Virus record (IMG/VR): IMGVR_UViG_3300017766_005733
Location: 67,626-131,625 of that record
Source of the DNA: a virus
DNA length: 64,000 nt
Strand: one strand, 5' to 3'
In this document: positions 1 to 64,000 of the stretch, piece after piece
Numbering within the stretch: the first letter of the stretch is position 1
How the letters are laid out: each line of letters opens with the position of its first letter
Position numbers and translations under genes: made by a program
The notes under the pieces: model-generated
What the model saw: only the letters and a program-made list of their open reading frames with translations
Databases searched by the model: none
What the model was told of the DNA's origin: nothing

Positions 1-92
1 TGGCCGCCGACGGCCAGCGCCGGGCCAATGCGCTTGATGGCCTTCTGCTCAGGGAAAGGCGAGACGCCGATACTTCCGTTGACTGCTTCCAC
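1..92 (-). CDS. Partial ORF (runs off the window), possible GroES-like co-chaperonin
   Basis: GGAGG followed by GTG at 92 gives MEAVNGSIGVSPFPEQKAIKRIGPALAVGG..., a weak match to the GroES N-terminal strand and mobile loop; truncated. Confidence 0.25.
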   Translation of the reverse strand, partial: MEAVNGSIGVSPFPEQKAIKRIGPALAVGG

Positions 93-126
93 AGCTGCCT
101 CCAATGTACGATAGATAGCCAAAACC

Positions 127-1203
127 TCAGAGGTCGAGGCTCATCGCCATTCTTACCACCTTCGACTCGATGGCGTCAAGTGCCTCTAGCGCCCCATGCA
201 GGCGCATCGCTCGCTCCTTGGCCTCCAGTTCCGAGTCCGGCCGGTGCTCTTCAGGCGCCGCAAGGCCATCCCCGAAGGTGCGACCCTCGTCGCCCTCCGA
301 CATCGTGTCCTGCCAATCGACCGACAGCATGGAAACGGCCGACATCAGGCACGCCAAGTCCTCGGGAGAGGTCTGATAGCGCTTCTCCAAGCCGTTATTG
401 ACCGACTCGGCAAGCGTTGTGTAGTCGACCTGATCCGGCGGCGTTCGCCGCAGGGCCTTGTTCGCGCGATAGATGCGCCGGCGATCAAGGGGATAGAAGC
501 GAAGGGTCGTTTCGCTGTAGCGCTCGATGAAGAGCGCCGTCATGCGGCCGATGGCGACGCTGCGAAACACGGGACGGAAGGGGAGGCGGAACTTGTCGAT
601 GGCCGCCAACAACCCCTCGACCGCCAGTTGGACGAAGTCGAGGTAGTCCATGTGGCTTTTGGGCGTCTTGCCATAGAACATGCGCGCGCGGCTGATGGCC
701 AGTGGCAGGTTGGTCTCAACCAACTCCTGCCGCGCCGCAATCAGCTGCTGGCTGAGTTCCCAAAAGGGGCTAGAGGTGCCGTTTTCCCATCCCTTCTCGA
801 TGATGCGACGAGCGAAGGCGACGAAGGGGAAGTTGAAGTGGTACCTGAACAGGCTACGGACAGAGTTCGTACGGATGGCGGGGGAAATCTCATCGATGAA
901 GATGCCCTCAGGCTCTCGAAAGTAGGGCTGGGCGGCAAGGGCGTTTCTCCGCTCGTCGCGGATAAAGGTCACGAAGCGATCGTAGACGTCGAGACCCCGC
1001 GGGTCCTGAATCAGCGCCTTGCGGCAACGATCCTCAAGGTCCACCAGCAAGTTCATCTGCCGGCTTTGACGATCCAAAAGCGCGTCGGGGTCGCGCACCG
1101 GCATCTTCTCGTACTTGGCGAGCGCCCCAGCGACGTTGGCGGCAAAGACCTGCACGAAGCCATCGTCGTCGATCTTGGGTTTGCCTTTTGTTTTCTTAGC
1201 CAT
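127..1203 (-). CDS. Phage sigma70-family RNA polymerase sigma factor lacking region 4.2
   Basis: Region 2: ARQELVETNLPLAISRARMF...YLDFVQLAVEGLLAAIDKF...FRSVA. Region 3.2: LSVD...DEGRTFGDGL. Ends at ALEALDAIESKVVRMAMSLDL. Start taken at ATG 1203 (MAKKTK), overlapping the helicase stop. Confidence 0.85.
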   Translation of the reverse strand: MAKKTKGKPKIDDDGFVQVFAANVAGALAKYEKMPVRDPDALLDRQSRQMNLLVDLEDRCRKALIQDPRGLDVYDRFVTFIRDERRNALAAQPYFREPEGIFIDEISPAIRTNSVRSLFRYHFNFPFVAFARRIIEKGWENGTSSPFWELSQQLIAARQELVETNLPLAISRARMFYGKTPKSHMDYLDFVQLAVEGLLAAIDKFRLPFRPVFRSVAIGRMTALFIERYSETTLRFYPLDRRRIYRANKALRRTPPDQVDYTTLAESVNNGLEKRYQTSPEDLACLMSAVSMLSVDWQDTMSEGDEGRTFGDGLAAPEEHRPDSELEAKERAMRLHGALEALDAIESKVVRMAMSLDL

Positions 1204-2695
1204 TGATTTTGACCTCGGTTGCCGGCTCCCAGATGTCGGAATAGACGGCGCGACGTGATTCGGCTTGACGATGAAGTTCTGGGACATCGACGACATCGAA
1301 GTCAGTGAAGATGAAAGACGACTTGCCTTCGGGTTTGCGTGTTCCTCGACCAATAGCCTGCCGCAAGGCAATCTCGGAGGCGCCACCTACCATGTAGATG
1401 ACATGGCCGACTTTGGTGAAGTCGGTGCCTGTGGAGACACACGAGGTGCCGACGAGGATCGGCAGGTTGCCGGCGTTGAAGTCCTTGACGAGAGCATCGA
1501 CGTCGGATGACTGGTAGCCGGCGGGGATGTCTTCCTTTGCCTTCTTGCCGTCGGCGGCATGTGCCAGAGCCACTTTGTGACGCAGGTGAGGAAGCAGGTG
1601 CGTGAACTGCGGCAGTTCGTCGATGAGGATGAGGCAAGGCGTCTTCAGGCGATCGACGGTCATGTTCGCGAGAGCCGCCGCGGCCTTCGCCAGCCGCCGA
1701 TTGTTGACGACGTGGTGTCGGTGAAGGCGCATGATGTCTTGAGACCGGTAGTCGTCCTCGCTTTCAACCGGCACGACACGGAAGTGGGGCTTGGCGAGAA
1801 AGCCGCCGTCGATACCCTCTCTCGTCGACATCCGCATTGTCACGGGTCCCGTGATGCCCTCTAGCACCACGTCGAGTCCGTCGTTGCGCATCTGAGTCGC
1901 TGAGAAGAACATGCGATAGGGGGCGTTGGCCAGCAGCCCAAAGCAGACCTGCTGCAGAGTGGCTGCCGGCGTCAGGTGGCTTTCATCGGCGATGAAGACC
2001 TGCTTCTTCTGAAAGGTCTCCCAGTGCTGGCTGTCGGGGTCAACACGCACGAGACTAGCGGCGATGGCGATCGTCACCAGCTTGCTGCAGTCTTTCTTGC
2101 CGTCTCCGAAGAATCCAACCCTTTTGGCACCGAGGGCGTACTTGAAGTCAGCGTACAGCTGATTGGCGATGGATCTCGATGGCGCCATGACGACTGTTGG
2201 CAGCCCCAGAGCCTTGACAAGGTACAGAATGATGGTGGATTTGCCGAGGCCCGTGGCCAACTCAACGGCGCCATGGCGAGCAGCCAGCAACTTCTCGACT
2301 GCCTCACGCTGGTAGCCACGGAGGCTGTTCTTGGGCTGGTTGTCCCAAGGCACCAGTTCCCTGTCCGGGTATTCAACTTCGTTGATCAGCTGGCAGCCAA
2401 GGATCGACTGCAGCCGCGGCCCAAGGCCACTGTAGGTCTCGTCCTCCGGCAACAGGCAGGTCCCGTTCTGCTGCTCCTTCAACTTCCGCAGTTCCTCCAA
2501 GTAGGCTTCCTCGCCTCTGGATTCAATGATGCTTTGCCGCAGCCAAGCGCTGTTCTTCAGACGCTTGAGGGCGTAGACCGCCTTCTTGTCACGGTACGAC
2601 AAGGCGGATTCCACCTGCAGTCGCTCTCGGCTACCTTGCGGCGGCAGGCCTTCGATGCGAGTGCGGCAAGGCGAGTAGGTTCTGAGGACGGTCAT
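1196..2695 (-). CDS. Superfamily 2 DNA helicase (UvsW/ResIII-like)
   Basis: LRGYQRE Q-motif, LATGLGKS Walker A, DESH, SAT, QAIGRGTR motif VI. Confidence 0.9.
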   Translation of the reverse strand: MTVLRTYSPCRTRIEGLPPQGSRERLQVESALSYRDKKAVYALKRLKNSAWLRQSIIESRGEEAYLEELRKLKEQQNGTCLLPEDETYSGLGPRLQSILGCQLINEVEYPDRELVPWDNQPKNSLRGYQREAVEKLLAARHGAVELATGLGKSTIILYLVKALGLPTVVMAPSRSIANQLYADFKYALGAKRVGFFGDGKKDCSKLVTIAIAASLVRVDPDSQHWETFQKKQVFIADESHLTPAATLQQVCFGLLANAPYRMFFSATQMRNDGLDVVLEGITGPVTMRMSTREGIDGGFLAKPHFRVVPVESEDDYRSQDIMRLHRHHVVNNRRLAKAAAALANMTVDRLKTPCLILIDELPQFTHLLPHLRHKVALAHAADGKKAKEDIPAGYQSSDVDALVKDFNAGNLPILVGTSCVSTGTDFTKVGHVIYMVGGASEIALRQAIGRGTRKPEGKSSFIFTDFDVVDVPELHRQAESRRAVYSDIWEPATEVKING

Positions 2696-3270
2696 TGGGC
2701 CTTTGCGGCGTAGAAGGTGTCCACGGCCTTGAAGGCGATGATGCTGGACAAATCCTCGTGGAACTGGCGTTCGATCAGTGGGAGTTCTGATGCGTTCTCG
2801 CGGATGAAGGCCAAGATCCTTTGCAGCCGCGCCGCCAAGGCGCGGCGGCTTTCTTCCCCATGAAGGCGATTGAGGTCCTTGGCGATGGGGGCATCTGATT
2901 CATGGCAGACAACGAGCATGTCGTAGTCGCGAATGAGATCCACGACGCCTTCCTTGTCTGCCATCAGCTTCTCAAAGGGGTCGTCGGTGAGGTACAGCAG
3001 CGAGTTCAGAGGCGAGGAGTCGCTGATGACGATGACCTGCTTGTCATTCATCAGGTCCTCGGCCTCTGCCTGCTGCCCAAGGATCTCCGACTGGTCGCGA
3101 TCGGTGAGGACAACGGCCTGACCAGTCTGTCGCCGCTTCTTGGCGATGTAGCCGCGGGCGATCTCGACCACGAACTCAGCGCAAACGCCCATGCGCTTGA
3201 GTTCCACGAAGGTCATGGCCGCCAACGTCGTTTTCCCAGACGAGGGGATGCCGAGAAAACCGATCAACAT
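2692..3270 (-). CDS. P-loop nucleotide kinase-like ATPase (NadR/Ttd14 AAA-like)
   Basis: MLIGFLGIPSSGKTT Walker A, E-x-AR and ISDSSPL motifs; AGGAG SD before ATG 3270. Confidence 0.75.
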   Translation of the reverse strand: MLIGFLGIPSSGKTTLAAMTFVELKRMGVCAEFVVEIARGYIAKKRRQTGQAVVLTDRDQSEILGQQAEAEDLMNDKQVIVISDSSPLNSLLYLTDDPFEKLMADKEGVVDLIRDYDMLVVCHESDAPIAKDLNRLHGEESRRALAARLQRILAFIRENASELPLIERQFHEDLSSIIAFKAVDTFYAAKAQ

Positions 3271-3299
3271 GCCAGTCTCCTGAGATGAGGTCAACAATC

Positions 3300-3586
3300 C
3301 ATAGCACAAAACTGCCTGATCCGGGGGTCATCGGCCACCCGCCGAAGTCTTGTGCTATCGCGCGCGGCCGCGCGATGAGTCCATGCGCGGACTCTTTCTT
3401 TAGTTACAATAAATAGGGAAGTTTCACTGCATACAGCTTCCATGAATCATTCTCTATTATTGGATACTTAGTGCAGCCGACGCCTGACCGGCGTCAGCTG
3501 ACTTTAGTTGCGGCCTTCAGCTGAAGGCGTCAGTAACGCGCGCGCGATAGCACTCGATTTTCTTTGCTGGCGCCTGCAAAAAAGAC
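3300..3586. promoter_or_regulatory. Divergence region with AT-rich core and palindromes (candidate origin or control region)
   Basis: Non-coding gap at the strand switch; AT-rich about 3395-3470; inverted ATAGCACAA/TTGTGCTAT; palindromes at 3361-3374, 3493-3502 and 3513-3528. Confidence 0.5.
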
Positions 3587-3616
3587 TTGACAGGTGTCTC
3601 GCCTCGACCACAGACT
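3587..3616 (+). promoter_or_regulatory. sigma70-type promoter
   Basis: TTGACA-N18-CAGACT upstream of GGAGGT SD and ATG 3635. Confidence 0.5.
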
Positions 3617-3634
3617 CGGCGGCTGGAGGTAGAC

Positions 3635-3931
3635 ATGGCTCAGAAGCGCCTGTATGTGGTGAGGTTTGAGATGGAGTACCCGGTTCTGGCGGAGGACGCC
3701 GACGAGGCGACGTCTTACATCGACGACGCAATCGATGATTTGTCTTACACGCAAGACAACGCCGAGGCGCGGCTGATGGCCTTCTCCGCCTCTGGCGCCC
3801 CGGTCCTGCCCAAGCGCTACATGCTCAGTTCCTTGGTGTACGGCGCCGATGAAGACACAACGCTCGCGGGTGCCATCGCCAAGGAGAAGGCGATCAGGGA
3901 GTTTGAGAGCAAGCAGATGAAGCTGTTCTGA
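3635..3931 (+). CDS. Hypothetical protein
   Basis: GGAGGT SD, ATG 3635, codon usage like neighbouring genes. Confidence 0.75.
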   Translation: MAQKRLYVVRFEMEYPVLAEDADEATSYIDDAIDDLSYTQDNAEARLMAFSASGAPVLPKRYMLSSLVYGADEDTTLAGAIAKEKAIREFESKQMKLF

Positions 3932-3988
3932 GGCGCTGGAAAACGGGCTGTGCTATGAGTCGCGAGAAGTCGCAGGAGAACCCAGCCC

Positions 3989-5848
3989 ATGACCAGCTAC
4001 CAGAAAGTCAAGTCCGTCGCCAAGAACGTCACGCCCAAGGGCAAGCGACTGGAGTCGACGATCCTTGAGACCATGTCTCGGGTCTCAGAGATCGTCGGCG
4101 CCACCCTCGGCCCCGGCGGCCAGCAGGTCTTGATTGAGCGACAGGAAGACCTGCCGCCGTTCGTCACCAAGGACGGCGTCACGGTCTACCGCAGCCTCGG
4201 CTTTGCCGATCCCGTGGCGCACGCCATCATGGAGACGGCGCGTGATGCCAGCATCCGCACGGCCTCGGAGGCCGGCGACGGCACCACGACGGCGACCGTG
4301 CTGTCGGAGGCCATCGTCCGCCACACCCTGAACTTCACGCGCAACAACCCCAAGGTCTCTCCTCAGCGCGTTGTTCGCAGCCTCCAGCGAGTCTTCAATG
4401 ACTCCTTGGAGCCGATGATCCGAGACCTCGCCATCCCCGTTGATTCCTCGTCGGAGCAGGGGCAGAAGCTGCTGAAGCAGATCGCTTCGACTTCGGCCAA
4501 CGGCGACGGCGAACTCGCCGATGCCGTTTCGCAGGCCTTCGACATCACGGGCGACGACGGCAATGTGACGATCGTTGAGTCTTCGGGCCCCAGCGGTTAC
4601 GACGTTGAGAAGATCAGCGGCTACCCGATCCAGATGGGTTACGAGGATTCGATGGCGCGGTTCTACTCGCGCTTCCTCAACGACGTCGCCAATCAGCGCG
4701 TGCTCCTCGATGATCCTGTGTTTGTGCTCTTTGACGGCCGCGTCACGGAGTTCCAGACCCTGTTCCCGGCCCTGCAGATGATCAGCGAAAAGTACGTTTC
4801 GCTGGGCTACAACCACAACGTCGTGGTGGTGGCCGCTGGCTTCAGCGAGAGCGTCCTTGGTCACCTCGCCATCAACTTCAACGAGCCCAACACCATCAAG
4901 ATCGTGCCGATGATGGTGCCGATGTCGCCGCAGCTGAATGCGCAGCGCGCCTTCCTTGAGGACGTGGCGGCTGTCACCGGCGCCCGCATCTTCGACCCCC
5001 TCAACAGCCCCATGGACAAGTGTCAGCTGGAGGACTTCGGTGCGCCGATGGTCGACGAAAGCGACGAGCGTGGCACGCGCATCCGCTGCCGCGGCATTCG
5101 CCACCTTGAGATGTACCGCTTCCGGTCGACGCTGATTGGCGTCCCCGAGGAAGAGGGCACCGAGGCGCGTCTCGTCGAGCGCATGGAGGCCCTGCGTCAA
5201 CAGGCGGCACAGAGCGGCTCCAGCGAACTCGATCGCATGCTCATTCAGGAGCGCATCGCGCGTCTGACGGGTGGCATCGCCCGGCTTCGTTGCCTTGGCG
5301 CCAGCAACGGCGAACTCAAGGAGAAGCGTGACCGCGCCGAGGACGCCGTCTGCGCCGTCCGCGGTGCCCTGAAGACCGGCGCTCTGCCGGGTGGCGGCTG
5401 GACCTTCCTCTACCTCTGCGCGGCGCTGCGGGCGGCCGAGGACCCCATGGGCATCCTTGAGCAGATCCTGATTCCTTCGCTGGAGGAGCCGCTGCGTCGT
5501 CTGCTGACGAACGCCGGCTACAACGCCAGTGAATGCGAAGAGGCGCTGAAGGCTGTGAGCGCCAACGCCAAGGCGCTCTACGAGGACCCGGAAGAGAGCC
5601 TTGAGTCGGCGACGATCGTTGACGTGTCGAGCGGCAAGACAGTGCTGGCGCTGCAGGAGGGGGTTGTCGACGCTCTGCCCGCGGTCTTGGAGGCGCTGCG
5701 CAACAGCCTTTCGATCGCCAGCCTCCTCGGTACCCTTGGCGGCACCGTCGTCTTCCACCGCGACACGGATCTGGAGCGTACCGAGGCCCGCGCCGCCGCG
5801 GCCTTTGAGCGCAACGCGAATGTGAATCCAGCCGACGAGAAGCCCTGA
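3989..5848 (+). CDS. groEL: Phage-encoded GroEL-like chaperonin
   Basis: TLGPGG, VTKDGVTV, EAGDGTTTATV, ERIARLTGGIA, LKEKRDRAEDA, LPGGG. Confidence 0.95.
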   Translation: MTSYQKVKSVAKNVTPKGKRLESTILETMSRVSEIVGATLGPGGQQVLIERQEDLPPFVTKDGVTVYRSLGFADPVAHAIMETARDASIRTASEAGDGTTTATVLSEAIVRHTLNFTRNNPKVSPQRVVRSLQRVFNDSLEPMIRDLAIPVDSSSEQGQKLLKQIASTSANGDGELADAVSQAFDITGDDGNVTIVESSGPSGYDVEKISGYPIQMGYEDSMARFYSRFLNDVANQRVLLDDPVFVLFDGRVTEFQTLFPALQMISEKYVSLGYNHNVVVVAAGFSESVLGHLAINFNEPNTIKIVPMMVPMSPQLNAQRAFLEDVAAVTGARIFDPLNSPMDKCQLEDFGAPMVDESDERGTRIRCRGIRHLEMYRFRSTLIGVPEEEGTEARLVERMEALRQQAAQSGSSELDRMLIQERIARLTGGIARLRCLGASNGELKEKRDRAEDAVCAVRGALKTGALPGGGWTFLYLCAALRAAEDPMGILEQILIPSLEEPLRRLLTNAGYNASECEEALKAVSANAKALYEDPEESLESATIVDVSSGKTVLALQEGVVDALPAVLEALRNSLSIASLLGTLGGTVVFHRDTDLERTEARAAAAFERNANVNPADEKP

Positions 5849-6129
5849 TGCCAGTCTACCGTTATCGCTGCCCGGAATGCGGAGCCGACCACGAGCGGAT
5901 TCGCAGCAAGCCCCCGGAGTCTCAGCCCTGCCCCAAATGCGGGGCTGAGATGGCACGGGCCCCCAAGGGGCCGGGCGTGGCGGTAATGGAGACGCTCGAC
6001 AATGGCGTCATGACGCGACCCGTGGAGCGGGTCGTGGACCAGCCACGCCTGCATCGAGAGAAGATCAACCACGTCGAAACCGACGCCAACATCGAAACGT
6101 GGTCGGGGCGGCGAGTCGGAGAGGGTTGA
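5848..6129 (+). CDS. FmdB-type zinc-ribbon protein
   Basis: MPVYRYRCPECG...CPKCG. Confidence 0.85.
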   Translation: MPVYRYRCPECGADHERIRSKPPESQPCPKCGAEMARAPKGPGVAVMETLDNGVMTRPVERVVDQPRLHREKINHVETDANIETWSGRRVGEG

Positions 6130-6160
6130 CAGGCTTCGTCGTGTCTGATAATCGACGAGA

Positions 6161-8155
6161 ATGCGCCTCAACATCAAAAGCCTTGAACTCAGCCGTTTCC
6201 GCAGCTATGTGGAGCCGGCTGGGGTTCTTTTTCCAGAAACGGGACTTGTACTGGTGCGCGGCAACGGATCCGGCGCCGGCAAGTCCAGCCTCTTCATGGC
6301 CATCTACGATGCCATCGGCATCTGCCCCGTCCCCGCGACGCAGCTGAAGTCGTGGCACGGAGATGGTTGCCGCAGAGTGTCGCTCCAGCTTGAGGCGGAT
6401 GGAAAGGACATTTCCATTCGCCGCGGCGAAGCGCAGTCACTGACGATCGATGGCGCTGAAAAGGCCATGGAGTCGCTGCCGTCGGCACTCGGCGTCAAGG
6501 ACCTTGAATGGCTGTTGCCGTTGACTTATCGGCCACAGAATGGCGGCTCCTTCTTTCTCTCCCTCGGCGACGCCGAGAAGAAGAGTTTCCTCTCCAGTGT
6601 CCTTGGCCTTGATGCCTTGGAGAAGGCGTTTGAAGAAAGCCAAGAGAAAATGCCGAGGCTGCAGGCGGCCAAGGAGGCGGCAGCGGCCCGACTTGCTTCC
6701 ATCGCCGGCGGCCTGCAGGCCAACAAGGAGGCGCTGAAGGGGGCTGGCGGCGTTGCTCTTGACGACCTGACGGCGGCACAGGATGCCGTTCGGATTGCGG
6801 TGGAAGAAGCGAAGGACGCCGTGCAGGCGGCACGGGCCGACGTCACCGCTCGCACGGCGGAAATCTCCCAGCTGCAAAAGCAGTCGCCGCAGCTGACGCC
6901 GGAAGCTGAAGAGCAGGTTGCGGCGTTGCGAGCGCCGCCGCCAGCCGATCCGATGCTTGCTCAGTTTGAGTCACGCCTCAAGGCCGTGGATCAACAGGAG
7001 GCGGCGGCGAAGAAAGAGTGGTCGGAGGCCAACGCCGCGTACCTGAAGGCCACGCAGGCGTGGTCTCTGGCGTCTACGAAGCTGGCGAAGGCAGAGGCCG
7101 ACCTCGCTGCCCTGCGGCGGCAGGAGCAGACGAAGGCGGCCGAGTTGGAGTCCCTGACTTCAGGCGTCTGCCCCACCTGCCATCAGCCTTGGCACGATCA
7201 CGAAGAGCAGTCCGACCGTTCGATGTCTCTTGCGGAACTGCGCAAGCGCATCACCTCGCAGGAGACTGTCGTTGCCGAGATGGCGGTGACGCAAGAAAAA
7301 CCGCAGCCGCCTCCCCAGCCCGATCTGTCCCAGCAGCAGAAGATGCGCGTGGCCCTGAGGCAGCGCTACGACCAGCTGCAGCTGGCTCATCGCCAGAAGG
7401 CACTGGAGAACTCGGCGGCCGCAGATGCATTGATTGCCGCCGCCCGCGTCGACCTCGATCGTCGCCTGAGCGCCCTGACGACTGAACGCGCTGAGGCGTC
7501 ACAGAAGCTGACGGAAGCCACCAATCGCTTGCAGGCCGCCGAGCACCACAAGGCGCTCGTGGGTCTCATCGTCCGCGCGCAGCTGGATCTGACTCAGGCG
7601 CAAGAAGTCCTTGACCAAGCCCTCGCCGAGATGAAGGCCGAGGATGACTTCAGGGCCCTCGTCGGCCCCAAGGGCTTCCTCGGCGCCATCTTCGATGAGG
7701 TGCTGGAGGAGATCAGCACCGAGACCAATCGCCTGCTGGCACTCATGCCAAACGTCACACATGTCAGCCTGCAGCTTTCGTCGACGAAGACCTCGGCGAC
7801 ATCCAAGAAGCAGCAGAAGGTCATCACTCCCGTCTTCCGCAGCCATGGCCATGAGATCGCCGGCGCTTGGATGCGGGTCTTCAGTGGCGGTCAGGTGACG
7901 GCCATTCAGCTGGCGCTGGATCTGGCTGTGGCTCAGGTGCTGGGGCGCCGTACGGGCCTTGAGGCTGGCTGGCTGATCCTTGACGAGCCCTTCGTGGGGC
8001 TTCCGGCTGCGGAGACGGAGCAGGTCATGGAGGTTCTGCGGCTGCTCGCAGAAAAGCGCTTGCTTCTTGTCGTGGACCATGGTACTGAAGCGCAGCAGAT
8101 GTTTTCGCGGACGATCGAAGTCGTAAACGAAAACGGTCGTAGCAGACTACAATAG
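6161..8155 (+). CDS. SbcC/Rad50/gp46-like SMC-family ATPase
   Basis: GNGSGAGKSS Walker A, coiled coil with CPTC zinc hook, FSGGQ signature, LILDEP Walker B, VDH. Confidence 0.92.
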   Translation: MRLNIKSLELSRFRSYVEPAGVLFPETGLVLVRGNGSGAGKSSLFMAIYDAIGICPVPATQLKSWHGDGCRRVSLQLEADGKDISIRRGEAQSLTIDGAEKAMESLPSALGVKDLEWLLPLTYRPQNGGSFFLSLGDAEKKSFLSSVLGLDALEKAFEESQEKMPRLQAAKEAAAARLASIAGGLQANKEALKGAGGVALDDLTAAQDAVRIAVEEAKDAVQAARADVTARTAEISQLQKQSPQLTPEAEEQVAALRAPPPADPMLAQFESRLKAVDQQEAAAKKEWSEANAAYLKATQAWSLASTKLAKAEADLAALRRQEQTKAAELESLTSGVCPTCHQPWHDHEEQSDRSMSLAELRKRITSQETVVAEMAVTQEKPQPPPQPDLSQQQKMRVALRQRYDQLQLAHRQKALENSAAADALIAAARVDLDRRLSALTTERAEASQKLTEATNRLQAAEHHKALVGLIVRAQLDLTQAQEVLDQALAEMKAEDDFRALVGPKGFLGAIFDEVLEEISTETNRLLALMPNVTHVSLQLSSTKTSATSKKQQKVITPVFRSHGHEIAGAWMRVFSGGQVTAIQLALDLAVAQVLGRRTGLEAGWLILDEPFVGLPAAETEQVMEVLRLLAEKRLLLVVDHGTEAQQMFSRTIEVVNENGRSRLQ

Positions 8156-8165
8156 GAGCACACAA

Positions 8166-8447
8166 ATGCCGAAGAAGATGAAGGCCGAAAAAGACCCCTT
8201 TGCCAACCTTGACAGCGACTTCAAGGACGCAATCCTGCAGGGCGAAGAGACGGCGGTGCGCGCCGCGGCCTCCAAGGTCGCCCTCGATCAGGAAGAACTC
8301 ATGTCGGCCAAGGAAGGCGACGAGGACCTGAAGCAGGCGATGGCGGCGGCGTCGGTGGCCAGCGCCGTCTACCGCGAGGGCACGAAGATGAACAAGCTGC
8401 GCATCAAGTTCATCCGCAGCGTCCTCAAGAGCCGCGGTCTGGAGTGA
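8166..8447 (+). CDS. Hypothetical helical protein
   Basis: AGGAG SD, ORF with typical codon bias. Confidence 0.8.
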   Translation: MPKKMKAEKDPFANLDSDFKDAILQGEETAVRAAASKVALDQEELMSAKEGDEDLKQAMAAASVASAVYREGTKMNKLRIKFIRSVLKSRGLE

Positions 8448-8524
8448 ATGCATGTTTCATGCCGTGCGTTTTTAGGATTTGAAAAACGCATGGAATGTTT
8501 CTTGCGACGCAAGATGAGTTGATC

Positions 8525-8556
8525 CAACCCCGGTCGAAAGGCCGGGGTTGTGCTTT
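8525..8556 (+). terminator. Hairpin, probable terminator
   Basis: CAACCCCGGTC-GAAA-GGCCGGGGTTG followed by TGCTTT. Confidence 0.55.
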
Positions 8557-8616
8557 ATGCGACGTGAATCTTGGTTTTCCACTTCCGTTGACGCATAGCG
8601 GGGTGGCGGAGCGAGT

Positions 8617-9213
8617 ATGCGCGTCCTCGGCCTCGACTTGTCCAGCAATCCCGGTTTCGCGGTTGTCGAGGCTGAGCCCGAGGGGCAGCTGAGGTTGATT
8701 GCCTACAAGGGCTATCACGTCGAGGCTAAGTCGTCGTTCCCATTTGCTCATGTTGACATCGCTGAATCCGTAACCAAAATCGTTGTGGATTGGGTGGAGA
8801 ATCATTCTCCAGACCGAATCGTCATTGAGCAAACGAATCTGGGCAAGGCAAGGTACTCCCAGAAGCAGCTTGAGTTCATTCATTTTGCTGTGATCAAAGA
8901 ACTGCGATCACGCCACCTTGATTTCGTCTATGTTGACTCCTCTGAATGGCGCCGCGCCCTTGCGCAGCGGCTGTCGAAAGAGGATCGAAAGAACAACGCC
9001 AAGGTGGCGAAGGCAAAGAAGACCGAGGACCCCTTGGCGACCAAGAAGGCGCTTGGGGTATCGGGCAAAATCACACACAAGCATCTCTCTGTGGCTTGGG
9101 TGAACGCCAACTTTCAGCTGCAGCTGAAGTTGAAGGACAACGACGTCGCTGACGCCGTGTGTCTTTGCGCCGCGGCGATGCAGCCCGGCATCCGATTCTG
9201 CGACGGAACCTGA
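8617..9213 (+). CDS. RuvC-like Holliday junction resolvase
   Basis: VLGLDLS, IVIEQ and DNDVADAV acidic catalytic motifs of the RNase H fold. Confidence 0.85.
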   Translation: MRVLGLDLSSNPGFAVVEAEPEGQLRLIAYKGYHVEAKSSFPFAHVDIAESVTKIVVDWVENHSPDRIVIEQTNLGKARYSQKQLEFIHFAVIKELRSRHLDFVYVDSSEWRRALAQRLSKEDRKNNAKVAKAKKTEDPLATKKALGVSGKITHKHLSVAWVNANFQLQLKLKDNDVADAVCLCAAAMQPGIRFCDGT

Positions 9214-9298
9214 GGAAAACTCTGGCCAAAGACGAAGTGGGATGTTAGAGTCCCGCTTCGTTGTCGGCATATTTTGGCGATGACACAAGGAGGACAGA

Positions 9299-11599
9299 AT
9301 GCTGGTGAGACCACTTGATAAGGGCATGGGCGAGGCTGTGGCGCGGCGTACCGTTTATCGGCCGTCCGATGAGGGTTCGTGGGCCAACGTGGCGAAGCGC
9401 GTGGCGCTGGGGAACACTCTGCTGGGTCATCCGACGACCATGCAGGTTGAATGCGAGGCGATGACCGAGGCCATTGCCTCCGCGTCGTTGCTGATGTCGG
9501 GTCGCCACCTGCAGCATGGTGACGATCAGCAGCCGCGTCGCTCGATCGAGGTCTTCACCAACTGCTCGTCGGCGGCGGCTTCGTTCGCCAAGTTCTACCT
9601 GCTGCTGAATGGCAGCGGCGTCGGTCGCGGCTACGACGACCACATGATGGTTGTGGACTGGCAGAAGGGACCGAACATTCGCCTCGGCCTCTCCGCCGAA
9701 CACACCGATCACCCGCACTCTCCCGAAGCCATCCGCGAGTTCGCCCGCAGCTGGGGAATGTCAGTCGACGACGTTCCGGCTCTCCTCGATTCCTTCACCC
9801 TCAATCACCACGCTGTTGCGGCGGCGATCGCCGAAGGCAAGTTTGAGGACGACAATCACGTCTACATGCAGGTCGACGACAGCCGAGAGGGCTGGGCCCA
9901 TGCCTTGGAGCGCTGGGAGACGATGGCATTCCTGCAGGATCGCCGGACGCTGGTGATTGACTGGTCGCTGGTGCGCGCCAAGGGCACACCGATTGGCGGC
10001 ATGCAGGATCGTCCGGCCTCGGGGCCGCTGTCGCCGATGCGCGCTTTCTGGCGCGTGACGTGGAACGTCGTCATGGCCTCGGAGATGCCGCTGTGGCGTC
10101 AGGCCATGGTCGTCGACCACTACATGAGCGAAGAGGTGCAGGTTGGCGGTGCCCGTCGTGCCGCGCGCATGTCGACCAAGGACTGGCGCGATCCCGGCAT
10201 CATCGACTTCATCGAGATCAAGTCGAAGGGCGGACTGTGGACGAGCAACAACTCGATCACCGTCGACGCCGAGTTCTGGCGCCTTGTGGCTGAAGGCGAT
10301 GTGCGGGCCAAGGAAATCTTTGACGCCGCCACCGCCTGCTCCTTCATCAACGGCGAGCCGGGCTTCATCAACGGCGACCTGCTGGAGAAGCATGGCCAGC
10401 GTCAGGTCTACGACGATGGCAGCGACTTCCGCAGCGACCGCTTTCAGGCGCGGTGCGCTCAGCCGCTGCTGAAGGCACTGGGGGAGCGTGCGACGACCTG
10501 CAGGTTTGAGTACATCACCAACCCCTGCGGTGAAATCGTCCTCCACACCCTCGGCGCCTACTGTGTCATCGCCGACGTCGTCCCGCTCTTTGCCTTCCCC
10601 GGCACCCTTGACGAGGCGATTGCCATCCGTCAGGCCCTCGTCTGGGGTACGGCCAACGAGGAGATGCACGCGAAGGTGCGGCAGTGGGACGACAACTTCC
10701 ACAAGGCCGCCAAGATCGCGACTCGTGCCCTGATGCGCGTCAACAAGATGCCGGCCCTCTACCAGAAGGAAGTCGAGCGTACCCAGCGCATTGGCGTTGG
10801 TCTCACCGGCATCCACGAGTATGCGTGGCTGCGGTTCGGCCTGACCTTCGACGACATGCTGTCTGGCAGCCCCGAAGCCAACCAGTTCTGGGCCATGCTT
10901 CACCATGTCTCGGAGGCCATCAAGCAGGAGTCGATCGACTACGCGCAGGAACTCGGGGTCTCGCCGCCGCACACGGTGACGACCGTCAAGCCCGCGGGGA
11001 CGACCAGCAAGCTGTTTGGTCTCACTGAAGGCGCTCACCTGCCTTCGATGGCCAGCTACCTGCGTTGGGTCCAGTTCCAAGGTCGCAAGACGGAGGCTGG
11101 TGAGTGGGCGAAGGCCAGCGATCCGCAGCTGCCGGTCTTTGAGTCCAAGGGCTACCCGATGCGTCAGCTGACGCAGTACGCTGGTACCACGATCGTCGGC
11201 TTCCCGACGGTGCCGCTCGTCAGCCGCCTCGGCATGCCGAAGGTGACGACGGCTCCTGAGGCCACGCCCGACCAGCAGTACCAGTACCTGCGTCTGCTGG
11301 AGGAGAACTGGATTGGCAAGCACCGCGGCAATCAGGTGTCCTACACCCTGAAAATCTTCACCGACCGAGTGTCGTTGGACGAGTACCGCGGCATTGTCTT
11401 GCGCAACCAGTCGACCATCCGCTGCTGCAGCGTCATGCCGACGCTTCCCGAGTCGCAGATGGGCTACGAGTACCTGCCCGAGCAGGCCGTGACCCTCGAC
11501 GAGTTGGCGGAGATCATGGGCAAGATCAAGGACGACGACCTGAAGCAAGAGATCGACATCAACACCCTTCTCTGCTCAACCGGCGCCTGCCCCATGTGA
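9299..11599 (+). CDS. nrdJ: Class II (adenosylcobalamin-dependent) ribonucleotide reductase
   Basis: TNCS, GGARRAA, TNPCGEI, TTVKPAGTTSKL, C-terminal CSTGACPM; no NrdB partner in the window. Confidence 0.88.
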   Translation: MLVRPLDKGMGEAVARRTVYRPSDEGSWANVAKRVALGNTLLGHPTTMQVECEAMTEAIASASLLMSGRHLQHGDDQQPRRSIEVFTNCSSAAASFAKFYLLLNGSGVGRGYDDHMMVVDWQKGPNIRLGLSAEHTDHPHSPEAIREFARSWGMSVDDVPALLDSFTLNHHAVAAAIAEGKFEDDNHVYMQVDDSREGWAHALERWETMAFLQDRRTLVIDWSLVRAKGTPIGGMQDRPASGPLSPMRAFWRVTWNVVMASEMPLWRQAMVVDHYMSEEVQVGGARRAARMSTKDWRDPGIIDFIEIKSKGGLWTSNNSITVDAEFWRLVAEGDVRAKEIFDAATACSFINGEPGFINGDLLEKHGQRQVYDDGSDFRSDRFQARCAQPLLKALGERATTCRFEYITNPCGEIVLHTLGAYCVIADVVPLFAFPGTLDEAIAIRQALVWGTANEEMHAKVRQWDDNFHKAAKIATRALMRVNKMPALYQKEVERTQRIGVGLTGIHEYAWLRFGLTFDDMLSGSPEANQFWAMLHHVSEAIKQESIDYAQELGVSPPHTVTTVKPAGTTSKLFGLTEGAHLPSMASYLRWVQFQGRKTEAGEWAKASDPQLPVFESKGYPMRQLTQYAGTTIVGFPTVPLVSRLGMPKVTTAPEATPDQQYQYLRLLEENWIGKHRGNQVSYTLKIFTDRVSLDEYRGIVLRNQSTIRCCSVMPTLPESQMGYEYLPEQAVTLDELAEIMGKIKDDDLKQEIDINTLLCSTGACPM

Positions 11600-11620
11600 C
11601 CTCAGCGATCCCGTAGTGAA

Positions 11621-11648
11621 GCGGCCCCGCAAGGGGCCGTTTCTTTTT
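11621..11648 (+). terminator. Rho-independent terminator
   Basis: GCGGCCCC-GCAA-GGGGCCGT followed by TTCTTTTT. Confidence 0.85.
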
Positions 11649-11662
11649 GCTATACGACGAAC

Positions 11663-12595
11663 ATGCCCGTCTTTCCTTCTTCCAATCCCCCGCGCCGCCG
11701 CCCGCCCGTCGCCCCCATCTACGATGAGGACGATTACGAGGAAGAGGATCAGTGGGACGCGGAAGAAGAGGAAGAAGAGATCGAGGCGCCCGAAGCCGCG
11801 TCGGAAGACGAGGAAGAAGACATCGCCATGCTGGCGGTGGAGGAGCGCATCGAGGCCGCCAACTACCTGCGGGCTCTGCTGACCGCCGATCTCTTTGGTG
11901 GCGACCTCTCTGTGGCCGCCGGCCGCGTCCAGCGCATGGTGCGTTCGATCCTGCGCCGTGAACTTGAGGTGCTGCTGGGTCTCAAGCAGCGAGAGACTGC
12001 GGCGCCCGTGGTCGCAGAGAGCCCCTTCTCGCCTGAAGAGGTGGGGGTACTGAAGCTGCTGGCTGCCCGCGCTCGCGAACCGCGGACTCAGGCACCTCAG
12101 GTGTCTGTACAGCAGGTTGCCGTACAGCCGCCGTCGCCCGTCGTTGTCGCGGCACCGCCCAAGGCACCTCAAGTGACGCCCGTGAAGGCTGCGCCTGCGA
12201 CCAAGCCAAAGCAGGCTCCGCAGAAGGACAGGATTCAGCCAAAGCAGGCTCCGCAGAAGGACAGGGTCGTGAAGCAGGCGCGGCCGAAGCCCGCCGAGAA
12301 ACCGACGCCCGTGGTTCCTGATGGCGAAACGCCGCCCGTCGACCCGGTCTCGGGCATGCACGTCGAGATGAAGGGTGACGTGCGCCGCACCAAGAACGGC
12401 CGCATCAAGCGGACGCTGATGGTCGGCGATCAGAAGATCACCAATGACCTGACGCCTCAGGTCGTCAACCCCAACCGTCTGCCGATGCCGCAGGGCGCCC
12501 AGTTTACTGCTATTACGCAGATGCAGGCCGCCGAGACCGTCGCCGCTCAGGGCGGCAAGGCTTCGCAGATTGCCGCCGTCGCTCTTCAGTCGTGA
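11663..12595 (+). CDS. Hypothetical protein with acidic N-terminus and Pro/Ala-rich linker
   Basis: Open ORF immediately after a terminator; low-complexity segments. Confidence 0.75.
   Translation: MPVFPSSNPPRRRPPVAPIYDEDDYEEEDQWDAEEEEEEIEAPEAASEDEEEDIAMLAVEERIEAANYLRALLTADLFGGDLSVAAGRVQRMVRSILRRELEVLLGLKQRETAAPVVAESPFSPEEVGVLKLLAARAREPRTQAPQVSVQQVAVQPPSPVVVAAPPKAPQVTPVKAAPATKPKQAPQKDRIQPKQAPQKDRVVKQARPKPAEKPTPVVPDGETPPVDPVSGMHVEMKGDVRRTKNGRIKRTLMVGDQKITNDLTPQVVNPNRLPMPQGAQFTAITQMQAAETVAAQGGKASQIAAVALQS
12204..12265 (+). repeat. Intragenic tandem duplication, period 33 nt
   Basis: AGCCAAAGCAGGCTCCGCAGAAGGACAGG at 12204 and 12237 (PKQAPQKDR twice). Confidence 0.9.
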
Positions 12596-13239
12596 GAAAG
12601 GACCAGAACATGAACGCCGCCAATGGTTTCCGTGAATCGTCCACCCCCAACACCGCGCAGCGCGTGAAGGCAATGGAGAAGCAGCTGACTGATGTCCGCA
12701 AGATGGGCCCGGCCATCCTCCAGAAGCTGTCCGGAGACCTCAACCAGCTGGCGCAGGCCGTCAGCCAGCGCCTCAGTTCAATCGACGAGGTTCTGGCGGT
12801 TCTCGTCGAGGAGATCGGCGCCGAAGAGGTTGAGTCGCGCATTCAGGCTCGCCGGCTCAAGGCCCGCGTGGCTGATGTCGAGCGCAGCAAGCAGGCCATC
12901 GCCAATGGTCTGGAGAAGGGGCTGCTGACGGAGGCGCCGGCCGTGGCCGAGGACAGCCTCATCGTCGGCTTTGAGACCGACTCCGCCGGCGCCCAGCAGA
13001 ACCCGCCGTTCTCGTCGCTGCCCTTCGCTCAGCTTCAGCCGAGCCTGAAGGAAAAGTTCCTCAACGCCAAGGCCGGCGATCGCCTTGAGATCGACGACGG
13101 TGGCACCTTCACGATCGAGGCCGTCTACAAGATCGAGAAGGACAAGATCGAGGCGGCTGCGGCGGCCGAGCGCGACGAGGCGCTCAAGGCGGCAGCAGAG
13201 ATGCCTCCCGAGGTCGCCGCTGAGGCAGCTGCGGGCTGA
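12592..13239 (+). CDS. Hypothetical protein
   Basis: ORF coupled to the upstream gene, typical codon bias. Confidence 0.8.
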   Translation: MRKDQNMNAANGFRESSTPNTAQRVKAMEKQLTDVRKMGPAILQKLSGDLNQLAQAVSQRLSSIDEVLAVLVEEIGAEEVESRIQARRLKARVADVERSKQAIANGLEKGLLTEAPAVAEDSLIVGFETDSAGAQQNPPFSSLPFAQLQPSLKEKFLNAKAGDRLEIDDGGTFTIEAVYKIEKDKIEAAAAAERDEALKAAAEMPPEVAAEAAAG

Positions 13240-13263
13240 ACAGGGGATTGCCCTAAAAGAACG

Positions 13264-13291
13264 CGCCCGGCTCAGCCGGGCGTTTCTTTTT
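13264..13291 (+). terminator. Rho-independent terminator
   Basis: CGCCCGGCT-C-AGCCGGGCG followed by TTTCTTTTT. Confidence 0.8.
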
Positions 13292-13351
13292 GTTGACTGA
13301 ATGCTATCTGCCAACATACTGGCGGCGGTTTACGCGCCAAGGAGTTTCCAC

Positions 13352-14539
13352 ATGGCTTCAAAGACGCCGCGGTCTGATTCCAAGACCAGCCCCCTTCTTC
13401 AGCAGGTTCTCGACAAGGCAAAGCCCAAGGAGAACAAGACGACGAGAAGGAGGATGCGCGAAGAGGTCGTGGCCGACGCCCTCTTGGAAGAAGTCGGCGA
13501 ACTCTATGAGCGGCATCGGCTGTCACGCAACCGAACCATCACCACCGTCGCTGCCCGCGACAGCCTCTTCCGCGAAGACCTTCAGGCCTCTCTCTCGGCC
13601 ATCTTCCGTCACAAGATCGTCGCCAAGCCCTACACGCCCAAGAAGAAGAAGGTGACCGAGCGCGCGCTCAACCTCCTTCTCTCTGACCTCCACTTTGGAG
13701 CCAACCTCGATCCCCGCGAGGTGCCACTGCGATTTGGCCCCCACGAAGAGGCGCGGCGCATGGCGGCGGTAGTGGCGCAGACCGCTGAATACAAGCTGCA
13801 GTATCGCGATGAGACGATGCTCAACATTCATCTTGCCGGCGACATCATTGAAGGTGAACTGCACGATCCGCGGAATGTCAAGCCGTTGGCCGAGCAGGCC
13901 GCAGCCGCCATTCACTACCTGACGCAGTCGATCGCCCACCTCGCCACGCGCTTCAAGGCCGTGAATGTCTACTCGACGCCGGGCAATCACGATCGCAACA
14001 TCTCTCGCCACCGAGAGCGCGCCATCTCCCAGAAATGGGACAGCATCGGCAACATCATCTACTTCGCCATCAAGACGGCTCTGGCGTCGATCCCCAACAT
14101 CTCTTTCGAGATCCAGCACGCCCCCTACTACCTCTATGACTCCTTCGGTCGCAAGGGCATGGTCACCCACGGCGACACGGTTGCCAACGTCGGCTACCCC
14201 GGCAAGACGATCTCGATTGACACCGTCACAAAGGTCGTCAATGCCCACAACGGCCCCGTGAGTGAGCACGAGCGTATCGGATTGCTGGCGATCGGCCACG
14301 TCCACATCGGATCCTGTGTGCGACTGCCCAATCGCGCCGTATTCATCAGCAATGGCGCCCTTGTTCCTCCGGGACCTCATGCGCTCTCACTGAACTCTTT
14401 CGATGCGGCCTGTGGACAGATGCTGTGGGAGAGTGTGCCGGGGCACATGGTAGGCGACCACCGCTTTCTCGTCGTCGACGAGTACACCGACCGTGAAGCG
14501 GATCTGGAAAAGATCGTTTCGCCGTTCAAGGGGTTCTAG
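13352..14539 (+). CDS. Calcineurin-like metallophosphoesterase or nuclease
   Basis: SDLHFG, GDIIEG, PGNHDR, THGD, GHVH; AAGGAG SD before ATG 13352. Confidence 0.88.
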   Translation: MASKTPRSDSKTSPLLQQVLDKAKPKENKTTRRRMREEVVADALLEEVGELYERHRLSRNRTITTVAARDSLFREDLQASLSAIFRHKIVAKPYTPKKKKVTERALNLLLSDLHFGANLDPREVPLRFGPHEEARRMAAVVAQTAEYKLQYRDETMLNIHLAGDIIEGELHDPRNVKPLAEQAAAAIHYLTQSIAHLATRFKAVNVYSTPGNHDRNISRHRERAISQKWDSIGNIIYFAIKTALASIPNISFEIQHAPYYLYDSFGRKGMVTHGDTVANVGYPGKTISIDTVTKVVNAHNGPVSEHERIGLLAIGHVHIGSCVRLPNRAVFISNGALVPPGPHALSLNSFDAACGQMLWESVPGHMVGDHRFLVVDEYTDREADLEKIVSPFKGF

Positions 14540-14558
14540 TAGGTGTGGGGAAACGGGG

Positions 14559-15026
14559 ATGGTGCATGGCAAAGATCCTTCGCCGAAGCCGCGGCTTCAC
14601 AAAGGCATGTTCCGTGGTTTGACGGCCTCGGAAATCGAGGGTCTGGTGCGGGTACTGGCTCAGGAATCGAGGGATCTGGCGTCCGCGGAATCAATCAATC
14701 GCGTGATGCTGGCTGACATCGAATCGCACCTACGGACCACTCGACTGCACCTCGCGAAGAACGAAGAGAACATTGAGGCGATCAAAAAGGCGCTGATTGT
14801 TATACTGGAAGAGTATCGGCATACCATCAAGCGCATCGCCGAGGGCACCAGCAGGATCGCGGAACTACAGAAAAGCCAACGGAGACTGAGTAATGAGAGG
14901 ACGCAAATCAACGACAGGACCGCCGCCGTCTCCGAAGCCCTCCGCCTCGGCAACGAAGCTGCAGCCAGAGCCTCGCCGGTCATCGCCGGTCGTTTCGGCG
15001 GAAGATCAGAAACGCCTTCGGAATGA
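14559..15026 (+). CDS. Hypothetical coiled-coil protein
   Basis: Heptad-like ORF; start uncertain. Confidence 0.6.
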   Translation: MVHGKDPSPKPRLHKGMFRGLTASEIEGLVRVLAQESRDLASAESINRVMLADIESHLRTTRLHLAKNEENIEAIKKALIVILEEYRHTIKRIAEGTSRIAELQKSQRRLSNERTQINDRTAAVSEALRLGNEAAARASPVIAGRFGGRSETPSE

Positions 15027-15198
15027 GCCCGACTTCGTCCTCATGCGACACTGCGACAACAGCCTCGCAAGGGTCGTTGCGCGTCACCCAGAGGGGGTGC
15101 CGCACAAGGTCATCGCCCGAGCACTGGGGTTGACGGAGGAAGAAGTCGCTCAGATCCTGCAGAAGGCGCTTGGAAAGATGAAGGAGCACATGACATGA
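14893..15198 (+). CDS. Small stand-alone sigma70 region-4-like HTH protein
   Basis: PHKVIARALGLTEEEVAQILQKALGKMK resembles region 4.2 (EIA..LGLS.ERVRQI..KAL.KLR); GGAG SD. Confidence 0.65.
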   Translation: MRGRKSTTGPPPSPKPSASATKLQPEPRRSSPVVSAEDQKRLRNEPDFVLMRHCDNSLARVVARHPEGVPHKVIARALGLTEEEVAQILQKALGKMKEHMT

Positions 15199-15443
15199 TG
15201 GAAGACGTCGTTGAGGATTTCTTCAATCCCCAGACCCTTGAGTGGGACACCAAGACCAACTGGCCCTACACCCAGAACTGTGTGGTCAGACGAGGAGGCA
15301 CGGTGTTCGTGGCACGTCGCGCGGAATGGCTTGAGGTAGCCCCAGAGCACGCAGATGGCGTGCTGTGGGGGCTGATCCCCATCAAGAGCCTTCCGGCTGA
15401 GGACTTCTCTGCGCTCTGTCGCTGGCTCGCTGAAGCCGGTTGA
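15195..15443 (+). CDS. Hypothetical protein
   Basis: AAGGAG SD, ATGA overlap with the previous gene. Confidence 0.7.
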   Translation: MMEDVVEDFFNPQTLEWDTKTNWPYTQNCVVRRGGTVFVARRAEWLEVAPEHADGVLWGLIPIKSLPAEDFSALCRWLAEAG

Positions 15444-15474
15444 CTTCAGGCGCCAGTGTGGGTAAGAGGGAGGG

Positions 15475-17145
15475 ATGCTACAGCGCAACCCTCCCTCTTT
15501 TCATTGCCATCCCCAGAGCCTTGACTCGGGTTCAACCCCCGAGGCCATCATCAAGCGAGAGATGGAGTTGGGCACGGGGACCATTACCGTCACCGACCAC
15601 GGCTCCCTGTCCTGCTGCCGCAAGGTCTATGACCTCGCTCGCGGCAAGGGGCTGACGCCGATCCTCGGCATCGAGGGTTACTTCCGCGACGACAACTGCC
15701 CGATTCTGCGCGCCAAGGGCGTCGACCCCGCGAAGCACCTCAAATACTACCACATCACCATACACGCCCTCGACCAAGAGGCTTACCACAAGATCGTTTC
15801 CAAGACGTCGTTGGCTCGCACTGAGCGCCATGGCAGCGAGGTCAAGCCGCTGTTCACTTGGGCGGACTTGGAGGAGATCGGTGCCTGCAACGTCACCGTC
15901 GGCAGCGGCTGCCTCGTGGGTATGGTGCAGCGCCACCTGTTGGCGCATGGCGACTTGGCTACCGCCGAGGCCTACTATGCGCGCCTGCGATCGATCGTGC
16001 GCCCCGGCAACTTCTACGCCGAAGTCTTCCCGCACTCCTGTACCCACAACTGGGTGCAGGGCGTCTTCGTGACCTTTGCCGACGGCACCGAGGTCCGTTA
16101 CTACGACGAGAAGAACCTGCGCCTTGGCAGTGGCCTGCAGGTGAAGGCGGCGGAACTCGCCAAGGCCTTTGCCCACAAGGGCTGGAAGGGCGACACGCTG
16201 GTGGCGGTCATGGATCGCCGGGTGTGGCGCGACCTTGAGCCCAAGGCCATCGTCAAGGTGAAGCGCGTCGAGGCCTTCATCGAGAACGAGTGCCTGCCAT
16301 GGACGACCAACCCCAACGTCCAGCAGGCGTGCAACGAGATCATCCTTGGCTTCGCCGACAAGTACGGTGACCCCGTGGTCATCAGCGACGACAGCCACTA
16401 CGCGACGGCCGACGACAAGATCGTGCAGGACATCCGCCTGCAGCAGCAGGGCAACTGGCGCTTCTACGGCACCTACGCCCGCCAGTCGGCGGCCGATTCA
16501 TGGGCCTACTTCAAGGCCAACAACACCACGGAGGCTCAGTTTGAGGGCTGGGTGGAGAACAACGTCGCGTGGGGTCAGCGCTTCAAGGACTTCAAGCTGG
16601 TGGAGCCGCCGTCGCTGCCCACGAAGTTCTACCCCTCCGACACCCTCAACCACACCATCGACCTCGTTCGGCAGCAGGGGCGGATGCAGTGGAAGGACCA
16701 GAAGTACGTTGATCGGCTGCGGGCGGAGATCAACCTGCTGCACTACAACAAGACCATCGATCTGCTGCCCTACTTCTTTGTGGGGGCCGACGTTTGCAAC
16801 GCCTACTCGCAACAAGGATTTCTGACTGGGCCGGGCCGCGGATCGGCCGCCGGTCTCCTGTTGACGTACCTGCTGGGCATCACCCACGTCGACCCGCTGA
16901 AGTATGACCTGTCGATGGATCGCTTCCTGACCGTCGATCGCATCAAGTCGGGAAAGTTGCCTGACATTGACTTTGATTTTCCGTCTCGGGATATTCTCGT
17001 AGAAGAGCACGACGTGGATATGATAGAAATCGTCATGGAAGACGGATCCAAGAAGATCATCTCGCCCTCTCAGAAGATCAAAACCAGTCAAGGAATGATG
17101 ACAGCACAGGAAGCCTTCGATCGACAGGCTGAGGTGATCGAATGA
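15475..17145 (+). CDS. dnaE: DNA polymerase III alpha subunit, N-terminal fragment (PHP domain and first part of palm)
   Basis: HCH, TDHG, PILGIEGY, SDDSHY, GPGRGSAAG, LGITHVDP, LPDIDFDF; ends in a HINT-like tail. Confidence 0.93.
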   Translation: MLQRNPPSFHCHPQSLDSGSTPEAIIKREMELGTGTITVTDHGSLSCCRKVYDLARGKGLTPILGIEGYFRDDNCPILRAKGVDPAKHLKYYHITIHALDQEAYHKIVSKTSLARTERHGSEVKPLFTWADLEEIGACNVTVGSGCLVGMVQRHLLAHGDLATAEAYYARLRSIVRPGNFYAEVFPHSCTHNWVQGVFVTFADGTEVRYYDEKNLRLGSGLQVKAAELAKAFAHKGWKGDTLVAVMDRRVWRDLEPKAIVKVKRVEAFIENECLPWTTNPNVQQACNEIILGFADKYGDPVVISDDSHYATADDKIVQDIRLQQQGNWRFYGTYARQSAADSWAYFKANNTTEAQFEGWVENNVAWGQRFKDFKLVEPPSLPTKFYPSDTLNHTIDLVRQQGRMQWKDQKYVDRLRAEINLLHYNKTIDLLPYFFVGADVCNAYSQQGFLTGPGRGSAAGLLLTYLLGITHVDPLKYDLSMDRFLTVDRIKSGKLPDIDFDFPSRDILVEEHDVDMIEIVMEDGSKKIISPSQKIKTSQGMMTAQEAFDRQAEVIE

Positions 17146-17567
17146 TTTGTCAAAGATGCAACAAGGACGAGCGATACAAAGATGGCAAATGCAAGCCATG
17201 TGCTCGCGCAAGAGCCAGAGAAGACTACCATCAAAATGCCGAAAAACGGAAAAGACAGGCACAGGAATGGAAAGAGAATAACCGAGAAAGAGCCAGAGCC
17301 TCGGGTCGCAGGGGAGGACGAACTGATTGGCAGCCGGGTGAGCACGAAAGAGCAGAGGCCGCCCTAAAGACGGCAAACCGGTGCGAGGTCTGTGATAGCG
17401 TCGACCCTCGCCATAAACGTGGATGGAACGCCGACCACGATCACGCCACCGGGCTTTTCCGTGGCATCGTCTGCCATCCATGCAACATTGCCATCTCTCA
17501 TGTAGAGAAGTTTGACCTAGACCGCGGGCAGCAGGTCTGGTACTACCTTGCAAGGAAGAAACGATGA
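17142..17567 (+). mobile_element. Free-standing endonuclease VII-type (His-Me finger) homing endonuclease splitting dnaE
   Basis: CEVC...NADHDHATGLFRGIVCHPCN; ATGA overlaps at both ends; more A-rich than the flanking DNA. Confidence 0.88.
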
Positions 17568-20500
17568 AAATCACCTCAATCAACGCCGTCACGGTGAGAG
17601 CGGAACCTTGGCTCAAGCAGCGCTTCGGCGCCGACCACTACGCGCAGATCAGCGCCGACACGACCCTGAAGCTGCGGTCGTCGGTGAAGGACGTTGCGCG
17701 CGCCACCCACGGCTCAGTGCCGCCTGACGTCGAGGAACTGACCAAGCAGTTCCAGAATCCTCCTCAGGGCATCAGCGACAGCGACTTCGTCTTTGGCTAC
17801 ACGGCCAACGACGAACACGTCCCCGGCAGCATCGAGACCGACGCCGCCCTCAAGACCTACATCTCCCGATACCCCAAGGAATGGGAGACGGTGCAGCGGC
17901 TGCTGGGTATCGCGCGGTCCAAGACCCGTCACGCCTGCGGCTTCATCATCGCCAATCGCCCTGTCCATGAGTTCATCCCGTTGATGGACATCGGCGGCGT
18001 CACGGCCACGCAGTACACCTCTTCTGCCGTCGAGGCCGCCGGCGGGCTGAAGATGGACTTCCTTGTCGTCAACAGCCTTGGCGACATCAAGGATGCCCTG
18101 AACCTGATTCAGGAGGGGACGTTGCCCGGAGGCCGGGCCAGTGGCGACGAGGGTCTGCGGTATCCGGCGACGCTGGTGATCAACGGCCGCCTTGTGCCGC
18201 GCCATCGTCTTGTGCCCGACGGCAACGGCGGCTTCTACGACATTTGGGATCTGCCCGAGGATCAGGCGGTGTTTCGCGAGATCAGCGAGGGCAAGACCGA
18301 GACCGTCTTCCAGTTCAACACCCCCGGCGCCATCCAGTGGCTGCGGCACTTCAACCACTGGAAGGACGAGATGGCTGGACACAAGGCCATTGACTCCATT
18401 GAAGCCATGTCGGCCTTCACGGCCCTTGACCGCCCCGGACCCTTGGATGCCTACGTTGAGGGGCCCGATGGCCGCCAGCACAACATGCTCGTGGAGTACG
18501 CCCGCCGTGCCCGCGGCGAAGAAGCCTGTGGCAGCATCAATGCCCTGTCAGTCCTCTTTCCCGAGACCTATGGCGTCCTGACCTACCAAGAGCAGCTGCA
18601 GCGCGCGTATCGCGAGTTGACGGGCTGCAGCGGCTCAGAGGCCGAGGAGTTCCGCACCAACGTCGCGAAGAAGAAGATGGACAAGGTCCTGAAGGCCTAC
18701 CCGGCGTTCATTGAGCGTGCTTCCGCCAAGGTTGGCGGCGAGCAAGTCGCCAAGACCATCTGGGAAACCTTCGTTACATGGGGACAATACGGCTTCAACA
18801 AAACTATGGACCAAAGCACAATCTTGTCTACGGTTGACGGTGACCAGAAGCGCATCGTCGATTTCAAGGGCGGAGAGCATGTTTGGTGTGTTGATGATCA
18901 TGGGCAAAAAACCGCGACCGAAGTCGTGGCGTTGCATGATCATGGCGAACTGATGGGTTGGGAACTTGAGTTTGACGATGGCTACAAGGTAGTTGCGTCA
19001 TCTCATCATAAGTTCTTGACAGAACTTGGCCAGACACCCCTTCATGAAATCATTGATCGGGATTTGGAGGTGCTTGGTGGCGTATCAATGGAAGAATCGA
19101 GTGGTGGGCATTCCAATGGCGTGCGGCCAGAGGGTGCCGAAACGCCAGAGGGCGATGCACAAAAGGGACTGCGCGACTTGCGCGGCCGTGAAAGCGGAAA
19201 ACATTCGGCAGAGGATGATTGCGCACAACACTCGGCCGGAACAGAAGGCAGCGGCCTCGGAGGCCGCTCAGAGAACTTCGTCTCGGCGAGACATCCAGCT
19301 GCAGCGAGTGGCGCGAATGCATGCTTGGCAGCGAGAGCATCCAGAACAGATCGAGGCGATCTGGGAATCCGCCAGAAGAGCAGGCAAGAAATCGAAGGCG
19401 GAGGCATGGCTTCGATCAGAGGCGATCTTGAGTTGGCCGGATGCACAGATCCGCTGCGGGCTCAAGAAGAAGCAGGTGGACTTCGTGTCCCCAGACCACA
19501 AAATCTGGGTGGAAGTGGACGGATTCTTCCACTTTCACGAGGCATCGAAAACTCGGAAACAGTTGACGAAGATTCAGGAGAGGTACGCGATGCTGCGCGA
19601 CGAAGCGCTTCGTCGCGGCGATGTGACATTGATCCGGCTTTCCGGGCAATGCTTCCGTTCTTCCGACGGGAGGATGCATCGCGAATGGCTAGAGTGGCTT
19701 ACAGCGACGCTCCGCTCTCCTGTTCCCGGAGTCTGGTGCGCCGGCGCATTGTACGAGTCCGTGCAGTGGGCATCCGCCGGATGTACGATCTTGAAGTCGC
19801 CCACCCGAAACACAACTTTATGCTGTCCAACGGAGTCGTAACCAGCAATAGTCACTCGGTTTGCTACAGCCACATCGCCTACGCCTGCGCCTACCTCAAG
19901 CACCACTTCCCGCTGGAGTGGTGGTGCGCCGTCCTTGGCAATGCGTCAAAGAACGAGGTCGTCGACGACTTCTGGCGCCACTGCGGTCATCTCGTCAAGC
20001 TGCCGGACATCAACCGGTCGTCGCGCAAGTTCCGGATTGAAGGCGACCACATCCGCGCGCCCGTGGGCCTGATCGTGGGTGTTGGCGAGACGGCACAGCA
20101 GCAGCTACTGGCCCTCGCCCCCTTCGTTGACGTCCGCGACTTCTGCCAGAAGATCGAGGTCGATTGCGTTGCCCGCAAGACGCCGCTGATCGACAAGGCA
20201 ACGGGGAAACAAAAGACGACAAAGGACGGCCAGCTGCGATGGACGAAGGGCCGCAGCGCGCTGACGCGAGGCGTTGTGCATCTCCTCATTGCCGCCGGCG
20301 TCATGGACAGCCTCTTCCCCGCCGACTCCACGCTGTCGGAGAAGATCGCGGCCTACGAGCAGGCGTCGGCTGAGGCCAAGGGCGAAAAGAAGATCCAGCC
20401 GGTGCCGCCCAAGTACCTCGTCAACAGCCGCGTCCTCAACTTCCAGCTGCGCAAGAAGGTGCTGCCCATCTACAGCGAGGCCCTGTATCCGCTGCTGCTG

Positions 20501-20980
20501 GAGGCCGACGAAGAACAATGGCCGCGGAAGGCGCTGACTCATGCCCGTCAGCCCATCTTCCGCCACATGGCCGACGACATCCCCGTCGTCAGCCATCGCC
20601 GTCTGCAGGCGCTGGAAACCATCACGCCGTGGCCCGCGGACATGAAGATCAAGGTGGCGGTGCCGTGTGTCGTCAAAGGCCGCCGCGTCTTCTCTTACGC
20701 CAAGGGCGAGAAGGAGGCCTGCGAGTTGGACCTTGACTGCGAGGGCGGTGGCGCGGTAAACGTCGTGAAGTGGCCCGACCGGAAGACGGGTAAGATTCCG
20801 GCGTGGTACAGGAGCGACATCGCTGGTGCTATTGGCCTTGCTATCTTTGAAAAATACACCGAGCGCCGGCCCTTTGGCCTCGTCGACCTGATTGTCTTCC
20901 ACCAACCAGCAACAACGGAAACCGAGAATGAGCAAGAAGCCCAACAAGATGCCGCAGAACGAACCCCAGACGCCGCCTGA
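17564..20980 (+). CDS. dnaE: DNA polymerase III alpha subunit, C-terminal fragment, containing an intein
   Basis: FGADHYAQI, RHACGFII, GGLKMDFL, TVFQF, RPGP, TYGVLTYQEQ, YGFNK^SHSVCY, YLKHHFPLEW, LPDINRS. Confidence 0.93.
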   Translation: MKITSINAVTVRAEPWLKQRFGADHYAQISADTTLKLRSSVKDVARATHGSVPPDVEELTKQFQNPPQGISDSDFVFGYTANDEHVPGSIETDAALKTYISRYPKEWETVQRLLGIARSKTRHACGFIIANRPVHEFIPLMDIGGVTATQYTSSAVEAAGGLKMDFLVVNSLGDIKDALNLIQEGTLPGGRASGDEGLRYPATLVINGRLVPRHRLVPDGNGGFYDIWDLPEDQAVFREISEGKTETVFQFNTPGAIQWLRHFNHWKDEMAGHKAIDSIEAMSAFTALDRPGPLDAYVEGPDGRQHNMLVEYARRARGEEACGSINALSVLFPETYGVLTYQEQLQRAYRELTGCSGSEAEEFRTNVAKKKMDKVLKAYPAFIERASAKVGGEQVAKTIWETFVTWGQYGFNKTMDQSTILSTVDGDQKRIVDFKGGEHVWCVDDHGQKTATEVVALHDHGELMGWELEFDDGYKVVASSHHKFLTELGQTPLHEIIDRDLEVLGGVSMEESSGGHSNGVRPEGAETPEGDAQKGLRDLRGRESGKHSAEDDCAQHSAGTEGSGLGGRSENFVSARHPAAASGANACLAARASRTDRGDLGIRQKSRQEIEGGGMASIRGDLELAGCTDPLRAQEEAGGLRVPRPQNLGGSGRILPLSRGIENSETVDEDSGEVRDAARRSASSRRCDIDPAFRAMLPFFRREDASRMARVAYSDAPLSCSRSLVRRRIVRVRAVGIRRMYDLEVAHPKHNFMLSNGVVTSNSHSVCYSHIAYACAYLKHHFPLEWWCAVLGNASKNEVVDDFWRHCGHLVKLPDINRSSRKFRIEGDHIRAPVGLIVGVGETAQQQLLALAPFVDVRDFCQKIEVDCVARKTPLIDKATGKQKTTKDGQLRWTKGRSALTRGVVHLLIAAGVMDSLFPADSTLSEKIAAYEQASAEAKGEKKIQPVPPKYLVNSRVLNFQLRKKVLPIYSEALYPLLLEADEEQWPRKALTHARQPIFRHMADDIPVVSHRRLQALETITPWPADMKIKVAVPCVVKGRRVFSYAKGEKEACELDLDCEGGGAVNVVKWPDRKTGKIPAWYRSDIAGAIGLAIFEKYTERRPFGLVDLIVFHQPATTETENEQEAQQDAAERTPDAA
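18803..19849 (+). mobile_element. Intein (349 aa) at the YGFNK^SHS site, starting with Thr
   Basis: Block A TMDQSTILSTVDG; block B ASSHHKFLT; block F MYDLEVAHPKHNFM; block G NGVVTSN|S. Removing it restores YGFNKSHSVCY. Confidence 0.92.
19077..19841 (+). CDS. Vsr/DUF559-like homing endonuclease nested in the +1 frame inside the intein
   Basis: GGAGG (19066-19070), 6 nt, GTG 19077; SKAE...VDFVSPDHKIWVEVDGFFH...LRRGDVTLIRL; basic helical N-terminal region. Confidence 0.82.
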   Translation: MAYQWKNRVVGIPMACGQRVPKRQRAMHKRDCATCAAVKAENIRQRMIAHNTRPEQKAAASEAAQRTSSRRDIQLQRVARMHAWQREHPEQIEAIWESARRAGKKSKAEAWLRSEAILSWPDAQIRCGLKKKQVDFVSPDHKIWVEVDGFFHFHEASKTRKQLTKIQERYAMLRDEALRRGDVTLIRLSGQCFRSSDGRMHREWLEWLTATLRSPVPGVWCAGALYESVQWASAGCTILKSPTRNTTLCCPTES

Positions 20981-21731
20981 GACCACCAAGAAGCCGCTTG
21001 AGGTCATGCTTTTGGAGCAGATGCGGGCGCTGCGTGAGCGCGCCAACATCAACCTCGACGAGGTTCCCGCCAACGTCCGCGCTGCCTTTGGTGCCTCGCG
21101 TGCCGAGGCTCGTGAGAAGTTGGAGGTGCTGAAGCGCGAGTACGGCAAGTTCATTGACGACAACACCGTCGTCATGTTCCTGCACGGCAATCGTCGTCAC
21201 TGCGGCGCATTCGCTGAGATGGCGCGTGAACTCGGGCCCGTCATTGTCGTCGACACCGAGAACGTCTACCGGCAGCTTGCCGAACTCATTCTGCCCAAGA
21301 TGCGAGGGCGCACGGGGTCAATGAACTTCGACACCGCGGAGTACGTCACGCTCCTCGACGGTTTCGCTGCTCTCGCCAAGGAATACGGCATTGCCGATAT
21401 GCCGCGGCCCAAGTTCCGTTCCGCGTCCTTCACCAGCGACGCGCAGGTCGTCGACTTCGTCCGCGGCCTCGTCCGCGAGGTCGTTGGTGCCGACTTCACA
21501 AATCTCTTGACACGCCACGAAGTTCTGGTACAAGCACTGGAAGTCGGCTTCCACACCAGCGTCCCCTGTGTTGTCTACAACGCCGGGGAAGAGGAAGAGG
21601 CCGTGGGCAAGAATCTTGTGAGGGACCGGAAGCGTATGATGGTCAAGACTATCATGAAGGGCGAGGATGTCACTGAGGACGCCGTTGTGGCGGCTCTCGG
21701 CGAACTCGCAGCCCTCGCCTCCGGCACCTGA
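20928..21731 (+). CDS. Hypothetical protein, possibly a degenerate NMP-kinase fold
   Basis: VMFLHG...VVDTENVYRQLA resembles the CMP-kinase DTG..YR motif; no GKS/T. Confidence 0.7.
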   Translation: MSKKPNKMPQNEPQTPPETTKKPLEVMLLEQMRALRERANINLDEVPANVRAAFGASRAEAREKLEVLKREYGKFIDDNTVVMFLHGNRRHCGAFAEMARELGPVIVVDTENVYRQLAELILPKMRGRTGSMNFDTAEYVTLLDGFAALAKEYGIADMPRPKFRSASFTSDAQVVDFVRGLVREVVGADFTNLLTRHEVLVQALEVGFHTSVPCVVYNAGEEEEAVGKNLVRDRKRMMVKTIMKGEDVTEDAVVAALGELAALASGT

Positions 21732-21772
21732 ACAAGCGACTGAAACAACAACTGCAACAGGAGAAAACAACC

Positions 21773-22951
21773 ATGACCACCGCCGGATTCAACAAGCCCA
21801 AGTACGGTAACTCCGAGGCCTCGTGGGGGCGTCTGAAGATCCCGATGCCCAAGGGCCCCGATGACATCGCGCGCCTTGTCGTCCGCCTTCTGCCGCCCTT
21901 CGGCAACCTCGCGGCTCAGCGCAAGTGGAGCATCTACCACAGCGTTCACTACGGCTTTGAGGGCCGTGATGGCCGCGACCCCACCAAGACCCGCCACAAG
22001 CCCTTCGCCTGCGTCGAAGAGAAGCGCCGCGGCATGGTCGTCAGCGACTGCCCGATGTGCAACCTCATGCAGTCGCGCAAGAAGTCGCTGGAGGCCAAGC
22101 TGGCGAAGCTGAAGGCCGATGGCAAGACCGACGATGAGGCCAAGGCTCTGACCAAGGACCTCAGCGATTGGCTGCGCAAGTACAACGTCGACCGCAAGCA
22201 CTACATGGCGGCGATGGACGAGTCGGGCCGCTTCCACGTCTTCATGCTCAGCCACGAGACGAAGAAGCGCCTTGAGGGTGTCATCGCCAAGATGCTTGAG
22301 CAGGACATCGATCCGCTGGACCTCGACAGCGGCGTCTGGTTTGAGTTCCGCCGCAGCGGCAACCCCAAGGTCGTCTCGTCGCTCGTCGACGAGGTGGACG
22401 TGGTCATGGAGAAGACGGTCGTCAATGGCCGTAGCTACATGGCCCCCAAGCCCGCGCCGCTCTCCGAGGACCAGACCAACGAGGCCCTGCGCATCCTGCC
22501 GAGCCTCGACACGGTGGTGACGGTCATCAGCCGCGAGCAGATCCAGCAGCTGGTCAACTGCAGCGGTGACCCGGAAGAGGTCGACGCCATCTTCAACAGC
22601 GGTCGTCCCGACTCCTACGAGTCGCGGCCGATGACGCCCAAGGCGGCGCCGACGCCGGCCCCAGCGCCCAAGCCCGCCCCGCAGGCGCCTGCCCCGGCGC
22701 CCGTGGAAGAGGAAGCGCCGGCGGCCGCGGCTGCCGATGACGACGATGAGATCGCGCGCATGGAGGCAATGCTGGCGGCCAAGAAGGCTGCGAAGGCAGC
22801 TGCCGCCAAGCCCGCGGTGGCCATCTCGGCTCCCCCAAAGCCCGCCCCGGCCCCCAAGCCGGCGCCAGCGGCGGTGGCTGAAGACGCGGACCTCGATGCC
22901 ATGAGCAACGAAGACTTCCTGCGTCAGTTCCCCGACCCGTCGATGGGCTGA
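21773..22951 (+). CDS. gp32-like single-stranded DNA-binding protein
   Basis: VRLLPP, H..C...CPMC zinc site, DPLDLDSGVWFEF, Pro/Ala linker and acidic tail; replication gene context. Confidence 0.82.
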   Translation: MTTAGFNKPKYGNSEASWGRLKIPMPKGPDDIARLVVRLLPPFGNLAAQRKWSIYHSVHYGFEGRDGRDPTKTRHKPFACVEEKRRGMVVSDCPMCNLMQSRKKSLEAKLAKLKADGKTDDEAKALTKDLSDWLRKYNVDRKHYMAAMDESGRFHVFMLSHETKKRLEGVIAKMLEQDIDPLDLDSGVWFEFRRSGNPKVVSSLVDEVDVVMEKTVVNGRSYMAPKPAPLSEDQTNEALRILPSLDTVVTVISREQIQQLVNCSGDPEEVDAIFNSGRPDSYESRPMTPKAAPTPAPAPKPAPQAPAPAPVEEEAPAAAAADDDDEIARMEAMLAAKKAAKAAAAKPAVAISAPPKPAPAPKPAPAAVAEDADLDAMSNEDFLRQFPDPSMG

Positions 22952-22969
22952 GCCCCTCTCGGTTCTCGC

Positions 22970-23003
22970 AGCAACCCGGTGAAAGCCGGGTTGCTTTCTT
23001 TTT
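22970..23003 (+). terminator. Rho-independent terminator
   Basis: AGCAACCCGGT-GAAA-GCCGGGTTGCT followed by TTCTTTTT. Confidence 0.85.
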
Positions 23004-23062
23004 ACACCTGCGCTAGGGTATGGGTGGGGTACGTCCCCATCGAGACAAGGAGTTGCAACATC

Positions 23063-23647
23063 ATGTCTGAAATCGATCTGCTGGAAGGAATCGACCTTTC
23101 GGTCTTGGAGGAGGCGGAGCGACGCATGCACGAAGTGGCGTCGGTCACCAAGTTCAGGGCTCAGGAACTGCTCGATCTCTTCAATCACGCCCATCTTGCG
23201 GCGTCGAGGGCTCGCGCAGTGTTCCTGCGCGCCAGCCAACGCGCCGAGTCGTCTCTGGAGGCCTTGGCGGCCGACATTTCCCTCAACCGTGCTCCCGCGA
23301 TCCTCAAGGAGAAGGGGCTTGTGTCTCCGCGCAGCCCCGGCGGCAGCGAAGACCTGCGTCAGTCCGTTGTTCAAGCCGATCCCGAGTACCGGGAGATGCG
23401 CGAGCAGCTGATTGACCTGAAGGCCGGCGTCGAGACCTTCAGTGTCCGCGCGCGGGCCATGGAGAAGGCCTTCTCGGCGGTCAAGGCCGTGTTCCTCGAC
23501 AAGGAACTCCCCAACCCCGGCGTCAGTCATCGCATGACGCCTATTGACGACAACGAACAGACTGCTATCACTCAACGGCAGCAACCAGCGCCCTCCGCCC
23601 CGACGTCCAACCGTCGTGGCTTCGCGCAAGCTGCCTACGTCCGCTGA
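23063..23647 (+). CDS. Probable UvsY-like recombination mediator
   Basis: All-helical, VVQADPEY motif, located between SSB and RecA; AAGGAG SD. Confidence 0.55.
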   Translation: MSEIDLLEGIDLSVLEEAERRMHEVASVTKFRAQELLDLFNHAHLAASRARAVFLRASQRAESSLEALAADISLNRAPAILKEKGLVSPRSPGGSEDLRQSVVQADPEYREMREQLIDLKAGVETFSVRARAMEKAFSAVKAVFLDKELPNPGVSHRMTPIDDNEQTAITQRQQPAPSAPTSNRRGFAQAAYVR

Positions 23648-23672
23648 AACTGCAACTAACAAGGAGACGACA

Positions 23673-24743
23673 ATGGCCAGCAAGTGGAAGAAAGAACTGT
23701 CGAAACTGTCCGGCTACATCCCCAACGAAGACCGCGAGTCGATTCATCGGCAGGTGCTGCGCACCGGTTCGCCGGGCGTTGACTTCACGTTTGGCAACGG
23801 CTGGGGCCTGCCCCTCGGCTACACCCAGTGCATCTTCGGCCCGCCCAAGGGCGGCAAGTCGCTGTACTCCTACGCCATGATCTCGCAGATGCACCGCGAC
23901 TACGAGGACGCGGAGGCCATCAAGTTCGACACCGAGTATCGCGACGAGGGTCAGCTGACGCAGAAGCAGGCGGCGGCCTACGGCATCGACTGGGACCGTT
24001 ACACGGCCATCCAGACGAACACCGCTGAGGGCGTCTTCGACCAGATCGAGACGAAGATCGCGGCGATGTGCGACGACGGCTTCCCGCTGAAGTTGGTCAT
24101 CATCGACTCCATCAACGGCATCATGGGCCGGCGCATGTCGAATGCCGACAGCGTGGGGCAGCAGCTGATCGGTGACGTCGCTCAGACCCTGCAGGATGGC
24201 TTCAAGCGCATTCTGCGTGTGCAGCGCAAGTACCGCTTTGGCGTCCTGCTGACGGCGCAGGTGCGAGCGGAGATGGACATGGCCGAGCAGCAGCGCGGCA
24301 ACAAGGTGAAGATGGCGGCGGCCTTCGGTGTCCAGCACTACGCCGAATACTTCACCTTCGTCGAGCGCATGAAGGCGAAGGCGGCGCAGAAGGATCTTCT
24401 GGGGCGCGAGTTCATCGATGAGTCGGTCACCGACTTCATGGACAATGGCGAGCGCACGGGCCACAAGATCCGGGTGGTGATGAAGGACAGCAGCCTCGGG
24501 CCGGCGGGTCGCGCAGGCGAGATGACCTTCAACTACAATCAGGGACTGGTGAACCGTCAGGATGAAATCTTCATCCTCGGCACGGGCCACAACGTCATAG
24601 AGAGCAGCGGAACGTGGTACAGCTTCGGTGACCGCAAGCTGCAGAAGGCTGCCTTCCTTGAGGCGCTGCAGACGGACCCTGACTTCGCCAACGCCATCCT
24701 CAAGAAGCTGCGTGAGCGCGATCTGTCGTTGACCAACGGCTGA
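23673..24743 (+). CDS. recA: RecA/UvsX-family recombinase
   Basis: RTGSPGVD...GWGLP, GPPKGGKS, FDTE, VIIDSI, AQVR, SGTWYSF. Confidence 0.92.
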   Translation: MASKWKKELSKLSGYIPNEDRESIHRQVLRTGSPGVDFTFGNGWGLPLGYTQCIFGPPKGGKSLYSYAMISQMHRDYEDAEAIKFDTEYRDEGQLTQKQAAAYGIDWDRYTAIQTNTAEGVFDQIETKIAAMCDDGFPLKLVIIDSINGIMGRRMSNADSVGQQLIGDVAQTLQDGFKRILRVQRKYRFGVLLTAQVRAEMDMAEQQRGNKVKMAAAFGVQHYAEYFTFVERMKAKAAQKDLLGREFIDESVTDFMDNGERTGHKIRVVMKDSSLGPAGRAGEMTFNYNQGLVNRQDEIFILGTGHNVIESSGTWYSFGDRKLQKAAFLEALQTDPDFANAILKKLRERDLSLTNG

Positions 24744-24811
24744 TTATCAGCTACCGTTGCCGTCAACCCGCGGCCACGCCCCACGGCGTGGCCGTTGGCT
24801 TTGGAGAAGAC

Positions 24812-25120
24812 ATGAACCGAAAATACCTCACGTTCGTTATGCGCGACGGCTCTACTTGGGGCGTTCCTGTGTCGCGCATCGCCAACAACCGAGCCCGCCA
24901 CTACGCCTTTGAGTTCGGCGGTGACGTCGAGCGCAGCCTGAAGGAAGACACCCTGCCGCTGTTTGAAGCCAACCCCAGCGCCATTGAGGATTGGGCGACA
25001 GGCGACATGGACTGGGCGGACGTCGTTGACGTTGCCGTCAAGCTGTCGCTGCCGCCCGAGTTGAAGCGCAAGGACTTCGTTGAGGCGTGGCTGGGCCCCA
25101 AGAGGCTGGAGGAACGATGA
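24812..25120 (+). CDS. Hypothetical phage protein
   Basis: GGAG SD, ATG 24812. Confidence 0.75.
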   Translation: MNRKYLTFVMRDGSTWGVPVSRIANNRARHYAFEFGGDVERSLKEDTLPLFEANPSAIEDWATGDMDWADVVDVAVKLSLPPELKRKDFVEAWLGPKRLEER

Positions 25121-26133
25121 GCGACTTTGAGCCCGAGCGCCTTGACAAACTGATGCGTGACTCCGGAGTCTCTTTCCGCGAGTCCGGCCAGTCCTACATC
25201 CTAGACTGCCCTCGTTGCGGCAAGAAGGACAAGCTGTACATCCGTCGCCGCGACGGCCGCTTCGTCTGCTGGCATTGCGCTGGCGAAGGCTTTCAGGGGC
25301 GTCCAGAGTACGCGCTGACGGAGATCCTTGGCCAGCCGCTGGCGGACATCCGCCGGCAGCTGTATCGCTGGACGCCCGACCGCGCCACCGTCGGTCGCCT
25401 TGACCTTGCGGCCTTGGGCTTCAAGCCAGAGGACGACGAGGGCGAGGAGATCCTGACCGAGCCGCCGCTGCCTGAAGCCGACCTGCCGCCAGAGACATGG
25501 GCGCTTGACGATGACTTCTACGCCAAGAAGGGGCGAGCCTACGTCGAGGGCCGCGGCGTGCCCTTGGACGTGGCCATGCACTACGGCATCCGCTACTGGA
25601 CGTCGAAGCGCTGCATCGTCTTCCCCATCGTCATGAACGGCCGCTGTGTCGGCTATCAGACGCGCACGACGCAATCCACCGAGCCCTACGTCGTGACGCT
25701 CGATGACGGGCGACAGAAGGTCATCAAGCCTCTGAAGGCCATGACCAGCGACAAGCTGGCGCGCGACCGCATCCTCATGTTCCACGATCGGCTACAGGGC
25801 AGCGACCACGCCGTGCTCTGCGAGGGGCCCTTTGACGCCATCAAGGCCCACCTCTGTGGAGGCAACGTGGCGACCCTCGGCAAGTGGGTGAGCGATCGCC
25901 AGCTGGACCTCATCGTCGACAGGGGCATTCGCCGCATCTACCTCGGCCTCGACCCCGACGCCATCGATGACGTTGCGCGCCTGATCAGACAAAGAGGGCT
26001 TGAGGAAACCTACCTGATTGAGGTCCCCAAGCCCTACAAGGATCTCGGTGAGATGCCCATGGAAGCAGTGCTTGACTGCTTCCATGACGCCCGCCGCGTT
26101 TACTCGACGATGGTGTTCGTCAACTTCCGCTGA
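25117..26133 (+). CDS. DNA primase (zinc finger plus TOPRIM)
   Basis: CPRC...CWHC, VFPI, LCEGPFDA, LGLDPDA, KDLGE. Confidence 0.92.
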   Translation: MSDFEPERLDKLMRDSGVSFRESGQSYILDCPRCGKKDKLYIRRRDGRFVCWHCAGEGFQGRPEYALTEILGQPLADIRRQLYRWTPDRATVGRLDLAALGFKPEDDEGEEILTEPPLPEADLPPETWALDDDFYAKKGRAYVEGRGVPLDVAMHYGIRYWTSKRCIVFPIVMNGRCVGYQTRTTQSTEPYVVTLDDGRQKVIKPLKAMTSDKLARDRILMFHDRLQGSDHAVLCEGPFDAIKAHLCGGNVATLGKWVSDRQLDLIVDRGIRRIYLGLDPDAIDDVARLIRQRGLEETYLIEVPKPYKDLGEMPMEAVLDCFHDARRVYSTMVFVNFR

Positions 26134-26987
26134 AGCGACTTGCTGTAGCGAGTCGCCAACCACCCGAGGTCCGGATTCTTCTCCACTGCCCGCTGGAGAC
26201 GGATCTGGAACTCGGGTGCCGGCATGTACGAAAGCCGCTCCTTGAGCGTTTCCGCGTGTTCAAAGCGGTCGTCGGGGGTGTTGTGGTCGATCAACGCCTC
26301 CAGAGCATCATGATCGAGGGCCTCCGTGGCCTTGCTGTCAAGGGCAACGAAGGCGCTGACATGCTTGGTCTTGGCCGCCTGCAGGCTCAGCAGATGGACG
26401 AGCCGCTGCTGAACGTAGTGGCGCAGCAGGCGACGGGTGCCGTCGGCGTCATTGGGGCGACGGTAGCGGTGATGGAAGTTGGTGGCCCAGATGACGCCGG
26501 CGTTGACGAGGTCGCCGTGGCTGAGGCAGGCACGACGCAGGCCCAAGGAGTTGGCCCAGCTGGCGCAGAAGCCATTCACCGTCGCCGTGATCGTCGGCAT
26601 GTAGGTAGCCAAGGCCTCCGGCGAGAGATCGGGGGCCTGAGCGTACTCGGCAAGACGCAGGGCGCTGAGGCCCGCCTGCTGCTGGCGCCGGGCACGAGTG
26701 CGGCTGCGCATAGGGTTGGGCTTGCCGAAGCCGGCGGCGGAGGTCATGGACCAGAAGGCGGCCAGCGACGTATCGGGGTTGGATGAGGCCAGCGCCCGCA
26801 CGTCAATCGCGTGGTTGGACCACATGGGCGCCGAAGACTTGCGGGAGTCGAAGAGGCGGAAGGCAAGCTCGCCGATGACGATGGTGCTATCCGAAGTCAG
26901 ACGATGCGGGATCTTCAGATGACCGAGCCACGACGTCAGGACGTTGGTGGCGACGAGAAACGGGGTCTGGCTACGGGACAGCGACAT
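26100..26987 (-). CDS. Hypothetical protein with a possible divergent sigma region-2-like domain
   Basis: AAGGAG SD before ATG 26987; fills the gap between primase and helicase; YMPTITATV...LSHGDLVNAG..W pattern. Confidence 0.65.
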   Translation of the reverse strand: MSLSRSQTPFLVATNVLTSWLGHLKIPHRLTSDSTIVIGELAFRLFDSRKSSAPMWSNHAIDVRALASSNPDTSLAAFWSMTSAAGFGKPNPMRSRTRARRQQQAGLSALRLAEYAQAPDLSPEALATYMPTITATVNGFCASWANSLGLRRACLSHGDLVNAGVIWATNFHHRYRRPNDADGTRRLLRHYVQQRLVHLLSLQAAKTKHVSAFVALDSKATEALDHDALEALIDHNTPDDRFEHAETLKERLSYMPAPEFQIRLQRAVEKNPDLGWLATRYSKSLQRKLTNTIVE

Positions 26988-26992
26988 GGGGC

Positions 26993-27043
26993 TTGACTCC
27001 TTACGGTTTCGCCGTATGCTATGCGCCAAAGGCTTTTCGTCAA
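26993..27043. promoter_or_regulatory. Overlapping oppositely oriented sigma70-like promoters
   Basis: Plus strand: TTGACT(26993)-N16-TATGCT(27015). Minus strand: TTGACG(27043)-N16-TAGCAT(27021). Confidence 0.45.
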
Positions 27044-27062
27044 GAAAAAATAAGGGACTTCA

Positions 27063-28547
27063 ATGAGCGATTCGCAGGACCTGCAGGCCCCACCTCTCCC
27101 CTTCTCAATCGCTAAGCAGGACGCCCTGCTTGGCCACTTGCTTTTCGACGAGAAGTTCTTCCTGCAGGGGCGCGAACTCATCACCCCCGACCTGCTGGTT
27201 GACCCTTGGGCCTCCAAGACGTGGGAGCATGCCCTTGGCTTCAATCGCCGCTGGAGCCGCCCGCCGTCTGAGGCCGAACTCCGGGAGTCCTCGGAGGTCA
27301 TGGCCGAGGAACAGGGGGCGCGAAACAAGGTCTACGCCAAGATCGCCCAAGCCAAAGACGCGATGCGTCGCTATGGCCTCGATGTTCTGCGAGAAGAACT
27401 CGACTCGTGGATTCACGGCGCCATCTACCGCCGCGGCGTCGAGGAAAGCGCCAAACTCTTCCACAAGGGCAAGTTCAAAGAGGCCTTTGAGACGATGCGC
27501 GGGGCCAGCCGCAGCATCGACAACATCTCCTTCACCGAGACCGCGGAAGTCGACTTCAGCAGCGGCCTCGCCTTCCTTGAGCATCAACGTACGGAGTCGG
27601 CAAAGGCTCTGACGTTTGGCGTCACGGCCATGGATCGCCTGCTGTTGCCGGCCAACAAGACCGGGAGCCTGCTGCCGGGTGACCAGACGATCCTGCTGGC
27701 GCCGACGAACATCGGCAAGTCGACGGCCATGATCACCGTCGCCCGCCACAACATCCTTCGCGGCAAGTCGGTGCTCTACTTCACCCACGAGGGCCGCGCC
27801 AGCGACCTGCAGGAGAAGCTGTGGAAGAGCATCCTCAACGTCAACACCCAGCAGCTGTATGAACTGCAGACGACCGAAGAGGGCCGCCGGCGCCTCGCCA
27901 ACGCGCAGGCCTACCTGAGCCGGTTCCTGACCTACATCCCCATTCACCGCCCGTCGCTGACCGTCGAAGAACTCGACGGCATCATTCGTCGCTGCTTCGA
28001 CAAGCGCATGGCCAAGTATGGCACGGGCTACGACATGGTCGTCGACGATTACCCAGCAAAGTTGACGACGCAGCAGGCCGCCAAAGGCAATATGCAGCGG
28101 CGTCAGAAGGACGAGTACGTCTACGATTACATGAATCGTCAGGCCTCGGAGATGGGCTACCACAACCTCGTGGCGATTCAGGGCAACCGCGAAGCCAGCC
28201 GCATCAACCGGCGGGAAAAGGGCTGCGAGGAGCGACTGCTGACGCCCGAGGACGTCGCGGAGTCCTTTGGCGCCATGATGGTGGCCACCAACGTCATCTC
28301 CATCAACCGCGACCCTTCGGCCATCGCCAACAACCGCGTGACCTACTACGTCGGCAAGAGCCGGTCATCAGAAACCGGCTGGGCCGTCGTCTGCAAGAGC
28401 AACTACAGCCACGCGCTGACGCACGGTGACGACATGGGTGCTACTTGGTATCGAGGCACCAGCCCGCTTTCGGATCAGGTCGATAGCCTGCTGGCGCAGT
28501 ACAAGGGGCAGGCGCTGCCGGAAGCGCACTGGGGCTTTGCGTCATGA
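27063..28547 (+). CDS. Replicative DnaB/gp41-like helicase
   Basis: LLAPTNIGKST, FTHE, VVDDYP, AIQGNRE, DVAESFG, KSR. Confidence 0.9.
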   Translation: MSDSQDLQAPPLPFSIAKQDALLGHLLFDEKFFLQGRELITPDLLVDPWASKTWEHALGFNRRWSRPPSEAELRESSEVMAEEQGARNKVYAKIAQAKDAMRRYGLDVLREELDSWIHGAIYRRGVEESAKLFHKGKFKEAFETMRGASRSIDNISFTETAEVDFSSGLAFLEHQRTESAKALTFGVTAMDRLLLPANKTGSLLPGDQTILLAPTNIGKSTAMITVARHNILRGKSVLYFTHEGRASDLQEKLWKSILNVNTQQLYELQTTEEGRRRLANAQAYLSRFLTYIPIHRPSLTVEELDGIIRRCFDKRMAKYGTGYDMVVDDYPAKLTTQQAAKGNMQRRQKDEYVYDYMNRQASEMGYHNLVAIQGNREASRINRREKGCEERLLTPEDVAESFGAMMVATNVISINRDPSAIANNRVTYYVGKSRSSETGWAVVCKSNYSHALTHGDDMGATWYRGTSPLSDQVDSLLAQYKGQALPEAHWGFAS

Positions 28548-29149
28548 ACTTGAACTCACCCGTCCTCGCCTTCTTTTGGCGCCATCGCGTCAAGGTCGCC
28601 GTCGTCCTCGGCCTCCTGTTTCTGGCCGGCTTCTCGTTCGGCCTCGGCCGCCTGACGGCCAGCGAGCGCGTGGAGTACCGCGAGCGACTGAAGGTGATGA
28701 CGGTGGAGAAGGAGCGCATCGTCTGGCGCGAGAAGGCAGTTGAGGCCAAGATCGTGGACCGCGAGAAGAGCGGCAAAACGACCAAGAAGACGACGGAAGT
28801 CGAGCGCCCGGATGGCACCAAGGAAAAGACGACCGAGGAGACGACCGAGGACAAGGAAGTCGAGAAGCAGATCGAGATCCGCTACGTCGACCGTGTCGTC
28901 GAGAAGCAGGTCGAGGTCGTCAAGGAAGTCGAGAAGGAAGTCGAGAAGATCGTCGAAAAGCCCTTGCCTGACTGGCGCATCTCACCTATGGTGGGACTGA
29001 GTGTCCCCGGTCTGCTGCAGGATGGCCTCAGCGATCGTCAGCTGGTCTTTGGCGTCGAAGGCCAGAGACGCATCGTTGGTCCGCTTTCCGGCGGCATCTG
29101 GGGCCTTAGCAACGGCGCCGTTGGCGTTTCACTGTCACTGGAGTTCTGA
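28544..29149 (+). CDS. Membrane protein: N-terminal TM helix, charged stalk, C-terminal beta-strands ending in Phe (spanin candidate)
   Basis: VAVVLGLLFLAGFSFGLG; E/K/V repeats; ...GAVGVSLSLEF. Confidence 0.75.
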   Translation: MNLNSPVLAFFWRHRVKVAVVLGLLFLAGFSFGLGRLTASERVEYRERLKVMTVEKERIVWREKAVEAKIVDREKSGKTTKKTTEVERPDGTKEKTTEETTEDKEVEKQIEIRYVDRVVEKQVEVVKEVEKEVEKIVEKPLPDWRISPMVGLSVPGLLQDGLSDRQLVFGVEGQRRIVGPLSGGIWGLSNGAVGVSLSLEF

Positions 29150-29586
29150 TGTCGAAGCCCCTCGTGTCTTTCAAGCGCATTCACCCTCAGGCCAAGATGC
29201 CGGAGTATGCCACGCCCGAGGCCTCGGGTGCGGATCTCTTTGCCGTTGAGGATGTCATCATCCCCGGCAACGCGGCCGTTCTCGTGAAGACGGGCCTGCA
29301 GGTGGAGTTGGCGCCGGGTTGGGAGATCCAAGTCCGTTCCAAGAGCGGACTGGCGCTCAAGGACGGCCTTCATGTACTCAACTCGCCGGGGACCGTCGAC
29401 AGCGACTACCGTGGTGAGATCGGTGTCGTTCTCGCCAACATAAACCAGTCGCCGCGAGCGCTGAAGGCCGGTCAGAAGGTGGCACAGATCGTCGTGTCGC
29501 CGGTGACGCAGGCTAAGTTCAAGATGGTCGAGGACCTTTCGACGACGACCCGCGGCGAAGGCGGCTTCGGGAGCACGGGACTGTGA
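29149..29586 (+). CDS. dut: Trimeric dUTPase
   Basis: ASGADL, RSKSGLA, GTVDSDYRGEI, KVAQIV, RGEGGFGSTG. Confidence 0.96.
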   Translation: MSKPLVSFKRIHPQAKMPEYATPEASGADLFAVEDVIIPGNAAVLVKTGLQVELAPGWEIQVRSKSGLALKDGLHVLNSPGTVDSDYRGEIGVVLANINQSPRALKAGQKVAQIVVSPVTQAKFKMVEDLSTTTRGEGGFGSTGL

Positions 29587-29777
29587 GTCACCAGCACGAT
29601 CGGTCTTGTCTCCACGAAACGGAGACGATGCACGACGCATTCTATGGCGAGGACAAGATGCCGTGGCCGCCTCATGCCTTTGGCGTCGTCAACAACGAAA
29701 TCTCGTGGCTGAAGCGGTTGTGGTTTCTGGTCTCCAACCCCTTCACCTACGTCTTCATGGGAAAGATCCGTTGGTGA
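29583..29777 (+). CDS. Hypothetical protein
   Basis: Short ORF coupled to dut. Confidence 0.55.
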   Translation: MSHQHDRSCLHETETMHDAFYGEDKMPWPPHAFGVVNNEISWLKRLWFLVSNPFTYVFMGKIRW

Positions 29778-29780
29778 ACG

Positions 29781-30032
29781 ATGTTTGAGCGAGCAACAAG
29801 CAAAGTGAGGTTGGGTAGCGGCCGCGTGCGGTACCGCACGGCCGTTACCGTTCAGGAGTCCGAGAAGGACTCCACCTCCGGCCGCGAACTCTTTCGGCGA
29901 CTGGCCGAGTTGATGTCGCTGCAGCCAGAACTCTGGCTCTGTGGCGGACATCTGCCCGATCGCGTCCTGTTGTCGTACGAGAACGGTCGCTGGGGCGCTG
30001 CCGCCGAGGCGGTGGTGCTGGAAGGCGACTGA
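29781..30032 (+). CDS. Hypothetical protein
   Basis: Short ORF filling the operon gap. Confidence 0.6.
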   Translation: MFERATSKVRLGSGRVRYRTAVTVQESEKDSTSGRELFRRLAELMSLQPELWLCGGHLPDRVLLSYENGRWGAAAEAVVLEGD

Positions 30033-30036
30033 GGGC

Positions 30037-30066
30037 TTGACGAACCGAGCGCCGTCTGCGTAGACT
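30037..30066 (+). promoter_or_regulatory. sigma70-type promoter, predicted leaderless
   Basis: TTGACG-N18-TAGACT-N6-ATG (30073). Confidence 0.65.
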
Positions 30067-30072
30067 GCGGCG

Positions 30073-30501
30073 ATGATCAGCGTCTACGCAGACGGCTCCT
30101 CCCACTCCTCGGGAGGACGCCCCGGTGGTTGGGCCTTTGTGATCCTGCATGCCGGCCGCCCCTTGGCCTCCGGCAACGGCGGTCACCCAGAAACCAGCAA
30201 CAACGCCATGGAGTTGACGGCCATCATCCGTGGGCTGTCGGCGGTGAAGCATCTGTGGCCTCAGGGGCCAGAGACGATGCTGGAAGTCGTCTCCGACAGC
30301 CAGTATGCCCTCGGCATGGCCTCAGGCGCCTATTCGCCGACACGCAACAAGGAACTCGTCGCCGACCTGCGGCAGCTGGTGCTGGAACTCAGCCCCCGCT
30401 TGCGTTGGGTCCGCGGCCATGGTAGCGACGTGTGGAACAACCGCGTTGACTCCCTCGCCAAGATGGCGAAGGAACAGATCGTATCAAAGGGGCAACAATG
30501 A
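30073..30501 (+). CDS. rnhA: Ribonuclease HI
   Basis: VYADGS, SNNAMELTAI, VSDSQY, WVRGH, NNRVDSLA. Confidence 0.95.
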   Translation: MISVYADGSSHSSGGRPGGWAFVILHAGRPLASGNGGHPETSNNAMELTAIIRGLSAVKHLWPQGPETMLEVVSDSQYALGMASGAYSPTRNKELVADLRQLVLELSPRLRWVRGHGSDVWNNRVDSLAKMAKEQIVSKGQQ

Positions 30502-31757
30502 CACTCGGAATCCTCAGGGCCGTCGACTTCAACGAACAGGAAGAGTCCGATGGTCAGCGGCAGTTTGCCGACGTCGTCCTGTCGAAGGAACAGACGACGG
30601 CTCGCGACACCATCGTGAAGGCCATCCGCGCGCGCAGGCCCCGCACGGTCTTGGGTGGCTATGCGGGCACCGGCAAAAGCACGCTGCTGGGGCACATGGC
30701 CCTTCACTTTCAGCACGACATGCGGCTGAACGTGGCCTACGCCGCGCCCACCGGTAAGGCCGCCGGCGTCTTGCGTCGCAGCCTCGGCGCCAACGGCGTC
30801 TCGCCGGGCTTCTGCGGCACCCTCCATCGCCTCATCTACCGCCCCAAGGTTGACGTCTCTGGCAACATCGCTGGCTGGGATCGAGTGCAGAGCCTCAACT
30901 ACGACCTGATCGTCGTCGATGAGGCGTCCATGGTCACCGGCCAGATCCTTGAGGATCTTGAGGAGTACGGCATCCCCGTCATCTTCTGTGGCGACCACGG
31001 CCAGCTGCCGCCGGTGGGCGAAGAAGTCAATCTGATGGCGGAACCCGACGTGAGGCTGGAAACCGTTCGGCGGCAGGCGCTGGAAAACCCCATCGTCGCC
31101 CTCGGCTTCCTCATCCGCGCCGGCGGCGACTGGCGCAAGTTCGTCGACGCCTGTCAGGCGCCGGAGATCGAGCGCGTTCACGCCCATGACTACATGGAGT
31201 ACGTCCTCGGCCTCTTCGACGGCTTCCAGAATCGGCCGATGTCGCAGGACCCGATGTTGGTGTGCCCCACGAACCGCCAGCGCACGGACCTCAACCGCGC
31301 CGTTCGCATGGGCCTGCGCAGCGACAAGGTGCTGGAGATCGGCGACCGCGTCATCTGCCTCAAGAACACCTACCTTGAGACGGGCATGGTCGCCAACGGC
31401 TTCCGCGGCCGCGTCACCAAGATCGGCTACGCCCGCAACCAGAACCAAATCTGCGGCGACGTCGTCTTCAGCGACGAGGGGCTGGCACTGGAACAGGGCT
31501 TCATGAACCGCCACCAGTTTGGGGTTGAGCAGACCTTCAAGACCATCGATGTCGTGCCCGGCGGCCCCGCGGCTTGGGATCAGGTGGGCATGCTCTTCGA
31601 CTACGGCTACGCCCTGACGGGCCACAAGTCGCAAGGCAGCCAAGCCGACCATGCCGTCGTCTTTGCGCAGCGCGGGGGCATGAAGGAAGACGACTGGCGG
31701 CGGTGGCTCTACACCACCACCCAGCGGGCGATGAAGAAACTCACGCTTGTCTATTGA
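30498..31757 (+). CDS. RecD/Dda-like SF1B helicase
   Basis: GYAGTGKS, APTGKAA, TLHRL, VDEASMV, GDHGQLPPV, YALTGHKSQGS, WLYT. Confidence 0.93.
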   Translation: MTLGILRAVDFNEQEESDGQRQFADVVLSKEQTTARDTIVKAIRARRPRTVLGGYAGTGKSTLLGHMALHFQHDMRLNVAYAAPTGKAAGVLRRSLGANGVSPGFCGTLHRLIYRPKVDVSGNIAGWDRVQSLNYDLIVVDEASMVTGQILEDLEEYGIPVIFCGDHGQLPPVGEEVNLMAEPDVRLETVRRQALENPIVALGFLIRAGGDWRKFVDACQAPEIERVHAHDYMEYVLGLFDGFQNRPMSQDPMLVCPTNRQRTDLNRAVRMGLRSDKVLEIGDRVICLKNTYLETGMVANGFRGRVTKIGYARNQNQICGDVVFSDEGLALEQGFMNRHQFGVEQTFKTIDVVPGGPAAWDQVGMLFDYGYALTGHKSQGSQADHAVVFAQRGGMKEDDWRRWLYTTTQRAMKKLTLVY

Positions 31758-31782
31758 CGGCGGCGTGGATTGCCTGTAGGGT
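31754..31782 (+). promoter_or_regulatory. sigma70-type promoter, predicted leaderless
   Basis: TTGACG-N17-TAGGGT-N6-ATG (31789). Confidence 0.65.
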
Positions 31783-31788
31783 ATCGGC

Positions 31789-32010
31789 ATGACCAATACC
31801 CGCAGCATCGCCGACATCCTCAACGAGCGCGCCGCCAAGGCTGAGCAGGGATCGTGGATTCCGGGGACGGGCGAGGAGCCCATCTTCACCCGCAGCCGCC
31901 GGCGCCTGCTCTACTGCTGGCAGCCGTCGACGGGCCGCAAGGCCTATCTTGATCTCGACACCGACCTGCTCCTCAGCGATGAAGAGGCTTGGTTGGCGTT
32001 GGCCGTCTGA
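31789..32010 (+). CDS. Hypothetical protein
   Basis: ORF directly after the promoter. Confidence 0.7.
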   Translation: MTNTRSIADILNERAAKAEQGSWIPGTGEEPIFTRSRRRLLYCWQPSTGRKAYLDLDTDLLLSDEEAWLALAV

Positions 32011-32020
32011 GGAGGTTTTT

Positions 32021-32197
32021 ATGGATGCCCATAGTCGCGCTCAAGCTGGTCTGAAGGGGTTCGCGGCCTGTCTCTGCCGCTACTGCAACGGCACTCCCCG
32101 CGCTCGCCGTCACGCCAAGAAGCAGTTCACCCGCGCCCTGCGCCGTAGCCGCCGGCGCGCGATCGCCGACGCCCAAAAAGAAACCGACCCCCAGTGA
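32021..32197 (+). CDS. Small basic hypothetical protein (CxCxxC)
   Basis: GGAGG SD, ATG 32021. Confidence 0.6.
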   Translation: MDAHSRAQAGLKGFAACLCRYCNGTPRARRHAKKQFTRALRRSRRRAIADAQKETDPQ

Positions 32198-32208
32198 GGG
32201 GGTCGGTG
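32174..32208 (-). terminator. Terminator between convergent operons
   Basis: ACCGACCCCC-AGTGA-GGGGGTCGGT with an A-run on its left (U-tract on the minus strand). Confidence 0.7.
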
Positions 32209-32228
32209 CCGGCCTGTCAGACACAAAC

Positions 32229-32546
32229 TCAGGGAATCACGGGAACGATGCCGGCTTCCTGACTGATTGCGGCGCCATCAGCCAGAAGGTACGCCGAGAG
32301 ATCGCTGCGGCCGTACCGGGGCACGGAGTCAGCCGACGTCTGGTCATTGGTGTAAAACCGCAAACCCACCTTGGTGCTGCTGCTGAGGTCGGTGACAACG
32401 CACTGACGACCAGCGACAGTGTTGGAACGGATCCAGACCGTGGCGCCGACCTTGAAGGCGACATTGGAGGTCACGGTCGCGTAGCCGTCGAGGCTACCGT
32501 TGGCCGTCAACGCCGAGTGGGTGCTGGAGACGTAAGACGATGACAT
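32229..32546 (-). CDS. Small beta-rich protein, probably virion-associated
   Basis: GGAG SD; last gene of the minus-strand structural cluster. Confidence 0.65.
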   Translation of the reverse strand: MSSSYVSSTHSALTANGSLDGYATVTSNVAFKVGATVWIRSNTVAGRQCVVTDLSSSTKVGLRFYTNDQTSADSVPRYGRSDLSAYLLADGAAISQEAGIVPVIP

Positions 32547-32632
32547 GACATACTCCGATGCAAAACCACAAGCGCAGAGCCGTAGCGGGCCCGCGACTAC
32601 CAGAGCCGCAGACCCGCTACATCAAGCCTTCA

Positions 32633-33115
32633 TCACACGAAGGTCAGCTTGAACAGCGAGACCTTGCCGTTCGGCAGGACGATCTCAACGAGCACGTCCT
32701 CAGCCGCGGCATCCGAGACCTTGAAGCTGAAGGCGCCGGCGGCCGTCGTCTCCATCCACATCTCGTTGAAGCCCGTGGCGGGCGTCGTCGTCTTCTTGAT
32801 CGTGCCCACGGCGGCGGTGGCGGCGCTCAGGTCGCCGCTGGCGTCGGTGACGGCAAGAGCGCGGATCAGCACCGGCTGCACGCCGCTGACGGCCGCACCG
32901 AGACCGTTGACGATCTGGCAGGCGACGTCGATGGCGTTCGCCGCCTCGGCGCCGATCGACACCGAGACCGAAGCGATCGGCGACTGCGGCATCTCGACCT
33001 TGCCGGTAACCGAGTTGATGCGCAGGGCCTCTTTCTTGGCCGATGCGCCGGCGCCACGGCGGTCGTAGGCCACCAGCACCATGTCTTCGTTCTGACGCTC
33101 TTCGATGATTGACAT
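32633..33115 (-). CDS. Probable virion protein (Ig-like or decoration)
   Basis: GAGGT SD; Ala/Val/Thr-rich; AATCTT motif upstream. Confidence 0.7.
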   Translation of the reverse strand: MSIIEERQNEDMVLVAYDRRGAGASAKKEALRINSVTGKVEMPQSPIASVSVSIGAEAANAIDVACQIVNGLGAAVSGVQPVLIRALAVTDASGDLSAATAAVGTIKKTTTPATGFNEMWMETTAAGAFSFKVSDAAAEDVLVEIVLPNGKVSLFKLTFV

Positions 33116-33161
33116 CTTGCTACCTCACTGAATGGCCATGGTGGCCTTTGAGACCGAAGAT

Positions 33162-33797
33162 TCAGATGGCGGCCGAAACCGGCGCCACCGATACCACCTG
33201 ATAAAGTTTCTGATTCTCTCTCCACATCACCTTAGCCTCCAGCTTTTGGAGTGGCAGGGACACAGAGGCACCCAGAGCCGGATCGGCGCAGAGAACTTCT
33301 CCGGCCTCCGTCAGCTGGTAGGCAAGGATGAAGTGCTCGCCCCCATCCTTGGGGTCGCCGTCGGTGGAGACGTGAATGATGGCGGCATCGCCGTCCTTCA
33401 GGGTCTCCTCAAGCAGCTTCTTGAGGCCGGGGTCACCGAACGGCGCCTTGAGGCGCTTGTCGGCGGGACACGACAGCCCCAGCGGCTTGGCGGCCAGCGA
33501 CATGATGAGGTTGCTGCCGTTCCAGCAGTTCACATGCTTCTTCAGCAGCTGGTTGGCGTCGCCGGGCGTGAACTCGGGGGTCTTGACGCCCAGCCAATGG
33601 GCGGCGAGCGTCAGCGACGTCACAAGGCAACCGGCCTTGCCCATGGTCGAAGACCCGAGCCCCAGCAGGTCATGACGCCAACGAGCATCCCCCTGCCAGA
33701 AGAAGCGCATCTTGCGGGGAGGCGGAAGAGGCGCCGAAGCCGGTGCCGCTTCCTTCTTGGATGAAGTCTCTTTCATAGAGTTCTTCCTTTCCATCAC
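33162..33797 (-). CDS. C39-like (papain-fold) peptidase, candidate endolysin or virion hydrolase
   Basis: WQGDARW...GCLVTSL (Cys), TP, HFIL (His), CADP (Asp). Confidence 0.75.
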   Translation of the reverse strand: MMERKNSMKETSSKKEAAPASAPLPPPRKMRFFWQGDARWRHDLLGLGSSTMGKAGCLVTSLTLAAHWLGVKTPEFTPGDANQLLKKHVNCWNGSNLIMSLAAKPLGLSCPADKRLKAPFGDPGLKKLLEETLKDGDAAIIHVSTDGDPKDGGEHFILAYQLTEAGEVLCADPALGASVSLPLQKLEAKVMWRENQKLYQVVSVAPVSAAI

Positions 33798-36643
33798 TCG
33801 TTGACCGGGTTGTTGACGTATTCTTCAAATGCACCCAGAGCGCCGGTATAGGTATAGTGCCACCCCGTTACGCTGCTCAAAGCAAAAACAACCGCAGAGT
33901 TGACCCTGTTCATCAGCTTCAACTGAGTAGAAAAGATAAACGGAGTGATTTCTCGATTGGTAATACTCGGAACTGAAGGGCTGGCTCTGTTCCAGTCTGT
34001 GCTCAGGGGGATAACGATTGGCATGGCGACAACGCCGTGCTGAATCGAAGACAGCCCCAAGGAAACCTGAGTTGTCGGCGAGGAAGTGTTCGGCGAAAAG
34101 AACAAAGACAGATTATAATACAAAGTTCTTGCGGTAGGCAGCACAGCCGTAAGATTGCTGGCTCCCGCTTGGTTGGACGCTGTGTCGTATGCGTTGAAAG
34201 TTGAGCCACCGGAGAGCGTGTTGACCGTCAAATCGGTATTGCCGAAGAAAGCCGTCGTTCCGACGTTGTTGTTGGCCATCGAAACGTATCGAACACCAAA
34301 GTCCGTGGTCACAACGCGGCAGTTGGCGGCCGAGCCGCCAGAAACCATGACCGAACCGACATAGCAGCGACTGGTGGTTCCGTCGTGGCCGTTGCGGTTC
34401 GGGGCGGTCGTCGAACCCACCAAAGTTCCAACGCCAGCAGACACGTTGAGGTAGATGTAGCGCTGTCCGTTGCCTGCAAACCCCAACGTCGAAACAGCGA
34501 CCGTGATGTCCGCGGAACTGGAAAACACCGTTCCATCGGCCAGCCGGAACGCTCCGCGTCCCAGCGTGATGGTCGTGCCATCAAAATAGAGGCTGCCTCC
34601 GGCGATGATCTTAGAGGATTCTGCGCCCAAGGCGCTGTTGATCCACAGCTGCTGCGCCCTGACCATCTGGGCGCCGACGTCGTTGATCTGAGAGTTCGTA
34701 TCCCCAACGAAGATCAGAGAGTCTTCGCTAGAATCGTACTGCAATCGATCAGACAGCGTGCCATCGGTTACAGTAGTGAACCTCAGGTCCACGTTGTTGT
34801 CTCCGATTTTGTTTGTACGAATGAACCATCCGTCTGGTGGGTCCGCTAGGTCGTTGTGAACTAACGACATGGCCACTACCGTACCATCCAGCGTGCTCGT
34901 ATTGCGAAGCTGCAGCGCTTCGACCTGTCCACCTACGCTGGGTGCGGTAGTTCCGCTGACTTGAACACGCACGCCACCGCCGGTACCGCCAACGGCGAGC
35001 ATGGCGGGGCCCGAGGCTCCGCCAGTGGCCTTGACACCAACGCCAGTACCTGAGCCTACGCCTTGGATGCCGTCGGCGTTGCCACCGCCGGCGGTTCCGA
35101 TGATGCCGATGCCGTTTGTGGGGCCACCGGCGGCGTTCAGTCCAACACCAAATCCAGTGTTGGTTACCGCGACGGCATCGCCCGAGCCATCGCCTATGGC
35201 CAAAATGGCGTTGCCGCCACTGGATTGAGCATAAACACCAATGATACCAATACCGTGAACGCCCATTCCGGTTCCAGCGCCAACTCCCTTGACGCCAGCG
35301 CTCAGAGAGGAAGTCGCAGAACTGGTACCCAAAAGTCCATATCCCGTTCCCGTTCCCGTTCCCGAAAAGCCGTTGTTGTTTCCAGCGCTTGCGGTATTGG
35401 AGATCGTGCCCGTGGTATCAGCGCGGGCAGCGACAACGGGGCTGCCTGTGACGGCATACGACAGCTGGACCGTGCCCAACGAGGCATTGGTGGCGGCGGC
35501 GACGAACGTGCGGCCAGCTTCGTACTGCTTGTCGCGGAAGAAGACTTCGTTGCCGCGACGCCACGCGATGATGAAGCGGCTGCCGGGGATCGTCGGTGAA
35601 CCCAGCGTCGCCAGATCCGCAACCTGCATCGTCAGCGCCGCGGCGTTGGTGCTGCGGTTGACGTCAACGTACAGGCACTGGTTGTCGGCCGTAAACGTCG
35701 CCGTGCCGTTGGTGATGGTATTGTAGACGGCCGTAGAGTTGGCGAAGACGAGGTACAGCGACGTCCACTCGATCAGGCCGGTGCCGACTGTCCAACGGAA
35801 GTTGTCGCCGGTGGGAAAGAGGCCGGTGCCGCCAAGACACAGCTTGGTGTCACGATCGCTGTTGGCCGTGAACCAGCGCTCACCGCCGCCCAGTTCCCAA
35901 AGGCGGGTCATGATGGCGTCCTGCCACTCTTTGCCGCTGCCGATCGCGCGGTCGCCGCCAGTGAAAGCGGCGTCCACAGTGCCGGCCTCAACGCTGCGCC
36001 CCTGAGCCCAAGTGAAGGCGTTGCGGTTGTTCACCGACGCGCCGCCGGCGGCCAACCGATACGACATCTGCCGCGCATCCACGATCGCGGAGATGGTGTT
36101 GGTCGACGTCGTCGTGACGATGGCGATCGGGCAGACGTGAGGGGTCGCCGAGAAGTCGGTGGTGCTGATGAGGAAGCGGTAGTTGAGGACGCGAGCCAGC
36201 GGAACCAGCCGCGGCGTCTCCTGCCACGTCACGGCATCGAGGAAGGTAACGGTGTCGGCTGTCGTTTCGTCGGCTTCGCGCCGAAGATCAATGCCGACAT
36301 AGTTGGTGGTGCTGGCCGTGAAGCTGCCCTCGACCTTGGCGTTGCTCGTCGACAGCTGTTCGTTGGCCGTCGAGTCCGGAACCGTGAAAACAGACCCGGC
36401 TTCAGTGGCCAGAGGATGGATAAGGGCGCTTCCCGCCACCACCACCTGCAGGCTCGACGCCGGTTGCCCCGTCATCCCAGTCGTAGAGAGAGCAAAGCCC
36501 TTGACGATCAGCGCCTGACCGCCGGCCATCACCTCACCCGCCAGCGCATCGAAGTCAGCGGCCACCGCCGACTCCATCATGCGCAGGTGCGGCGCATCGA
36601 TACGCTGCTGACCAAGAACATTCAACTGGCGCTTGATAGCCAT
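33794..36643 (-). CDS. Tail fibre / receptor-binding protein
   Basis: Gly/Thr/Ala-rich repeats (GTGTGTG, GVKG.G); downstream of baseplate genes; lower-GC C-terminal part. Confidence 0.75.
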   Translation of the reverse strand: MAIKRQLNVLGQQRIDAPHLRMMESAVAADFDALAGEVMAGGQALIVKGFALSTTGMTGQPASSLQVVVAGSALIHPLATEAGSVFTVPDSTANEQLSTSNAKVEGSFTASTTNYVGIDLRREADETTADTVTFLDAVTWQETPRLVPLARVLNYRFLISTTDFSATPHVCPIAIVTTTSTNTISAIVDARQMSYRLAAGGASVNNRNAFTWAQGRSVEAGTVDAAFTGGDRAIGSGKEWQDAIMTRLWELGGGERWFTANSDRDTKLCLGGTGLFPTGDNFRWTVGTGLIEWTSLYLVFANSTAVYNTITNGTATFTADNQCLYVDVNRSTNAAALTMQVADLATLGSPTIPGSRFIIAWRRGNEVFFRDKQYEAGRTFVAAATNASLGTVQLSYAVTGSPVVAARADTTGTISNTASAGNNNGFSGTGTGTGYGLLGTSSATSSLSAGVKGVGAGTGMGVHGIGIIGVYAQSSGGNAILAIGDGSGDAVAVTNTGFGVGLNAAGGPTNGIGIIGTAGGGNADGIQGVGSGTGVGVKATGGASGPAMLAVGGTGGGVRVQVSGTTAPSVGGQVEALQLRNTSTLDGTVVAMSLVHNDLADPPDGWFIRTNKIGDNNVDLRFTTVTDGTLSDRLQYDSSEDSLIFVGDTNSQINDVGAQMVRAQQLWINSALGAESSKIIAGGSLYFDGTTITLGRGAFRLADGTVFSSSADITVAVSTLGFAGNGQRYIYLNVSAGVGTLVGSTTAPNRNGHDGTTSRCYVGSVMVSGGSAANCRVVTTDFGVRYVSMANNNVGTTAFFGNTDLTVNTLSGGSTFNAYDTASNQAGASNLTAVLPTARTLYYNLSLFFSPNTSSPTTQVSLGLSSIQHGVVAMPIVIPLSTDWNRASPSVPSITNREITPFIFSTQLKLMNRVNSAVVFALSSVTGWHYTYTGALGAFEEYVNNPVNE

Positions 36644-36673
36644 GTCATCATCCTACTTTGACGGGGGATTGGC

Positions 36674-37123
36674 TCAAAGATTCTCCGTGAATCCAGTAGC
36701 CTTCAGGTCCAGTTCGTTGTTCCAGTGCAGGGCCGTGAACGTGAAGCTGCCGGTCACGACGCCTCGCGCCTCGGCGGTGAAAGACTGCTGCTGAACCGAG
36801 CACTCGTCGGCGCGGAAAAAGATGGTCTTGTCTCGGCGATTGAGGATCAGCAGCGAAAAGTAGCGCTCTTCTGCGATTTTCTCCGGTGGCGCCACGATCC
36901 CCCGCCCCTCAAGGCCGCCGGTCGTGTGGCGACGCAGGAAGGCGATGGTGCCCGACAGCTTCATCACCGTCGGCGACAGTTCCTGTGCATGAATGGTGTC
37001 GATGCCCATGAGTTCATCACGGGGCGTCGCCGAGGCGAAGTTGAAGGCCGTGACCTCGCCGAACATGCGGCCGTTCACAAACATCAGAAGCTGGGCTGAG
37101 ACAATGTTGCGGGAGGCAGTCAT
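36674..37123 (-). CDS. Tail tube-fold protein
   Basis: 149 aa, LMFVNG...ELMGID...ELSP...SGTI...VTGSFTFTAL pattern; baseplate context. Confidence 0.6.
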   Translation of the reverse strand: MTASRNIVSAQLLMFVNGRMFGEVTAFNFASATPRDELMGIDTIHAQELSPTVMKLSGTIAFLRRHTTGGLEGRGIVAPPEKIAEERYFSLLILNRRDKTIFFRADECSVQQQSFTAEARGVVTGSFTFTALHWNNELDLKATGFTENL

Positions 37124-40100
37124 GTGATGTCGTCCTCCTCCTGAGCCGCAGCAACTTCTGCAGTCAGGTTATCGCCGCCCCAGACCCTTACGGCATCTGA
37201 TAGCTTTTCCGCCCCAGCCTTGGGGTATCCGGCGTTGCCCAAACCCACGTCACTGGGATACAACACCTTGACATTCAAGTCAGGACCGGCGGCCGACGCC
37301 GACCGAACTGCGTCCTCGGCCGCCACGCGACCGGCGTTGGAGTTGGTGACGTAGAACGACCCCAGATCCTTGGCCGTCGCCGGCGCCCCCGGAGCCTTTT
37401 GTGCCAGCAGCGTCACCTTGGTGCCCGAGGCATAGGCGAAGGGGAAAACGTAGTTGAAGTCGATCGCCAGCTGGGTGTCGGAGATCCGCGACAGGTAGGG
37501 CACGGGATAGGCGACGTCCTCGTATCCGGCGCGGAGCGCCAAGTAGCCGGGGGCATCGGGGAAGGAGGTAGCGTCGACCAGTGTCAACACACCAATCTGT
37601 GCAAACTGGGAGATGTCGCCTACCGTCTGCGATTCCGTGGAGGTCAGGAGCGGATCGGCGTCTTCGTTCCAAACGTATGGGCCGATGAAACGATCTTGCG
37701 TTTCTACCGTCTCTGAGCCAGAAAGCGTTGGCGTTGCCCCCGGAGCCAACGTCGTCCGCAACACATCGCCCGTCGGGAGGCCGGAGACGGTGAAGGACGT
37801 GCTTGACGGCGCTGCCGCCACCTGATACATGCCATTGACGCGATGCGCCGGCGAGGCAAAGTTGGAGCCCTCGACGAAGGCCGAGGTGCGGTTTTGGGCC
37901 GTAAAGCTAGTGCCCGTCAGCGATGAACCAGACGTCGCACTCTCGCCTCCGAACATCACGCACAGGCCGTTGCTGACGGCGCTGATGCCGTACTCAAAGA
38001 AGGCTCCTGCCGTACCGTTGCTGGAGAAAGGCAGCGTACTCCATCGGCCACTGGGGATGTCGTAGACCTCCGTGGCGAGATCCGGCGGCGTCCCGGTTGT
38101 CTGCATGCCACCGTAGACGTACACCTTGTCGCCGAGACGGAAGACGACGGGGTTGTAGCGGCCTGCCTTCAGGCGCCCGGCGGGTGTCCACGCACCCGAA
38201 GACAGATCGAACATCTCGACTTCGTCGACGACGCGATCGACAGTCTCGTTGGCCAACACGCGCCCGAAGCCGCCGATGGCCAGCGCCCGGCCGCCGCCGA
38301 TGTCAACGACGCGGTGTGAATAGCGGGCGACGGCCATGCGCCCCGGCGTCGACCATGCAGGCGTCACGAGGTCGCTGAGGAAGCCGGTGGTGTCAGTGGG
38401 GATGAAGGTGGCGCCACTGAAGATACCGCCACCACACCAAAGCGCTGCGACGAGTTTGGTGGCATCCTCCACGGCCCCCAAGGAGCATCCGGCGTGGCGG
38501 CTGCGGGCTTGGGTGTCGGTGGCCTTGGCGAAGATGCTGAGGCCGTTGGTAGCGGGATTGAAGGCCGACACGGCCGTCGTGTTGGTGGTCGCCGCCGTTT
38601 GACCGCCGATCAGCAGCACCTGCTGCCGTTGGCTGCTGTCGAGAACCGTAAGGGCTACGGCAAGACGGCAGGCGGGATGAATGGCGTTGGTGACGGTAAG
38701 GATGGTACCGACGTTGGAGCCACCAGTCGCCGAAAGGAACAAGCGAGCATTGGCGGTGAACGTGGGGGTGTTTGCCGTCTGGCCGCACGCAAACAACACG
38801 CCGATGCCTGCATCGCCTTGATAGGCGGCGGCGGCCGAGTAGGCGGCGGCGTAGCCGATGTCCGCCGTCGAAAAGTAGTTGTACGAGTAGACGGGTCGAT
38901 TTGCGGCATCTTGGGTGACGCCGGAAAACCTCGCCACCTTGTAGTCTGAAAAATACGACAGGCCAATGCGGCCACCGTGAATAAAGATGTCGCCATTCGA
39001 CATGGCAACGCCAATGGCGCCAGTGCGTGCGCCAAAAGAATCGACGGCGCGCATGGGCGAGATCATCGACTGCCGACTGACGCCGGTGGTGCCAGTGGCC
39101 CCCAAGGCGTTTTCGATTGGCGCCGTTGTCATGGGATGGGAGTACGACGTCGGACGAATGTTCTCCAACGTCACCCAGTCGCCAGCCAAGAGCCCATGGG
39201 CGTTGGCTGTCGTGACCTTCAGCGTGCCATCGGGCCCCAAGTCAACCGACAGGTCTCCGACATCGCTTGTCGTCTCTTTCGGCAGGTACGCGGCCTTCAG
39301 GGGCTCGCGGTCGACCACAGTCGTCGTCGTCGGCAGATGCAGGCGAATGCTGTTCTCGGCACCCGACACCATCGCGCCATTGCTCGACGGCGTCGTGTAG
39401 GCCGGACGATAGAACTGGAAATCGCCGTTGGCGACAGTCAACGGCCCGGCCTGCGTCACTGCCGAGACGTTGACGATCGTCACCTGCTGCAGGAAGGCGC
39501 TGCCAGTCCAAGAGATCGCCACTTCTTCGATGGCAAAGGTGCCCTTGTTGGCGGCATTCAACTGGCTATCCTGAGCCAAGATGTAGTCGCCGTCACGAAC
39601 CGAAACCAACGAGGCCGAGGCGCCGGTGAAGTCGAGACGCGCGCGACCGTTTTCGATCACAGTCACGGAATAGGTGGCGCTGGTGAGCAGTGGCGTCGCC
39701 AGCAGCTGAGGGAAACGCAGGCCGTACTGGGCGAGACCGCCGACGACACGGATCTTGGATGACAGCCCCAGCGTCGGCGAGTAGACGACGACACGGTAGA
39801 GGCCCGTCAAGGCATTCAGGGACGTAACAGCCCACGCCTGACTGCCGAGGCTACGCAGCTGGCGCGTGATGGTGGCCGCCACCTCGATCGCCTGCGCCTG
39901 ATTGATGTCGGCGAAGTCGGCGGCAGAGAAGGTGATGGGGTATTCGGTGCCATCGACGTCGACGATCAGCTGCGACAGATCGTCGAGGTTATAGGGGGCA
40001 TCGACCTCCGTCTCGATGGTCGCACGAACGGCGCTGCGGCCATAGAAGACCTCAAGGATCTCCCACAGCGCCTTGTAGGTGATCTTCTCAGACGACAGGC

Positions 40101-40701
40101 GAATGGCAAGTTCACGGAAGACGGCATCCGACATGCCGACGTCGCTGGGCCGCGAGACGCCGACTTCGCCGGCGAGGCGATCCAGAAAGCTGCCTTCGGC
40201 CGTCGACAGGAACATCTGATTCCACGCCGCCCGCGCCGTATCCTGCAGATACTGATCGGCGCGCGAGAGCGCGTAGACAAGAGCATCCCAGCCCTCGCCG
40301 ATGAAGGCCGGCGACAGGAACTGACGCAGGACGCTTTCTGGCGTCACGTCGTCGGCGCCGCCATTGACGATGTCCTGAGGCTCCGTCGAGTTGACGCTGA
40401 AGATGCCGACATTGGGGTTGGTCAGCGCCGTGCCGTCATCGGCCACGACCCCCGACACCAGAAGGCTCCAGCTGCCGGCGCCAATGAGCGCCGAACCAAA
40501 CAGCGTGAAGGCCTGCGGATCGTCGAGGACCGGCGCCACCTCGATGACACGAGACGTCGTGGGCCCCGACAGCTGGTAGTTGGCGGGGTTGAGGGCGTCA
40601 TCGCTCTCAGTCGCGGAAATGGCCTTGGCCGCGGCGCTGAAGACAACGCGCACGGCCGCGGGGCCAACCGGGATCACAGACTGGATCGCGAAAACAGTCA
40701 T
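37120..40701 (-). CDS. Baseplate wedge protein (gpI-like segment) with Kelch repeats
   Basis: FLSTAEGSFLDRLA...SDAVFRELA gpI-like motif; repeated IGG/YGG...E.YD..SG.W Kelch units. Confidence 0.78.
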   Translation of the reverse strand: MTVFAIQSVIPVGPAAVRVVFSAAAKAISATESDDALNPANYQLSGPTTSRVIEVAPVLDDPQAFTLFGSALIGAGSWSLLVSGVVADDGTALTNPNVGIFSVNSTEPQDIVNGGADDVTPESVLRQFLSPAFIGEGWDALVYALSRADQYLQDTARAAWNQMFLSTAEGSFLDRLAGEVGVSRPSDVGMSDAVFRELAIRLSSEKITYKALWEILEVFYGRSAVRATIETEVDAPYNLDDLSQLIVDVDGTEYPITFSAADFADINQAQAIEVAATITRQLRSLGSQAWAVTSLNALTGLYRVVVYSPTLGLSSKIRVVGGLAQYGLRFPQLLATPLLTSATYSVTVIENGRARLDFTGASASLVSVRDGDYILAQDSQLNAANKGTFAIEEVAISWTGSAFLQQVTIVNVSAVTQAGPLTVANGDFQFYRPAYTTPSSNGAMVSGAENSIRLHLPTTTTVVDREPLKAAYLPKETTSDVGDLSVDLGPDGTLKVTTANAHGLLAGDWVTLENIRPTSYSHPMTTAPIENALGATGTTGVSRQSMISPMRAVDSFGARTGAIGVAMSNGDIFIHGGRIGLSYFSDYKVARFSGVTQDAANRPVYSYNYFSTADIGYAAAYSAAAAYQGDAGIGVLFACGQTANTPTFTANARLFLSATGGSNVGTILTVTNAIHPACRLAVALTVLDSSQRQQVLLIGGQTAATTNTTAVSAFNPATNGLSIFAKATDTQARSRHAGCSLGAVEDATKLVAALWCGGGIFSGATFIPTDTTGFLSDLVTPAWSTPGRMAVARYSHRVVDIGGGRALAIGGFGRVLANETVDRVVDEVEMFDLSSGAWTPAGRLKAGRYNPVVFRLGDKVYVYGGMQTTGTPPDLATEVYDIPSGRWSTLPFSSNGTAGAFFEYGISAVSNGLCVMFGGESATSGSSLTGTSFTAQNRTSAFVEGSNFASPAHRVNGMYQVAAAPSSTSFTVSGLPTGDVLRTTLAPGATPTLSGSETVETQDRFIGPYVWNEDADPLLTSTESQTVGDISQFAQIGVLTLVDATSFPDAPGYLALRAGYEDVAYPVPYLSRISDTQLAIDFNYVFPFAYASGTKVTLLAQKAPGAPATAKDLGSFYVTNSNAGRVAAEDAVRSASAAGPDLNVKVLYPSDVGLGNAGYPKAGAEKLSDAVRVWGGDNLTAEVAAAQEEDDIT

Positions 40702-40721
40702 GTCGCCCTCAATCTATACAA

Positions 40722-43700
40722 TCAATCGCCAACAATCGATACCGTGATGTCTTGCTCAGCATTTAGCACAAGCGGCTTCTCGTACGGCTGAACGGTGATG
40801 AGATCGTTGTCGCTGTTGTACGTCGGCGACACAATCGATACCGCCGTTACGCCGTTGATGCTGGCAGCAGCCGCCACAAGATTGCTGATGACCACCGGCT
40901 TGCCGACACCAAAGCTGTTGATGGTAGCCGCGACCGCCGAGCGGACGTAGCTGATGGCGCTCTGCGGCAGCACGCCAAGGCGCAGGCGGATGGCCAAGGC
41001 CACCTGAATGCGCTTGACGAGAGGGCCGCTGATGTTGACGTTCGTGCCCGCGGCAACGACACCGGGGTAGCTGGTGGGGTCGCGGGGGTCGCCCATGATC
41101 ACGCGGTTGACTTCACCCAGCAGGCCCGTGTTGTAGCGATAGCCGTCAACCCCCGGCACGATGTCGGTACCGAAAGCCAGCTTGTCGAGCGACGTCAGGA
41201 CAGCGCCGTAGACGTCGGAAATCTCGTAGTCGCCGGGCAGGTAGTAGCTGTATGATCCACCAAGGCCAGTGTCATGCCAGAGAGAGAAACGAACGTCGAC
41301 AAGCGAGGCGTTGCTGGCGTTGGGGGAAATCGAGTTCATGCGCGCCACGCATTTGATCGTGGAACTGGGGATGACGCGGAACTTTGAAGAAGCGGCCCCC
41401 AAGGCAGCCGCCGGCGTCGACTGTACCACCCACGGGCGAGAAGACGTGTCCAGCTTCAGGCCAGTGCCGACATAGGCGCTGCTCGTGCCCACGCTCTCGA
41501 TTCGCCACAACCCCTTGTTTTCTGCCCCCCACTCGTCACCGCTGATCGAAAGGTAGTCTCCAGCCATGGGGCCGTTGTTGATGAAGATCACCGACACCCG
41601 CTTGCCGTCTTCCTCTACGGCATTCGGGTTTTCAATCCACACAGTGTATTTGCCGCCAGAAAGCACGGCATCAGACATGGCAATGATTCGGAACGTGCCG
41701 GTGTTTGCCAAAGACACTGGATCCGTGCCCGGCTGGCCGATATAGATCATCCTTGCCGTACCCGAGATGGTCGGCAAGTTGGTGATCATGACATATCGCC
41801 CCTGCCTCTTGACCTGTACGTTCGATGAAACAGAGGTATTGACGACGCCAGCGGAATAAAGGGTGCCGGCAGAGAACGCCAGATTGCCGTTGACGTCATT
41901 GGACGACAGCACAAGCGACGAACTCAGCGAAACGCTGGGGTCAGCGGAGTTGGCGACCATCGCCATCGTCCCTGCCGTAAAGCCTGCCGATTGATCGGCG
42001 GGAATAGAGATGATCGCGTGATTATTGAGCGTCCCAAAGACATTCAGGGAGCCAACGATGGAGGCAGAAGAGGCATTCGCAGAGCCACCCTGCACCTGAA
42101 CGGAGCCGCTGCTGCCCGGCGTTACGCTTGCGATCTGGGGCGCGCGGCCATCATTGGCGACGCTGACGTCGGCGACGCGCGAAAGGCCACAGACACCGAG
42201 AGTGTTGAGCCAAGCCGTGATGGTGGTAGCCGTTGTCGGCACAACCCGCACTTCTTCATTGAGCCAATCGCTGTTGGCAACCAACGAGGCAGCGATCGGG
42301 GCCTTGAAGGCGAGGGTGTAGTTGCCGGCGAGGGTTCCGGGGCTCGTCGTCGTCTGCACCCAGTTGATGCCGTCGCTCAGAGCCGCGTACTCCACGAGTT
42401 CATCGGCGGTTGCCGCCTCATCACGCGAAGACAGCAGGACAGTGCCGGCGCCGGTGCCAGTGACCGTAGCCGTCACCGGACAGCCATCTCCCAAGGCGTT
42501 CACGGAAGCGGCGATAGCCGTTGCCGTAGCCGAGCCAGAGTTGATGGGGAAGATGGAGATGTTGGTGGGCGAGGACAGAATCGAGTACGCCAGCGTCGTC
42601 GACGTCGAGCCGAGGTCCGTGTCTGTGTCTGCGTAGCCCTGAATGTAGCGATCGCCGAGGTTGTTGATGCGGATGCTGCGCCCACGCCAACCCGAGGGAA
42701 TGGCCGTAGACGTTCCGAGTCGGATGACATCGCCGACAGCCACCGATCCCGTGTTCAGACGTCGCTCAACCGAGTCGGTGCTGATGCTGCCGATGCTGGC
42801 GATCGGACCAGCCGCCGTACCCGCTTCAGCGTAGACGATGGTCGTCGGCGTGACGCTGGTGATCAGCTTGGCGCCCGGCGAGAAGCTGCCCGAGGAGGAG
42901 GCGAGGTAGATGACGTTGCCGGCGACAAGACCGTGATTGGTGAGGTTGTAGAGCCCCATCGTGAGGTCGAGCGTCAGCGTCACGTCAGTAGTGGTACGCG
43001 AGGCGCTGGAGACCGGGAAGCCGCAGGCGACGGTGATGACGTTACGGCCGCCGACGACACTGAGGCCGTAGCCCATTCGCGTGGCCTCACGCGGCAAGAA
43101 GGTGGCGTCGCTGCGAGCGGCACCTGAGGGCAACAGCACCGAGACGAGGTTGTAGTCCTCAAGGTTTGATGGCGTCGGTTGGTTGTCGACAGACACCTGC
43201 AGGCTCTGTGAGGCCGCAGTGGGATAGGCGTAACGCAACCGGGCCCTGTCGCCGTCGGCGCCATAGCGCTTCCAGCGCCAGAGGATACGCTTCGTGGCAT
43301 CGGCGCTGTGCGTCAACAGACGCGAACGCATGTAGGCGACGAAGTCATTGAAGCTGTAGCCGAGGCCGAAGGCCCCGGTCAGGCTCTGGCTACCGTTGTC
43401 GGCATCCAAGAAGTCATTCGATGACCCATACGTCGCCGTCGTTGGCGTCAGACGTCGGTACATCGGCACGACGAAACGCTTGTTGTCGGTATCGCGATCG
43501 ACGATGGTCGTCAGGGTGTCGTTGGGGCCAATCGCGTAGGCATTGGCCAAGTAGAACGAGTCAGTATTTGCCCAGAATCGCGGAGCGGCGTCGCGGAGAG
43601 TCAATACGACGTCACCGGGAGTTGCGATCGAAGCCACGAGGCTGTAGTAATCGGAGTTGTTGCCCCAGCGAACGGTGGTGCCGGCGTCGTTCGTCGCCTT

Positions 43701-46364
43701 CTCGCCGACAACAAACTTATTCCAAGACCTCTGAGAGAGGGCAGAGACAGCTGCATTGATGGTCGTTGACGACGTGCTCTCTGCGGTGGTCGTGCGGTAG
43801 GTGAAGTCGGTGGTGCCGATCTCCGTGTTACCCGCGACAACTGACGCAAGGTGGCCTACCAGATTCTGGACGGCGGCTGTCGTTTCGCTGAAGCCAAAGG
43901 CGATCGCCGGCGTATCCTGCGCCACCAAGGCAATGTCGCCCTCAAGGCCGAAGGCGTTGGTCTTGACTCGCGCCTGCGTGGTGCGATAGGTGGAGGCCGT
44001 GGCGCCCACGATCTGGTTGTTGACGGTCGTCGCCAGCGACGACGCGGTGTAGGTACCGGCGGCGATTTGGATGTTCTGCGGCTCTCGGCTGGAGCGAATG
44101 ACGCGCAGGTCGCCGTTGGCGAACGTAAAGGACGCGGCATCAGCAATGCCAGTAGCGATGGTGTCAAAAGCCAGCGTGGCGCCGGCCGACAAAACCGTGG
44201 CTACTCGCCAGACCCCACGCAGGCCGGCGTTGACGGCCGTATCCCAGATCACCAGCCAGTCGCCGGACGCGACGTTGGCGAAGGGCGTGCCCGATGCCGC
44301 AGTCAGATGCCAACGCTCGCCCCATCCGCCGCTGCTGGGGTTGGTCAAGCCATAGCTGGTGACCGTATCCACGGACGTCGTGACGCGGCTGGCGTCGCCA
44401 TCAACAACGAACCACATGTTGGCCGTCGACGTCGTGACGATGGAAGTGAAGGCGGCGGTCTGGACGAAGGCGCGGGTGTTGAAGCTGCCAACGGAAAGGG
44501 AATCACCGGCGGCCAGCGGCGTCGCCAGACGCAGTTCGCCGGTGTTGCGATTCAGGGTGTAGTCGGCGTTGCGGCCCGTGACCGTCTCAATCGCCCAGAC
44601 GCCCTTGGACGTCAGGGTGCCGCCACTGATGGCGATGCTGGCGCGGCTGCTGCGATCGGAGTTCGACGTCATCTGAATCGTCTGACCGACGGCCGTTGCC
44701 GTGATGCCGGGGATCGTGTAGTTCAACACCTGAACCCACGCCCCGACACTGTTTTGGCCAAACGTCGAGAAGCTGGTTCCGGCGTTGACGAAGCTGGCGG
44801 CGTTGAAGGTGTAGGTGACCGCCGGCGTACCATCAACGGACAGGATCAGAGTCTCCGAGATCGGGTCAAAAGTCGCCCAGTTGCCCTTGGAGGCACTGAC
44901 GACGGAGGCTCCCAAGCCATCCTTGCTCAGGAGGACGTCGTTCTTGTAGAGGCGGATGGTTTCGATGCGCGTCGTGCCGAAGCCCAGTGCTCCGTTGGCG
45001 TCAGTGCCCACGCTCGCCGTCAGGACCTGAATGTCCTCGTTCGTATCGTCCTTGGCGAAGATGGCGACGCCCGTGCCGCCATTGGTCGTGCGAGCGGAGA
45101 ACGGCAACAGCGGATTGCCGTTGATCGAAGACGCAACTTCGTAGGCCGTGGCCGAGAGGAAGTTCCTGAAGCCCTGAGGATCGAAGTAGTGGTCGTATTC
45201 GACGCCGCCAACGGAAACCGCCAAGTGGCTGTCGTTGGTCAGGGCATAGGGCGCCGTGTTCTGCGTCGCCACATAGGCCTTGGAGACGGGGCGAATGCTC
45301 AGCTGGAAGAACTCCTCGCCGCCAGTGGCCGAGTCCATGAGCGGCTCGATGGACACGGGTGAATCGGTTTCCTCAAAGCCCGTGCCGTCGTCGATGTAGA
45401 GCGTCGTCGGCCGGTTTTCGCGACGCACGACGGCGGCGGAGATCACGCTCTTGCTGTCTTCATCGCTGGAGACGCCGACGGCCGCCGTCTGGATGGCCAA
45501 GTCGGTGCCGCGGCTGCGGGTGGCGCGTGACAGCTTGATGCGGTCGCGGTAGTCGTTGTCGGTCTCCGTGTCGCGGCCCGAGATGAAGGCCGAGGGGTTG
45601 GTCACGGCGACGCCGACGAAGGGCGTCGTGGAGACGGCGCTGACGGCGCCTGCGGCGACGTTGCCGGCGGTTCCCGGCACAAGACACGCCACAAACACGC
45701 CCTCAACGAAGGTCTCGCCATCGGGGATGACGGCACCGAAGACGGTCGAGAAGGAAACGGGCTGGTTCGTCAGGCCACGGATGGTTGAAACCTGCGTGGC
45801 CGCGGGGATCTGTCGATCTCCGCCCTGCGCCAAGACCACCCCTTCGTTCTGCTGATGAAAGCGCGTGGTGGCGGTGCTCAGCGTCATCGTCCAGAAGCTG
45901 CCGCTGTCGACGAGGCTGGTGTAGGCGATCGGACCCTCGTAGTTGTTGGTGCCGCGACCGAGGTAGATGGAGCCCGTAGCCGGAAGATCGGTGCCGTCGC
46001 TGAGGTAGATGGTGGTGGCGCCGGCGGCGGGAGCCGGTTTGGCCGCTGAAAGGCGCGTCGCCTTCTTGGTGAAGCTGGTGTCGCTGAAGGTCACGAGCCC
46101 GGTGGCCGCCTGCTGGCTGCGGCGAGCCACGTTCTCGCTGGCGCCAATGCGGTCAAGGGTCTGGCCGGCGCTGCGCTCCAAGCTGACCGAGTTCAGGGCC
46201 GCGAAGACATCCTGCGTAGACCGCAGGTCGCTCTGGGCCGCGGCCTCAAGGATCGACAGGATCGGCGAAGCCGGCTTCAGGCGCGGGATGCGCTTGCGGG
46301 CAAGAAAGCCAGCGACCATGTCGCCCAAGATCGCATTATAGGAACGTGCCTGAGGCTGTGCCAT
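40722..46364 (-). CDS. Very large baseplate J-like wedge protein (1880 aa)
   Basis: AGQTLDRIG, PGTAGNVAAGAV, VTNPSAFISGRDTETDNDYRDRI...SRGT; C-terminal gpJ motifs VAAGTNV and INSFGVGKPV. Confidence 0.88.
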   Translation of the reverse strand: MAQPQARSYNAILGDMVAGFLARKRIPRLKPASPILSILEAAAQSDLRSTQDVFAALNSVSLERSAGQTLDRIGASENVARRSQQAATGLVTFSDTSFTKKATRLSAAKPAPAAGATTIYLSDGTDLPATGSIYLGRGTNNYEGPIAYTSLVDSGSFWTMTLSTATTRFHQQNEGVVLAQGGDRQIPAATQVSTIRGLTNQPVSFSTVFGAVIPDGETFVEGVFVACLVPGTAGNVAAGAVSAVSTTPFVGVAVTNPSAFISGRDTETDNDYRDRIKLSRATRSRGTDLAIQTAAVGVSSDEDSKSVISAAVVRRENRPTTLYIDDGTGFEETDSPVSIEPLMDSATGGEEFFQLSIRPVSKAYVATQNTAPYALTNDSHLAVSVGGVEYDHYFDPQGFRNFLSATAYEVASSINGNPLLPFSARTTNGGTGVAIFAKDDTNEDIQVLTASVGTDANGALGFGTTRIETIRLYKNDVLLSKDGLGASVVSASKGNWATFDPISETLILSVDGTPAVTYTFNAASFVNAGTSFSTFGQNSVGAWVQVLNYTIPGITATAVGQTIQMTSNSDRSSRASIAISGGTLTSKGVWAIETVTGRNADYTLNRNTGELRLATPLAAGDSLSVGSFNTRAFVQTAAFTSIVTTSTANMWFVVDGDASRVTTSVDTVTSYGLTNPSSGGWGERWHLTAASGTPFANVASGDWLVIWDTAVNAGLRGVWRVATVLSAGATLAFDTIATGIADAASFTFANGDLRVIRSSREPQNIQIAAGTYTASSLATTVNNQIVGATASTYRTTQARVKTNAFGLEGDIALVAQDTPAIAFGFSETTAAVQNLVGHLASVVAGNTEIGTTDFTYRTTTAESTSSTTINAAVSALSQRSWNKFVVGEKATNDAGTTVRWGNNSDYYSLVASIATPGDVVLTLRDAAPRFWANTDSFYLANAYAIGPNDTLTTIVDRDTDNKRFVVPMYRRLTPTTATYGSSNDFLDADNGSQSLTGAFGLGYSFNDFVAYMRSRLLTHSADATKRILWRWKRYGADGDRARLRYAYPTAASQSLQVSVDNQPTPSNLEDYNLVSVLLPSGAARSDATFLPREATRMGYGLSVVGGRNVITVACGFPVSSASRTTTDVTLTLDLTMGLYNLTNHGLVAGNVIYLASSSGSFSPGAKLITSVTPTTIVYAEAGTAAGPIASIGSISTDSVERRLNTGSVAVGDVIRLGTSTAIPSGWRGRSIRINNLGDRYIQGYADTDTDLGSTSTTLAYSILSSPTNISIFPINSGSATATAIAASVNALGDGCPVTATVTGTGAGTVLLSSRDEAATADELVEYAALSDGINWVQTTTSPGTLAGNYTLAFKAPIAASLVANSDWLNEEVRVVPTTATTITAWLNTLGVCGLSRVADVSVANDGRAPQIASVTPGSSGSVQVQGGSANASSASIVGSLNVFGTLNNHAIISIPADQSAGFTAGTMAMVANSADPSVSLSSSLVLSSNDVNGNLAFSAGTLYSAGVVNTSVSSNVQVKRQGRYVMITNLPTISGTARMIYIGQPGTDPVSLANTGTFRIIAMSDAVLSGGKYTVWIENPNAVEEDGKRVSVIFINNGPMAGDYLSISGDEWGAENKGLWRIESVGTSSAYVGTGLKLDTSSRPWVVQSTPAAALGAASSKFRVIPSSTIKCVARMNSISPNASNASLVDVRFSLWHDTGLGGSYSYYLPGDYEISDVYGAVLTSLDKLAFGTDIVPGVDGYRYNTGLLGEVNRVIMGDPRDPTSYPGVVAAGTNVNISGPLVKRIQVALAIRLRLGVLPQSAISYVRSAVAATINSFGVGKPVVISNLVAAAASINGVTAVSIVSPTYNSDNDLITVQPYEKPLVLNAEQDITVSIVGD

Positions 46365-46456
46365 GATCTACACTCTTGGAGGGAGATGGGGGACCAGCCG
46401 CGGCCAGCCCGAGCCAAAAGATTCTCCTGACGCTACACCCAACGATAGCCTTGGGG

Positions 46457-49081
46457 TCACCGAACGACGTCAAAAGACACGGGAATCAGCTGCTCGACGC
46501 CCTTGACGCCGACGTGAATGATCTGCCGCGCCACGGGCCCTGATTTCTGTACGGCAGCGAACTCGACGCGCGAGAAGTCGCCATCTTGCGCCAGCAGGTC
46601 TCGGGTCGCCGTCAACAGCTGTTCGGCATCCAAGTCAGCGGTACTGATGCCCACCGGGATCTGAATGCCAACACTCGGGTGCTGCAGCAGGCTGCCGCGG
46701 GGCGTGGAGACCAGAATCCGCAGGCGCTGCAAGATGTTGTTGAGACCCACGGACCAAGGCGTGTCGCCATCTGGCGTCACGATCAGGTCATTGGAAGACG
46801 TCAGGCCCAGATCGATACCGCCGGTATCCAACAGCACTTGGAAGCTGGGGACGCCCGGAACGTCACGATTGATGAGATCGGGATCCACCGACTTGGGGCT
46901 GGGGATGAAAAGCTGCTGGTTGCTATTGACGGTGTCAGGCAGATATGCGTGAATGTAGGCACTGGAGGAGGTAGTGTACACCGCCAAGTCACCATCGCCA
47001 TCAACAATCACATAATAGAAGCCGTTTGCGATCTTTTCGATGGACGTGATGCGGCGCGAAGTCCTCGTCACCGTGCGGCTGCCGATCTTGATCATCTGGC
47101 CGATGTGCAGGTTGCTGACATCGCCGACGGCCAGCGTGTTGCCATTGGCGTTCACGAGCAGGGGCAACTCAAATCCCGTCTCGTCGACGTAGGGGGCGCG
47201 GAGGCCGTTGAGAACCGCGATCTCGTGCCATCGGTTGGCGCTTCCGAGGTACTGCAGGGCCAACTGCTCAAGGCTGCCGCCGTAGGGGAAGGGGACGGCA
47301 AACTTCGATACCGGCTTCTGGAAGGCGATGCCGGAGCCACGAGCAAGACCCGCGACATACTCGATGGCGCTGTTCGTGCCGCTGGTCGACTCATCCCGCA
47401 GCAGCAGGCGATCGATGGTCATGATCGCCGAGTTCATGGCCCACAACACCTCAAAGTCGGCCTCTGTCGCCTCTCGGATCTGGGGGCGCGGGACTCGGCC
47501 TGAGGTCTCGTCAAACGTCGTCGATCCCTGACCGATGGCGTCCGCGAAGTCTTCCATGACGCTGCGGATCGAGGCCTGACGCTCCAAGAAGTCGTTGCGA
47601 CCGAAGGCGCGAACGCGACTGATTTCATCCGCGACCTGCCGACCGACGTTGGGCGTGAAGTTGACGCGCCGTGCGTTGATGGCGCTGAAGGCGGCGTGTG
47701 CCGACAAGGGGTTGTCAAAAATGGCCTGAATCGCCAGCGGGCTACGAGAATCGTTGCGGGTTGACTCAAAGGTCTTGGTGCCGCCAGCGGTCACAGCCTG
47801 CGTTACGTCGGCAGCGGTAGTAACAACGGAAGATCCCTTGTTCTTGCCCAAAGGATCGAGCCAAGTATTGCCGATTGCGCTTCCTGCCTCAGTCCAAGCA
47901 TTGCTGACGTTTGACCCAGCGTTTTGTAGCGCCTGCCCTGCAGTGTCGAGGCTGTTGGCGAAGCCAGAGATGAAACCGACAATAGACCCTTGCGAGTCTT
48001 TGATGATATTCGCCGGAAGATCGGCCATCGTCACAGCCAACCCCGAAGCCTCTTTTGCCATCAAGGCGATTTCACGCAAAGGGCTGAAGAGGGTGTTGTT
48101 GACGTCGCTGCGAACGGCAAAAAGCAGGTTTTTGCTCTTGACCAGTACGTCACGAGCCAAAGACAGCGATTCGGCGGCGATTCCAGCCCGTCCCAAGCCA
48201 CCGGTATTGATCTCGATTGGATGGATGGGCTGGGCTGGCTCATCAAGCCGGATTCGCCGCCACGCCTTAGCAGAGATACGATAGTTGTAGCGGAGGGGCG
48301 AGGATGCCGATCGCTGCACCTCAAAGGACTGAGGGGTGATGAGATAGACCGACTGATCCTTCCACATCGCCAGCGCCAGCCGCAGATCGCGTCCTTCTGC
48401 CGTCATTTTGATGCGCGCGTAGCGCTCAAAGAACTGCTGCAGTAGCCTCAACTGGTAGTAACCGCTGCCGCGACTGATGCTCCCCACCTCATCATCGCCA
48501 AACTCCTCCTTCGTCATCAAGTTGGCTTGCGGAATCAGTCGCGTAGCCGTCTCGGCAAGAGCCAATGCAGAGAGGACGGTGCCACCGGCCAAGGCCAGCG
48601 CCTCTGGATTCAAGGCATTCGGGCGCCCCGAGGATGCTGAAGGACGCATAGGCACCACACCCGTGGTGCCCGAGATGTTGATGAGACGAAAAGGAGCACC
48701 GCCATGCTCCTCGACGATGCCCTCTAGCGTCGCTCGCACTTCAGACGCGAAGGGAGTGCTGATGGTCAGTGACTCAGGGGGAACGGGAAGGGTGAAAGAC
48801 CACTTGGGGGCATTGATGCCGCCCACGACCGTGTTGTATTGTCCGTTTTTGTACTCGACTACAATCAACTGATATGGATACAGTTTGTTCCAACGAACTG
48901 GGTCGATTTTGTTGGATGCTTCGTCTTTGAACTCCCATGCCGGGTCGATAGCTGACTGCAGAGCCGGCACAAAGTTGTCGCGAGACGCCAGAACGGCCAT
49001 GCTGGAGATGGCTGATGGTCCCTGAGTCGCAGCGGCGATCGCTGCGGAACCTGATGTAGCTGACTCAACTACGCTTACCAT
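46457..49081 (-). CDS. Baseplate protein: tube-initiator-like, LysM and gp25-like fusion
   Basis: FTLPVPPESLTI N-domain; GSLEQLALQYLGSANRWHEIAVLN (LysM); GLNNILQRLRI..STPRGSLLQHPSVG (gp25/gpW). Start probably ATG 49081. Confidence 0.78.
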   Translation of the reverse strand: MVSVVESATSGSAAIAAATQGPSAISSMAVLASRDNFVPALQSAIDPAWEFKDEASNKIDPVRWNKLYPYQLIVVEYKNGQYNTVVGGINAPKWSFTLPVPPESLTISTPFASEVRATLEGIVEEHGGAPFRLINISGTTGVVPMRPSASSGRPNALNPEALALAGGTVLSALALAETATRLIPQANLMTKEEFGDDEVGSISRGSGYYQLRLLQQFFERYARIKMTAEGRDLRLALAMWKDQSVYLITPQSFEVQRSASSPLRYNYRISAKAWRRIRLDEPAQPIHPIEINTGGLGRAGIAAESLSLARDVLVKSKNLLFAVRSDVNNTLFSPLREIALMAKEASGLAVTMADLPANIIKDSQGSIVGFISGFANSLDTAGQALQNAGSNVSNAWTEAGSAIGNTWLDPLGKNKGSSVVTTAADVTQAVTAGGTKTFESTRNDSRSPLAIQAIFDNPLSAHAAFSAINARRVNFTPNVGRQVADEISRVRAFGRNDFLERQASIRSVMEDFADAIGQGSTTFDETSGRVPRPQIREATEADFEVLWAMNSAIMTIDRLLLRDESTSGTNSAIEYVAGLARGSGIAFQKPVSKFAVPFPYGGSLEQLALQYLGSANRWHEIAVLNGLRAPYVDETGFELPLLVNANGNTLAVGDVSNLHIGQMIKIGSRTVTRTSRRITSIEKIANGFYYVIVDGDGDLAVYTTSSSAYIHAYLPDTVNSNQQLFIPSPKSVDPDLINRDVPGVPSFQVLLDTGGIDLGLTSSNDLIVTPDGDTPWSVGLNNILQRLRILVSTPRGSLLQHPSVGIQIPVGISTADLDAEQLLTATRDLLAQDGDFSRVEFAAVQKSGPVARQIIHVGVKGVEQLIPVSFDVVR

Positions 49082-49176
49082 GAGCACAACCTGTATGGGA
49101 GAAAGAACGAGCGTCCGCATCGCCAGAGACGCGACGGAAAGATTGCCTTTACGGCCCAGCATCCCAAGGAACACCT

Positions 49177-49713
49177 ATGCCTAATCTCCGACGATTCCTT
49201 GTTGTGACCTTCATTTTTGTCTTGACGCTGTTGCCGCCACGGTGTGTGTATTGGGGCGTGGACATCTACGACTGTAGCCTTGGTCTGGACGACATCGATG
49301 CGGTACTGGCGGCCGCCGGCGAGAAGTGGCCAGAGGCCAAGCACATCGCCCAGCGTCTCGACATCATGTGCGAGCCGCCGGGGGTGCAGGGCATCGCGAA
49401 CTTCAACAGCTGCCAGCAAGAGGTGCTGGCCTGCAGCTGGCGTCTGGGCTCCGACAGCCAACGGGCGGGCATCAAGATCGTCAACGACGTTCCCGTCGAC
49501 GTCTTGCTGGGCCACGAGATACTACACCTCGTGGCTTGGGACCGCGGCTTTATCGATGGCTGCTACGACCACACCCCAGACTGCTGGGACTGGGCGGCAG
49601 TCGAAGAACTGCAGCAGCTGGCCATGGATCCCGGTGATTGCGTGCGAGGAGAGTGTGTATGTGTGGCCGAGGATGGATCCAAGGATTTTGCGAGCGAATG
49701 CTCATCTCCCTGA
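49177..49713 (+). CDS. Exported Cys-rich HExxH zinc metalloprotease-like protein
   Basis: N-terminal hydrophobic segment; LLGHEILH. Confidence 0.65.
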   Translation: MPNLRRFLVVTFIFVLTLLPPRCVYWGVDIYDCSLGLDDIDAVLAAAGEKWPEAKHIAQRLDIMCEPPGVQGIANFNSCQQEVLACSWRLGSDSQRAGIKIVNDVPVDVLLGHEILHLVAWDRGFIDGCYDHTPDCWDWAAVEELQQLAMDPGDCVRGECVCVAEDGSKDFASECSSP

Positions 49714-49805
49714 TCACGCCGCCGATGCTGCTGGTGTTGGCGGGCGTGATCTGTGTCAGGAGGCTGCAGAAAGCAATCTTCAGGTAACAACAACGGGGAT
49801 ATATT

Positions 49806-49997
49806 ATGGAAGATTTGCGCTTCATCATCGCTTCGGTGACGCTCGTCCTGTTCCTCGTCTCCTTTGGTCTGGCGGGGCTGGAAAGGCGCTGGCAGCGCCT
49901 GACGCCGTTTCGTGAGGTCTGCGACGCAGCCGTCGGCATCGGCGCCTTCATCGTCGCCGGTCTCTGGATCGTGGCGTTTCTGCTTGACGGAAACTGA
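49806..49997 (+). CDS. Small two-TM membrane protein (holin candidate)
   Basis: Two hydrophobic helices; AATCTT motif at 49775. Confidence 0.55.
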   Translation: MEDLRFIIASVTLVLFLVSFGLAGLERRWQRLTPFREVCDAAVGIGAFIVAGLWIVAFLLDGN

Positions 49998-50019
49998 GCC
50001 GGCGACCTAGCATGGGTCC

Positions 50020-50529
50020 ATGGAGGATGCCATGGATCAAAACTGGCCACGGTTTCAGATCAACGACGCCGTAGTCTGCGTCCAGCCCTGTGAGGGGCTG
50101 AAGTACGGTCACATCTACAACGTGGTGTGTCGCAACAGCCACAACGAAGTGGGCGTAGACGCCCCAAACACCGGCTGGATCTCCGCCCATCGCTTCATTC
50201 TGCGAAGCGAGGTCGACGACTTCGGACTGCTGGCTTCTGAGGCCGCGAAGTCTGAGGCCGAGTCTCAGGGCTTCTACACGCCAGAGACCCAGAAGCTGTT
50301 TCAGCAGCTGAAGGCGAGCAGAGAAAGAGTCCAACAGCTGTTGGAGAAAAACAACCAGTATCTGGAGGACGCTCGCAAGGCACGACGCGAGACCGAGACA
50401 TTGCGCCTGACGTTGGCGGCCGTTGAGGGTCAACGTGACCATCTTGCGGCAGTGATCGCCGTTGCCGCCTCTGGCAACCTCAAAGAGACGTTGGCGCGGC
50501 TGACGTCTGACCTCAAGGAGACAGAGTGA
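50020..50529 (+). CDS. Hypothetical protein (SH3-like N-terminus, coiled coil)
   Basis: ORF with GGAGG near the start. Confidence 0.7.
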   Translation: MEDAMDQNWPRFQINDAVVCVQPCEGLKYGHIYNVVCRNSHNEVGVDAPNTGWISAHRFILRSEVDDFGLLASEAAKSEAESQGFYTPETQKLFQQLKASRERVQQLLEKNNQYLEDARKARRETETLRLTLAAVEGQRDHLAAVIAVAASGNLKETLARLTSDLKETE

Positions 50530-50915
50530 AAGTCAATCGAAAAGCCATTCTCGAAACCATCTCGGTGCTGGAGACCGACATCCTCGTTGCCAAACTCGGT
50601 TGCCGGCGCCGCGGCCTTCAGCTGCTCAAGACACCACAAGAGGGCGTTCACTGGATCCTGCAGCAGAACCGTCGCCAACGCGACCTGCAGGACCTCAAGC
50701 AGGCCGTGCATCCCCTTTACGCCGTCCTCGCCCATACCCGTGGCCGCATTCACGCCATCGATGGCAACGAAGCCTTGAAGCCGCTCATGGACGCCGCCGC
50801 CCGCAAGCCCCTGCCCTTGGAGCAGCAGACCCCCGAGTTCCGACGGGCTTGGGAGGCGCAGGAGGCCTTCGTGCAGCCGGTCGTCGAGGCCTTCCCCGTC
50901 GAGACCTCGACCTAG
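50526..50915 (+). CDS. Hypothetical protein
   Basis: AAGGAG SD, GTGA overlap. Confidence 0.7.
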   Translation: MKVNRKAILETISVLETDILVAKLGCRRRGLQLLKTPQEGVHWILQQNRRQRDLQDLKQAVHPLYAVLAHTRGRIHAIDGNEALKPLMDAAARKPLPLEQQTPEFRRAWEAQEAFVQPVVEAFPVETST

Positions 50916-51400
50916 AGCCAAGTGATGGCTGGGCCACCGGCTGCGGGCACTGCGGTGCCCGTCTTGAAGTAGGTGTCGATCCACAGAGCCAAGATCGCAG
51001 CCTGCTGGCTGGATGAGGCGCCGGCGAGGCCAGAGGCCACGATGGTGGCCAGCGTCGGCGGCGTCACCGTCAACGGCAAGACCGGCGGCAAGGCCACGAA
51101 GGTTGGCAGCATGCCTGTAGCCAGCGACGTCGTGTAGGCCAACAGGGCGGCGTCGAAGATGAGGATAGCGGCACCCGGCGCCGACATCCCCAAGAGACCG
51201 GTCTGGAGCAGGCCCTTTGCGACCACCCCCGTCGACGACGGGGGTGTGATTCCAAGGCCGCTGCCGGTGTAGGCATCGATGGCATTGGCCCAAGCCGCCG
51301 CCGTGTCGACGTCGTTGTTTGGCCAGCCTTGGAAGCCGGCGTACTGCGGATCCATGAACTTCCGCAGTTCCGTTTCAAGCACCGATGCCAGCAAGGCCAT
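50912..51400 (-). CDS. Baseplate-associated protein downstream of the spike gene
   Basis: GGAGG SD; cotranscribed with the spike gene. Confidence 0.7.
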   Translation of the reverse strand: MALLASVLETELRKFMDPQYAGFQGWPNNDVDTAAAWANAIDAYTGSGLGITPPSSTGVVAKGLLQTGLLGMSAPGAAILIFDAALLAYTTSLATGMLPTFVALPPVLPLTVTPPTLATIVASGLAGASSSQQAAILALWIDTYFKTGTAVPAAGGPAITWL

Positions 51401-51402
51401 CT

Positions 51403-52446
51403 TCAGCCCTCCGGAATCGAGACTTTGGTGGAGTTGATGGCGCTATTCCACGACGGGGCGCCGATGGTGGGCGTCGGTGGTCCACTGGGCCCCACGCCCG
51501 TGGCGTGGATGTGGGCATCGAAGACATCCAGCTTCGTCTTCAGCTGCGTGTAGAGCGCCTGCAGTTCCTCAACGATCGCGACGTGTTTGGAGCCATCCCC
51601 TACCGTCATTCTGGTGTCGCCGTCTTTGCCGACGACGGCCAGCGTCGCGCCGTCTTGCAGCCTCACCGTCAACTCGCCGTCGTTCATCGTCAGCTGGAAC
51701 TTGGGCGTCTCGCCATCGGGGTCGAGGCCCGTGATCTCCAGTGAGGCGTTGGCGCGCACCGCGATCTTGTTGTTGGCGTGATCGAGGTGGATCGACTGCT
51801 GGCCGTCCTTGGTCTCCAGCTTGATCGAGCCGTCCTTGACGAACGTCATCTGGCTGCCGCTGGCTTCGGGGTCCGCGGAATCCAGCAGGCCACCAGCGGC
51901 GCCCGTGGCGCCCTGAAACGAAAGGGTGAACTGGCCGGCGGCGTCGATATTCATCGTCACGCCGTTGAAGCGACGGGTCCAGTGATGGCCCTCGGTCTTG
52001 TCCTGAACATCACCCTCGGTATGCGGCAGGCCGCCGACGATGATGCCCTGCTGGCTGCTGCCGTTCAGGCACAGGACCAACACCTGACTGCCGGTCTCCA
52101 GCTTCTGCCCCGCCTGCTTCTGCGTCGCGTCGTGCGCCATCGGGTCTTTGACGGCAACCCGCGGCGTCCACGTCTCATAGTCGGCGATGCCGCCAAACAA
52201 TGACGCAACGCGACAACGATGAATGATCGTCGCCGTGCGAATGCGGTTTCCGTGACTCTCGTATTCGATGACGACGTCGTACTCGGGGTATCGCTTGTTG
52301 GCGTTGGCATCCGAGTCCGGGTAGTGGACTCGCTGGACGCGACCGACGTAGAGAGAAGGGAAATCGATGTTGCTGCGCATCTTTGCGCCGCTATCCGATA
52401 CCAGACTGCTGGGGAGAATGGTCCCCTCAAACTCGTAGCGATTCAT
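51403..52446 (-). CDS. Baseplate central spike (gpV-like)
   Basis: OB-fold N-domain (GSQVLVLCLNG...GIIVGG), beta-helix, C-terminal HIH metal-binding tip (HIHATGVGPSGPP). Confidence 0.88.
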   Translation of the reverse strand: MNRYEFEGTILPSSLVSDSGAKMRSNIDFPSLYVGRVQRVHYPDSDANANKRYPEYDVVIEYESHGNRIRTATIIHRCRVASLFGGIADYETWTPRVAVKDPMAHDATQKQAGQKLETGSQVLVLCLNGSSQQGIIVGGLPHTEGDVQDKTEGHHWTRRFNGVTMNIDAAGQFTLSFQGATGAAGGLLDSADPEASGSQMTFVKDGSIKLETKDGQQSIHLDHANNKIAVRANASLEITGLDPDGETPKFQLTMNDGELTVRLQDGATLAVVGKDGDTRMTVGDGSKHVAIVEELQALYTQLKTKLDVFDAHIHATGVGPSGPPTPTIGAPSWNSAINSTKVSIPEG

Positions 52447-52496
52447 GAGAGTATGCCCCTTGACGGCTGGGCCGGGACTGTGCTACCAAGATTGCA

Positions 52497-52856
52497 ATGA
52501 CCACAGAAATCTACCGTAGCACGTTCAATCGCTACATACGCGGTCGCCTGATGACGATCGCGCAGGCGCTGGGCGTCGAGTACGACGTCACGGAAGTCAA
52601 CGGCTACGTCAAGGCCTACTTTCCACAGCTGCAGGGCAAAAGAAGCGCCGTCACCGGCTGTTGGGTGGTCTTTCAGCCGCGCCTCAATCGCGGTCCCCAT
52701 ATCACGGACAAAGGCGTGGCCATCACCGTCAGGCTACCGGAGACCGTGCTGACACTCGATGAGGCCTCCGAGCAAAGCCAGCTTCTTGCCCGTCTCCACC
52801 CCCACCTCGCTGGCATCGAAGCCGACTACCAGAATCACTGTATCAAGGACGACTGA
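52497..52856 (+). CDS. Hypothetical protein
   Basis: ORF after TTGACG...TGTGCTAC. Confidence 0.7.
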   Translation: MTTEIYRSTFNRYIRGRLMTIAQALGVEYDVTEVNGYVKAYFPQLQGKRSAVTGCWVVFQPRLNRGPHITDKGVAITVRLPETVLTLDEASEQSQLLARLHPHLAGIEADYQNHCIKDD

Positions 52857-53830
52857 TGAAAGCCGACATGCTTATGGCCAAGACCGACGAGCCGGGGGTC
52901 ATCAACCTCGCCGTCGGCGAACCCGGTTGCCTGCAGGATACCTTCAGCCTCTATGGCCTGTACGAAGGCGTCGGGGATATACCAAAACAGGCATATCCGC
53001 CGCTGGCCGGCACACGGGAACTTCTCGACGAACTCCGGCAGCTGCACCCAAAGGGTGACATCGTGGTAGCCGCCGGCGCCAAGCAGGCCCTGTTGGCCGC
53101 CATCTACGCCTACCGCCAGACCCGTGCCTCCAGCAACAGCGCCATGACCGTCGTTCATCGCCGGCCCTACTGGCCCAGCCACAAGACGCTGGCGGAGTTG
53201 GCGGGCTGTGACTTTGCGAGTGTCGGCGGCTCCATCAACGAGATCCGCGTCAACACGAGCCCCAACAACCCCGACGGCTCCATCGACCATACGCCCTGCG
53301 ACATCTGGGATGCCGCCTACGCCCATTACGTCTACGGCTTCGACGTCGAAGACACGCCACCACACGAGACCGCGGTCTACAGCGCCGCGAAGCTGTTTGG
53401 GGTGTCAGGCGATCGCGTTGGCTGGCTGGTGACCAGCAACTCCGAAGTCGCCAAGGTCGCCGCCGCCTACGTTGAGTCGACGACTAGCGGCGTCTCGATC
53501 TACAGCCAGCAGCGGGTGGCCGACGTCTTGTGGCGCATCCACGATCACCCGGCGGTGGCCGAAGAAGCATACCGTGGCGTCCGGGCGCGGATGAAAGAGA
53601 ACGCCTTGGCTCTTGAAGACGTCTTGGATCAAGTGATCTTTGCCAATCGCGGCATGTTTGCGTGGATCAAGATCGAGGACGACCTCCGCCGCCGATTTGC
53701 CGCCGCCAAGGTCCGCTACCTGCCCGGCGAGGCCTGCGGCAAGCGGGGTTGGGCGCGCATCAACCTTGGCGCCAGTGACTACCTCTTCGATGCCGCCATG
53801 CAGAAGCTGAGGAATGCACGAGGGGCTTGA
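52856..53830 (+). CDS. PLP-dependent aminotransferase, class I/II
   Basis: INLAVGEP, GAKQAL, PYWPSH, SPNNPDG, DAAY, SAAKLFGVSGDRVGW (Schiff-base Lys). Confidence 0.9.
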   Translation: MKADMLMAKTDEPGVINLAVGEPGCLQDTFSLYGLYEGVGDIPKQAYPPLAGTRELLDELRQLHPKGDIVVAAGAKQALLAAIYAYRQTRASSNSAMTVVHRRPYWPSHKTLAELAGCDFASVGGSINEIRVNTSPNNPDGSIDHTPCDIWDAAYAHYVYGFDVEDTPPHETAVYSAAKLFGVSGDRVGWLVTSNSEVAKVAAAYVESTTSGVSIYSQQRVADVLWRIHDHPAVAEEAYRGVRARMKENALALEDVLDQVIFANRGMFAWIKIEDDLRRRFAAAKVRYLPGEACGKRGWARINLGASDYLFDAAMQKLRNARGA

Positions 53831-53855
53831 CAGGCGCCCCGGCCTCCTGTAGGCT
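53827..53855 (+). promoter_or_regulatory. sigma70-type promoter, predicted leaderless
   Basis: TTGACA-N17-TAGGCT-N6-ATG (53862). Confidence 0.7.
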
Positions 53856-53861
53856 GGGGAC

Positions 53862-54110
53862 ATGAACACCACCAAGACCCTCGCAATCACCAACTTCATC
53901 AGCGGCATCACCGCCGAGGCCGTGCGTCGCCTCCACGACGGCGCCATTGCCCTCATCATCAAGCGCCCCGCCGGCAACGGCATGGTCGACATCCATCAGG
54001 TGCCGTTCATGGACGCCGACAAGGGCATGAAGGCCTACTACGACGTCGTCAACTCCATCCGCAAGATGGAAGACGAGTTGATGCTTGGCAAGCGCCCGGA
54101 GGTTGTGTGA
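53862..54110 (+). CDS. Hypothetical protein
   Basis: ORF directly after the promoter. Confidence 0.7.
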   Translation: MNTTKTLAITNFISGITAEAVRRLHDGAIALIIKRPAGNGMVDIHQVPFMDADKGMKAYYDVVNSIRKMEDELMLGKRPEVV

Positions 54111-54355
54111 AGAGAATCGGACACTGTTTCATCGACAGCCGCGACGGCAGTCGCCGCAGCGAATACGAGATCCTTCGTGGCATCCACGGCGGGCTCTTCA
54201 TCCGCTACATCGGCTACCGTCAAGGCGATCTGATGGTGGGGTTGCCGCTCGCCGGCCCCCAATCCGCCCACATGCAGGTGCTGTTGCCCTTTGAAGAGCA
54301 CCGCGCCCTGCTGTCTGACGTCAAGTTCTTTGAGGAAGCCAAGGAGAGCCAGTGA
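54107..54355 (+). CDS. Hypothetical protein
   Basis: GGAGG SD, GTGA overlap. Confidence 0.65.
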   Translation: MKRIGHCFIDSRDGSRRSEYEILRGIHGGLFIRYIGYRQGDLMVGLPLAGPQSAHMQVLLPFEEHRALLSDVKFFEEAKESQ

Positions 54356-54819
54356 CAGAAGCCCAGATCGACACCTTCAAGATCATCAAGGACGAGATCA
54401 ACCTGCAGTCGGTGATCGACATCGTCCGTCGCCACCCCGACGGCATCACCCAGCGACAGGTGTTTGAGGCCATCCACCGCGGCCAGCAGCTGACGGCGAC
54501 CGAGATCGGCGCCCTCTACCAGCTGGTGTCGCGCAACCTCTCGACGGCCGCCAAAGAGGGGCTGCTCGATGACAGCCAGAGCCTGCGCATTGGCCGTGGC
54601 CGCCGCACCCTCTACCGCGTCCCCGAGCAGCCCCTGCCGCCGCGGAAGACGAAGACGCAGAAGCTGCGGGAGGAGAACCTGCAGCTGCGCCTGACAATCC
54701 AGCAAATGGAAGAAGAACACGCCCGGCATCTGCTGGCCATCAAGGCCACGGCAGTCGAGATGGAATCTCTCTGCCATTCGCTTTCCGCCATCAACTTCAA
54801 CGCCGCCTACGACGGATGA
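54352..54819 (+). CDS. Probable winged-helix DNA-binding protein with coiled coil
   Basis: HPDGITQRQV...VSRNLSTAAKEGLL...GRRTLYRV. Confidence 0.65.
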   Translation: MTEAQIDTFKIIKDEINLQSVIDIVRRHPDGITQRQVFEAIHRGQQLTATEIGALYQLVSRNLSTAAKEGLLDDSQSLRIGRGRRTLYRVPEQPLPPRKTKTQKLREENLQLRLTIQQMEEEHARHLLAIKATAVEMESLCHSLSAINFNAAYDG

Positions 54820-55016
54820 GGCCCGCCATGTTCTTTGACCCCGAGGTCTTTGAGATCCTTCGCCCCTTCACCTTCACCGACGCCGTCATGGGCAGCTGCC
54901 GCGAACTGACGCGCATGGCTGAAGACCTTGGCGCCGATGCCGATGAAGCCCTTAGCGACGCCATCGTGAATGGCGCCGCGGCCGTCGTCTGCCCGGATGA
55001 CGTCTGCCCGGCGTGA
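54816..55016 (+). CDS. Hypothetical protein
   Basis: ATGA-coupled ORF. Confidence 0.55.
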   Translation: MRPAMFFDPEVFEILRPFTFTDAVMGSCRELTRMAEDLGADADEALSDAIVNGAAAVVCPDDVCPA

Positions 55017-55023
55017 GTTGCAC

Positions 55024-55064
55024 AAAAGGCGGCAGTTGCACACAACAGGCAACTGCCGCCTTTT
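55024..55064. terminator. Bidirectional terminator-like inverted repeat
   Basis: AAAAGGCGGCAGTTGC-N9-GCAACTGCCGCCTTTT, a perfect 16-bp stem. Confidence 0.8.
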
Positions 55065-55078
55065 ACTCAACTTGCCTC

Positions 55079-55108
55079 TTGACAGCCGCCAGCCGCATGC
55101 CCTAGTAT
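55079..55108 (+). promoter_or_regulatory. sigma70-type promoter (leadered)
   Basis: TTGACA-N18-TAGTAT, then AAGGAG SD. Confidence 0.65.
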
Positions 55109-55129
55109 GGCGGCAAGGAGACCGAACAC

Positions 55130-55552
55130 ATGAACAAGATCACCACCTGCCTGCCCCTCAAGGACAACGATGGCAACAGCGTCATCGACGCCGTCAACAC
55201 CGTCACCGACACCTTCTCCTCCATCGCCCAGCAGCTGACGGGGCTGCCGGGCAACGGCCTGTGGAAGAACGACGCCGGCCAGCTGTTCAGCGACCCGGTG
55301 CTGGTGCTGACGGCCGTGCTGCCGGAGACCGCCGACATCCACACCGCCCGCGGCCTCGCTGAGGCGGCGCTGCTCCGCTACAAGGCTGAGGCCTCGCAGG
55401 AGTCGGTGGTGATGGCCATCAACGACGACGGCACCCCCGGCTCCGTTGACGACCTGCTGGCGGCCCATGGCGGCTGCACCCAGCTGACCATGGACGAAGA
55501 AGGCAACGAGATCGATCGCGCCTTCTCCTTCAACAACCCCATCTTCCTCTAG
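55130..55552 (+). CDS. Hypothetical protein (PII-like or ferredoxin-fold pattern)
   Basis: LPLKDNDG...G.W...QESV pattern; SD present. Confidence 0.7.
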   Translation: MNKITTCLPLKDNDGNSVIDAVNTVTDTFSSIAQQLTGLPGNGLWKNDAGQLFSDPVLVLTAVLPETADIHTARGLAEAALLRYKAEASQESVVMAINDDGTPGSVDDLLAAHGGCTQLTMDEEGNEIDRAFSFNNPIFL

Positions 55553-57534
55553 TCCTCGGGCATATCGACGTTCACACCGTCGTAGACTCGGAAGCCAACG
55601 GCGTCGGCGTTGTCCGGCGCCTTGTCTTTGGGGGGTTCGTGCTGAGTACCACCGCTGGCCACATAGCGATCGCTTCCCATACCAAACTTCCGAATCGGTC
55701 GGTCGTCGTCCAAGACGACCTCTGGCGTCTCAACCATGTAGACATTGTCTCCGGTCTCATCGATGTCTGACGCCAAACTGATGCCATTCGACAGCTGGAG
55801 TTCAGTGGTAAAGGACCGGAATCCGACGCCCTGAATGGCGCCAGAGTGAATGATCTGCTCGATGTGATAGAGGCCGCCGTCGTACTCCACGTTGTCGCCG
55901 ACGCAGATAGGCTCCTGAACACCGGCGAGGCGCAGGGTGCCGCTGAAGCGCAGGTGCTGGGTCGTGATGAAATCAGCCATGAGTCGAGTCCAGTAGCCGG
56001 CGGGGGCGTGGCTGATCTTGTCGAAGTTGACGACGTTCATGTTGGTGTTCAGGGACGCCGTGTACATGCTCAGGCCGTTGCGTTCGATGTCTTTTGAGTC
56101 GACAAAAGGCGGCGCAAGGACGTAGAGGGCGTTGTCGTTCTGGAAAGACGAGGACGACGCCAAGGTAATGTCGTGGGCCGGCAAATGAATGTAGTTGAAG
56201 CGCATACCATCGCTCGTGCCAAGATCCTCCGACTCCACGAGCGCCGGCGACACCACCCACCGAGGTAGATCAGTGAATGTCGTTTGCTCGCTCTTGATCT
56301 TGTTGGGACCGACTTCGGTCGAGTAGTTCACCTTGTCCATCAAGCGGCTACTGAACGGCACCTGCCGCGCCACGATCGTGGGACGCACATAGCCGTCGAC
56401 GCCAACGTGCAGAGTCGTGTACATCTCATTGATCGGCGCATTCAGGTAGGTACGCAGAATGTTCCAGACCGTCGTCTGATTGAAGTCAAGGGTCTGCGAG
56501 ACATACAGTCCTTCCAAAAAGTTGTCGGAATCGAGTTCTGGTATCATACCTGATAGATCAAAACCATCAGCCTCCCGCTCTTCGCCGCGACGGCGCACGA
56601 GCGAGTTGTTGCTGTAACGCTGTAAGCCAACGAAGGCATGGGAGATGTCCACGAAGTTGTAGCCCACGTTCTGGCGATTGCCCTTGAGGACGGCACCGAC
56701 GGTCGTGGGTACGGCGATGCGCACGCCGCCCGTGGGGCTGGCGGTAGCGATCTGGTTTTCGCCCGGCGACTGCGGCACGAGGCCGAACTTCCACTTCTCA
56801 CCGGCGCCACGGCCGAGGCAGATGTTCAACAGCGCCGCCACGGCCTTGCCGGCGGGAATCGCGCCCTGAGATCCCGCCAAGACGAAGTCATTGAAGCCCG
56901 AGAAGTCGAGTTGGAACTGCAGGTTGTTTTCACCGTAGGCGCCGCGGAAGGCGGGGTTGAAGTGAACCTGATAGTTGACTTCTTTGAAGGACATGGCTGT
57001 GATCGAGTACGTCGAAGAGACAACACCCGAGTCACCGCGGCGGCGGCGGAAGCGACGCACGGAGTTGATGCGGCCAACGAACTTGAGGCCATCCTTGAAG
57101 CCGTTGCAGGCGTTCTTGTCGAGGGCAGCGAGGGCCTCGGTCGAGCCCTTGACCTGACGCAGGATATTGCGAATACGCAGGTAATCCTCGCGGTTTTCAA
57201 AGGCCCAGAAAAGGATCCAATCGCCGCCCACCATCTTCATGCGCCAATCGACGCCGGTGTTGACCAGAGACAGAGCCAGCGTCCCCTGTGGATTGGCTTT
57301 GCTGTGCGACACCGACCACTGCACTACCTCGTGCTCCAGCAGGATCTTTTCGCCCTCCTTCATGCCGTCGATGTCGTAGAACGAGATGTCTTGCCTGTAG
57401 GTGCTATCCTGATTCAGGATGCGCTGCCGGTCGGCTGTAACCCGGTAGTAGAAGGGCACAACCAGCCCCAGCCAGTAGGGGGCGACTTGGTGGCTGTCAC
57501 CGGAGTTGGGCTCAAGGACGTAGCGAAAGGCCAT
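55549..57534 (-). CDS. Baseplate hub protein (gp27/gpD-like)
   Basis: WSVSHSKANPQGTLALSL, DIERNGL, FSGTLRLAG..PICVGDNV...YHIEQIIH, FTTELQLSNG. Confidence 0.78.
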   Translation of the reverse strand: MAFRYVLEPNSGDSHQVAPYWLGLVVPFYYRVTADRQRILNQDSTYRQDISFYDIDGMKEGEKILLEHEVVQWSVSHSKANPQGTLALSLVNTGVDWRMKMVGGDWILFWAFENREDYLRIRNILRQVKGSTEALAALDKNACNGFKDGLKFVGRINSVRRFRRRRGDSGVVSSTYSITAMSFKEVNYQVHFNPAFRGAYGENNLQFQLDFSGFNDFVLAGSQGAIPAGKAVAALLNICLGRGAGEKWKFGLVPQSPGENQIATASPTGGVRIAVPTTVGAVLKGNRQNVGYNFVDISHAFVGLQRYSNNSLVRRRGEEREADGFDLSGMIPELDSDNFLEGLYVSQTLDFNQTTVWNILRTYLNAPINEMYTTLHVGVDGYVRPTIVARQVPFSSRLMDKVNYSTEVGPNKIKSEQTTFTDLPRWVVSPALVESEDLGTSDGMRFNYIHLPAHDITLASSSSFQNDNALYVLAPPFVDSKDIERNGLSMYTASLNTNMNVVNFDKISHAPAGYWTRLMADFITTQHLRFSGTLRLAGVQEPICVGDNVEYDGGLYHIEQIIHSGAIQGVGFRSFTTELQLSNGISLASDIDETGDNVYMVETPEVVLDDDRPIRKFGMGSDRYVASGGTQHEPPKDKAPDNADAVGFRVYDGVNVDMPED

Positions 57535-57627
57535 GGTGGGACTCGTGGTGGGGCGGGTTGTCGCTTGTTTTGCCCCTTGACACCAATAGCCGGGGCCGTG
57601 TAGAAGATTGCAGGCCGCGGATTACCC

Positions 57628-58047
57628 ATGGCCACGCCGAGGAGTATCATGACGAACACGAAGCCCGACATCGACGACATCTGGTTCACGCAGCATTGCC
57701 AAGAGCGACTTCGCAGCCGCTACCCGCGAGCCGGTATCCGCGGCGCCCAGTCCATCTACGAAGAGGGGCTGGCACTGAGCGCCGAGCAGGCCCACACCCT
57801 GATGATCCGGCACCCGGCGTCCATGGAGGGGCGGCAGATCAAGTACGTCATCGACGCCGGCCTCACAGGTGTCTTTGTGCTCGTGGCCAAGTACGGGGAA
57901 CTGGAGGGGATGCTGCCCTACAGCGCCGTCACCTTCAAGCGCCTGACCGTTGACCAGAGCCAGCTGGCGAGCCAGATTCTGGGCGTGGAGCCGCGGCAGC
58001 CGCGGGTCAGCCGATCCCACCGAGGCCACGAACAGCACGTCGCCTGA
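57628..58047 (+). CDS. Hypothetical protein (FTQHCQER motif, RelE/colicin-D-like RNase pattern)
   Basis: IWFTQHCQERLRSR...AVTF; promoter-like TTGACA at about 57577. Confidence 0.6.
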   Translation: MATPRSIMTNTKPDIDDIWFTQHCQERLRSRYPRAGIRGAQSIYEEGLALSAEQAHTLMIRHPASMEGRQIKYVIDAGLTGVFVLVAKYGELEGMLPYSAVTFKRLTVDQSQLASQILGVEPRQPRVSRSHRGHEQHVA

Positions 58048-58057
58048 GGAGAAGCCC

Positions 58058-58567
58058 ATGCCCCAACCGCGTCGCCGACGTCGTCGCAAGAGCGAAGACA
58101 CCTACCACCTGATCGTCACCAAGAAGCAGGCGCAGGTCATCCAACAGGCCTGTGAGGTGGTGATGCGGTTGGGGCTGGGTCAGCTGGACTACATCACCGA
58201 CCACATTTACCATCTGCCGCGGCTGAAGACGCCCAAGCAGCCACACGACGAGAAGCAGATGCAGGAGTGGTACGCCGCCACCCGTCGCGTCCGCGACCTG
58301 CTGGATGCCGTAACCTTTGCCGCCAGTGGATGGCAACACGGAGCCAGCTACGGCATCGGCAGCCCAGAGTTGCCGCCCAGCGTCGGCATCGCCACCGACA
58401 TCCGCGACGTCATCCGCCACCGACTCGCCCATGACCAGTTGGCGCCGGGGGAGAAGCGCGGCTGGACGGTCGATTTCAACGAGCCCATGAAATGGGGCAG
58501 CGAGCCACTGATCGACATCCGCAGACCCAAGAAAAGGAAGAAAAGTGAAGAAGCAAAGCCATCGTGA
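58058..58567 (+). CDS. Hypothetical phage protein
   Basis: GAGGAG SD, ATG 58058. Confidence 0.7.
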   Translation: MPQPRRRRRRKSEDTYHLIVTKKQAQVIQQACEVVMRLGLGQLDYITDHIYHLPRLKTPKQPHDEKQMQEWYAATRRVRDLLDAVTFAASGWQHGASYGIGSPELPPSVGIATDIRDVIRHRLAHDQLAPGEKRGWTVDFNEPMKWGSEPLIDIRRPKKRKKSEEAKPS

Positions 58568-58766
58568 AAAGTGTCTTGAGGCCGCCCACGCCATCCGCTC
58601 CAAGCGTTATCCGGGGGTGCTGGACTTTGAGACCCTTGAGGGGATGACGACGGCCCGCATCGTCGCCGCCCTCCTCGGCGTCATCGAGAAGCAGGGCATC
58701 GAGATCCGGCGCCTGCAGCGTCAGGTGACGTCGCTGGAGAACCGCAAGAAGGCCAAGAAGACATGA
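58545..58766 (+). CDS. Hypothetical protein
   Basis: Coupled ORF. Confidence 0.6.
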   Translation: MKKQSHREKCLEAAHAIRSKRYPGVLDFETLEGMTTARIVAALLGVIEKQGIEIRRLQRQVTSLENRKKAKKT

Positions 58767-59080
58767 GCGACCCCTACATCGTAAAACTCACCCACACGCG
58801 CGTGGCTGCTGACCTCCGCGGCATTTCGCCGCAGGCCCTGCAGACCTACTTGAAGGCCAAGGGCTGGGGGCTTGTCGAGGGCTCCAGCAGTGCCTTCAAC
58901 GTCTGGGCCAAGGACCAGTTTGAGGTCATGGTGCCGCTGCGGTCGAGTCATTCTGACTACTACCGTCGCATCCACGAGGCGCTGCAGAGGGCCGCTGAGG
59001 CCATGGACTTGACCGCCGGACATGTCTACTTTGATGTGCTGCTGCAGGCCTCGGAGAGCGACAAGGAGACTGAGTCATGA
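58763..59080 (+). CDS. Hypothetical protein, HicA-like fold pattern
   Basis: LQTYLKAKGW...VMVP; lacks the GSH motif. Confidence 0.6.
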   Translation: MSDPYIVKLTHTRVAADLRGISPQALQTYLKAKGWGLVEGSSSAFNVWAKDQFEVMVPLRSSHSDYYRRIHEALQRAAEAMDLTAGHVYFDVLLQASESDKETES

Positions 59081-59445
59081 GCAGGTATTTGTGGGAGGTC
59101 ATGGACACGATGATGGACGTCGACTTGCCGAACGGCGTTTGGGCGGCTGCCGCGCCGCTGCGTAAGGCGCAGAAGAAGGCCGTGGATCGAGAAACCGTGG
59201 CGTTGATCACCTACGTCGCGGCCAAGGCGGCAAGCGAGGCCGGGCTCGATCGTACGGCGTTCCTTGACCTCTGCAACGACGAGTACAGCAAGGCCAAGCC
59301 CAAGCCGCCGTCCGAGGAAAAGACCTTCAGCGAAGCCGACTTCGTCAAGGCCATGAGCGGCATGGCGGCGCCGGCGGTCATCAAGGCCGTTTGGGCGCGG
59401 ATGCAGCAGCAGCAGGACAAAGAGACCAAGGGAGCAGACAAGTGA
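59077..59445 (+). CDS. Hypothetical protein
   Basis: AAGGAG SD, ATGA overlap. Confidence 0.7.
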   Translation: MSRYLWEVMDTMMDVDLPNGVWAAAAPLRKAQKKAVDRETVALITYVAAKAASEAGLDRTAFLDLCNDEYSKAKPKPPSEEKTFSEADFVKAMSGMAAPAVIKAVWARMQQQQDKETKGADK

Positions 59446-59732
59446 CGCACCCCGTCGACACCGAGGCGCCGTTGGATAGGACGCCGGCGCTGGAGGCCGT
59501 GGCTGAAGACCACGCCCGAGCCCTGCGCCTCTGCCCTCCGGGGCTACTGGAGGCCTACAGCGCCTCGGTGTCGCCGCTTTCTGATGCCGTGCGGTCGATG
59601 ACCGACATCTACCTGCGGCACCAAGAGGCATCCATCAACAAGGAGCGCCGCCACGCCGAAGAGAAGCAGTTGCTGCGGGATGAGATCGAAAAACTGCGGA
59701 AGATGCTTGACGAAGCCAACGCAACCAGATAG
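59442..59732 (+). CDS. Hypothetical protein
   Basis: GGAG SD, GTGA overlap. Confidence 0.6.
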   Translation: MTHPVDTEAPLDRTPALEAVAEDHARALRLCPPGLLEAYSASVSPLSDAVRSMTDIYLRHQEASINKERRHAEEKQLLRDEIEKLRKMLDEANATR

Positions 59733-59735
59733 AGT
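59707..59735 (+). promoter_or_regulatory. sigma70-type promoter, predicted leaderless
   Basis: TTGACG-N17-TAGAGT-N6-ATG (59742). Confidence 0.68.
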
Positions 59736-59741
59736 AGGCGC

Positions 59742-60152
59742 ATGAACAACACCACCGCCAAGAAAGTCGCCGTCACCATCGTCACCAAGGGCATGTTCGG
59801 CATCCGCGTCACCGAGGCGTGGCTTCTCGACCACGGCACGCGCAAGTGGGCGCAGTACGACCGCGCGCCCTTCGTCAACTTCATCCCCAAGGGCAAGCGC
59901 AAGGCCGTCACCTTCCTTGAAGGCTATAACCCCTACATCGTGATCCTCGCCGGCCACAACCTCGACCTGCAGAAGGCGGTTGACGACCAGTTCGTCACCA
60001 GCGCCGGCTCCACGCCCGGCGTCACCATCACCTCCAGCCGCTACCTGTCCTGCGACCCCCGCTACTCGACGGACTTCAACGCCGTCTTGGCGGCGCGCAG
60101 CGACCTGACGGTCATCGCCGACTACCGCCAAGAGAAGCGGCTGGCGGCCTGA
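59742..60152 (+). CDS. Hypothetical protein
   Basis: Strong codon bias; followed by hairpin CGGCAGCCGCTTG...CAAGCGGCTGCCG. Confidence 0.75.
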   Translation: MNNTTAKKVAVTIVTKGMFGIRVTEAWLLDHGTRKWAQYDRAPFVNFIPKGKRKAVTFLEGYNPYIVILAGHNLDLQKAVDDQFVTSAGSTPGVTITSSRYLSCDPRYSTDFNAVLAARSDLTVIADYRQEKRLAA

Positions 60153-60221
60153 ATCCCAAACGGCAGCCGCTTGATGAGGCGGCAAGCGGCTGCCGGTTCC
60201 CTGTCACACCGCCCATAGGAA

Positions 60222-60449
60222 ATGACCATGAAGAAGATGAAGTTTGTCGTCGGCCTCGCTCTCGCTGCACTTCTGGGCCTTGGTGGCTTCGCCGTCGCCA
60301 AGAAGCTGAATGCCGTTGACGCGGAGAAGAAGGAAGAGGCGCCGGCGGCTGAGGCCGCGGACGCTGGTGCCGAGGCTGCGCCGGCGGGTGAGGGTGAGGG
60401 CGAGCCGAAGTCGCTTGAGGCGCCGGCGGCTGCGCCTGCACAGAACTGA
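60222..60449 (+). CDS. Small exported or membrane-anchored acidic protein
   Basis: Signal-like N-terminus, Ala/Glu/Pro-rich tail. Confidence 0.7.
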   Translation: MTMKKMKFVVGLALAALLGLGGFAVAKKLNAVDAEKKEEAPAAEAADAGAEAAPAGEGEGEPKSLEAPAAAPAQN

Positions 60450-60470
60450 AGTCTGGCTTCAGTTTCGTGC

Positions 60471-60503
60471 AGCAGGGCGCCGCTTGTCGGCGCTCTGCTT
60501 TTT
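60471..60503 (+). terminator. Rho-independent terminator
   Basis: AGCAGGGCGCCG-CTTGT-CGGCGCTCTGCT followed by TTTT. Confidence 0.75.
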
Positions 60504-60505
60504 GA

Positions 60506-60534
60506 TTGACCATTGGCCGCCAACGACATAGGAT
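60506..60534 (+). promoter_or_regulatory. sigma70-type promoter, predicted leaderless
   Basis: TTGACC-N17-TAGGAT-N6-ATG (60541). Confidence 0.68.
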
Positions 60535-60540
60535 CTCGCC

Positions 60541-60927
60541 ATGGCCCCCTTATTCCACAGCCACCCCAAGCCCCTGACGCAGCACCAGTATCGAGTCTGG
60601 CGCCGCATCATCGACAGCCTCGCCGGCATCCCGTGTCTGCTCATCGAAAGCAGCATCGGCGGCAACGACCGCCTCTACGTCAGTGTGGCCGTGGGCCAAG
60701 ACGCCGTCCACGCCCCCGACTTCGACGACAACGAGGGCCTGCAGTCGCGCACCGGCGTCTACCTCTTCTGGGTCGGGCCGCGGGGCGCCATCGAAAGCAA
60801 CCGCTGGGGCTTCCTGATGGATGACGCCATGGGCCTGAAGGCCGAGGAATACTTCGCCGCCTGCCTCGACGACATCGTGCAGGTGGCCACTGAACTCCAC
60901 GAACAGCTGAAGGAGATCGCACATTGA
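60541..60927 (+). CDS. Hypothetical protein
   Basis: ORF directly after the promoter. Confidence 0.7.
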   Translation: MAPLFHSHPKPLTQHQYRVWRRIIDSLAGIPCLLIESSIGGNDRLYVSVAVGQDAVHAPDFDDNEGLQSRTGVYLFWVGPRGAIESNRWGFLMDDAMGLKAEEYFAACLDDIVQVATELHEQLKEIAH

Positions 60928-61229
60928 CAAAGGCAGCCAGTATCTGGACCGAGGCCTACGAGTCGGCACGGGTCGTCATGCCCATTGAGCGGGCGCTGGA
61001 GCGCGCTGACGCCGTGCTGCTGTATCGCATGGACATCGGACTCGACTTCACGGAGACCAGCGGTCGCCTGACGGTGAAGGTGACGCTGCCGGGCGACCGC
61101 TTCGTCTCTCGATCCTGCGTCGGCTACATGACGCCCACTATTCGCGTTCGCCTCACCAAAGCCATCCTTGGGCTCTTGACGCCGGCGGTACTGGAGGCCG
61201 GCGCCATTCCCGTGGACCTCAACGACTAG
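60924..61229 (+). CDS. Hypothetical protein
   Basis: AAGGAG SD, TTGA overlap. Confidence 0.65.
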   Translation: MTKAASIWTEAYESARVVMPIERALERADAVLLYRMDIGLDFTETSGRLTVKVTLPGDRFVSRSCVGYMTPTIRVRLTKAILGLLTPAVLEAGAIPVDLND

Positions 61230-61236
61230 GACCAAG

Positions 61237-61455
61237 ATGCCATTCAAAAGCGCCGTCTCCATCAACAAGCAGATCATGGCGCAGGTTGTAGTACGGGCCG
61301 ACGACCCGCGCCGGGATCTGCTGGCGGAGATCGTCGATCTCGCGAGTTCGCCGACCTTCAGCGTCACCGACCTCACTCACGTTCTCGGCTACCTGCTCGC
61401 CCTCAGCGAGGGCGTCTCGGAAAGAGACGTTCAGGTGTCTGTGAAGATGACTTGA
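61237..61455 (+). CDS. Hypothetical protein
   Basis: AGGA SD. Confidence 0.6.
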   Translation: MPFKSAVSINKQIMAQVVVRADDPRRDLLAEIVDLASSPTFSVTDLTHVLGYLLALSEGVSERDVQVSVKMT

Positions 61456-61499
61456 TGGTCGGCATCCCCGGCGGCTGGTAGCACAAGGAGATTTGCGAG

Positions 61500-62129
61500 A
61501 TGACGAGACAGACCTTTCAGCTGTTCCCCACCAAACTGACGTCGAGGATCATCGACGATTCCGACATGACGGATGGCCTTTGGGATTTGGTTCATCGGCA
61601 ACAGTACACTGAGTCATCCAACCTCTTGACGCAAGACGACGAGAATCTGCGGAAGCTGGCTGGATACGTTCACGAAGAAGTGTCTGCGTATCTGCGTCCG
61701 GAATCGGACATCGAAGAATACGAAGTCGGCGCCTTTACGTTCGCCAACAACGGTAGCTATGCCTCTGGCACCCTTGCCCATGGCCACTCCGGTCATCTCG
61801 TTGCTCTCTTCTACGTCCGCGTGGATGCAGACAACAAGGAGCCCCTCTACATCAGTGACGCCAAGGAATACTGGGGGACGGAGCCCGGCAGGATCACGTT
61901 CCACGATCCACGATTCAACGGCCTTTCTGTGCAAGAGACTCAGTTCTTTCGCATCGCCCCCGTCACGGGTCAGATGGTCGTGTTCCCCAGCTATCTCTGG
62001 CACTCAGTGACGGCGCACGACGCCAAGAGAGCGAGATTGGCGCTCGCCACCAACCTGCATCTGAAGCGCAAGGACGACACCTACGTCCACGCTCCTCTTG
62101 CCGGCTTCATGTCACGGCGTGGACCCTGA
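61500..62129 (+). CDS. Putative 2OG-Fe(II) oxygenase (TIGR02466-like)
   Basis: LFPT, AHGH...LFYV, GRITFHDPR, GQMVVFPSYLWHSV, RLALATN. Confidence 0.85.
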   Translation: MTRQTFQLFPTKLTSRIIDDSDMTDGLWDLVHRQQYTESSNLLTQDDENLRKLAGYVHEEVSAYLRPESDIEEYEVGAFTFANNGSYASGTLAHGHSGHLVALFYVRVDADNKEPLYISDAKEYWGTEPGRITFHDPRFNGLSVQETQFFRIAPVTGQMVVFPSYLWHSVTAHDAKRARLALATNLHLKRKDDTYVHAPLAGFMSRRGP

Positions 62130-62136
62130 AGATGAC

Positions 62137-62165
62137 TTGACAGCCGGCGGCGGAGGCTGTAGGCT
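62137..62165 (+). promoter_or_regulatory. sigma70-type promoter, predicted leaderless
   Basis: TTGACA-N17-TAGGCT-N7-ATG (62173). Confidence 0.7.
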
Positions 62166-62172
62166 CCGGGGC

Positions 62173-62514
62173 ATGAACCAATACACCTCCGCCGCCCCCT
62201 TCAGCGTCAGCTACCGCAGCAACCCGCTGCCCCGCGGCGAATGGCTGCAGGACTTCCGCGGCGAAACCATCCGCGTGCGCCTCGGCGACGACGTCAATGG
62301 CATGGACACCGTGTATCGCCTGCGCATCAGCCGCAACCGCGTCGTTGAGCAGATCACGGAAGTCGGGGGCGTCTACCGCGCCAGCCTGTCCGGCAAGTTC
62401 CTCGCCGAGATCCGCGAGATGATGCAGGACTACGGCGAGCCCCCGTACTACTTAAGCTACGACCTCGTCAACCGCCACCGCGACTACGGCAACGGCCACG
62501 TCGTCATCGACTGA
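62173..62514 (+). CDS. Hypothetical protein
   Basis: ATG 62173 after the promoter. Confidence 0.7.
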   Translation: MNQYTSAAPFSVSYRSNPLPRGEWLQDFRGETIRVRLGDDVNGMDTVYRLRISRNRVVEQITEVGGVYRASLSGKFLAEIREMMQDYGEPPYYLSYDLVNRHRDYGNGHVVID

Positions 62515-62521
62515 GGAGACC

Positions 62522-62851
62522 ATGAACATGTTCGCCCGCTTCATTCACCTGCTCGCCTCCCTCTTCGACGACGACGGCCGCGAACTCTGGCGGCTGCGGC
62601 GGGAGGTCAAGCACCTGCAGAAACGCAATCGCCGGCAGCAGGCGATCATCGACGATAGCCATCACAACAACGCCATCCTGCGCAGCGAAGTGACGGCACA
62701 GGCCAAGGCGCTGCGGCGGCTCAAGGCGGGCGAGAGGAAGCAGCCGCCGGCCGTCACCTGTTTCCGCTGCGGGAAGGCCACCGGCGTCCCTGAGCGCCAT
62801 GAAATCTATTGTCGCATGAGCGAAGAGCGCGACGCCGGAGGCCGGCAGTGA
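62522..62851 (+). CDS. Hypothetical protein (coiled coil plus CxxC...H..C)
   Basis: GAGGAG SD. Confidence 0.7.
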   Translation: MNMFARFIHLLASLFDDDGRELWRLRREVKHLQKRNRRQQAIIDDSHHNNAILRSEVTAQAKALRRLKAGERKQPPAVTCFRCGKATGVPERHEIYCRMSEERDAGGRQ

Positions 62852-63621
62852 CGCCCGAGGAGAAGCAGGGAACCGACGTCGGCTGCGACCACTGCCGCAA
62901 CCGGCTACAGCAGGCAGAGGCGGCAGCCAAGGCGCTGGCGAATCAGCTGCGTGAAGACACCCGGCGTTGGCGTGACAGCGGCCTGTCGCTGGAGGCTATC
63001 CGGGACCTCGTCAACCGCTGGCAGTCGGAGGACATCAGCTTCGGCAAGCTGGTGGAGGAACTGCGACTGGCGGCATCGGTGGCCGCCGCCGATCAGGCGC
63101 AGTCGGTGCTCGATGGCATCAGCCGGTCGCTGACGGCAGCCGTCAAGGGCAACGACGCCTTCAACGACCCGGCGCCACTGCACTGGAGTCAGGCGCTGAA
63201 GCTGGCGTGCGACGAGATCGAGGAGCGCGACGAAGCACTGCGCCTGCTGGCGACGCGAGTCGAGGCGAAGCGACTGGACGATGCAATCACGGAACGCGAC
63301 GAGTACCGCGCCAAGTGGCTTGCGGTCACCAACGAGTATAAGCCGGGCTGGGTACAGGGGCTGGAGGCGGTGGCTCGCTCTGTGGGCTACGACCCAGACA
63401 AGGCGCGTCACGAGGGCGTGGAGCCGCCCGACTTCATCCAAGACGTCATCGAAAGGCTTCAGGCCGACAACAGGTATCTGCGCGGCAGCCTGTCGGAGAT
63501 ACGATCCAACATCTTTCAGGTGCTGGAAGAGCGTCACGAGGTTTACATGCTGCGGCACTACCTCCGAGAAGCCGGCCTTGCCGCCCACAGAGCCCTTGAC
63601 AACGGCCGCAAAGTCCCGTAG
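62848..63621 (+). CDS. Hypothetical coiled-coil protein
   Basis: GGAGG SD, GTGA overlap. Confidence 0.7.
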   Translation: MTPEEKQGTDVGCDHCRNRLQQAEAAAKALANQLREDTRRWRDSGLSLEAIRDLVNRWQSEDISFGKLVEELRLAASVAAADQAQSVLDGISRSLTAAVKGNDAFNDPAPLHWSQALKLACDEIEERDEALRLLATRVEAKRLDDAITERDEYRAKWLAVTNEYKPGWVQGLEAVARSVGYDPDKARHEGVEPPDFIQDVIERLQADNRYLRGSLSEIRSNIFQVLEERHEVYMLRHYLREAGLAAHRALDNGRKVP

Positions 63622-63624
63622 CCT
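63596..63624 (+). promoter_or_regulatory. sigma70-type promoter, predicted leaderless
   Basis: TTGACA-N17-TAGCCT-N6-ATG (63631). Confidence 0.7.
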
Positions 63625-63630
63625 GCGGTC

Positions 63631-63921
63631 ATGAAGTGCCAACACGTCACCTGCTGGCAGTGCGAGGACGAGGACAGCCAGCGGCTTCGGGAGAAGCTGC
63701 GGTGCATGGCCGAGTGCCTGCGCGAGGCCCAAGAACGCCAGCGGCTGCTGGTTGACCACCTGCAGAAGGCCCGAGACTGGGTGCAGCAGTACGTCTCGTT
63801 GCCCCATGAGCCGCGTTGCGAGCGGTTGATGGAGATCGGCGATCCCTGCAGCTGCACCGCCGCCTACGCCCTCCGTGATCTGGCGGCCATTGACGCCGTA
63901 TTGGCGAAGGAGAAGCCGTGA
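63631..63921 (+). CDS. Hypothetical Cys-rich protein
   Basis: ORF directly after the promoter. Confidence 0.65.
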   Translation: MKCQHVTCWQCEDEDSQRLREKLRCMAECLREAQERQRLLVDHLQKARDWVQQYVSLPHEPRCERLMEIGDPCSCTAAYALRDLAAIDAVLAKEKP

Positions 63922-64000
63922 CCGACCTCCTCGACGAGATCAAGGCCAAGTGGAACATTCCGGCGACGCTGCCGATGGCCGTGCCGTGGGGCAAGGACGA
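63918..64000 (+). CDS. Partial ORF at the window end
   Basis: AAGGAG SD, GTGA overlap. Confidence 0.5.
   Translation, partial: MTDLLDEIKAKWNIPATLPMAVPWGKD

Follow-up and report, generated by a model that had tools for sequence, protein, structure and literature searches.

A split phage dnaE gene with putative half-intein tails around a passenger endonuclease gene

How might a phage obtain a working DNA polymerase when its dnaE gene is broken in two within the palm and an endonuclease gene sits in the gap? This question is raised by a 64,000-nucleotide stretch of IMG/VR record IMGVR_UViG_3300017766_005733 (hereafter the window), the relevant features of which are collected in Table 1. A preliminary description had read the locus as a dnaE interrupted by an Endonuclease VII gene that is ATGA-coupled at both ends, with the catalytic motifs of the palm on separate fragments. 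Indeed, the open reading frames, the junctions (ATGA overlaps of the nuclease gene with each dnaE fragment) and the Pfam matches all confirm this layout, and PDIDFDF and GGLKMDFL lie in the N- and C-fragment, respectively. By ORF reading the N-fragment terminates in ...PDIDFDFPSRDILV followed by EEHDVDMIEIVMEDGSKKIISPSQKIKTSQGMMTAQEAFDRQAEVIE, and the C-fragment starts with MKITSINAVTVRA and continues as EPWLKQRFGADHYAQI. In sequencing runs of three other studies, contigs span the arrangement without a joint, at 16781-17989 with 2 differences (X2), 16600-17556 with 0 differences (X4) and 17102-17989 with 60 substitutions but no gaps (X6). Therefore, the split arrangement is not an assembly artefact. 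As one part of an overall explanation that we consider probable, this phage dnaE would truly be two genes, with a start codon of its own for each product.

Table 1. Features of the split dnaE locus, in window coordinates.
Feature	Position	Strand	Description
dnaE N-fragment	15475..17145	+	ORF, 556 aa; PHP and first part of palm with PDIDFDF, then tail
N-tail (EEHD...EVIE)	17002..17142	+	47 aa; N-terminal part of putative half-HINT module
Shine-Dalgarno-like GAGGTG	17131..17136	+	In final N-tail codons, 5 nt upstream of nuclease ATG; read from sequence, putative function
Endonuclease VII/HNH-type free-standing gene, predicted homing endonuclease	17142..17567	+	141 aa; Pfam PF02945
Shine-Dalgarno-like AAGGAAG	17552..17558	+	5 nt upstream of C-fragment ATG; read from sequence, putative function
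C-head (MKITSINAVTVRA)	17564..17602	+	13 aa; C-terminal part of putative half-HINT module
dnaE C-fragment	17564..20980	+	ORF, 1138 aa; remaining palm (GGLKMDFL), fingers, HhH

The two fragments together account for a complete set of DnaE (Pol III alpha) features, namely PHP, palm (PDxD, KMD), fingers and HhH, as judged from Pfam and from alignment to the DnaE of Myxococcus phage Mx1. The N-fragment matched PHP (3.3e-19) and DNA_pol3_alpha (1e-22, profile positions 19-111), and the C-fragment matched DNA_pol3_alpha positions 119-259, the finger domain, HHH_6 and, weakly, Intein_splicing; the DNA_pol3_alpha model is interrupted at the split, between positions 112 and 119. The unsplit Mx1 protein (1289 aa, 52% identity) is matched by the N-fragment up to residue 509 and has merely a short loop, RDLLIHPETGWL, at the split site. 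A separate intein lies inside the C-fragment between GFNK and SHS (approximately 18803-19849). The 131.6-kb record (estimated 80% complete) gave no PolA or PolB family match, its sole recognisable DNA polymerase gene being the split dnaE, which is therefore needed.

What are the extra residues on either side of the break? They had been proposed to be intein-derived, forming a non-catalytic half-HINT domain, and profile matches to DnaE inteins and two fold searches now support this proposal. When a profile HMM built from 11 N-tails was searched against 177,635 PDB sequences, chains of DnaE inteins occupied 14 of the 17 top rows (E 0.0015-0.013), with HMM positions 1-43 aligning to residues 55-98 of solved DnaE split inteins. 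Similarly, BLASTP aligned the N-tail to the window's own intein without gaps (13/38 identities), and the tail of lineage L006 gave 13/40 identities against the intein of its relative P0042. Pfam HINT and intein models matched none of the four tails tested, and the window's real intein is itself barely detected by the same models. Two inserts were modelled with AF2, that of L007 as a read-through containing X (pLDDT 64) and the naturally fused one of P0056 (pLDDT 81-92 over residues 11-70). Among the Foldseek matches listed, inteins made up 41 of 46 rows for the former (E at least 0.07) and 36 of 43 for the latter, and HINT domains filled 49 of the 50 VIA rows listed for each model. The best VIA match was 4kl5_A in both cases, with Z 6.5 and rmsd 2.8 over 61 residues for L007 (model 6-67 on chain 52-114) and Z 7.4 and rmsd 2.2 over 59 residues for P0056 (model 11-72 on chain 54-113). 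The statistics point consistently to HINT homology, albeit at modest strength (E 1e-3 to 1e-2 for the PDB profile, Foldseek E at least 0.03; the VIA tool itself rates a Z below 8 as middling, and about half of the HINT fold is present). The C-head corresponds to the first IntC strand, approximately Npu residues 103-113, and the model strand aligns up to position 113/114 of the Npu DnaE intein, in a portion of the models built on 4 alignment rows. Between them, tail and head probably make up a single small domain that is equivalent to the middle lobe of a DnaE-type split intein (approximately Npu 54-113), and the dnaE break is located at the canonical split and endonuclease-insertion point of the HINT fold.

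Relatives of the locus separate this module from the nuclease. Split genes with tails account for 15 of the 37 classed family rows in viral contigs, representing 11 distinct lineages, and 13 of the best 150 protein cluster representatives end in a tail, 12 of them convincingly. The gap between the halves is without a gene in seven of the 11 lineages and holds unrelated ORFs in two. The Endonuclease_7 domain (PF02945) is matched at E 1.6e-11 by the nuclease of the window and at 4.8e-08 by that of the distant lineage L006, which occupies the same site and is 60% identical to the window's (81/136), as compared to approximately 51% for the exteins. In L003, a 96% relative, the nuclease is cut down to an 81-aa ORF that has lost the N-terminal 60 aa, and in P0042, with exteins about 85-89% identical to those of L006, the site is empty and unsplit. 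A search for unsplit homologues carrying the same insert was also successful, revealing a fused, single-chain module in four relatives (P0046, P0056, P0068 and P0083). In the tree, the fused forms group together as a small clade (4 rows, support 94) that lies within the split forms, and in L007 a single TAG codon separates the halves from read-through fusion. The distribution of the module across relatives is patchy. The earlier statement that dnaE was split by a homing endonuclease consequently calls for amendment, since most split relatives are nuclease-free and others have unrelated gap ORFs, a truncated nuclease or a fused gene; the split state is not tied to the nuclease. Instead, these same relatives indicate that it is the module that stays, with the nuclease coming and going as a passenger. 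The Endonuclease VII/HNH gene is probably dispensable and mobile, and it is predicted to cleave the empty allele and home into it, to which the nuclease and extein identities between the window and L006 and the empty site of P0042 lend indirect support. The existence of fused forms further indicates that tail and head are parts of a single domain, which can be either continuous or interrupted at the break point.

The N-tail and the MKIxxIxxx of the C-head are conserved in all 11 viral-contig lineages, and every C-fragment begins at its own ATG, GTG or TTG, on MK(I/F). Pattern and charge of the tail are kept in 11/11 lineages despite 13-43% identity. Lengths vary, from the much shorter 33-aa N-tail of L029/L030 to C-heads of 11-27 aa, which continue directly into the DnaE motif (P)GW(L/F)..R(F/Y)G; 3-12 residues separate the extein RD(L)L from the first module strand. 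Between the window and L003 the N-tail has 4 synonymous and 1 non-synonymous changes (omega, or dN/dS, 0.05) and the C-head 2 and 1, with omega 0.08-0.09 in the flanking exteins. Between L025 and L028 the counts are 14 and 8 for the tail (omega 0.125) and 4 and 1 for the head (0.05), with 0.05-0.10 in the exteins. Judged by these ratios, purifying selection acts on the tails as it does on the polymerase itself. The N-tail carries a net charge of -4 in the window (last 44 aa) and of -4 to -12 across 11/11 lineages, and the C-head (first 11 residues) carries +1 in the window and 0 to +4 overall, being positive in 10/11 lineages. These signs match those given for capture by split inteins, anionic for IntN and cationic for IntC, in the review PMC11766414, and we count the match in favor of a clasp.

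In such a clasp, the acidic tail and basic head would pair after translation, like split-intein halves in the first ('capture') step. The resulting beta-sheet lobe, with strands from both chains, would hold the two parts of the polymerase together, and the palm, with its PDID... and ...KMD motifs, might thereby be restored without a peptide bond. The retained module is what we take to be the lobe formed first during capture. The nuclease gene sits where inteins usually carry an endonuclease; the gap in dnaE may serve as its safe harbour, and it probably spreads the cassette of tails and nuclease through homing. Taken as a whole, a splice-free, two-gene dnaE with a half-HINT clasp and a passenger nuclease is the best explanation of the locus, and we regard it as likely. 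More tentatively, tails and gap could constitute a self-contained mobile 'gene-fracturing cassette' that passes between an empty site, a split form, whether or not cargo is present, and a fused form, the module being a minimal autonomous heterodimerisation unit, an isolated 'capture' lobe. An endonuclease traveling with flanking intein strand-sets would then bring its own non-covalent antidote, and an essential gene could be broken without splicing chemistry.

It is conceivable, but unlikely, that the tails are instead a decaying intein leftover that contributes nothing, the halves assembling by the palm fold. Fragments of Aeh1 NrdA, the sole tested precedent, bind each other without tails according to PMC3045599, and the 33-aa N-tail of L029/L030 indicates that the module can be partly lost. 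Neutrality is nonetheless difficult to reconcile with tail dN/dS of 0.05-0.125, as in exteins, with the conservation of pattern and charge across such divergent lineages, or with the persistence of the module in seven lineages after nuclease loss. Quite unlikely, in our estimation, is the alternative that the module is an inserted domain with its own function, for example binding another replisome protein, and that the gene break is incidental. The four relatives with the module in one chain retain it though a clasp is not required there, so the module may serve some other purpose, original or acquired; furthermore, the pattern of its first strand is seen again in an insert of the PHP domain, which unsplit Mx1 has too. 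However, no result here points to a partner, the nested position of the fused clade is that expected for secondary fusion, and L007 is one TAG codon short of such a fusion.

The preferred clasp reading presumes that the halves are never joined, and the absence of splicing motifs, claimed previously, is borne out in the aligned tails and heads. Block A with its N-terminal Cys/Ser nucleophile is absent, the tail starting where intein residue ~52-55 would fall; block B TxxH is absent, with Thr and His each present in one of the 24 aligned tails (S..Q in the window); and blocks F/G are absent, with no terminal Asn followed by Cys, Ser or Thr conserved in the C-heads. Protein splicing is therefore not expected. 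That an atypical split intein of very small size still carries out trans-splicing is very improbable: the tails are homologous to split inteins and relative P0007 retains His at the block-B position, but ~50 N-terminal and ~25 C-terminal intein residues (block A, F/G, terminal Asn) are missing in all lineages, and neither junction has a conserved Cys, Ser or Thr. A permissive Rfam scan of 16500-20200 gave no Intron_gpI or other intron at E <= 10, only three weak unrelated rows (E at least 0.46), although an intron model broken by a 426-nt ORF could escape such a scan. In nuclease-free relatives the halves are separated by zero non-coding bases or overlap as ORFs. These observations, together with selection on the tails as protein, make RNA splicing very unlikely, as had been surmised. 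That a group I or other intron bearing the nuclease ORF is removed from the mRNA, the tails being intron read in frame by chance, is scarcely credible despite the lower G+C of the insert (0.45-0.51 at 16950-17324 against ~0.60-0.66 in the flanks) and the frequency of HNH-bearing group I introns in phage polymerase genes, given the Rfam result, the junctions of nuclease-free relatives and the presence of protein-selected tails in four fused proteins.

Our literature search found no description of a split dnaE with non-splicing half-intein tails, and two of the closest known systems are fractured genes and Aeh1 nrdA. In the fractured genes described by Dassa et al. 2009 (PMC2677866), a free-standing homing endonuclease gene separates the two parts of a split intein, and the ORFs, ATGA junctions and Endonuclease_7 match show a nuclease gene in the corresponding place here. 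Both cases concern phage genes for replication enzymes, DnaE among them, that are interrupted at an intein; in both, the endonuclease gene lies at the canonical endonuclease/split point, and the pairing intein strands have complementary charges. However, the inteins of those fractured genes retain all six HINT motifs, the five catalytic residues and an 88-105-aa IntN, and splicing of them is expected, with GIY-YIG or Vsr-like nucleases rather than Endonuclease VII/HNH, whereas the present locus lacks a complete split intein. It keeps ~45 + 12 aa of the middle lobe without a catalytic residue, and its halves therefore cannot be ligated. The second system is Aeh1 nrdA, split by mobE, in which tails restore function (Crona et al. 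2011, PMC3045599). There, as our sequence data suggest here, a mobile endonuclease of the HNH family occupies the gap in a fragmented essential phage gene, neither RNA nor protein splicing occurs, and unique short tails of opposite charge flank the break. The Aeh1 tails, according to that paper, are of unknown origin and act on dimerisation of the heterodimer, and their polarity is the reverse of the acidic tail and basic head seen here. Crona et al. speculated that such tails may be degenerate intein remnants, and the intein origin supported here by sequence and fold provides a concrete case for their idea that the tails by which endonuclease-fractured genes are rescued can be degenerate inteins.

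The aggregate data suggest that a split intein's middle lobe can survive in nature as a splice-free docking module, an idea that touches split-intein assembly, intein decay and the survival of broken essential genes. For protein engineering, a natural pair of ~45 + ~12 residues whose association neither requires nor leaves a covalent linkage would make a useful building block, and for phage annotation the arrangement could account for many DnaE genes that look 'truncated' or 'duplicated'. The best sequence and structure matches to the module were the cyanobacterial split DnaE inteins (Npu and Ssp; 4kl5, 2keq, 4qfq and 1zd7, among others), which share its break point in the fold and, according to PMC11766414, its anionic IntN and cationic IntC; unlike the module, they occupy a different DnaE site and are full-length and catalytically active. 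Non-intein HINT domains, for example those of Hedgehog autoprocessing and bacterial intein-like proteins, carry the fold outside classical inteins and gave VIA Z of 3.1-3.6; in contrast to the half domain described here, which has no catalytic residues, they are complete and catalytic.

The reading of this dnaE as two fragments whose tails surround a nuclease gene, made from the sequence alone, was confirmed by the open reading frames, their ATGA junctions, comparison with phage Mx1 and independent contigs. The N-fragment, nuclease and C-fragment ORFs occupy three different frames, each overlapping the next with ATGA at both junctions, and GAGGTG and AAGGAAG are positioned 5 nt ahead of the nuclease and C-fragment start codons, respectively. 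The closest named relative, Myxococcus phage Mx1, encodes DnaE as a single chain of 1289 aa (52% identical to the N-fragment and 49% to the C-fragment), with only the loop RDLLIHPETGWL at the window's break site. Therefore, 47 added residues end the first product (the N-tail) and 13 begin the second (the C-head). The G+C content of the insert is below that of its flanks. Sequencing runs of three further studies yielded DNA contigs with the same arrangement, none of them with a skipped form or a joint. No PolA or PolB family match was found in the 131.6-kb viral record, whose completeness is estimated at 80%; the split DnaE therefore appears to be the replicative polymerase of the phage. A separate PHP-domain insert in the window (GVFVTFADGTEVRYYDEKNLRLGSGLQVKAAELAKAF) has a strand-turn-strand pattern like that of the tail, and is also present in the unsplit Mx1 DnaE.

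Features of the split dnaE in the window and in related viral-contig loci (L-numbers)
Locus	Feature	Coordinates	Strand	Length	Remarks
Window	dnaE N-fragment	15475-17145	+	556 aa	PHP and DNA_pol3_alpha profile positions 19-111 (Pfam)
Window	PHP-domain insert	16050-16290
Window	Endonuclease_7 ORF	17142-17567	+	141 aa	Pfam E 1.6e-11
Window	dnaE C-fragment	17564-20980	+	1138 aa	DNA_pol3_alpha positions 119-259, finger, HHH_6, weak intein (Pfam)
Window	Second intein	18803-19849			First residue Thr; ends TSN, followed by S
Window	Other-frame ORF in second intein	19026-19841		271 aa	Product Vsr/DUF559-like (Pfam DUF559, E 0.039)
L003	ORF in corresponding intein	8399-9403
L028	ORF in corresponding intein	8151-9296
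L029	dnaE apparently in three pieces	7783-9152
L035	Gap ORF	6758-7219		154 aa	No Pfam family (E <= 0.01)
L038	Gap ORF	6747-6980		78 aa	No Pfam family (E <= 0.01)
L038	Gap ORF	7139-7384		82 aa	No Pfam family (E <= 0.01)
L038	Gap ORF	7365-7967		201 aa	No Pfam family (E <= 0.01)

Scans of viral contigs yielded 37 classed family rows, 15 split at the exact same site and 22 unsplit; two further loci, L019 and L048, were not assignable to either class. The split forms represent 11 lineages (window/L003, L006, L007, L013, L016, L025, L028, L026/27, L029/30, L035 and L038/39), all with the N-tail pattern hEhxhEDG(S/T)K..h....h.h.T..G..T..EA...G.d and the C-head MK(I/F)xxIxxx, each head on its own ATG, GTG or TTG. 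A metagenome scan with the tail alignment returned at least 596 pattern matches, with one confirmed locus among the matches listed (L014, identical to L013 in junction sequence), and a homologue search with tail residues 509-556 returned one candidate and none that was scored. In a pattern census of the best 150 representatives of related DnaE protein clusters (P-numbers), 13 ended in a tail (P0101 among these being doubtful), 29 were unclear by pattern and insert-free by eye, and 34 were without the site. Eight more were flagged as contiguous, comprising four with the module of tail plus head, one with a different acidic insert (P0032) and three false flags. Unsplit homologues carrying the same insert, for which the preliminary description proposed a search, were found in four fused single chains (P0046, P0056, P0068 and P0083); the 22 unsplit viral-contig rows have a short loop. 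The fused forms make up one clade nested among split forms (FastTree), and L007 is one stop codon short of such a form. The fused forms fit a single domain whose break point allows either a split or a continuous chain. The insert of P0032, very acidic and about 40 aa long, lies contiguously in the same loop after PDIDQDLPHRDLLV, contains EGEDGS and may represent the module in a more advanced state of decay. Large additional inserts were also seen in the PHP/N-terminal region of DnaE in P0083 (residues ~330-715) and in the N-part of locus L045 (926 aa), that of P0083, beginning DDCLGVG and finishing VHNSHFAS, probably being a complete intein that includes an endonuclease domain.

The proposal that the tails derive from an intein was supported by profile and structure comparisons. 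An HMM profile of 11 N-tails searched against all PDB sequences placed chains of the Npu, Ssp and a halophilic DnaE split intein in 14 of the top 17 rows (E 0.0015-0.013), with the whole profile falling on intein residues 55-98. The window tail matches the corresponding part of the real intein downstream in the same gene at 13 of 38 positions without gaps, and the L006 tail matches the intein of its relative P0042 at 13 of 40. Pfam at E <= 10 assigned no HINT or intein family to four tails, returning two chance-level rows, for L006 only; Pfam intein models barely detect the window's real intein either. Template-free AlphaFold2 models were made for two inserts, that of L007, in which the one in-frame stop was replaced by X (mean pLDDT 64), and that of the fused form P0056 (pLDDT 81-92 over residues 11-70). 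Both contain four strands and a short helix, plus another strand from the C-head. With Foldseek against the PDB, inteins made up 41 of 46 listed rows for L007 and 36 of 43 for P0056, although with weak E-values (at least 0.03). In VIA-align the Npu DnaE intein (4kl5_A) ranked first for both, with Z 6.5 and rmsd 2.8 A over 61 residues for L007 (6-67 on chain 52-114), and Z 7.4 and rmsd 2.2 A over 59 residues for P0056 (11-72 on chain 54-113); values of Z below 8 are middling by the tool's own note, and the HINT superfamily filled 49 of 50 rows in each list. What supports an intein origin is that independent lines of sequence and structure evidence agree, rather than any single score. By the profile and fold matches, the module corresponds to the second half of IntN plus the first strand of IntC, and the dnaE gene break falls where inteins are canonically split and take up an endonuclease. 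The sole non-HINT row for L007 was the central domain of phage T4 topoisomerase II (8yo3_C, Z 3.3, rank 45), which is probably there by chance; this enzyme is itself described as split around a mobile endonuclease in the account of Crona et al. (2011, PMC3045599). Twice, in alignments A10 and A11, MAFFT aligned the C-heads (KIxxIxxx) with the N-tails at their first strand (VVEFxAEDG), which may reflect HINT pseudo-two-fold symmetry or merely be an artefact of short sequences.

All that protein splicing requires is missing from this module, as the preliminary description had maintained in calling the tails non-catalytic. Block A is absent from the tails, as is TxxH (the Thr and the His each occur in one of 24 aligned tails), and the C-heads lack blocks F and G with the terminal Asn and +1 nucleophile. 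In the final 24-row alignment, A12, the C-head is represented by only four rows, 10 and then 3 C-head rows having been dropped. An RNA intron is very unlikely in view of the Rfam null, the zero-gap relatives and the constraint on the tails as protein. A permissive Rfam scan of the locus gave nothing intron-like, only three weak, unrelated rows, and a blastn search for the insert among phage records returned no match; the comparative data are stronger evidence against an intron than the Rfam scan. In 7 of the 11 split lineages the two dnaE ORFs abut or overlap directly, by ATGA in L025, L026 and L028, by longer overlaps in L013, L016 and L029, and with a TAG followed at once by TTG in the same frame in L007, leaving no space for an intron and no shared recoding signal. 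The expectation in the preliminary description that no splicing occurs was supported. Moreover, the tails evolve as protein: between the window and L003 the N-tail differs by four synonymous changes and one non-synonymous change (omega 0.05, compared with 0.08-0.09 in the flanking polymerase), and between L025 and L028 omega is 0.125 in the tail, 0.05 in the head and 0.05-0.10 in the exteins, the flanking DnaE parts.

The N-tails are acidic in all 11 lineages (net charge -4 to -12), and the opening 11 residues of the head carry a net positive charge in 10 of them. As outlined in the review PMC11766414, split inteins begin to assemble when an anionic, disordered stretch of IntN and a cationic IntC capture each other electrostatically. 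From the opposite charges and this capture step we propose that tail and head would fold up together as a half-HINT lobe, which would then dock the two polymerase halves and complete the palm without a peptide bond. Complex prediction from the N-tail (A5) and C-head (A8) alignments, run without controls, gave scores of 0.30 and 0.28, where the mark is 0.32, and bears on binding in neither direction. The lobe formed at capture in split inteins is reportedly the same one that the dnaE tails have kept. A clasp function for tail and head is plausible.

The nuclease was not supported as the cause of the split, and looks like a passenger. Among the 11 split lineages, an Endonuclease VII gene occupies the gap in window/L003 and L006 only, while the gaps of L035 and L038 hold unrelated ORFs; the slot accepts cargo other than nucleases. 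In L003, whose N-fragment is 96% identical to that of the window, the nuclease ORF is down to 81 aa, the Cys-rich N-terminal 60 residues being gone, and the tails are intact. Between the window and L006 the nuclease is 60% identical (81/136), compared with about 51% for the N-part exteins and 18/48 for the tails. P0042 is about 85-89% identical to L006 in the exteins (482/565, in an alignment including the unmatched tail, and 349/393), and has an ordinary unsplit loop at the site (RDLLVDPQDPSKGWLAERFG), without tails or nuclease. It carries an intein after GFNKS (residues ~921-1029) that is missing in L006; therefore, the two sites are oppositely occupied within ~11-15% divergence. A quick IQ-TREE phylogeny of 37 N-part exteins requires at least five changes of the split state, three of them forced by well-supported branches. 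Module presence requires 11 changes on a 114-row tree built with FastTree only, in which unsplit P-rows are labelled from the census pattern and P-rows past P0083 are included only if they carry the module. The window tail has least in common with the tails of its extein sisters (L016 7/46, P0007 11/49) and is closer to those of distant lineages (L006 18/48, L025 18/47, L026 19/47), which hints that the cassette of this lineage was swapped together with the nuclease. Judged from these sequence comparisons, gain, decay and loss mark a putative mobile cassette, in the manner of inteins and homing endonuclease genes. One attractive origin would be that an endonuclease moved ectopically along with the intein segments next to it, delivering break and antidote together, since the intein segments directly beside the endonuclease are exactly this lobe.

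As a case of gene fracture with assembly tails, the window dnaE takes a new form. It has the same gene layout as the fractured genes of Dassa et al. (2009, PMC2677866), but those described there encode complete catalytic split inteins with an IntN of 88-105 aa. It also resembles Aeh1 nrdA/mobE in its splice-free assembly and charged tails, as portrayed by Crona et al. (2011, PMC3045599), where the tails are speculated to be degenerate intein remnants, the discussion there offering no evidence of origin, and where the NrdA fragments are stated to bind each other without tails. We found no literature description of a natural non-splicing intein remnant or half-intein serving as an assembly tail, supplements such as Table S1 of Dassa 2009 lying outside the scope of that search. 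These observations should concern specialists in inteins, phage replication and protein engineering.

Other inteins were noted in the same polymerase family. The window C-fragment contains a second, contiguous intein between GFNK and SHS, with low-complexity text in the dnaE frame at its middle and an ORF in another frame. The same arrangement is present in L003 and L028. In L029 the half-HINT break is accompanied by a second break, where the middle fragment ends in an apparent real IntN (YGF followed by CIDGDQ..., with ATEDH as TxxH), a stop and then a 359-aa ORF. This second break looks like a classical fractured gene within the same polymerase.

What the first reader, a model, noticed from the sequence alone, without database searches (positions are those of the whole stretch)
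18803..19849. Dual-coding intein: homing endonuclease overprinted in the +1 frame inside a contiguous DnaE intein
Seen: the dnaE frame is open from intein block A (18803) to TSN|S (19849), but its middle (about 215 aa, 19080-19730) reads as Arg/Ser/Gly/Ala-rich text with no nuclease motif. The +1 frame over the same DNA (GTG 19077 to TAA 19841, 254 aa) has GGAGG 6 nt upstream and encodes a Vsr/DUF559-like nuclease (VDF...VEVDGFFH...GDVTLIRL). Established: full-length inteins normally carry the nuclease in frame, while fractured genes place a free-standing nuclease gene between two split-intein halves. Inference: this is a third architecture, in which the nuclease is translated independently from inside the polymerase mRNA and the intein tolerates the off-frame product as a linker that is spliced out. 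I do not know of a description of this arrangement but could not search the literature. Caveat: QERY stands where Vsr-like enzymes usually have RD, so the nuclease may be decaying.
Basis: partly seen in the sequence, partly recalled or inferred. Interest (0 to 1): 0.92.

Follow-up and report, generated by a model that had tools for sequence, protein, structure and literature searches.

The report
Polymerase intein with overprinted nuclease gene
A self-splicing protein insert (intein) in a phage DNA-polymerase gene carries its DNA-cutting "homing" enzyme as a separate gene one base out of register on the same DNA; the layout is real and kept by selection in many related phages, but the general idea was published in 2025-26.

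Summary
A 349-codon intein (18803-19849, YGFNK|T...TSN|SHS) sits in the second piece of a phage dnaE. Its frame is open throughout. The +1 frame holds a 254-codon ORF (GTG 19077 to TAA 19841) with GGAGG 6 nt upstream.

The +1 protein folds confidently (pLDDT 90) as a Vsr-like/EDxHD homing nuclease. The host-frame reading of the same DNA is about 170 residues of predicted disorder between two well-folded intein halves.

This is neither an error nor chance. Contigs of 4 runs show no indel. In 16 of 17 related loci the host frame has no stop across the nuclease gene, although synonymous shuffles predict 6-18. dN/dS is 0.23 in the nuclease frame and 1.7 in the host frame.

One relative (L007) is a true fractured gene. 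A sister nuclease clade sits behind intein N-halves whose host frame is closed.

The window's own nuclease has Tyr where 26 of 27 aligned sequences have the presumed catalytic Asp, so it is probably impaired.

Out-of-frame intein nucleases were already described (Gosselin et al. 2025 preprint; a 2026 dnaX preprint). This scan has also met such inteins on other DNA. I rate this a new variant, not a new architecture.

The parts
15475..17145 (+). dnaE piece 1 (PHP domain and first part of the pol III alpha domain)
   Evidence: Pfam PHP E 3.3e-19 and DNA_pol3_alpha profile positions 19-111 of 260. Residues 5-509 match Mx1 DnaE 5-517 at 52% identity.
17142..17567 (+). free-standing endonuclease VII-like gene that splits dnaE, with no intein; it has 4-nt overlaps with both neighbours
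   Evidence: Pfam Endonuclease_7 E 1.6e-11. phrog_2633 'endonuclease VII' E 9e-14.
17564..20980 (+). dnaE piece 2 (rest of the pol III alpha domain, fingers, HhH) carrying the intein
   Evidence: Pfam DNA_pol3_alpha profile 119-259, finger and HHH_6 domains. Residues 16-414 and 761-1136 match Mx1 DnaE 523-909 and 907-1289.
18803..19849 (+). contiguous intein, 349 codons: YGFNK|T1 ... T347-S348-N349|SHS
   Evidence: Boundaries come from the alignment with 13 homologues. Mx1 has an uninterrupted YGFNR-SHS. Pfam Intein_splicing E 1.1e-5, 25.7 bits, below the cut-off of 35.8.
18803..19090 (+). intein N-terminal splicing domain (residues 1-96; blocks A and B, S66..H69-K-F-L)
   Evidence: AF2 pLDDT above 90. 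Foldseek match to the NpuDnaE intein 4kl5, E 4.7e-7. H69, K70, F71 and L72 are invariant.
19094..19603 (+). host-frame 'linker' (intein residues 98-267): the off-frame reading of the nuclease gene, predicted disordered
   Evidence: pLDDT below 50 and no secondary structure. Host-frame amino-acid identity 0.245 and dN/dS 1.7 over the core columns, which are nuclease residues 100-212. There are 0 stops where 8.2 are expected.
19730..19849 (+). intein C-terminal splicing domain (residues 310-349; blocks F and G, YDLEV...HNF...TSN)
   Evidence: pLDDT above 90. D329, H337, N338, F339, T347, S348 and N349 are invariant in 14 of 14 sequences.
19066..19070 (+). GGAGG Shine-Dalgarno-like motif, encoded by the intein codons for L-E-V
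   Evidence: It lies 6 nt before GTG 19077. GGAG or GAGG occurs at -16..-4 in 12 of 15 homologous starts, against a background of 0.109. I chose the starts by eye, partly with this motif in view.
19077..19841 (+). nuclease gene in the +1 frame (254 codons plus TAA): Vsr-like/EDxHD homing endonuclease
   Evidence: 16 homologues found; 324 representatives at E <= 0.001. AF2 pLDDT 90.2. VIA-align: Vsr 1cw0 Z 9.8 and I-Bth0305I 3r3p Z 8.1. dN/dS 0.23.
19122..19181 (+). Cys-x-His-x-Cys-x2-Cys zinc-finger-like module of the nuclease (residues 16-35), a presumed DNA-binding unit
   Evidence: The motif is present 0 to 3 times in the 15 relatives examined. The model has a beta-hairpin plus a helix at residues 12-31.
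19386..19760 (+). nuclease catalytic core (about residues 104-228; E109, D135, E146, D148, H152, R169, Y170)
   Evidence: Structural matches span model residues 104-216/243. The invariant columns are listed.
19584..19586 (+). TAC = Tyr170, where the family has Asp (the presumed equivalent of Vsr Asp97)
   Evidence: D in 26 of 27 aligned sequences; only the window has Y. P0003, 99% identical, has D. One run's contig covering this place (X3) shows no difference from the window.
19730..19841 (+). stretch where the nuclease tail and the intein C-terminal domain are both conserved
   Evidence: The tail SPxPGVWCxGxLYESVPW... is shared by the homologues. Amino-acid identity is 0.558 in the nuclease frame and 0.591 in the host frame over 26 columns.

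Best explanation
The window comes from an uncultivated phage record of 131,625 bases. Its closest named DNA match in the phage collection is Myxococcus phage Mx1.

The phage's dnaE carries a contiguous class-1-type intein at the YGFNK|SHS site. A free-standing Vsr-like/EDxHD homing-endonuclease gene lies in the place where inteins usually hold their nuclease domain. It lies one base out of register with the intein and has its own Shine-Dalgarno site and GTG start.

Ribosomes that translate dnaE read this gene in the wrong frame. That gives about 170-200 disordered residues. Selection keeps this reading free of stop codons but does not otherwise constrain it. The two intein halves then fold together and splice the whole insert out, restoring DnaE.

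Other ribosomes start at GTG 19077 and make the nuclease. In the family at large the nuclease would cut intein-less dnaE alleles and drive homing.

In this particular genome the nuclease has Tyr at the position of a presumed catalytic Asp, so it is probably weakened or dead while the intein persists.

Shown here: both frames are open and conserved, selection differs by frame, and the folds are as stated. Inferred: internal initiation, cis-splicing, cleavage of the empty site, and the effect of D170Y.
For: (1) Conservation of the layout. The host frame has 0 stops across the nuclease ORF in the window and in 16 of 17 related loci, while the third frame has 8-24 stops. Synonymous shuffles expect 5.9-17.9 host-frame stops, and 0 of 5000 shuffles were open in each case. 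A second scan added 5 more such loci.

(2) Selection by frame in the nuclease core. Nucleotide differences at nuclease codon positions 1, 2 and 3 are 0.434, 0.338 and 0.614. Amino-acid identity is 0.484 in the nuclease frame and 0.245 in the host frame. Median dN/dS is 0.23 in the nuclease frame (33 of 105 pairs usable) and 1.70 in the host frame (91 of 105).

(3) Independent start. An SD-like motif plus GTG or ATG lies at the homologous place in 12 of 15 loci, against a background of 0.109. In L006 and L007 a +1-frame stop lies 12 and 6 nt before the start codon, which leaves almost no room for a frameshift fusion. The SD is unpaired in the predicted RNA fold.

(4) Folds. The nuclease model has pLDDT 90.2 and matches Vsr 1cw0 (Z 9.8, 131 residues aligned) and I-Bth0305I 3r3p (Z 8.1). 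The host-frame model has intein residues 1-96 and 310-349 at pLDDT above 90 and residues 98-267 below 50. It matches mini-inteins such as 4kl5, E 4.7e-7.

(5) Splicing residues are kept. Position 1 is S, T or C in 14 of 14 sequences. The block B His, block F Asp and HNF, and the terminal TSN|S are invariant.

(6) An empty site exists in Mx1 DnaE.

(7) Contigs of 4 runs show no indels.

(8) D170Y: D in 26 of 27 sequences. Asp97 of Vsr is named a catalytic-site residue, and I-Bth0305I Asp222 superimposes on it (PMC2677866 and PMC3239194, passages read).
Against: - There is no RNA, ribosome-profiling or peptide evidence for translation from GTG 19077, and no splicing assay.
- The window's intein scores below Pfam's cut-off (25.7 against 35.8 bits). 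It has Ser, not His, before the terminal Asn, and Thr at position 1.
- Sequence-only nuclease hits are weak: DUF559 E 0.034, no PDB sequence hit to a nuclease, and Foldseek Vsr E 0.05.
- I picked the start codons by eye, partly with the SD in mind, so the P value is inflated.
- dS is saturated in most nuclease-frame pairs (72 of 105 unusable), and dN/dS in overlapping frames is biased.
- I matched D170 to Vsr Asp97 by motif spacing, not by a residue-level structural alignment.
- A relative (P0094) has the nuclease fused in frame to the N-terminal intein half, so other ways of expressing the nuclease exist in the wider family.
Confidence: 0.78

Rival explanations
1. Relic reading: in this genome the +1 ORF is a dead nuclease gene. 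Only the stop-free host frame matters, so the element is in effect a mini-intein with a long junk linker and no longer homes.
For: Tyr replaces the Asp that 26 of 27 family members keep. Passages of PMC2677866 and PMC3239194 name the corresponding Vsr and I-Bth0305I residue as catalytic. The Tyr codon also appears in a second run's contig (X3), which shows no difference from the window there.
Against: The rest of the ORF is intact: 254 codons with no stop and all other invariant residues present. A 99% identical relative (P0003) has Asp, so any loss is a single recent change. Across the family the +1 frame is under purifying selection. This rival concerns only the present copy and is compatible with the main explanation.
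Confidence: 0.5
2. Frameshift expression: the nuclease is made by ribosomes that slip +1 from the dnaE frame. The product would be a DnaE-N/intein-N/nuclease fusion, or, with a second slip, a canonical in-frame intein. There would be no internal initiation.
For: A GGAGG lies 2 nt before a CTT codon of the host frame. From recall, this loosely resembles the prfB +1 shift site. The relative P0094 carries the nuclease in frame with the N-terminal intein half.
Against: No slow or stop codon follows the CTT. A start codon lies at the homologous place in all 15 loci examined. In L006 and L007 a +1-frame stop lies 12 and 6 nt upstream of it. The fractured relative L007 must start its nuclease independently, because the upstream ORF ends there. 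No slippery motif is shared between loci (by eye).
Confidence: 0.05
3. Functionally split intein: although the frame is open, DnaE is assembled by trans-splicing. One partner would be the long N-terminal product. The other would be a C-terminal piece started internally, for example at ATG 19685.
For: The in-frame ATG 19685 lies at the position homologous to the start of the C-terminal intein ORF in the fractured relative L007. The sister nuclease clade lies in genes whose host frame is closed.
Against: If trans-splicing sufficed, nothing would keep 170-250 off-frame codons free of stops in the window and 21 loci. That position is Met in only 3 of 14 homologues. The nearest SD-like motif is 11 nt away.
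Confidence: 0.07
4. Artefact: two compensating sequencing or assembly indels moved an ordinary in-frame nuclease domain out of frame.
For: None was found.
Against: Contigs of 4 runs from 4 studies show no indels. The same frame relation holds in 21 diverged loci from other samples.
Confidence: 0.01

Closest known systems
Non-canonical actinobacteriophage inteins with the homing endonuclease in a separate frame or on the other strand (Gosselin, Arsenault & Gogarten, bioRxiv 10.1101/2025.01.02.630785; passages read)
   Same: A contiguous intein whose host frame runs without stops through a nuclease ORF read in another frame. The in-frame middle has no recognisable structure. The origin proposed is invasion of an intein by a free-standing nuclease gene.
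   Different: Their same-strand case is an endonuclease VII-like gene in frame 3. Their Vsr-like cases are antisense. Their hosts are DNA polymerase, minor capsid, terminase and thymidylate synthase of actinophages; 'DnaE' occurs 0 times in the text. Here a Vsr-like/EDxHD gene lies on the sense strand in the +1 frame, in DnaE and two other host genes of environmental phages. Their supplementary tables could not be opened.
Cyanobacterial dnaX intein with an out-of-frame homing endonuclease (bioRxiv 10.64898/2026.09.14.751524; only the title and the start of the abstract seen; not held for reading)
   Same: By its title, an intein that encodes its homing endonuclease out of frame.
   Different: The host gene is dnaX and the organisms are cyanobacteria. 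The nuclease family and frame are unknown to me because the text could not be read.
Fractured genes: split inteins with a free-standing Vsr-like homing endonuclease gene between the halves (Dassa et al. 2009, PMC2677866; passages read)
   Same: The same nuclease type, Vsr-like and later named EDxHD. DnaE is among the hosts. The nuclease 3' end overlaps the downstream intein part; they report 6-69 bp. The relative L007 has exactly this arrangement.
   Different: In the window the host frame is not broken. The intein is contiguous and the nuclease gene is overprinted, not intercalated.
I-Bth0305I, prototype of the EDxHD homing endonucleases (Taylor et al. 2011, PMC3239194; passages read; PDB 3r3p)
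   Same: A Vsr-like catalytic fold (Z 8.1, 92 residues), conserved E/D/H/D residues, and a bipartite build with an N-terminal DNA-binding region.
   Different: I-Bth0305I lies in a group I intron of recA and has NUMOD motifs. Here the N-terminal part has Cys/His zinc-finger-like modules and helical repeats. No sequence-level match was found.

Membership tests
Intein (HINT splicing domain, class 1) | Nucleophile (Cys/Ser/Thr) as first residue, directly after conserved extein sequence | tested here: met
   The window has T1 after YGFNK. Position 1 is S in 9, T in 3 and C in 2 of 14 sequences. From recall, Thr is an unusual first residue.
Intein (HINT splicing domain, class 1) | Block B Thr/Ser-x-x-His | tested here: met
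   S66-S-H-H69. H69-K-F-L is invariant in 14 of 14 sequences.
Intein (HINT splicing domain, class 1) | C-terminal Asn followed by Ser/Thr/Cys at +1 | tested here: met
   T347-S348-N349 followed by S is invariant in 14 of 14 sequences.
Intein (HINT splicing domain, class 1) | Penultimate His | tested here: not met
   Ser348 in all 14 sequences. From recall, some active inteins lack this His, so it is not strictly defining.
Intein (HINT splicing domain, class 1) | HINT fold | tested here: met
   Foldseek matches to NpuDnaE 4kl5 (E 4.7e-7), Ssp DnaB 6frg and Ssp DnaE 1zd7. 42 matches at E <= 0.001.
Intein (HINT splicing domain, class 1) | Pfam Intein_splicing above the gathering score | tested here: inconclusive
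   The window scores 25.7 bits against a cut-off of 35.8. The relatives L004 (40.4) and L014 (36.9) pass.
Intein (HINT splicing domain, class 1) | Insert absent from an orthologue at the same site | tested here: met
   Mx1 DnaE reads QYGFNRSHSICYS without an insert.
Intein (HINT splicing domain, class 1) | Protein splicing | not testable with these tools
   This needs expression of the precursor.
EDxHD / Vsr-like homing endonuclease | Vsr-like nuclease fold | tested here: met
   1cw0 Z 9.8 (rmsd 4.1, 131 residues aligned) and 3r3p Z 8.1 (rmsd 2.9, 92 aligned) are the two top rows of 48,161 chains. Foldseek alone is weak (1vsr E 0.05).
EDxHD / Vsr-like homing endonuclease | Conserved Glu, Asp, His, Asp active-site residues | tested here: not met
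   The family keeps E109 (26 of 27), D135, E146, D148 and H152 (27 of 27) and D170 (26 of 27). The window itself has Y170. I matched these to the Vsr residues by spacing, which is an inference.
EDxHD / Vsr-like homing endonuclease | Sequence-profile match (Pfam Vsr/DUF559) | tested here: inconclusive
   DUF559 E 0.034, 14.4 bits against a cut-off of 20.6. phrog_559 E 1.2e-5.
EDxHD / Vsr-like homing endonuclease | Site-specific cleavage of the empty allele | not testable with these tools
   This needs a biochemical assay.
Intein with out-of-frame, same-strand homing endonuclease (2025-26 preprints) | Complete nuclease ORF in another frame, inside a contiguous intein whose own frame has no stop | tested here: met
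Intein with out-of-frame, same-strand homing endonuclease (2025-26 preprints) | Homology to the published examples (endonuclease VII-like nuclease) | tested here: not met
   The nuclease here is Vsr-like. It gave no Endonuclease_7 hit.
Fractured gene with split intein (Dassa 2009) | Host gene broken into two ORFs, each with an intein half | tested here: not met
   The host frame is open through the window's intein. The feature is met in the relative L007.

The most novel reading that the evidence does not exclude
The overprinted state is not a short-lived accident. It is a stable, selected way of carrying a homing nuclease, and it interconverts with fractured genes.

One deep nuclease clade (identities down to about 34%) keeps 170-250 off-frame codons free of stops in at least three different host genes. 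One member (L007) has gone over to a split intein. The sister clade sits in genes whose host frame is closed, and one of its members (L036) is overprinted.

If this is right, these loci form a natural series that shows how naturally split inteins arise. They would also show that an intein tolerates any long disordered insert so long as it has no stop codon.
Probability: 0.5. Interest if true: 0.65.

Novelty: new variant of a known kind. Interest (0 to 1): 0.55.

Why it matters
- **Annotation.** Gene callers either report the polymerase with an unexplained 200-residue low-complexity insert or call the nuclease as a hypothetical protein overlapping it. No Pfam domain is recorded for any of the 16 database homologues, and where a source names them (4 of 16) the name is 'hypothetical protein'.
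- **Dual coding.** This is a clean natural case. One frame is under ordinary purifying selection. The other is selected only against stop codons. That is useful for calibrating overlapping-gene detectors.
- **Intein evolution.** The same nuclease clade occurs overprinted in contiguous inteins, between split-intein halves (L007), and fused in frame to the N-terminal half (P0094). This bears on the 'nuclease invades a mini-intein' model of Dassa 2009 and Gosselin 2025.
- **Protein engineering.** An intein family that appears to splice across about 170-250 disordered residues, with a Ser/Thr/Cys first residue and Ser at +1, may be of practical interest.

Tried and rejected
- I used the search for related loci instead.
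- **Sequence-only searches were weak.** tblastn of the nuclease against 50,697 phage records found no match. A profile search against PDB sequences gave no nuclease; the best hit was a dehydrogenase at E 0.0056, which I take as spurious.
- **No regulatory signal found.** There is no significant RNA structure around the nuclease start (z 0.65). There is no + strand promoter-like site in 18500-20100.
- **No RNA holder listed.** The look-up of sequencing runs listed no RNA run, so nothing can be said on expression. Only contigs, not raw reads, could be laid.
- **C-terminal intein half not found in the closed-frame loci.** My pattern for it matched 0 of 18 closed-frame loci. Their 'fractured' label therefore rests on the closed host frame and an intein block-B-like motif upstream (18 of 18). 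Only L007 was read in full.
- **Part of the second scan was left unexamined.** Of the 80 loci I analysed 27, the stronger and longer matches. 53 were not examined.
- **Rows dropped.** For the alignment and dN/dS work I dropped the near-duplicates L005, L010 and L013; they were kept in the stop counts and. L022 and L032 were dropped.
- **Host genes of relatives remain unclear.** L009 gave only a weak sigma-factor hit (E 0.00099). L008 and L014 gave nothing convincing.
- **Literature searches for this family.** 'intein'+'homing endonuclease'+'overlapping reading frame' returned 2 papers. 'intein'+'different reading frame'+'endonuclease' returned 2. 'intein'/'actinobacteriophage'/'out-of-frame'/'homing endonuclease' returned 19. 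'intein'+'EDxHD' returned 15. 'intein'+'overprint' returned 1. None of the listings showed a sense-strand +1 Vsr-like nuclease in a DnaE intein. The dnaX preprint could not be read and supplements are closed, so a prior report cannot be excluded.
- **Not used.** Complex prediction was not used because no binding claim is made.
Full report
**What is there.** The window is the last 64 kb of a 131,625-base virus record. Its dnaE region has its best named DNA match, about 70% identity, in Myxococcus phage Mx1.

dnaE is in pieces.
- ORF 15475..17145 holds the PHP domain and the first part of the pol III alpha domain.
- ORF 17142..17567 is an endonuclease VII-like gene.
- ORF 17564..20980 holds the rest of the polymerase.

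In Mx1 the gene is one CDS of 1289 codons. It reads ...QYGFNRSHSICYS... without interruption.

In the window 349 codons lie between YGFNK and SHS (18803..19849). They start with Thr and end with Thr-Ser-Asn. The polymerase frame is open throughout.

The +1 frame is open from 19020 to TAA 19839-19841. It has GTG at 19077, preceded at 6 nt by GGAGG.

**Not an error.** Contigs of four public runs lay on 18700-19950 with 0 to 12 substitutions per run and no inserted or missing letter. One of the runs may be the source. These are contigs, not reads.

**The +1 ORF is a real gene.**
- A word-indexed search found 16 homologues at 37-99% identity.
- A full HMMER scan with a 27-sequence profile found 324 representatives at E <= 0.001, 184 at 1e-10 and 43 at 1e-30.
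- AlphaFold2 with that alignment gave pLDDT 90.2.
- The two best of 48,161 chains by VIA-align are E. coli Vsr with DNA (1cw0: Z 9.8, rmsd 4.1, 131 residues) and the catalytic domain of the homing endonuclease I-Bth0305I (3r3p: Z 8.1, rmsd 2.9, 92 residues).
- Foldseek also ranks Vsr first, but weakly (E 0.05).
- Sequence profiles are marginal: DUF559 E 0.034 and phrog_559 E 1.2e-5. There is no PDB sequence hit to a nuclease.
- The invariant residues E109, D135, E146, D148, H152 and R169-D170 have the spacing of the EDxHD motif. D135 to H152 is 17 residues, the same as Asp196 to His213 in I-Bth0305I, per passages of PMC3239194. This correspondence is my inference.
- The N-terminal half is helical, with a Cys/His zinc-finger-like module. 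That module is repeated 0 to 3 times in relatives.

**The host-frame reading.** With a 14-sequence alignment, AlphaFold2 folds intein residues 1-96 and 310-349 at pLDDT above 90. Residues 98-267 stay below 50 with no secondary structure. The model matches mini-inteins: NpuDnaE 4kl5 at E 4.7e-7, with 42 matches at E <= 0.001.

The splicing residues are kept in all 14 sequences. These are S/T/C at position 1, the block B His, the block F Asp and HNF, and the terminal TSN followed by Ser. The penultimate residue is Ser, not His.

**The layout is conserved and selected.** Scans with the nuclease alignment returned 16 viral loci and one contig of a Myxococcales metagenome bin.
- In 16 of these 17 loci the frame one base behind the nuclease frame runs open through the whole nuclease gene, as part of an ORF of 757-1830 codons. 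The third frame has 10-24 stops.
- Three pairs are near-duplicates, which leaves 13 distinct loci plus the window.
- Synonymous-codon shuffles predict 5.9-17.9 host-frame stops. None of 5000 shuffles per locus was open.
- In the nuclease core the third codon position of the nuclease frame varies most (0.434, 0.338, 0.614 for positions 1, 2, 3).
- Amino-acid identity there is 0.484 in the nuclease frame against 0.245 in the host frame.
- Median dN/dS is 0.23 in the nuclease frame against 1.70 in the host frame. Only 33 of 105 pairs were usable in the nuclease frame because of saturation.

So the host frame is selected only to stay open.

Over the last about 26 aligned codons both frames are about equally conserved (0.558 and 0.591). 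Here the nuclease tail overlaps the C-terminal splicing domain.

**Independent start.** At the homologous place, just after the N-terminal splicing domain, every locus has a GTG or ATG. GGAG or GAGG lies at -16..-4 in 12 of 15 loci, against 0.109 elsewhere. I chose the starts by eye, so this figure is generous. The SD is written in the intein codons for (L/M/G)-E-V.

In L006 and L007 a +1-frame stop lies 12 and 6 nt before the start. This argues against a frameshift fusion. I found no + strand promoter-like site and no unusual RNA structure. The nuclease is therefore presumably translated from the dnaE message.

**Host genes.** The intein-plus-nuclease unit sits at YGFN(K/R/Q)|SH in DnaE in 9 distinct loci and the window. 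It sits in a gene of about 400 codons with a weak sigma-factor hit in L004/5 and L009/10. It sits in a large protein of unknown family in L008/13, L011 and L014. One contig carries two copies in different genes, L001 and L008.

**Relation to fractured genes.** L007 is the one exception, with 30 host-frame stops where 28 are expected.
- Its dnaE-N plus intein-N ORF ends at 860.
- Its nuclease ORF runs 857-1726.
- A new ORF starts at ATG 1573 with the C-terminal intein part and the rest of DnaE.

This is the arrangement of Dassa et al. 2009 (PMC2677866).

A second scan with more distant nucleases gave 80 loci, of which I analysed 27.
- 20 have a closed host frame, with 18-53 stops.
- 7 have an open host frame. 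Five of these are new (L036, L043-L046) and two are re-finds.
- All 18 non-duplicate closed loci have an intein block-B-like motif just upstream in another frame. My pattern did not find their C-terminal halves.

A maximum-likelihood tree of 38 nucleases splits with 100/100 support into two clades. One has 18 overprinted members plus L007. The other has 18 closed-frame members plus L036, which sits on a long branch. Starred branches force at least two changes of state.

A database relative, P0094, has the nuclease fused in frame to DnaE-N plus intein-N.

**This copy.** Residue 170 is Tyr (TAC 19584-19586), where 26 of 27 aligned sequences have Asp. P0003, 99% identical, has Asp. One other run's contig covers this place without a difference (X3).

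Passages of PMC2677866 name Vsr Asp51, His69 and Asp97 as the conserved catalytic-site residues. I therefore expect the window's nuclease to be impaired, at roughly even odds.

**Comparison with what is known.** Gosselin, Arsenault and Gogarten (bioRxiv 10.1101/2025.01.02.630785, passages read) describe actinophage inteins with three layouts: an endonuclease VII-like gene in frame 3, antisense LAGLIDADG genes, and antisense Vsr-like genes. They report an unstructured in-frame middle and propose invasion of inteins by free-standing nuclease genes.

A 2026 preprint is titled 'The Cyanobacterial dnaX Intein Encodes an Out-of-Frame Homing Endonuclease...'. I saw only its listing. A 2025 paper (PMC11855218, listing only) reports a hidden out-of-frame HNH gene in a phage methylase insertion.

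Earlier notes of this scan report similar overprinted inteins on other DNA. Two of them concern a sigma-factor intein that shares a few words with this nuclease.

The architecture is therefore known. What my five searches did not find in print is a sense-strand, +1-frame Vsr-like/EDxHD nuclease in a contiguous DnaE intein, or its side-by-side occurrence with the fractured form. Supplements and the dnaX text were not available to me.

**Verdict.** The mechanism is well supported by comparative evidence but untested experimentally. It is a new variant of a known kind. Interest 0.55.

Noticed in passing
window 15475-17567: dnaE is also broken upstream by a free-standing endonuclease VII-like gene (17142..17567) with 4-nt overlaps on both sides and no intein. 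The upstream piece ends with 47 residues, and the downstream piece begins with 15 residues, that have no counterpart in Mx1 DnaE. This resembles the intein-less fractured genes that Dassa 2009 mentions (SbcD-like, Aeh1 nrdA).
   Followed up: partly
window 19685-19687: An in-frame ATG of the host frame lies at the position homologous to the start of the C-terminal intein ORF in the fractured relative L007. An SD-like GGGAGGA lies 11 nt upstream. That position is Met in only 3 of 14 homologues.
   Followed up: partly
P0094 (database protein, 779 aa): This DnaE fragment has an ordinary mini-intein upstream. At the YGFNR|T site it has a second intein N-half that runs in frame into the Vsr-like nuclease and then stops. 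This is a third way of arranging the same parts. Its DNA could not be fetched.
   Followed up: no
L001 and L008 (same viral contig): One 39,854-base contig carries two members of this intein-plus-nuclease family. One is in DnaE and one is in a large protein of unknown family.
   Followed up: partly
L036:3345-4310: This is an overprinted member (0 host-frame stops, host ORF of 1223 codons) that falls inside the otherwise closed-frame nuclease clade, on a long branch. It may be an independent origin or a misplacement.
   Followed up: partly
nuclease ORFs of the window and L001-L017: The number of Cys-x-His-x-Cys-x2-Cys modules at the nuclease N-terminus varies from 0 to 3 between relatives, and W-R-x-x-N-P-E helical repeats also vary in number. 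This suggests a modular DNA-recognition array that differs with the target gene.
   Followed up: no
window 18700-19950 against runs X2 and X4: A closely related strain in other samples differs by 10-12 substitutions and no indel over 1251 bases. The differences include G>A at 19807, which matches the R-to-Q difference seen in P0003.
   Followed up: partly
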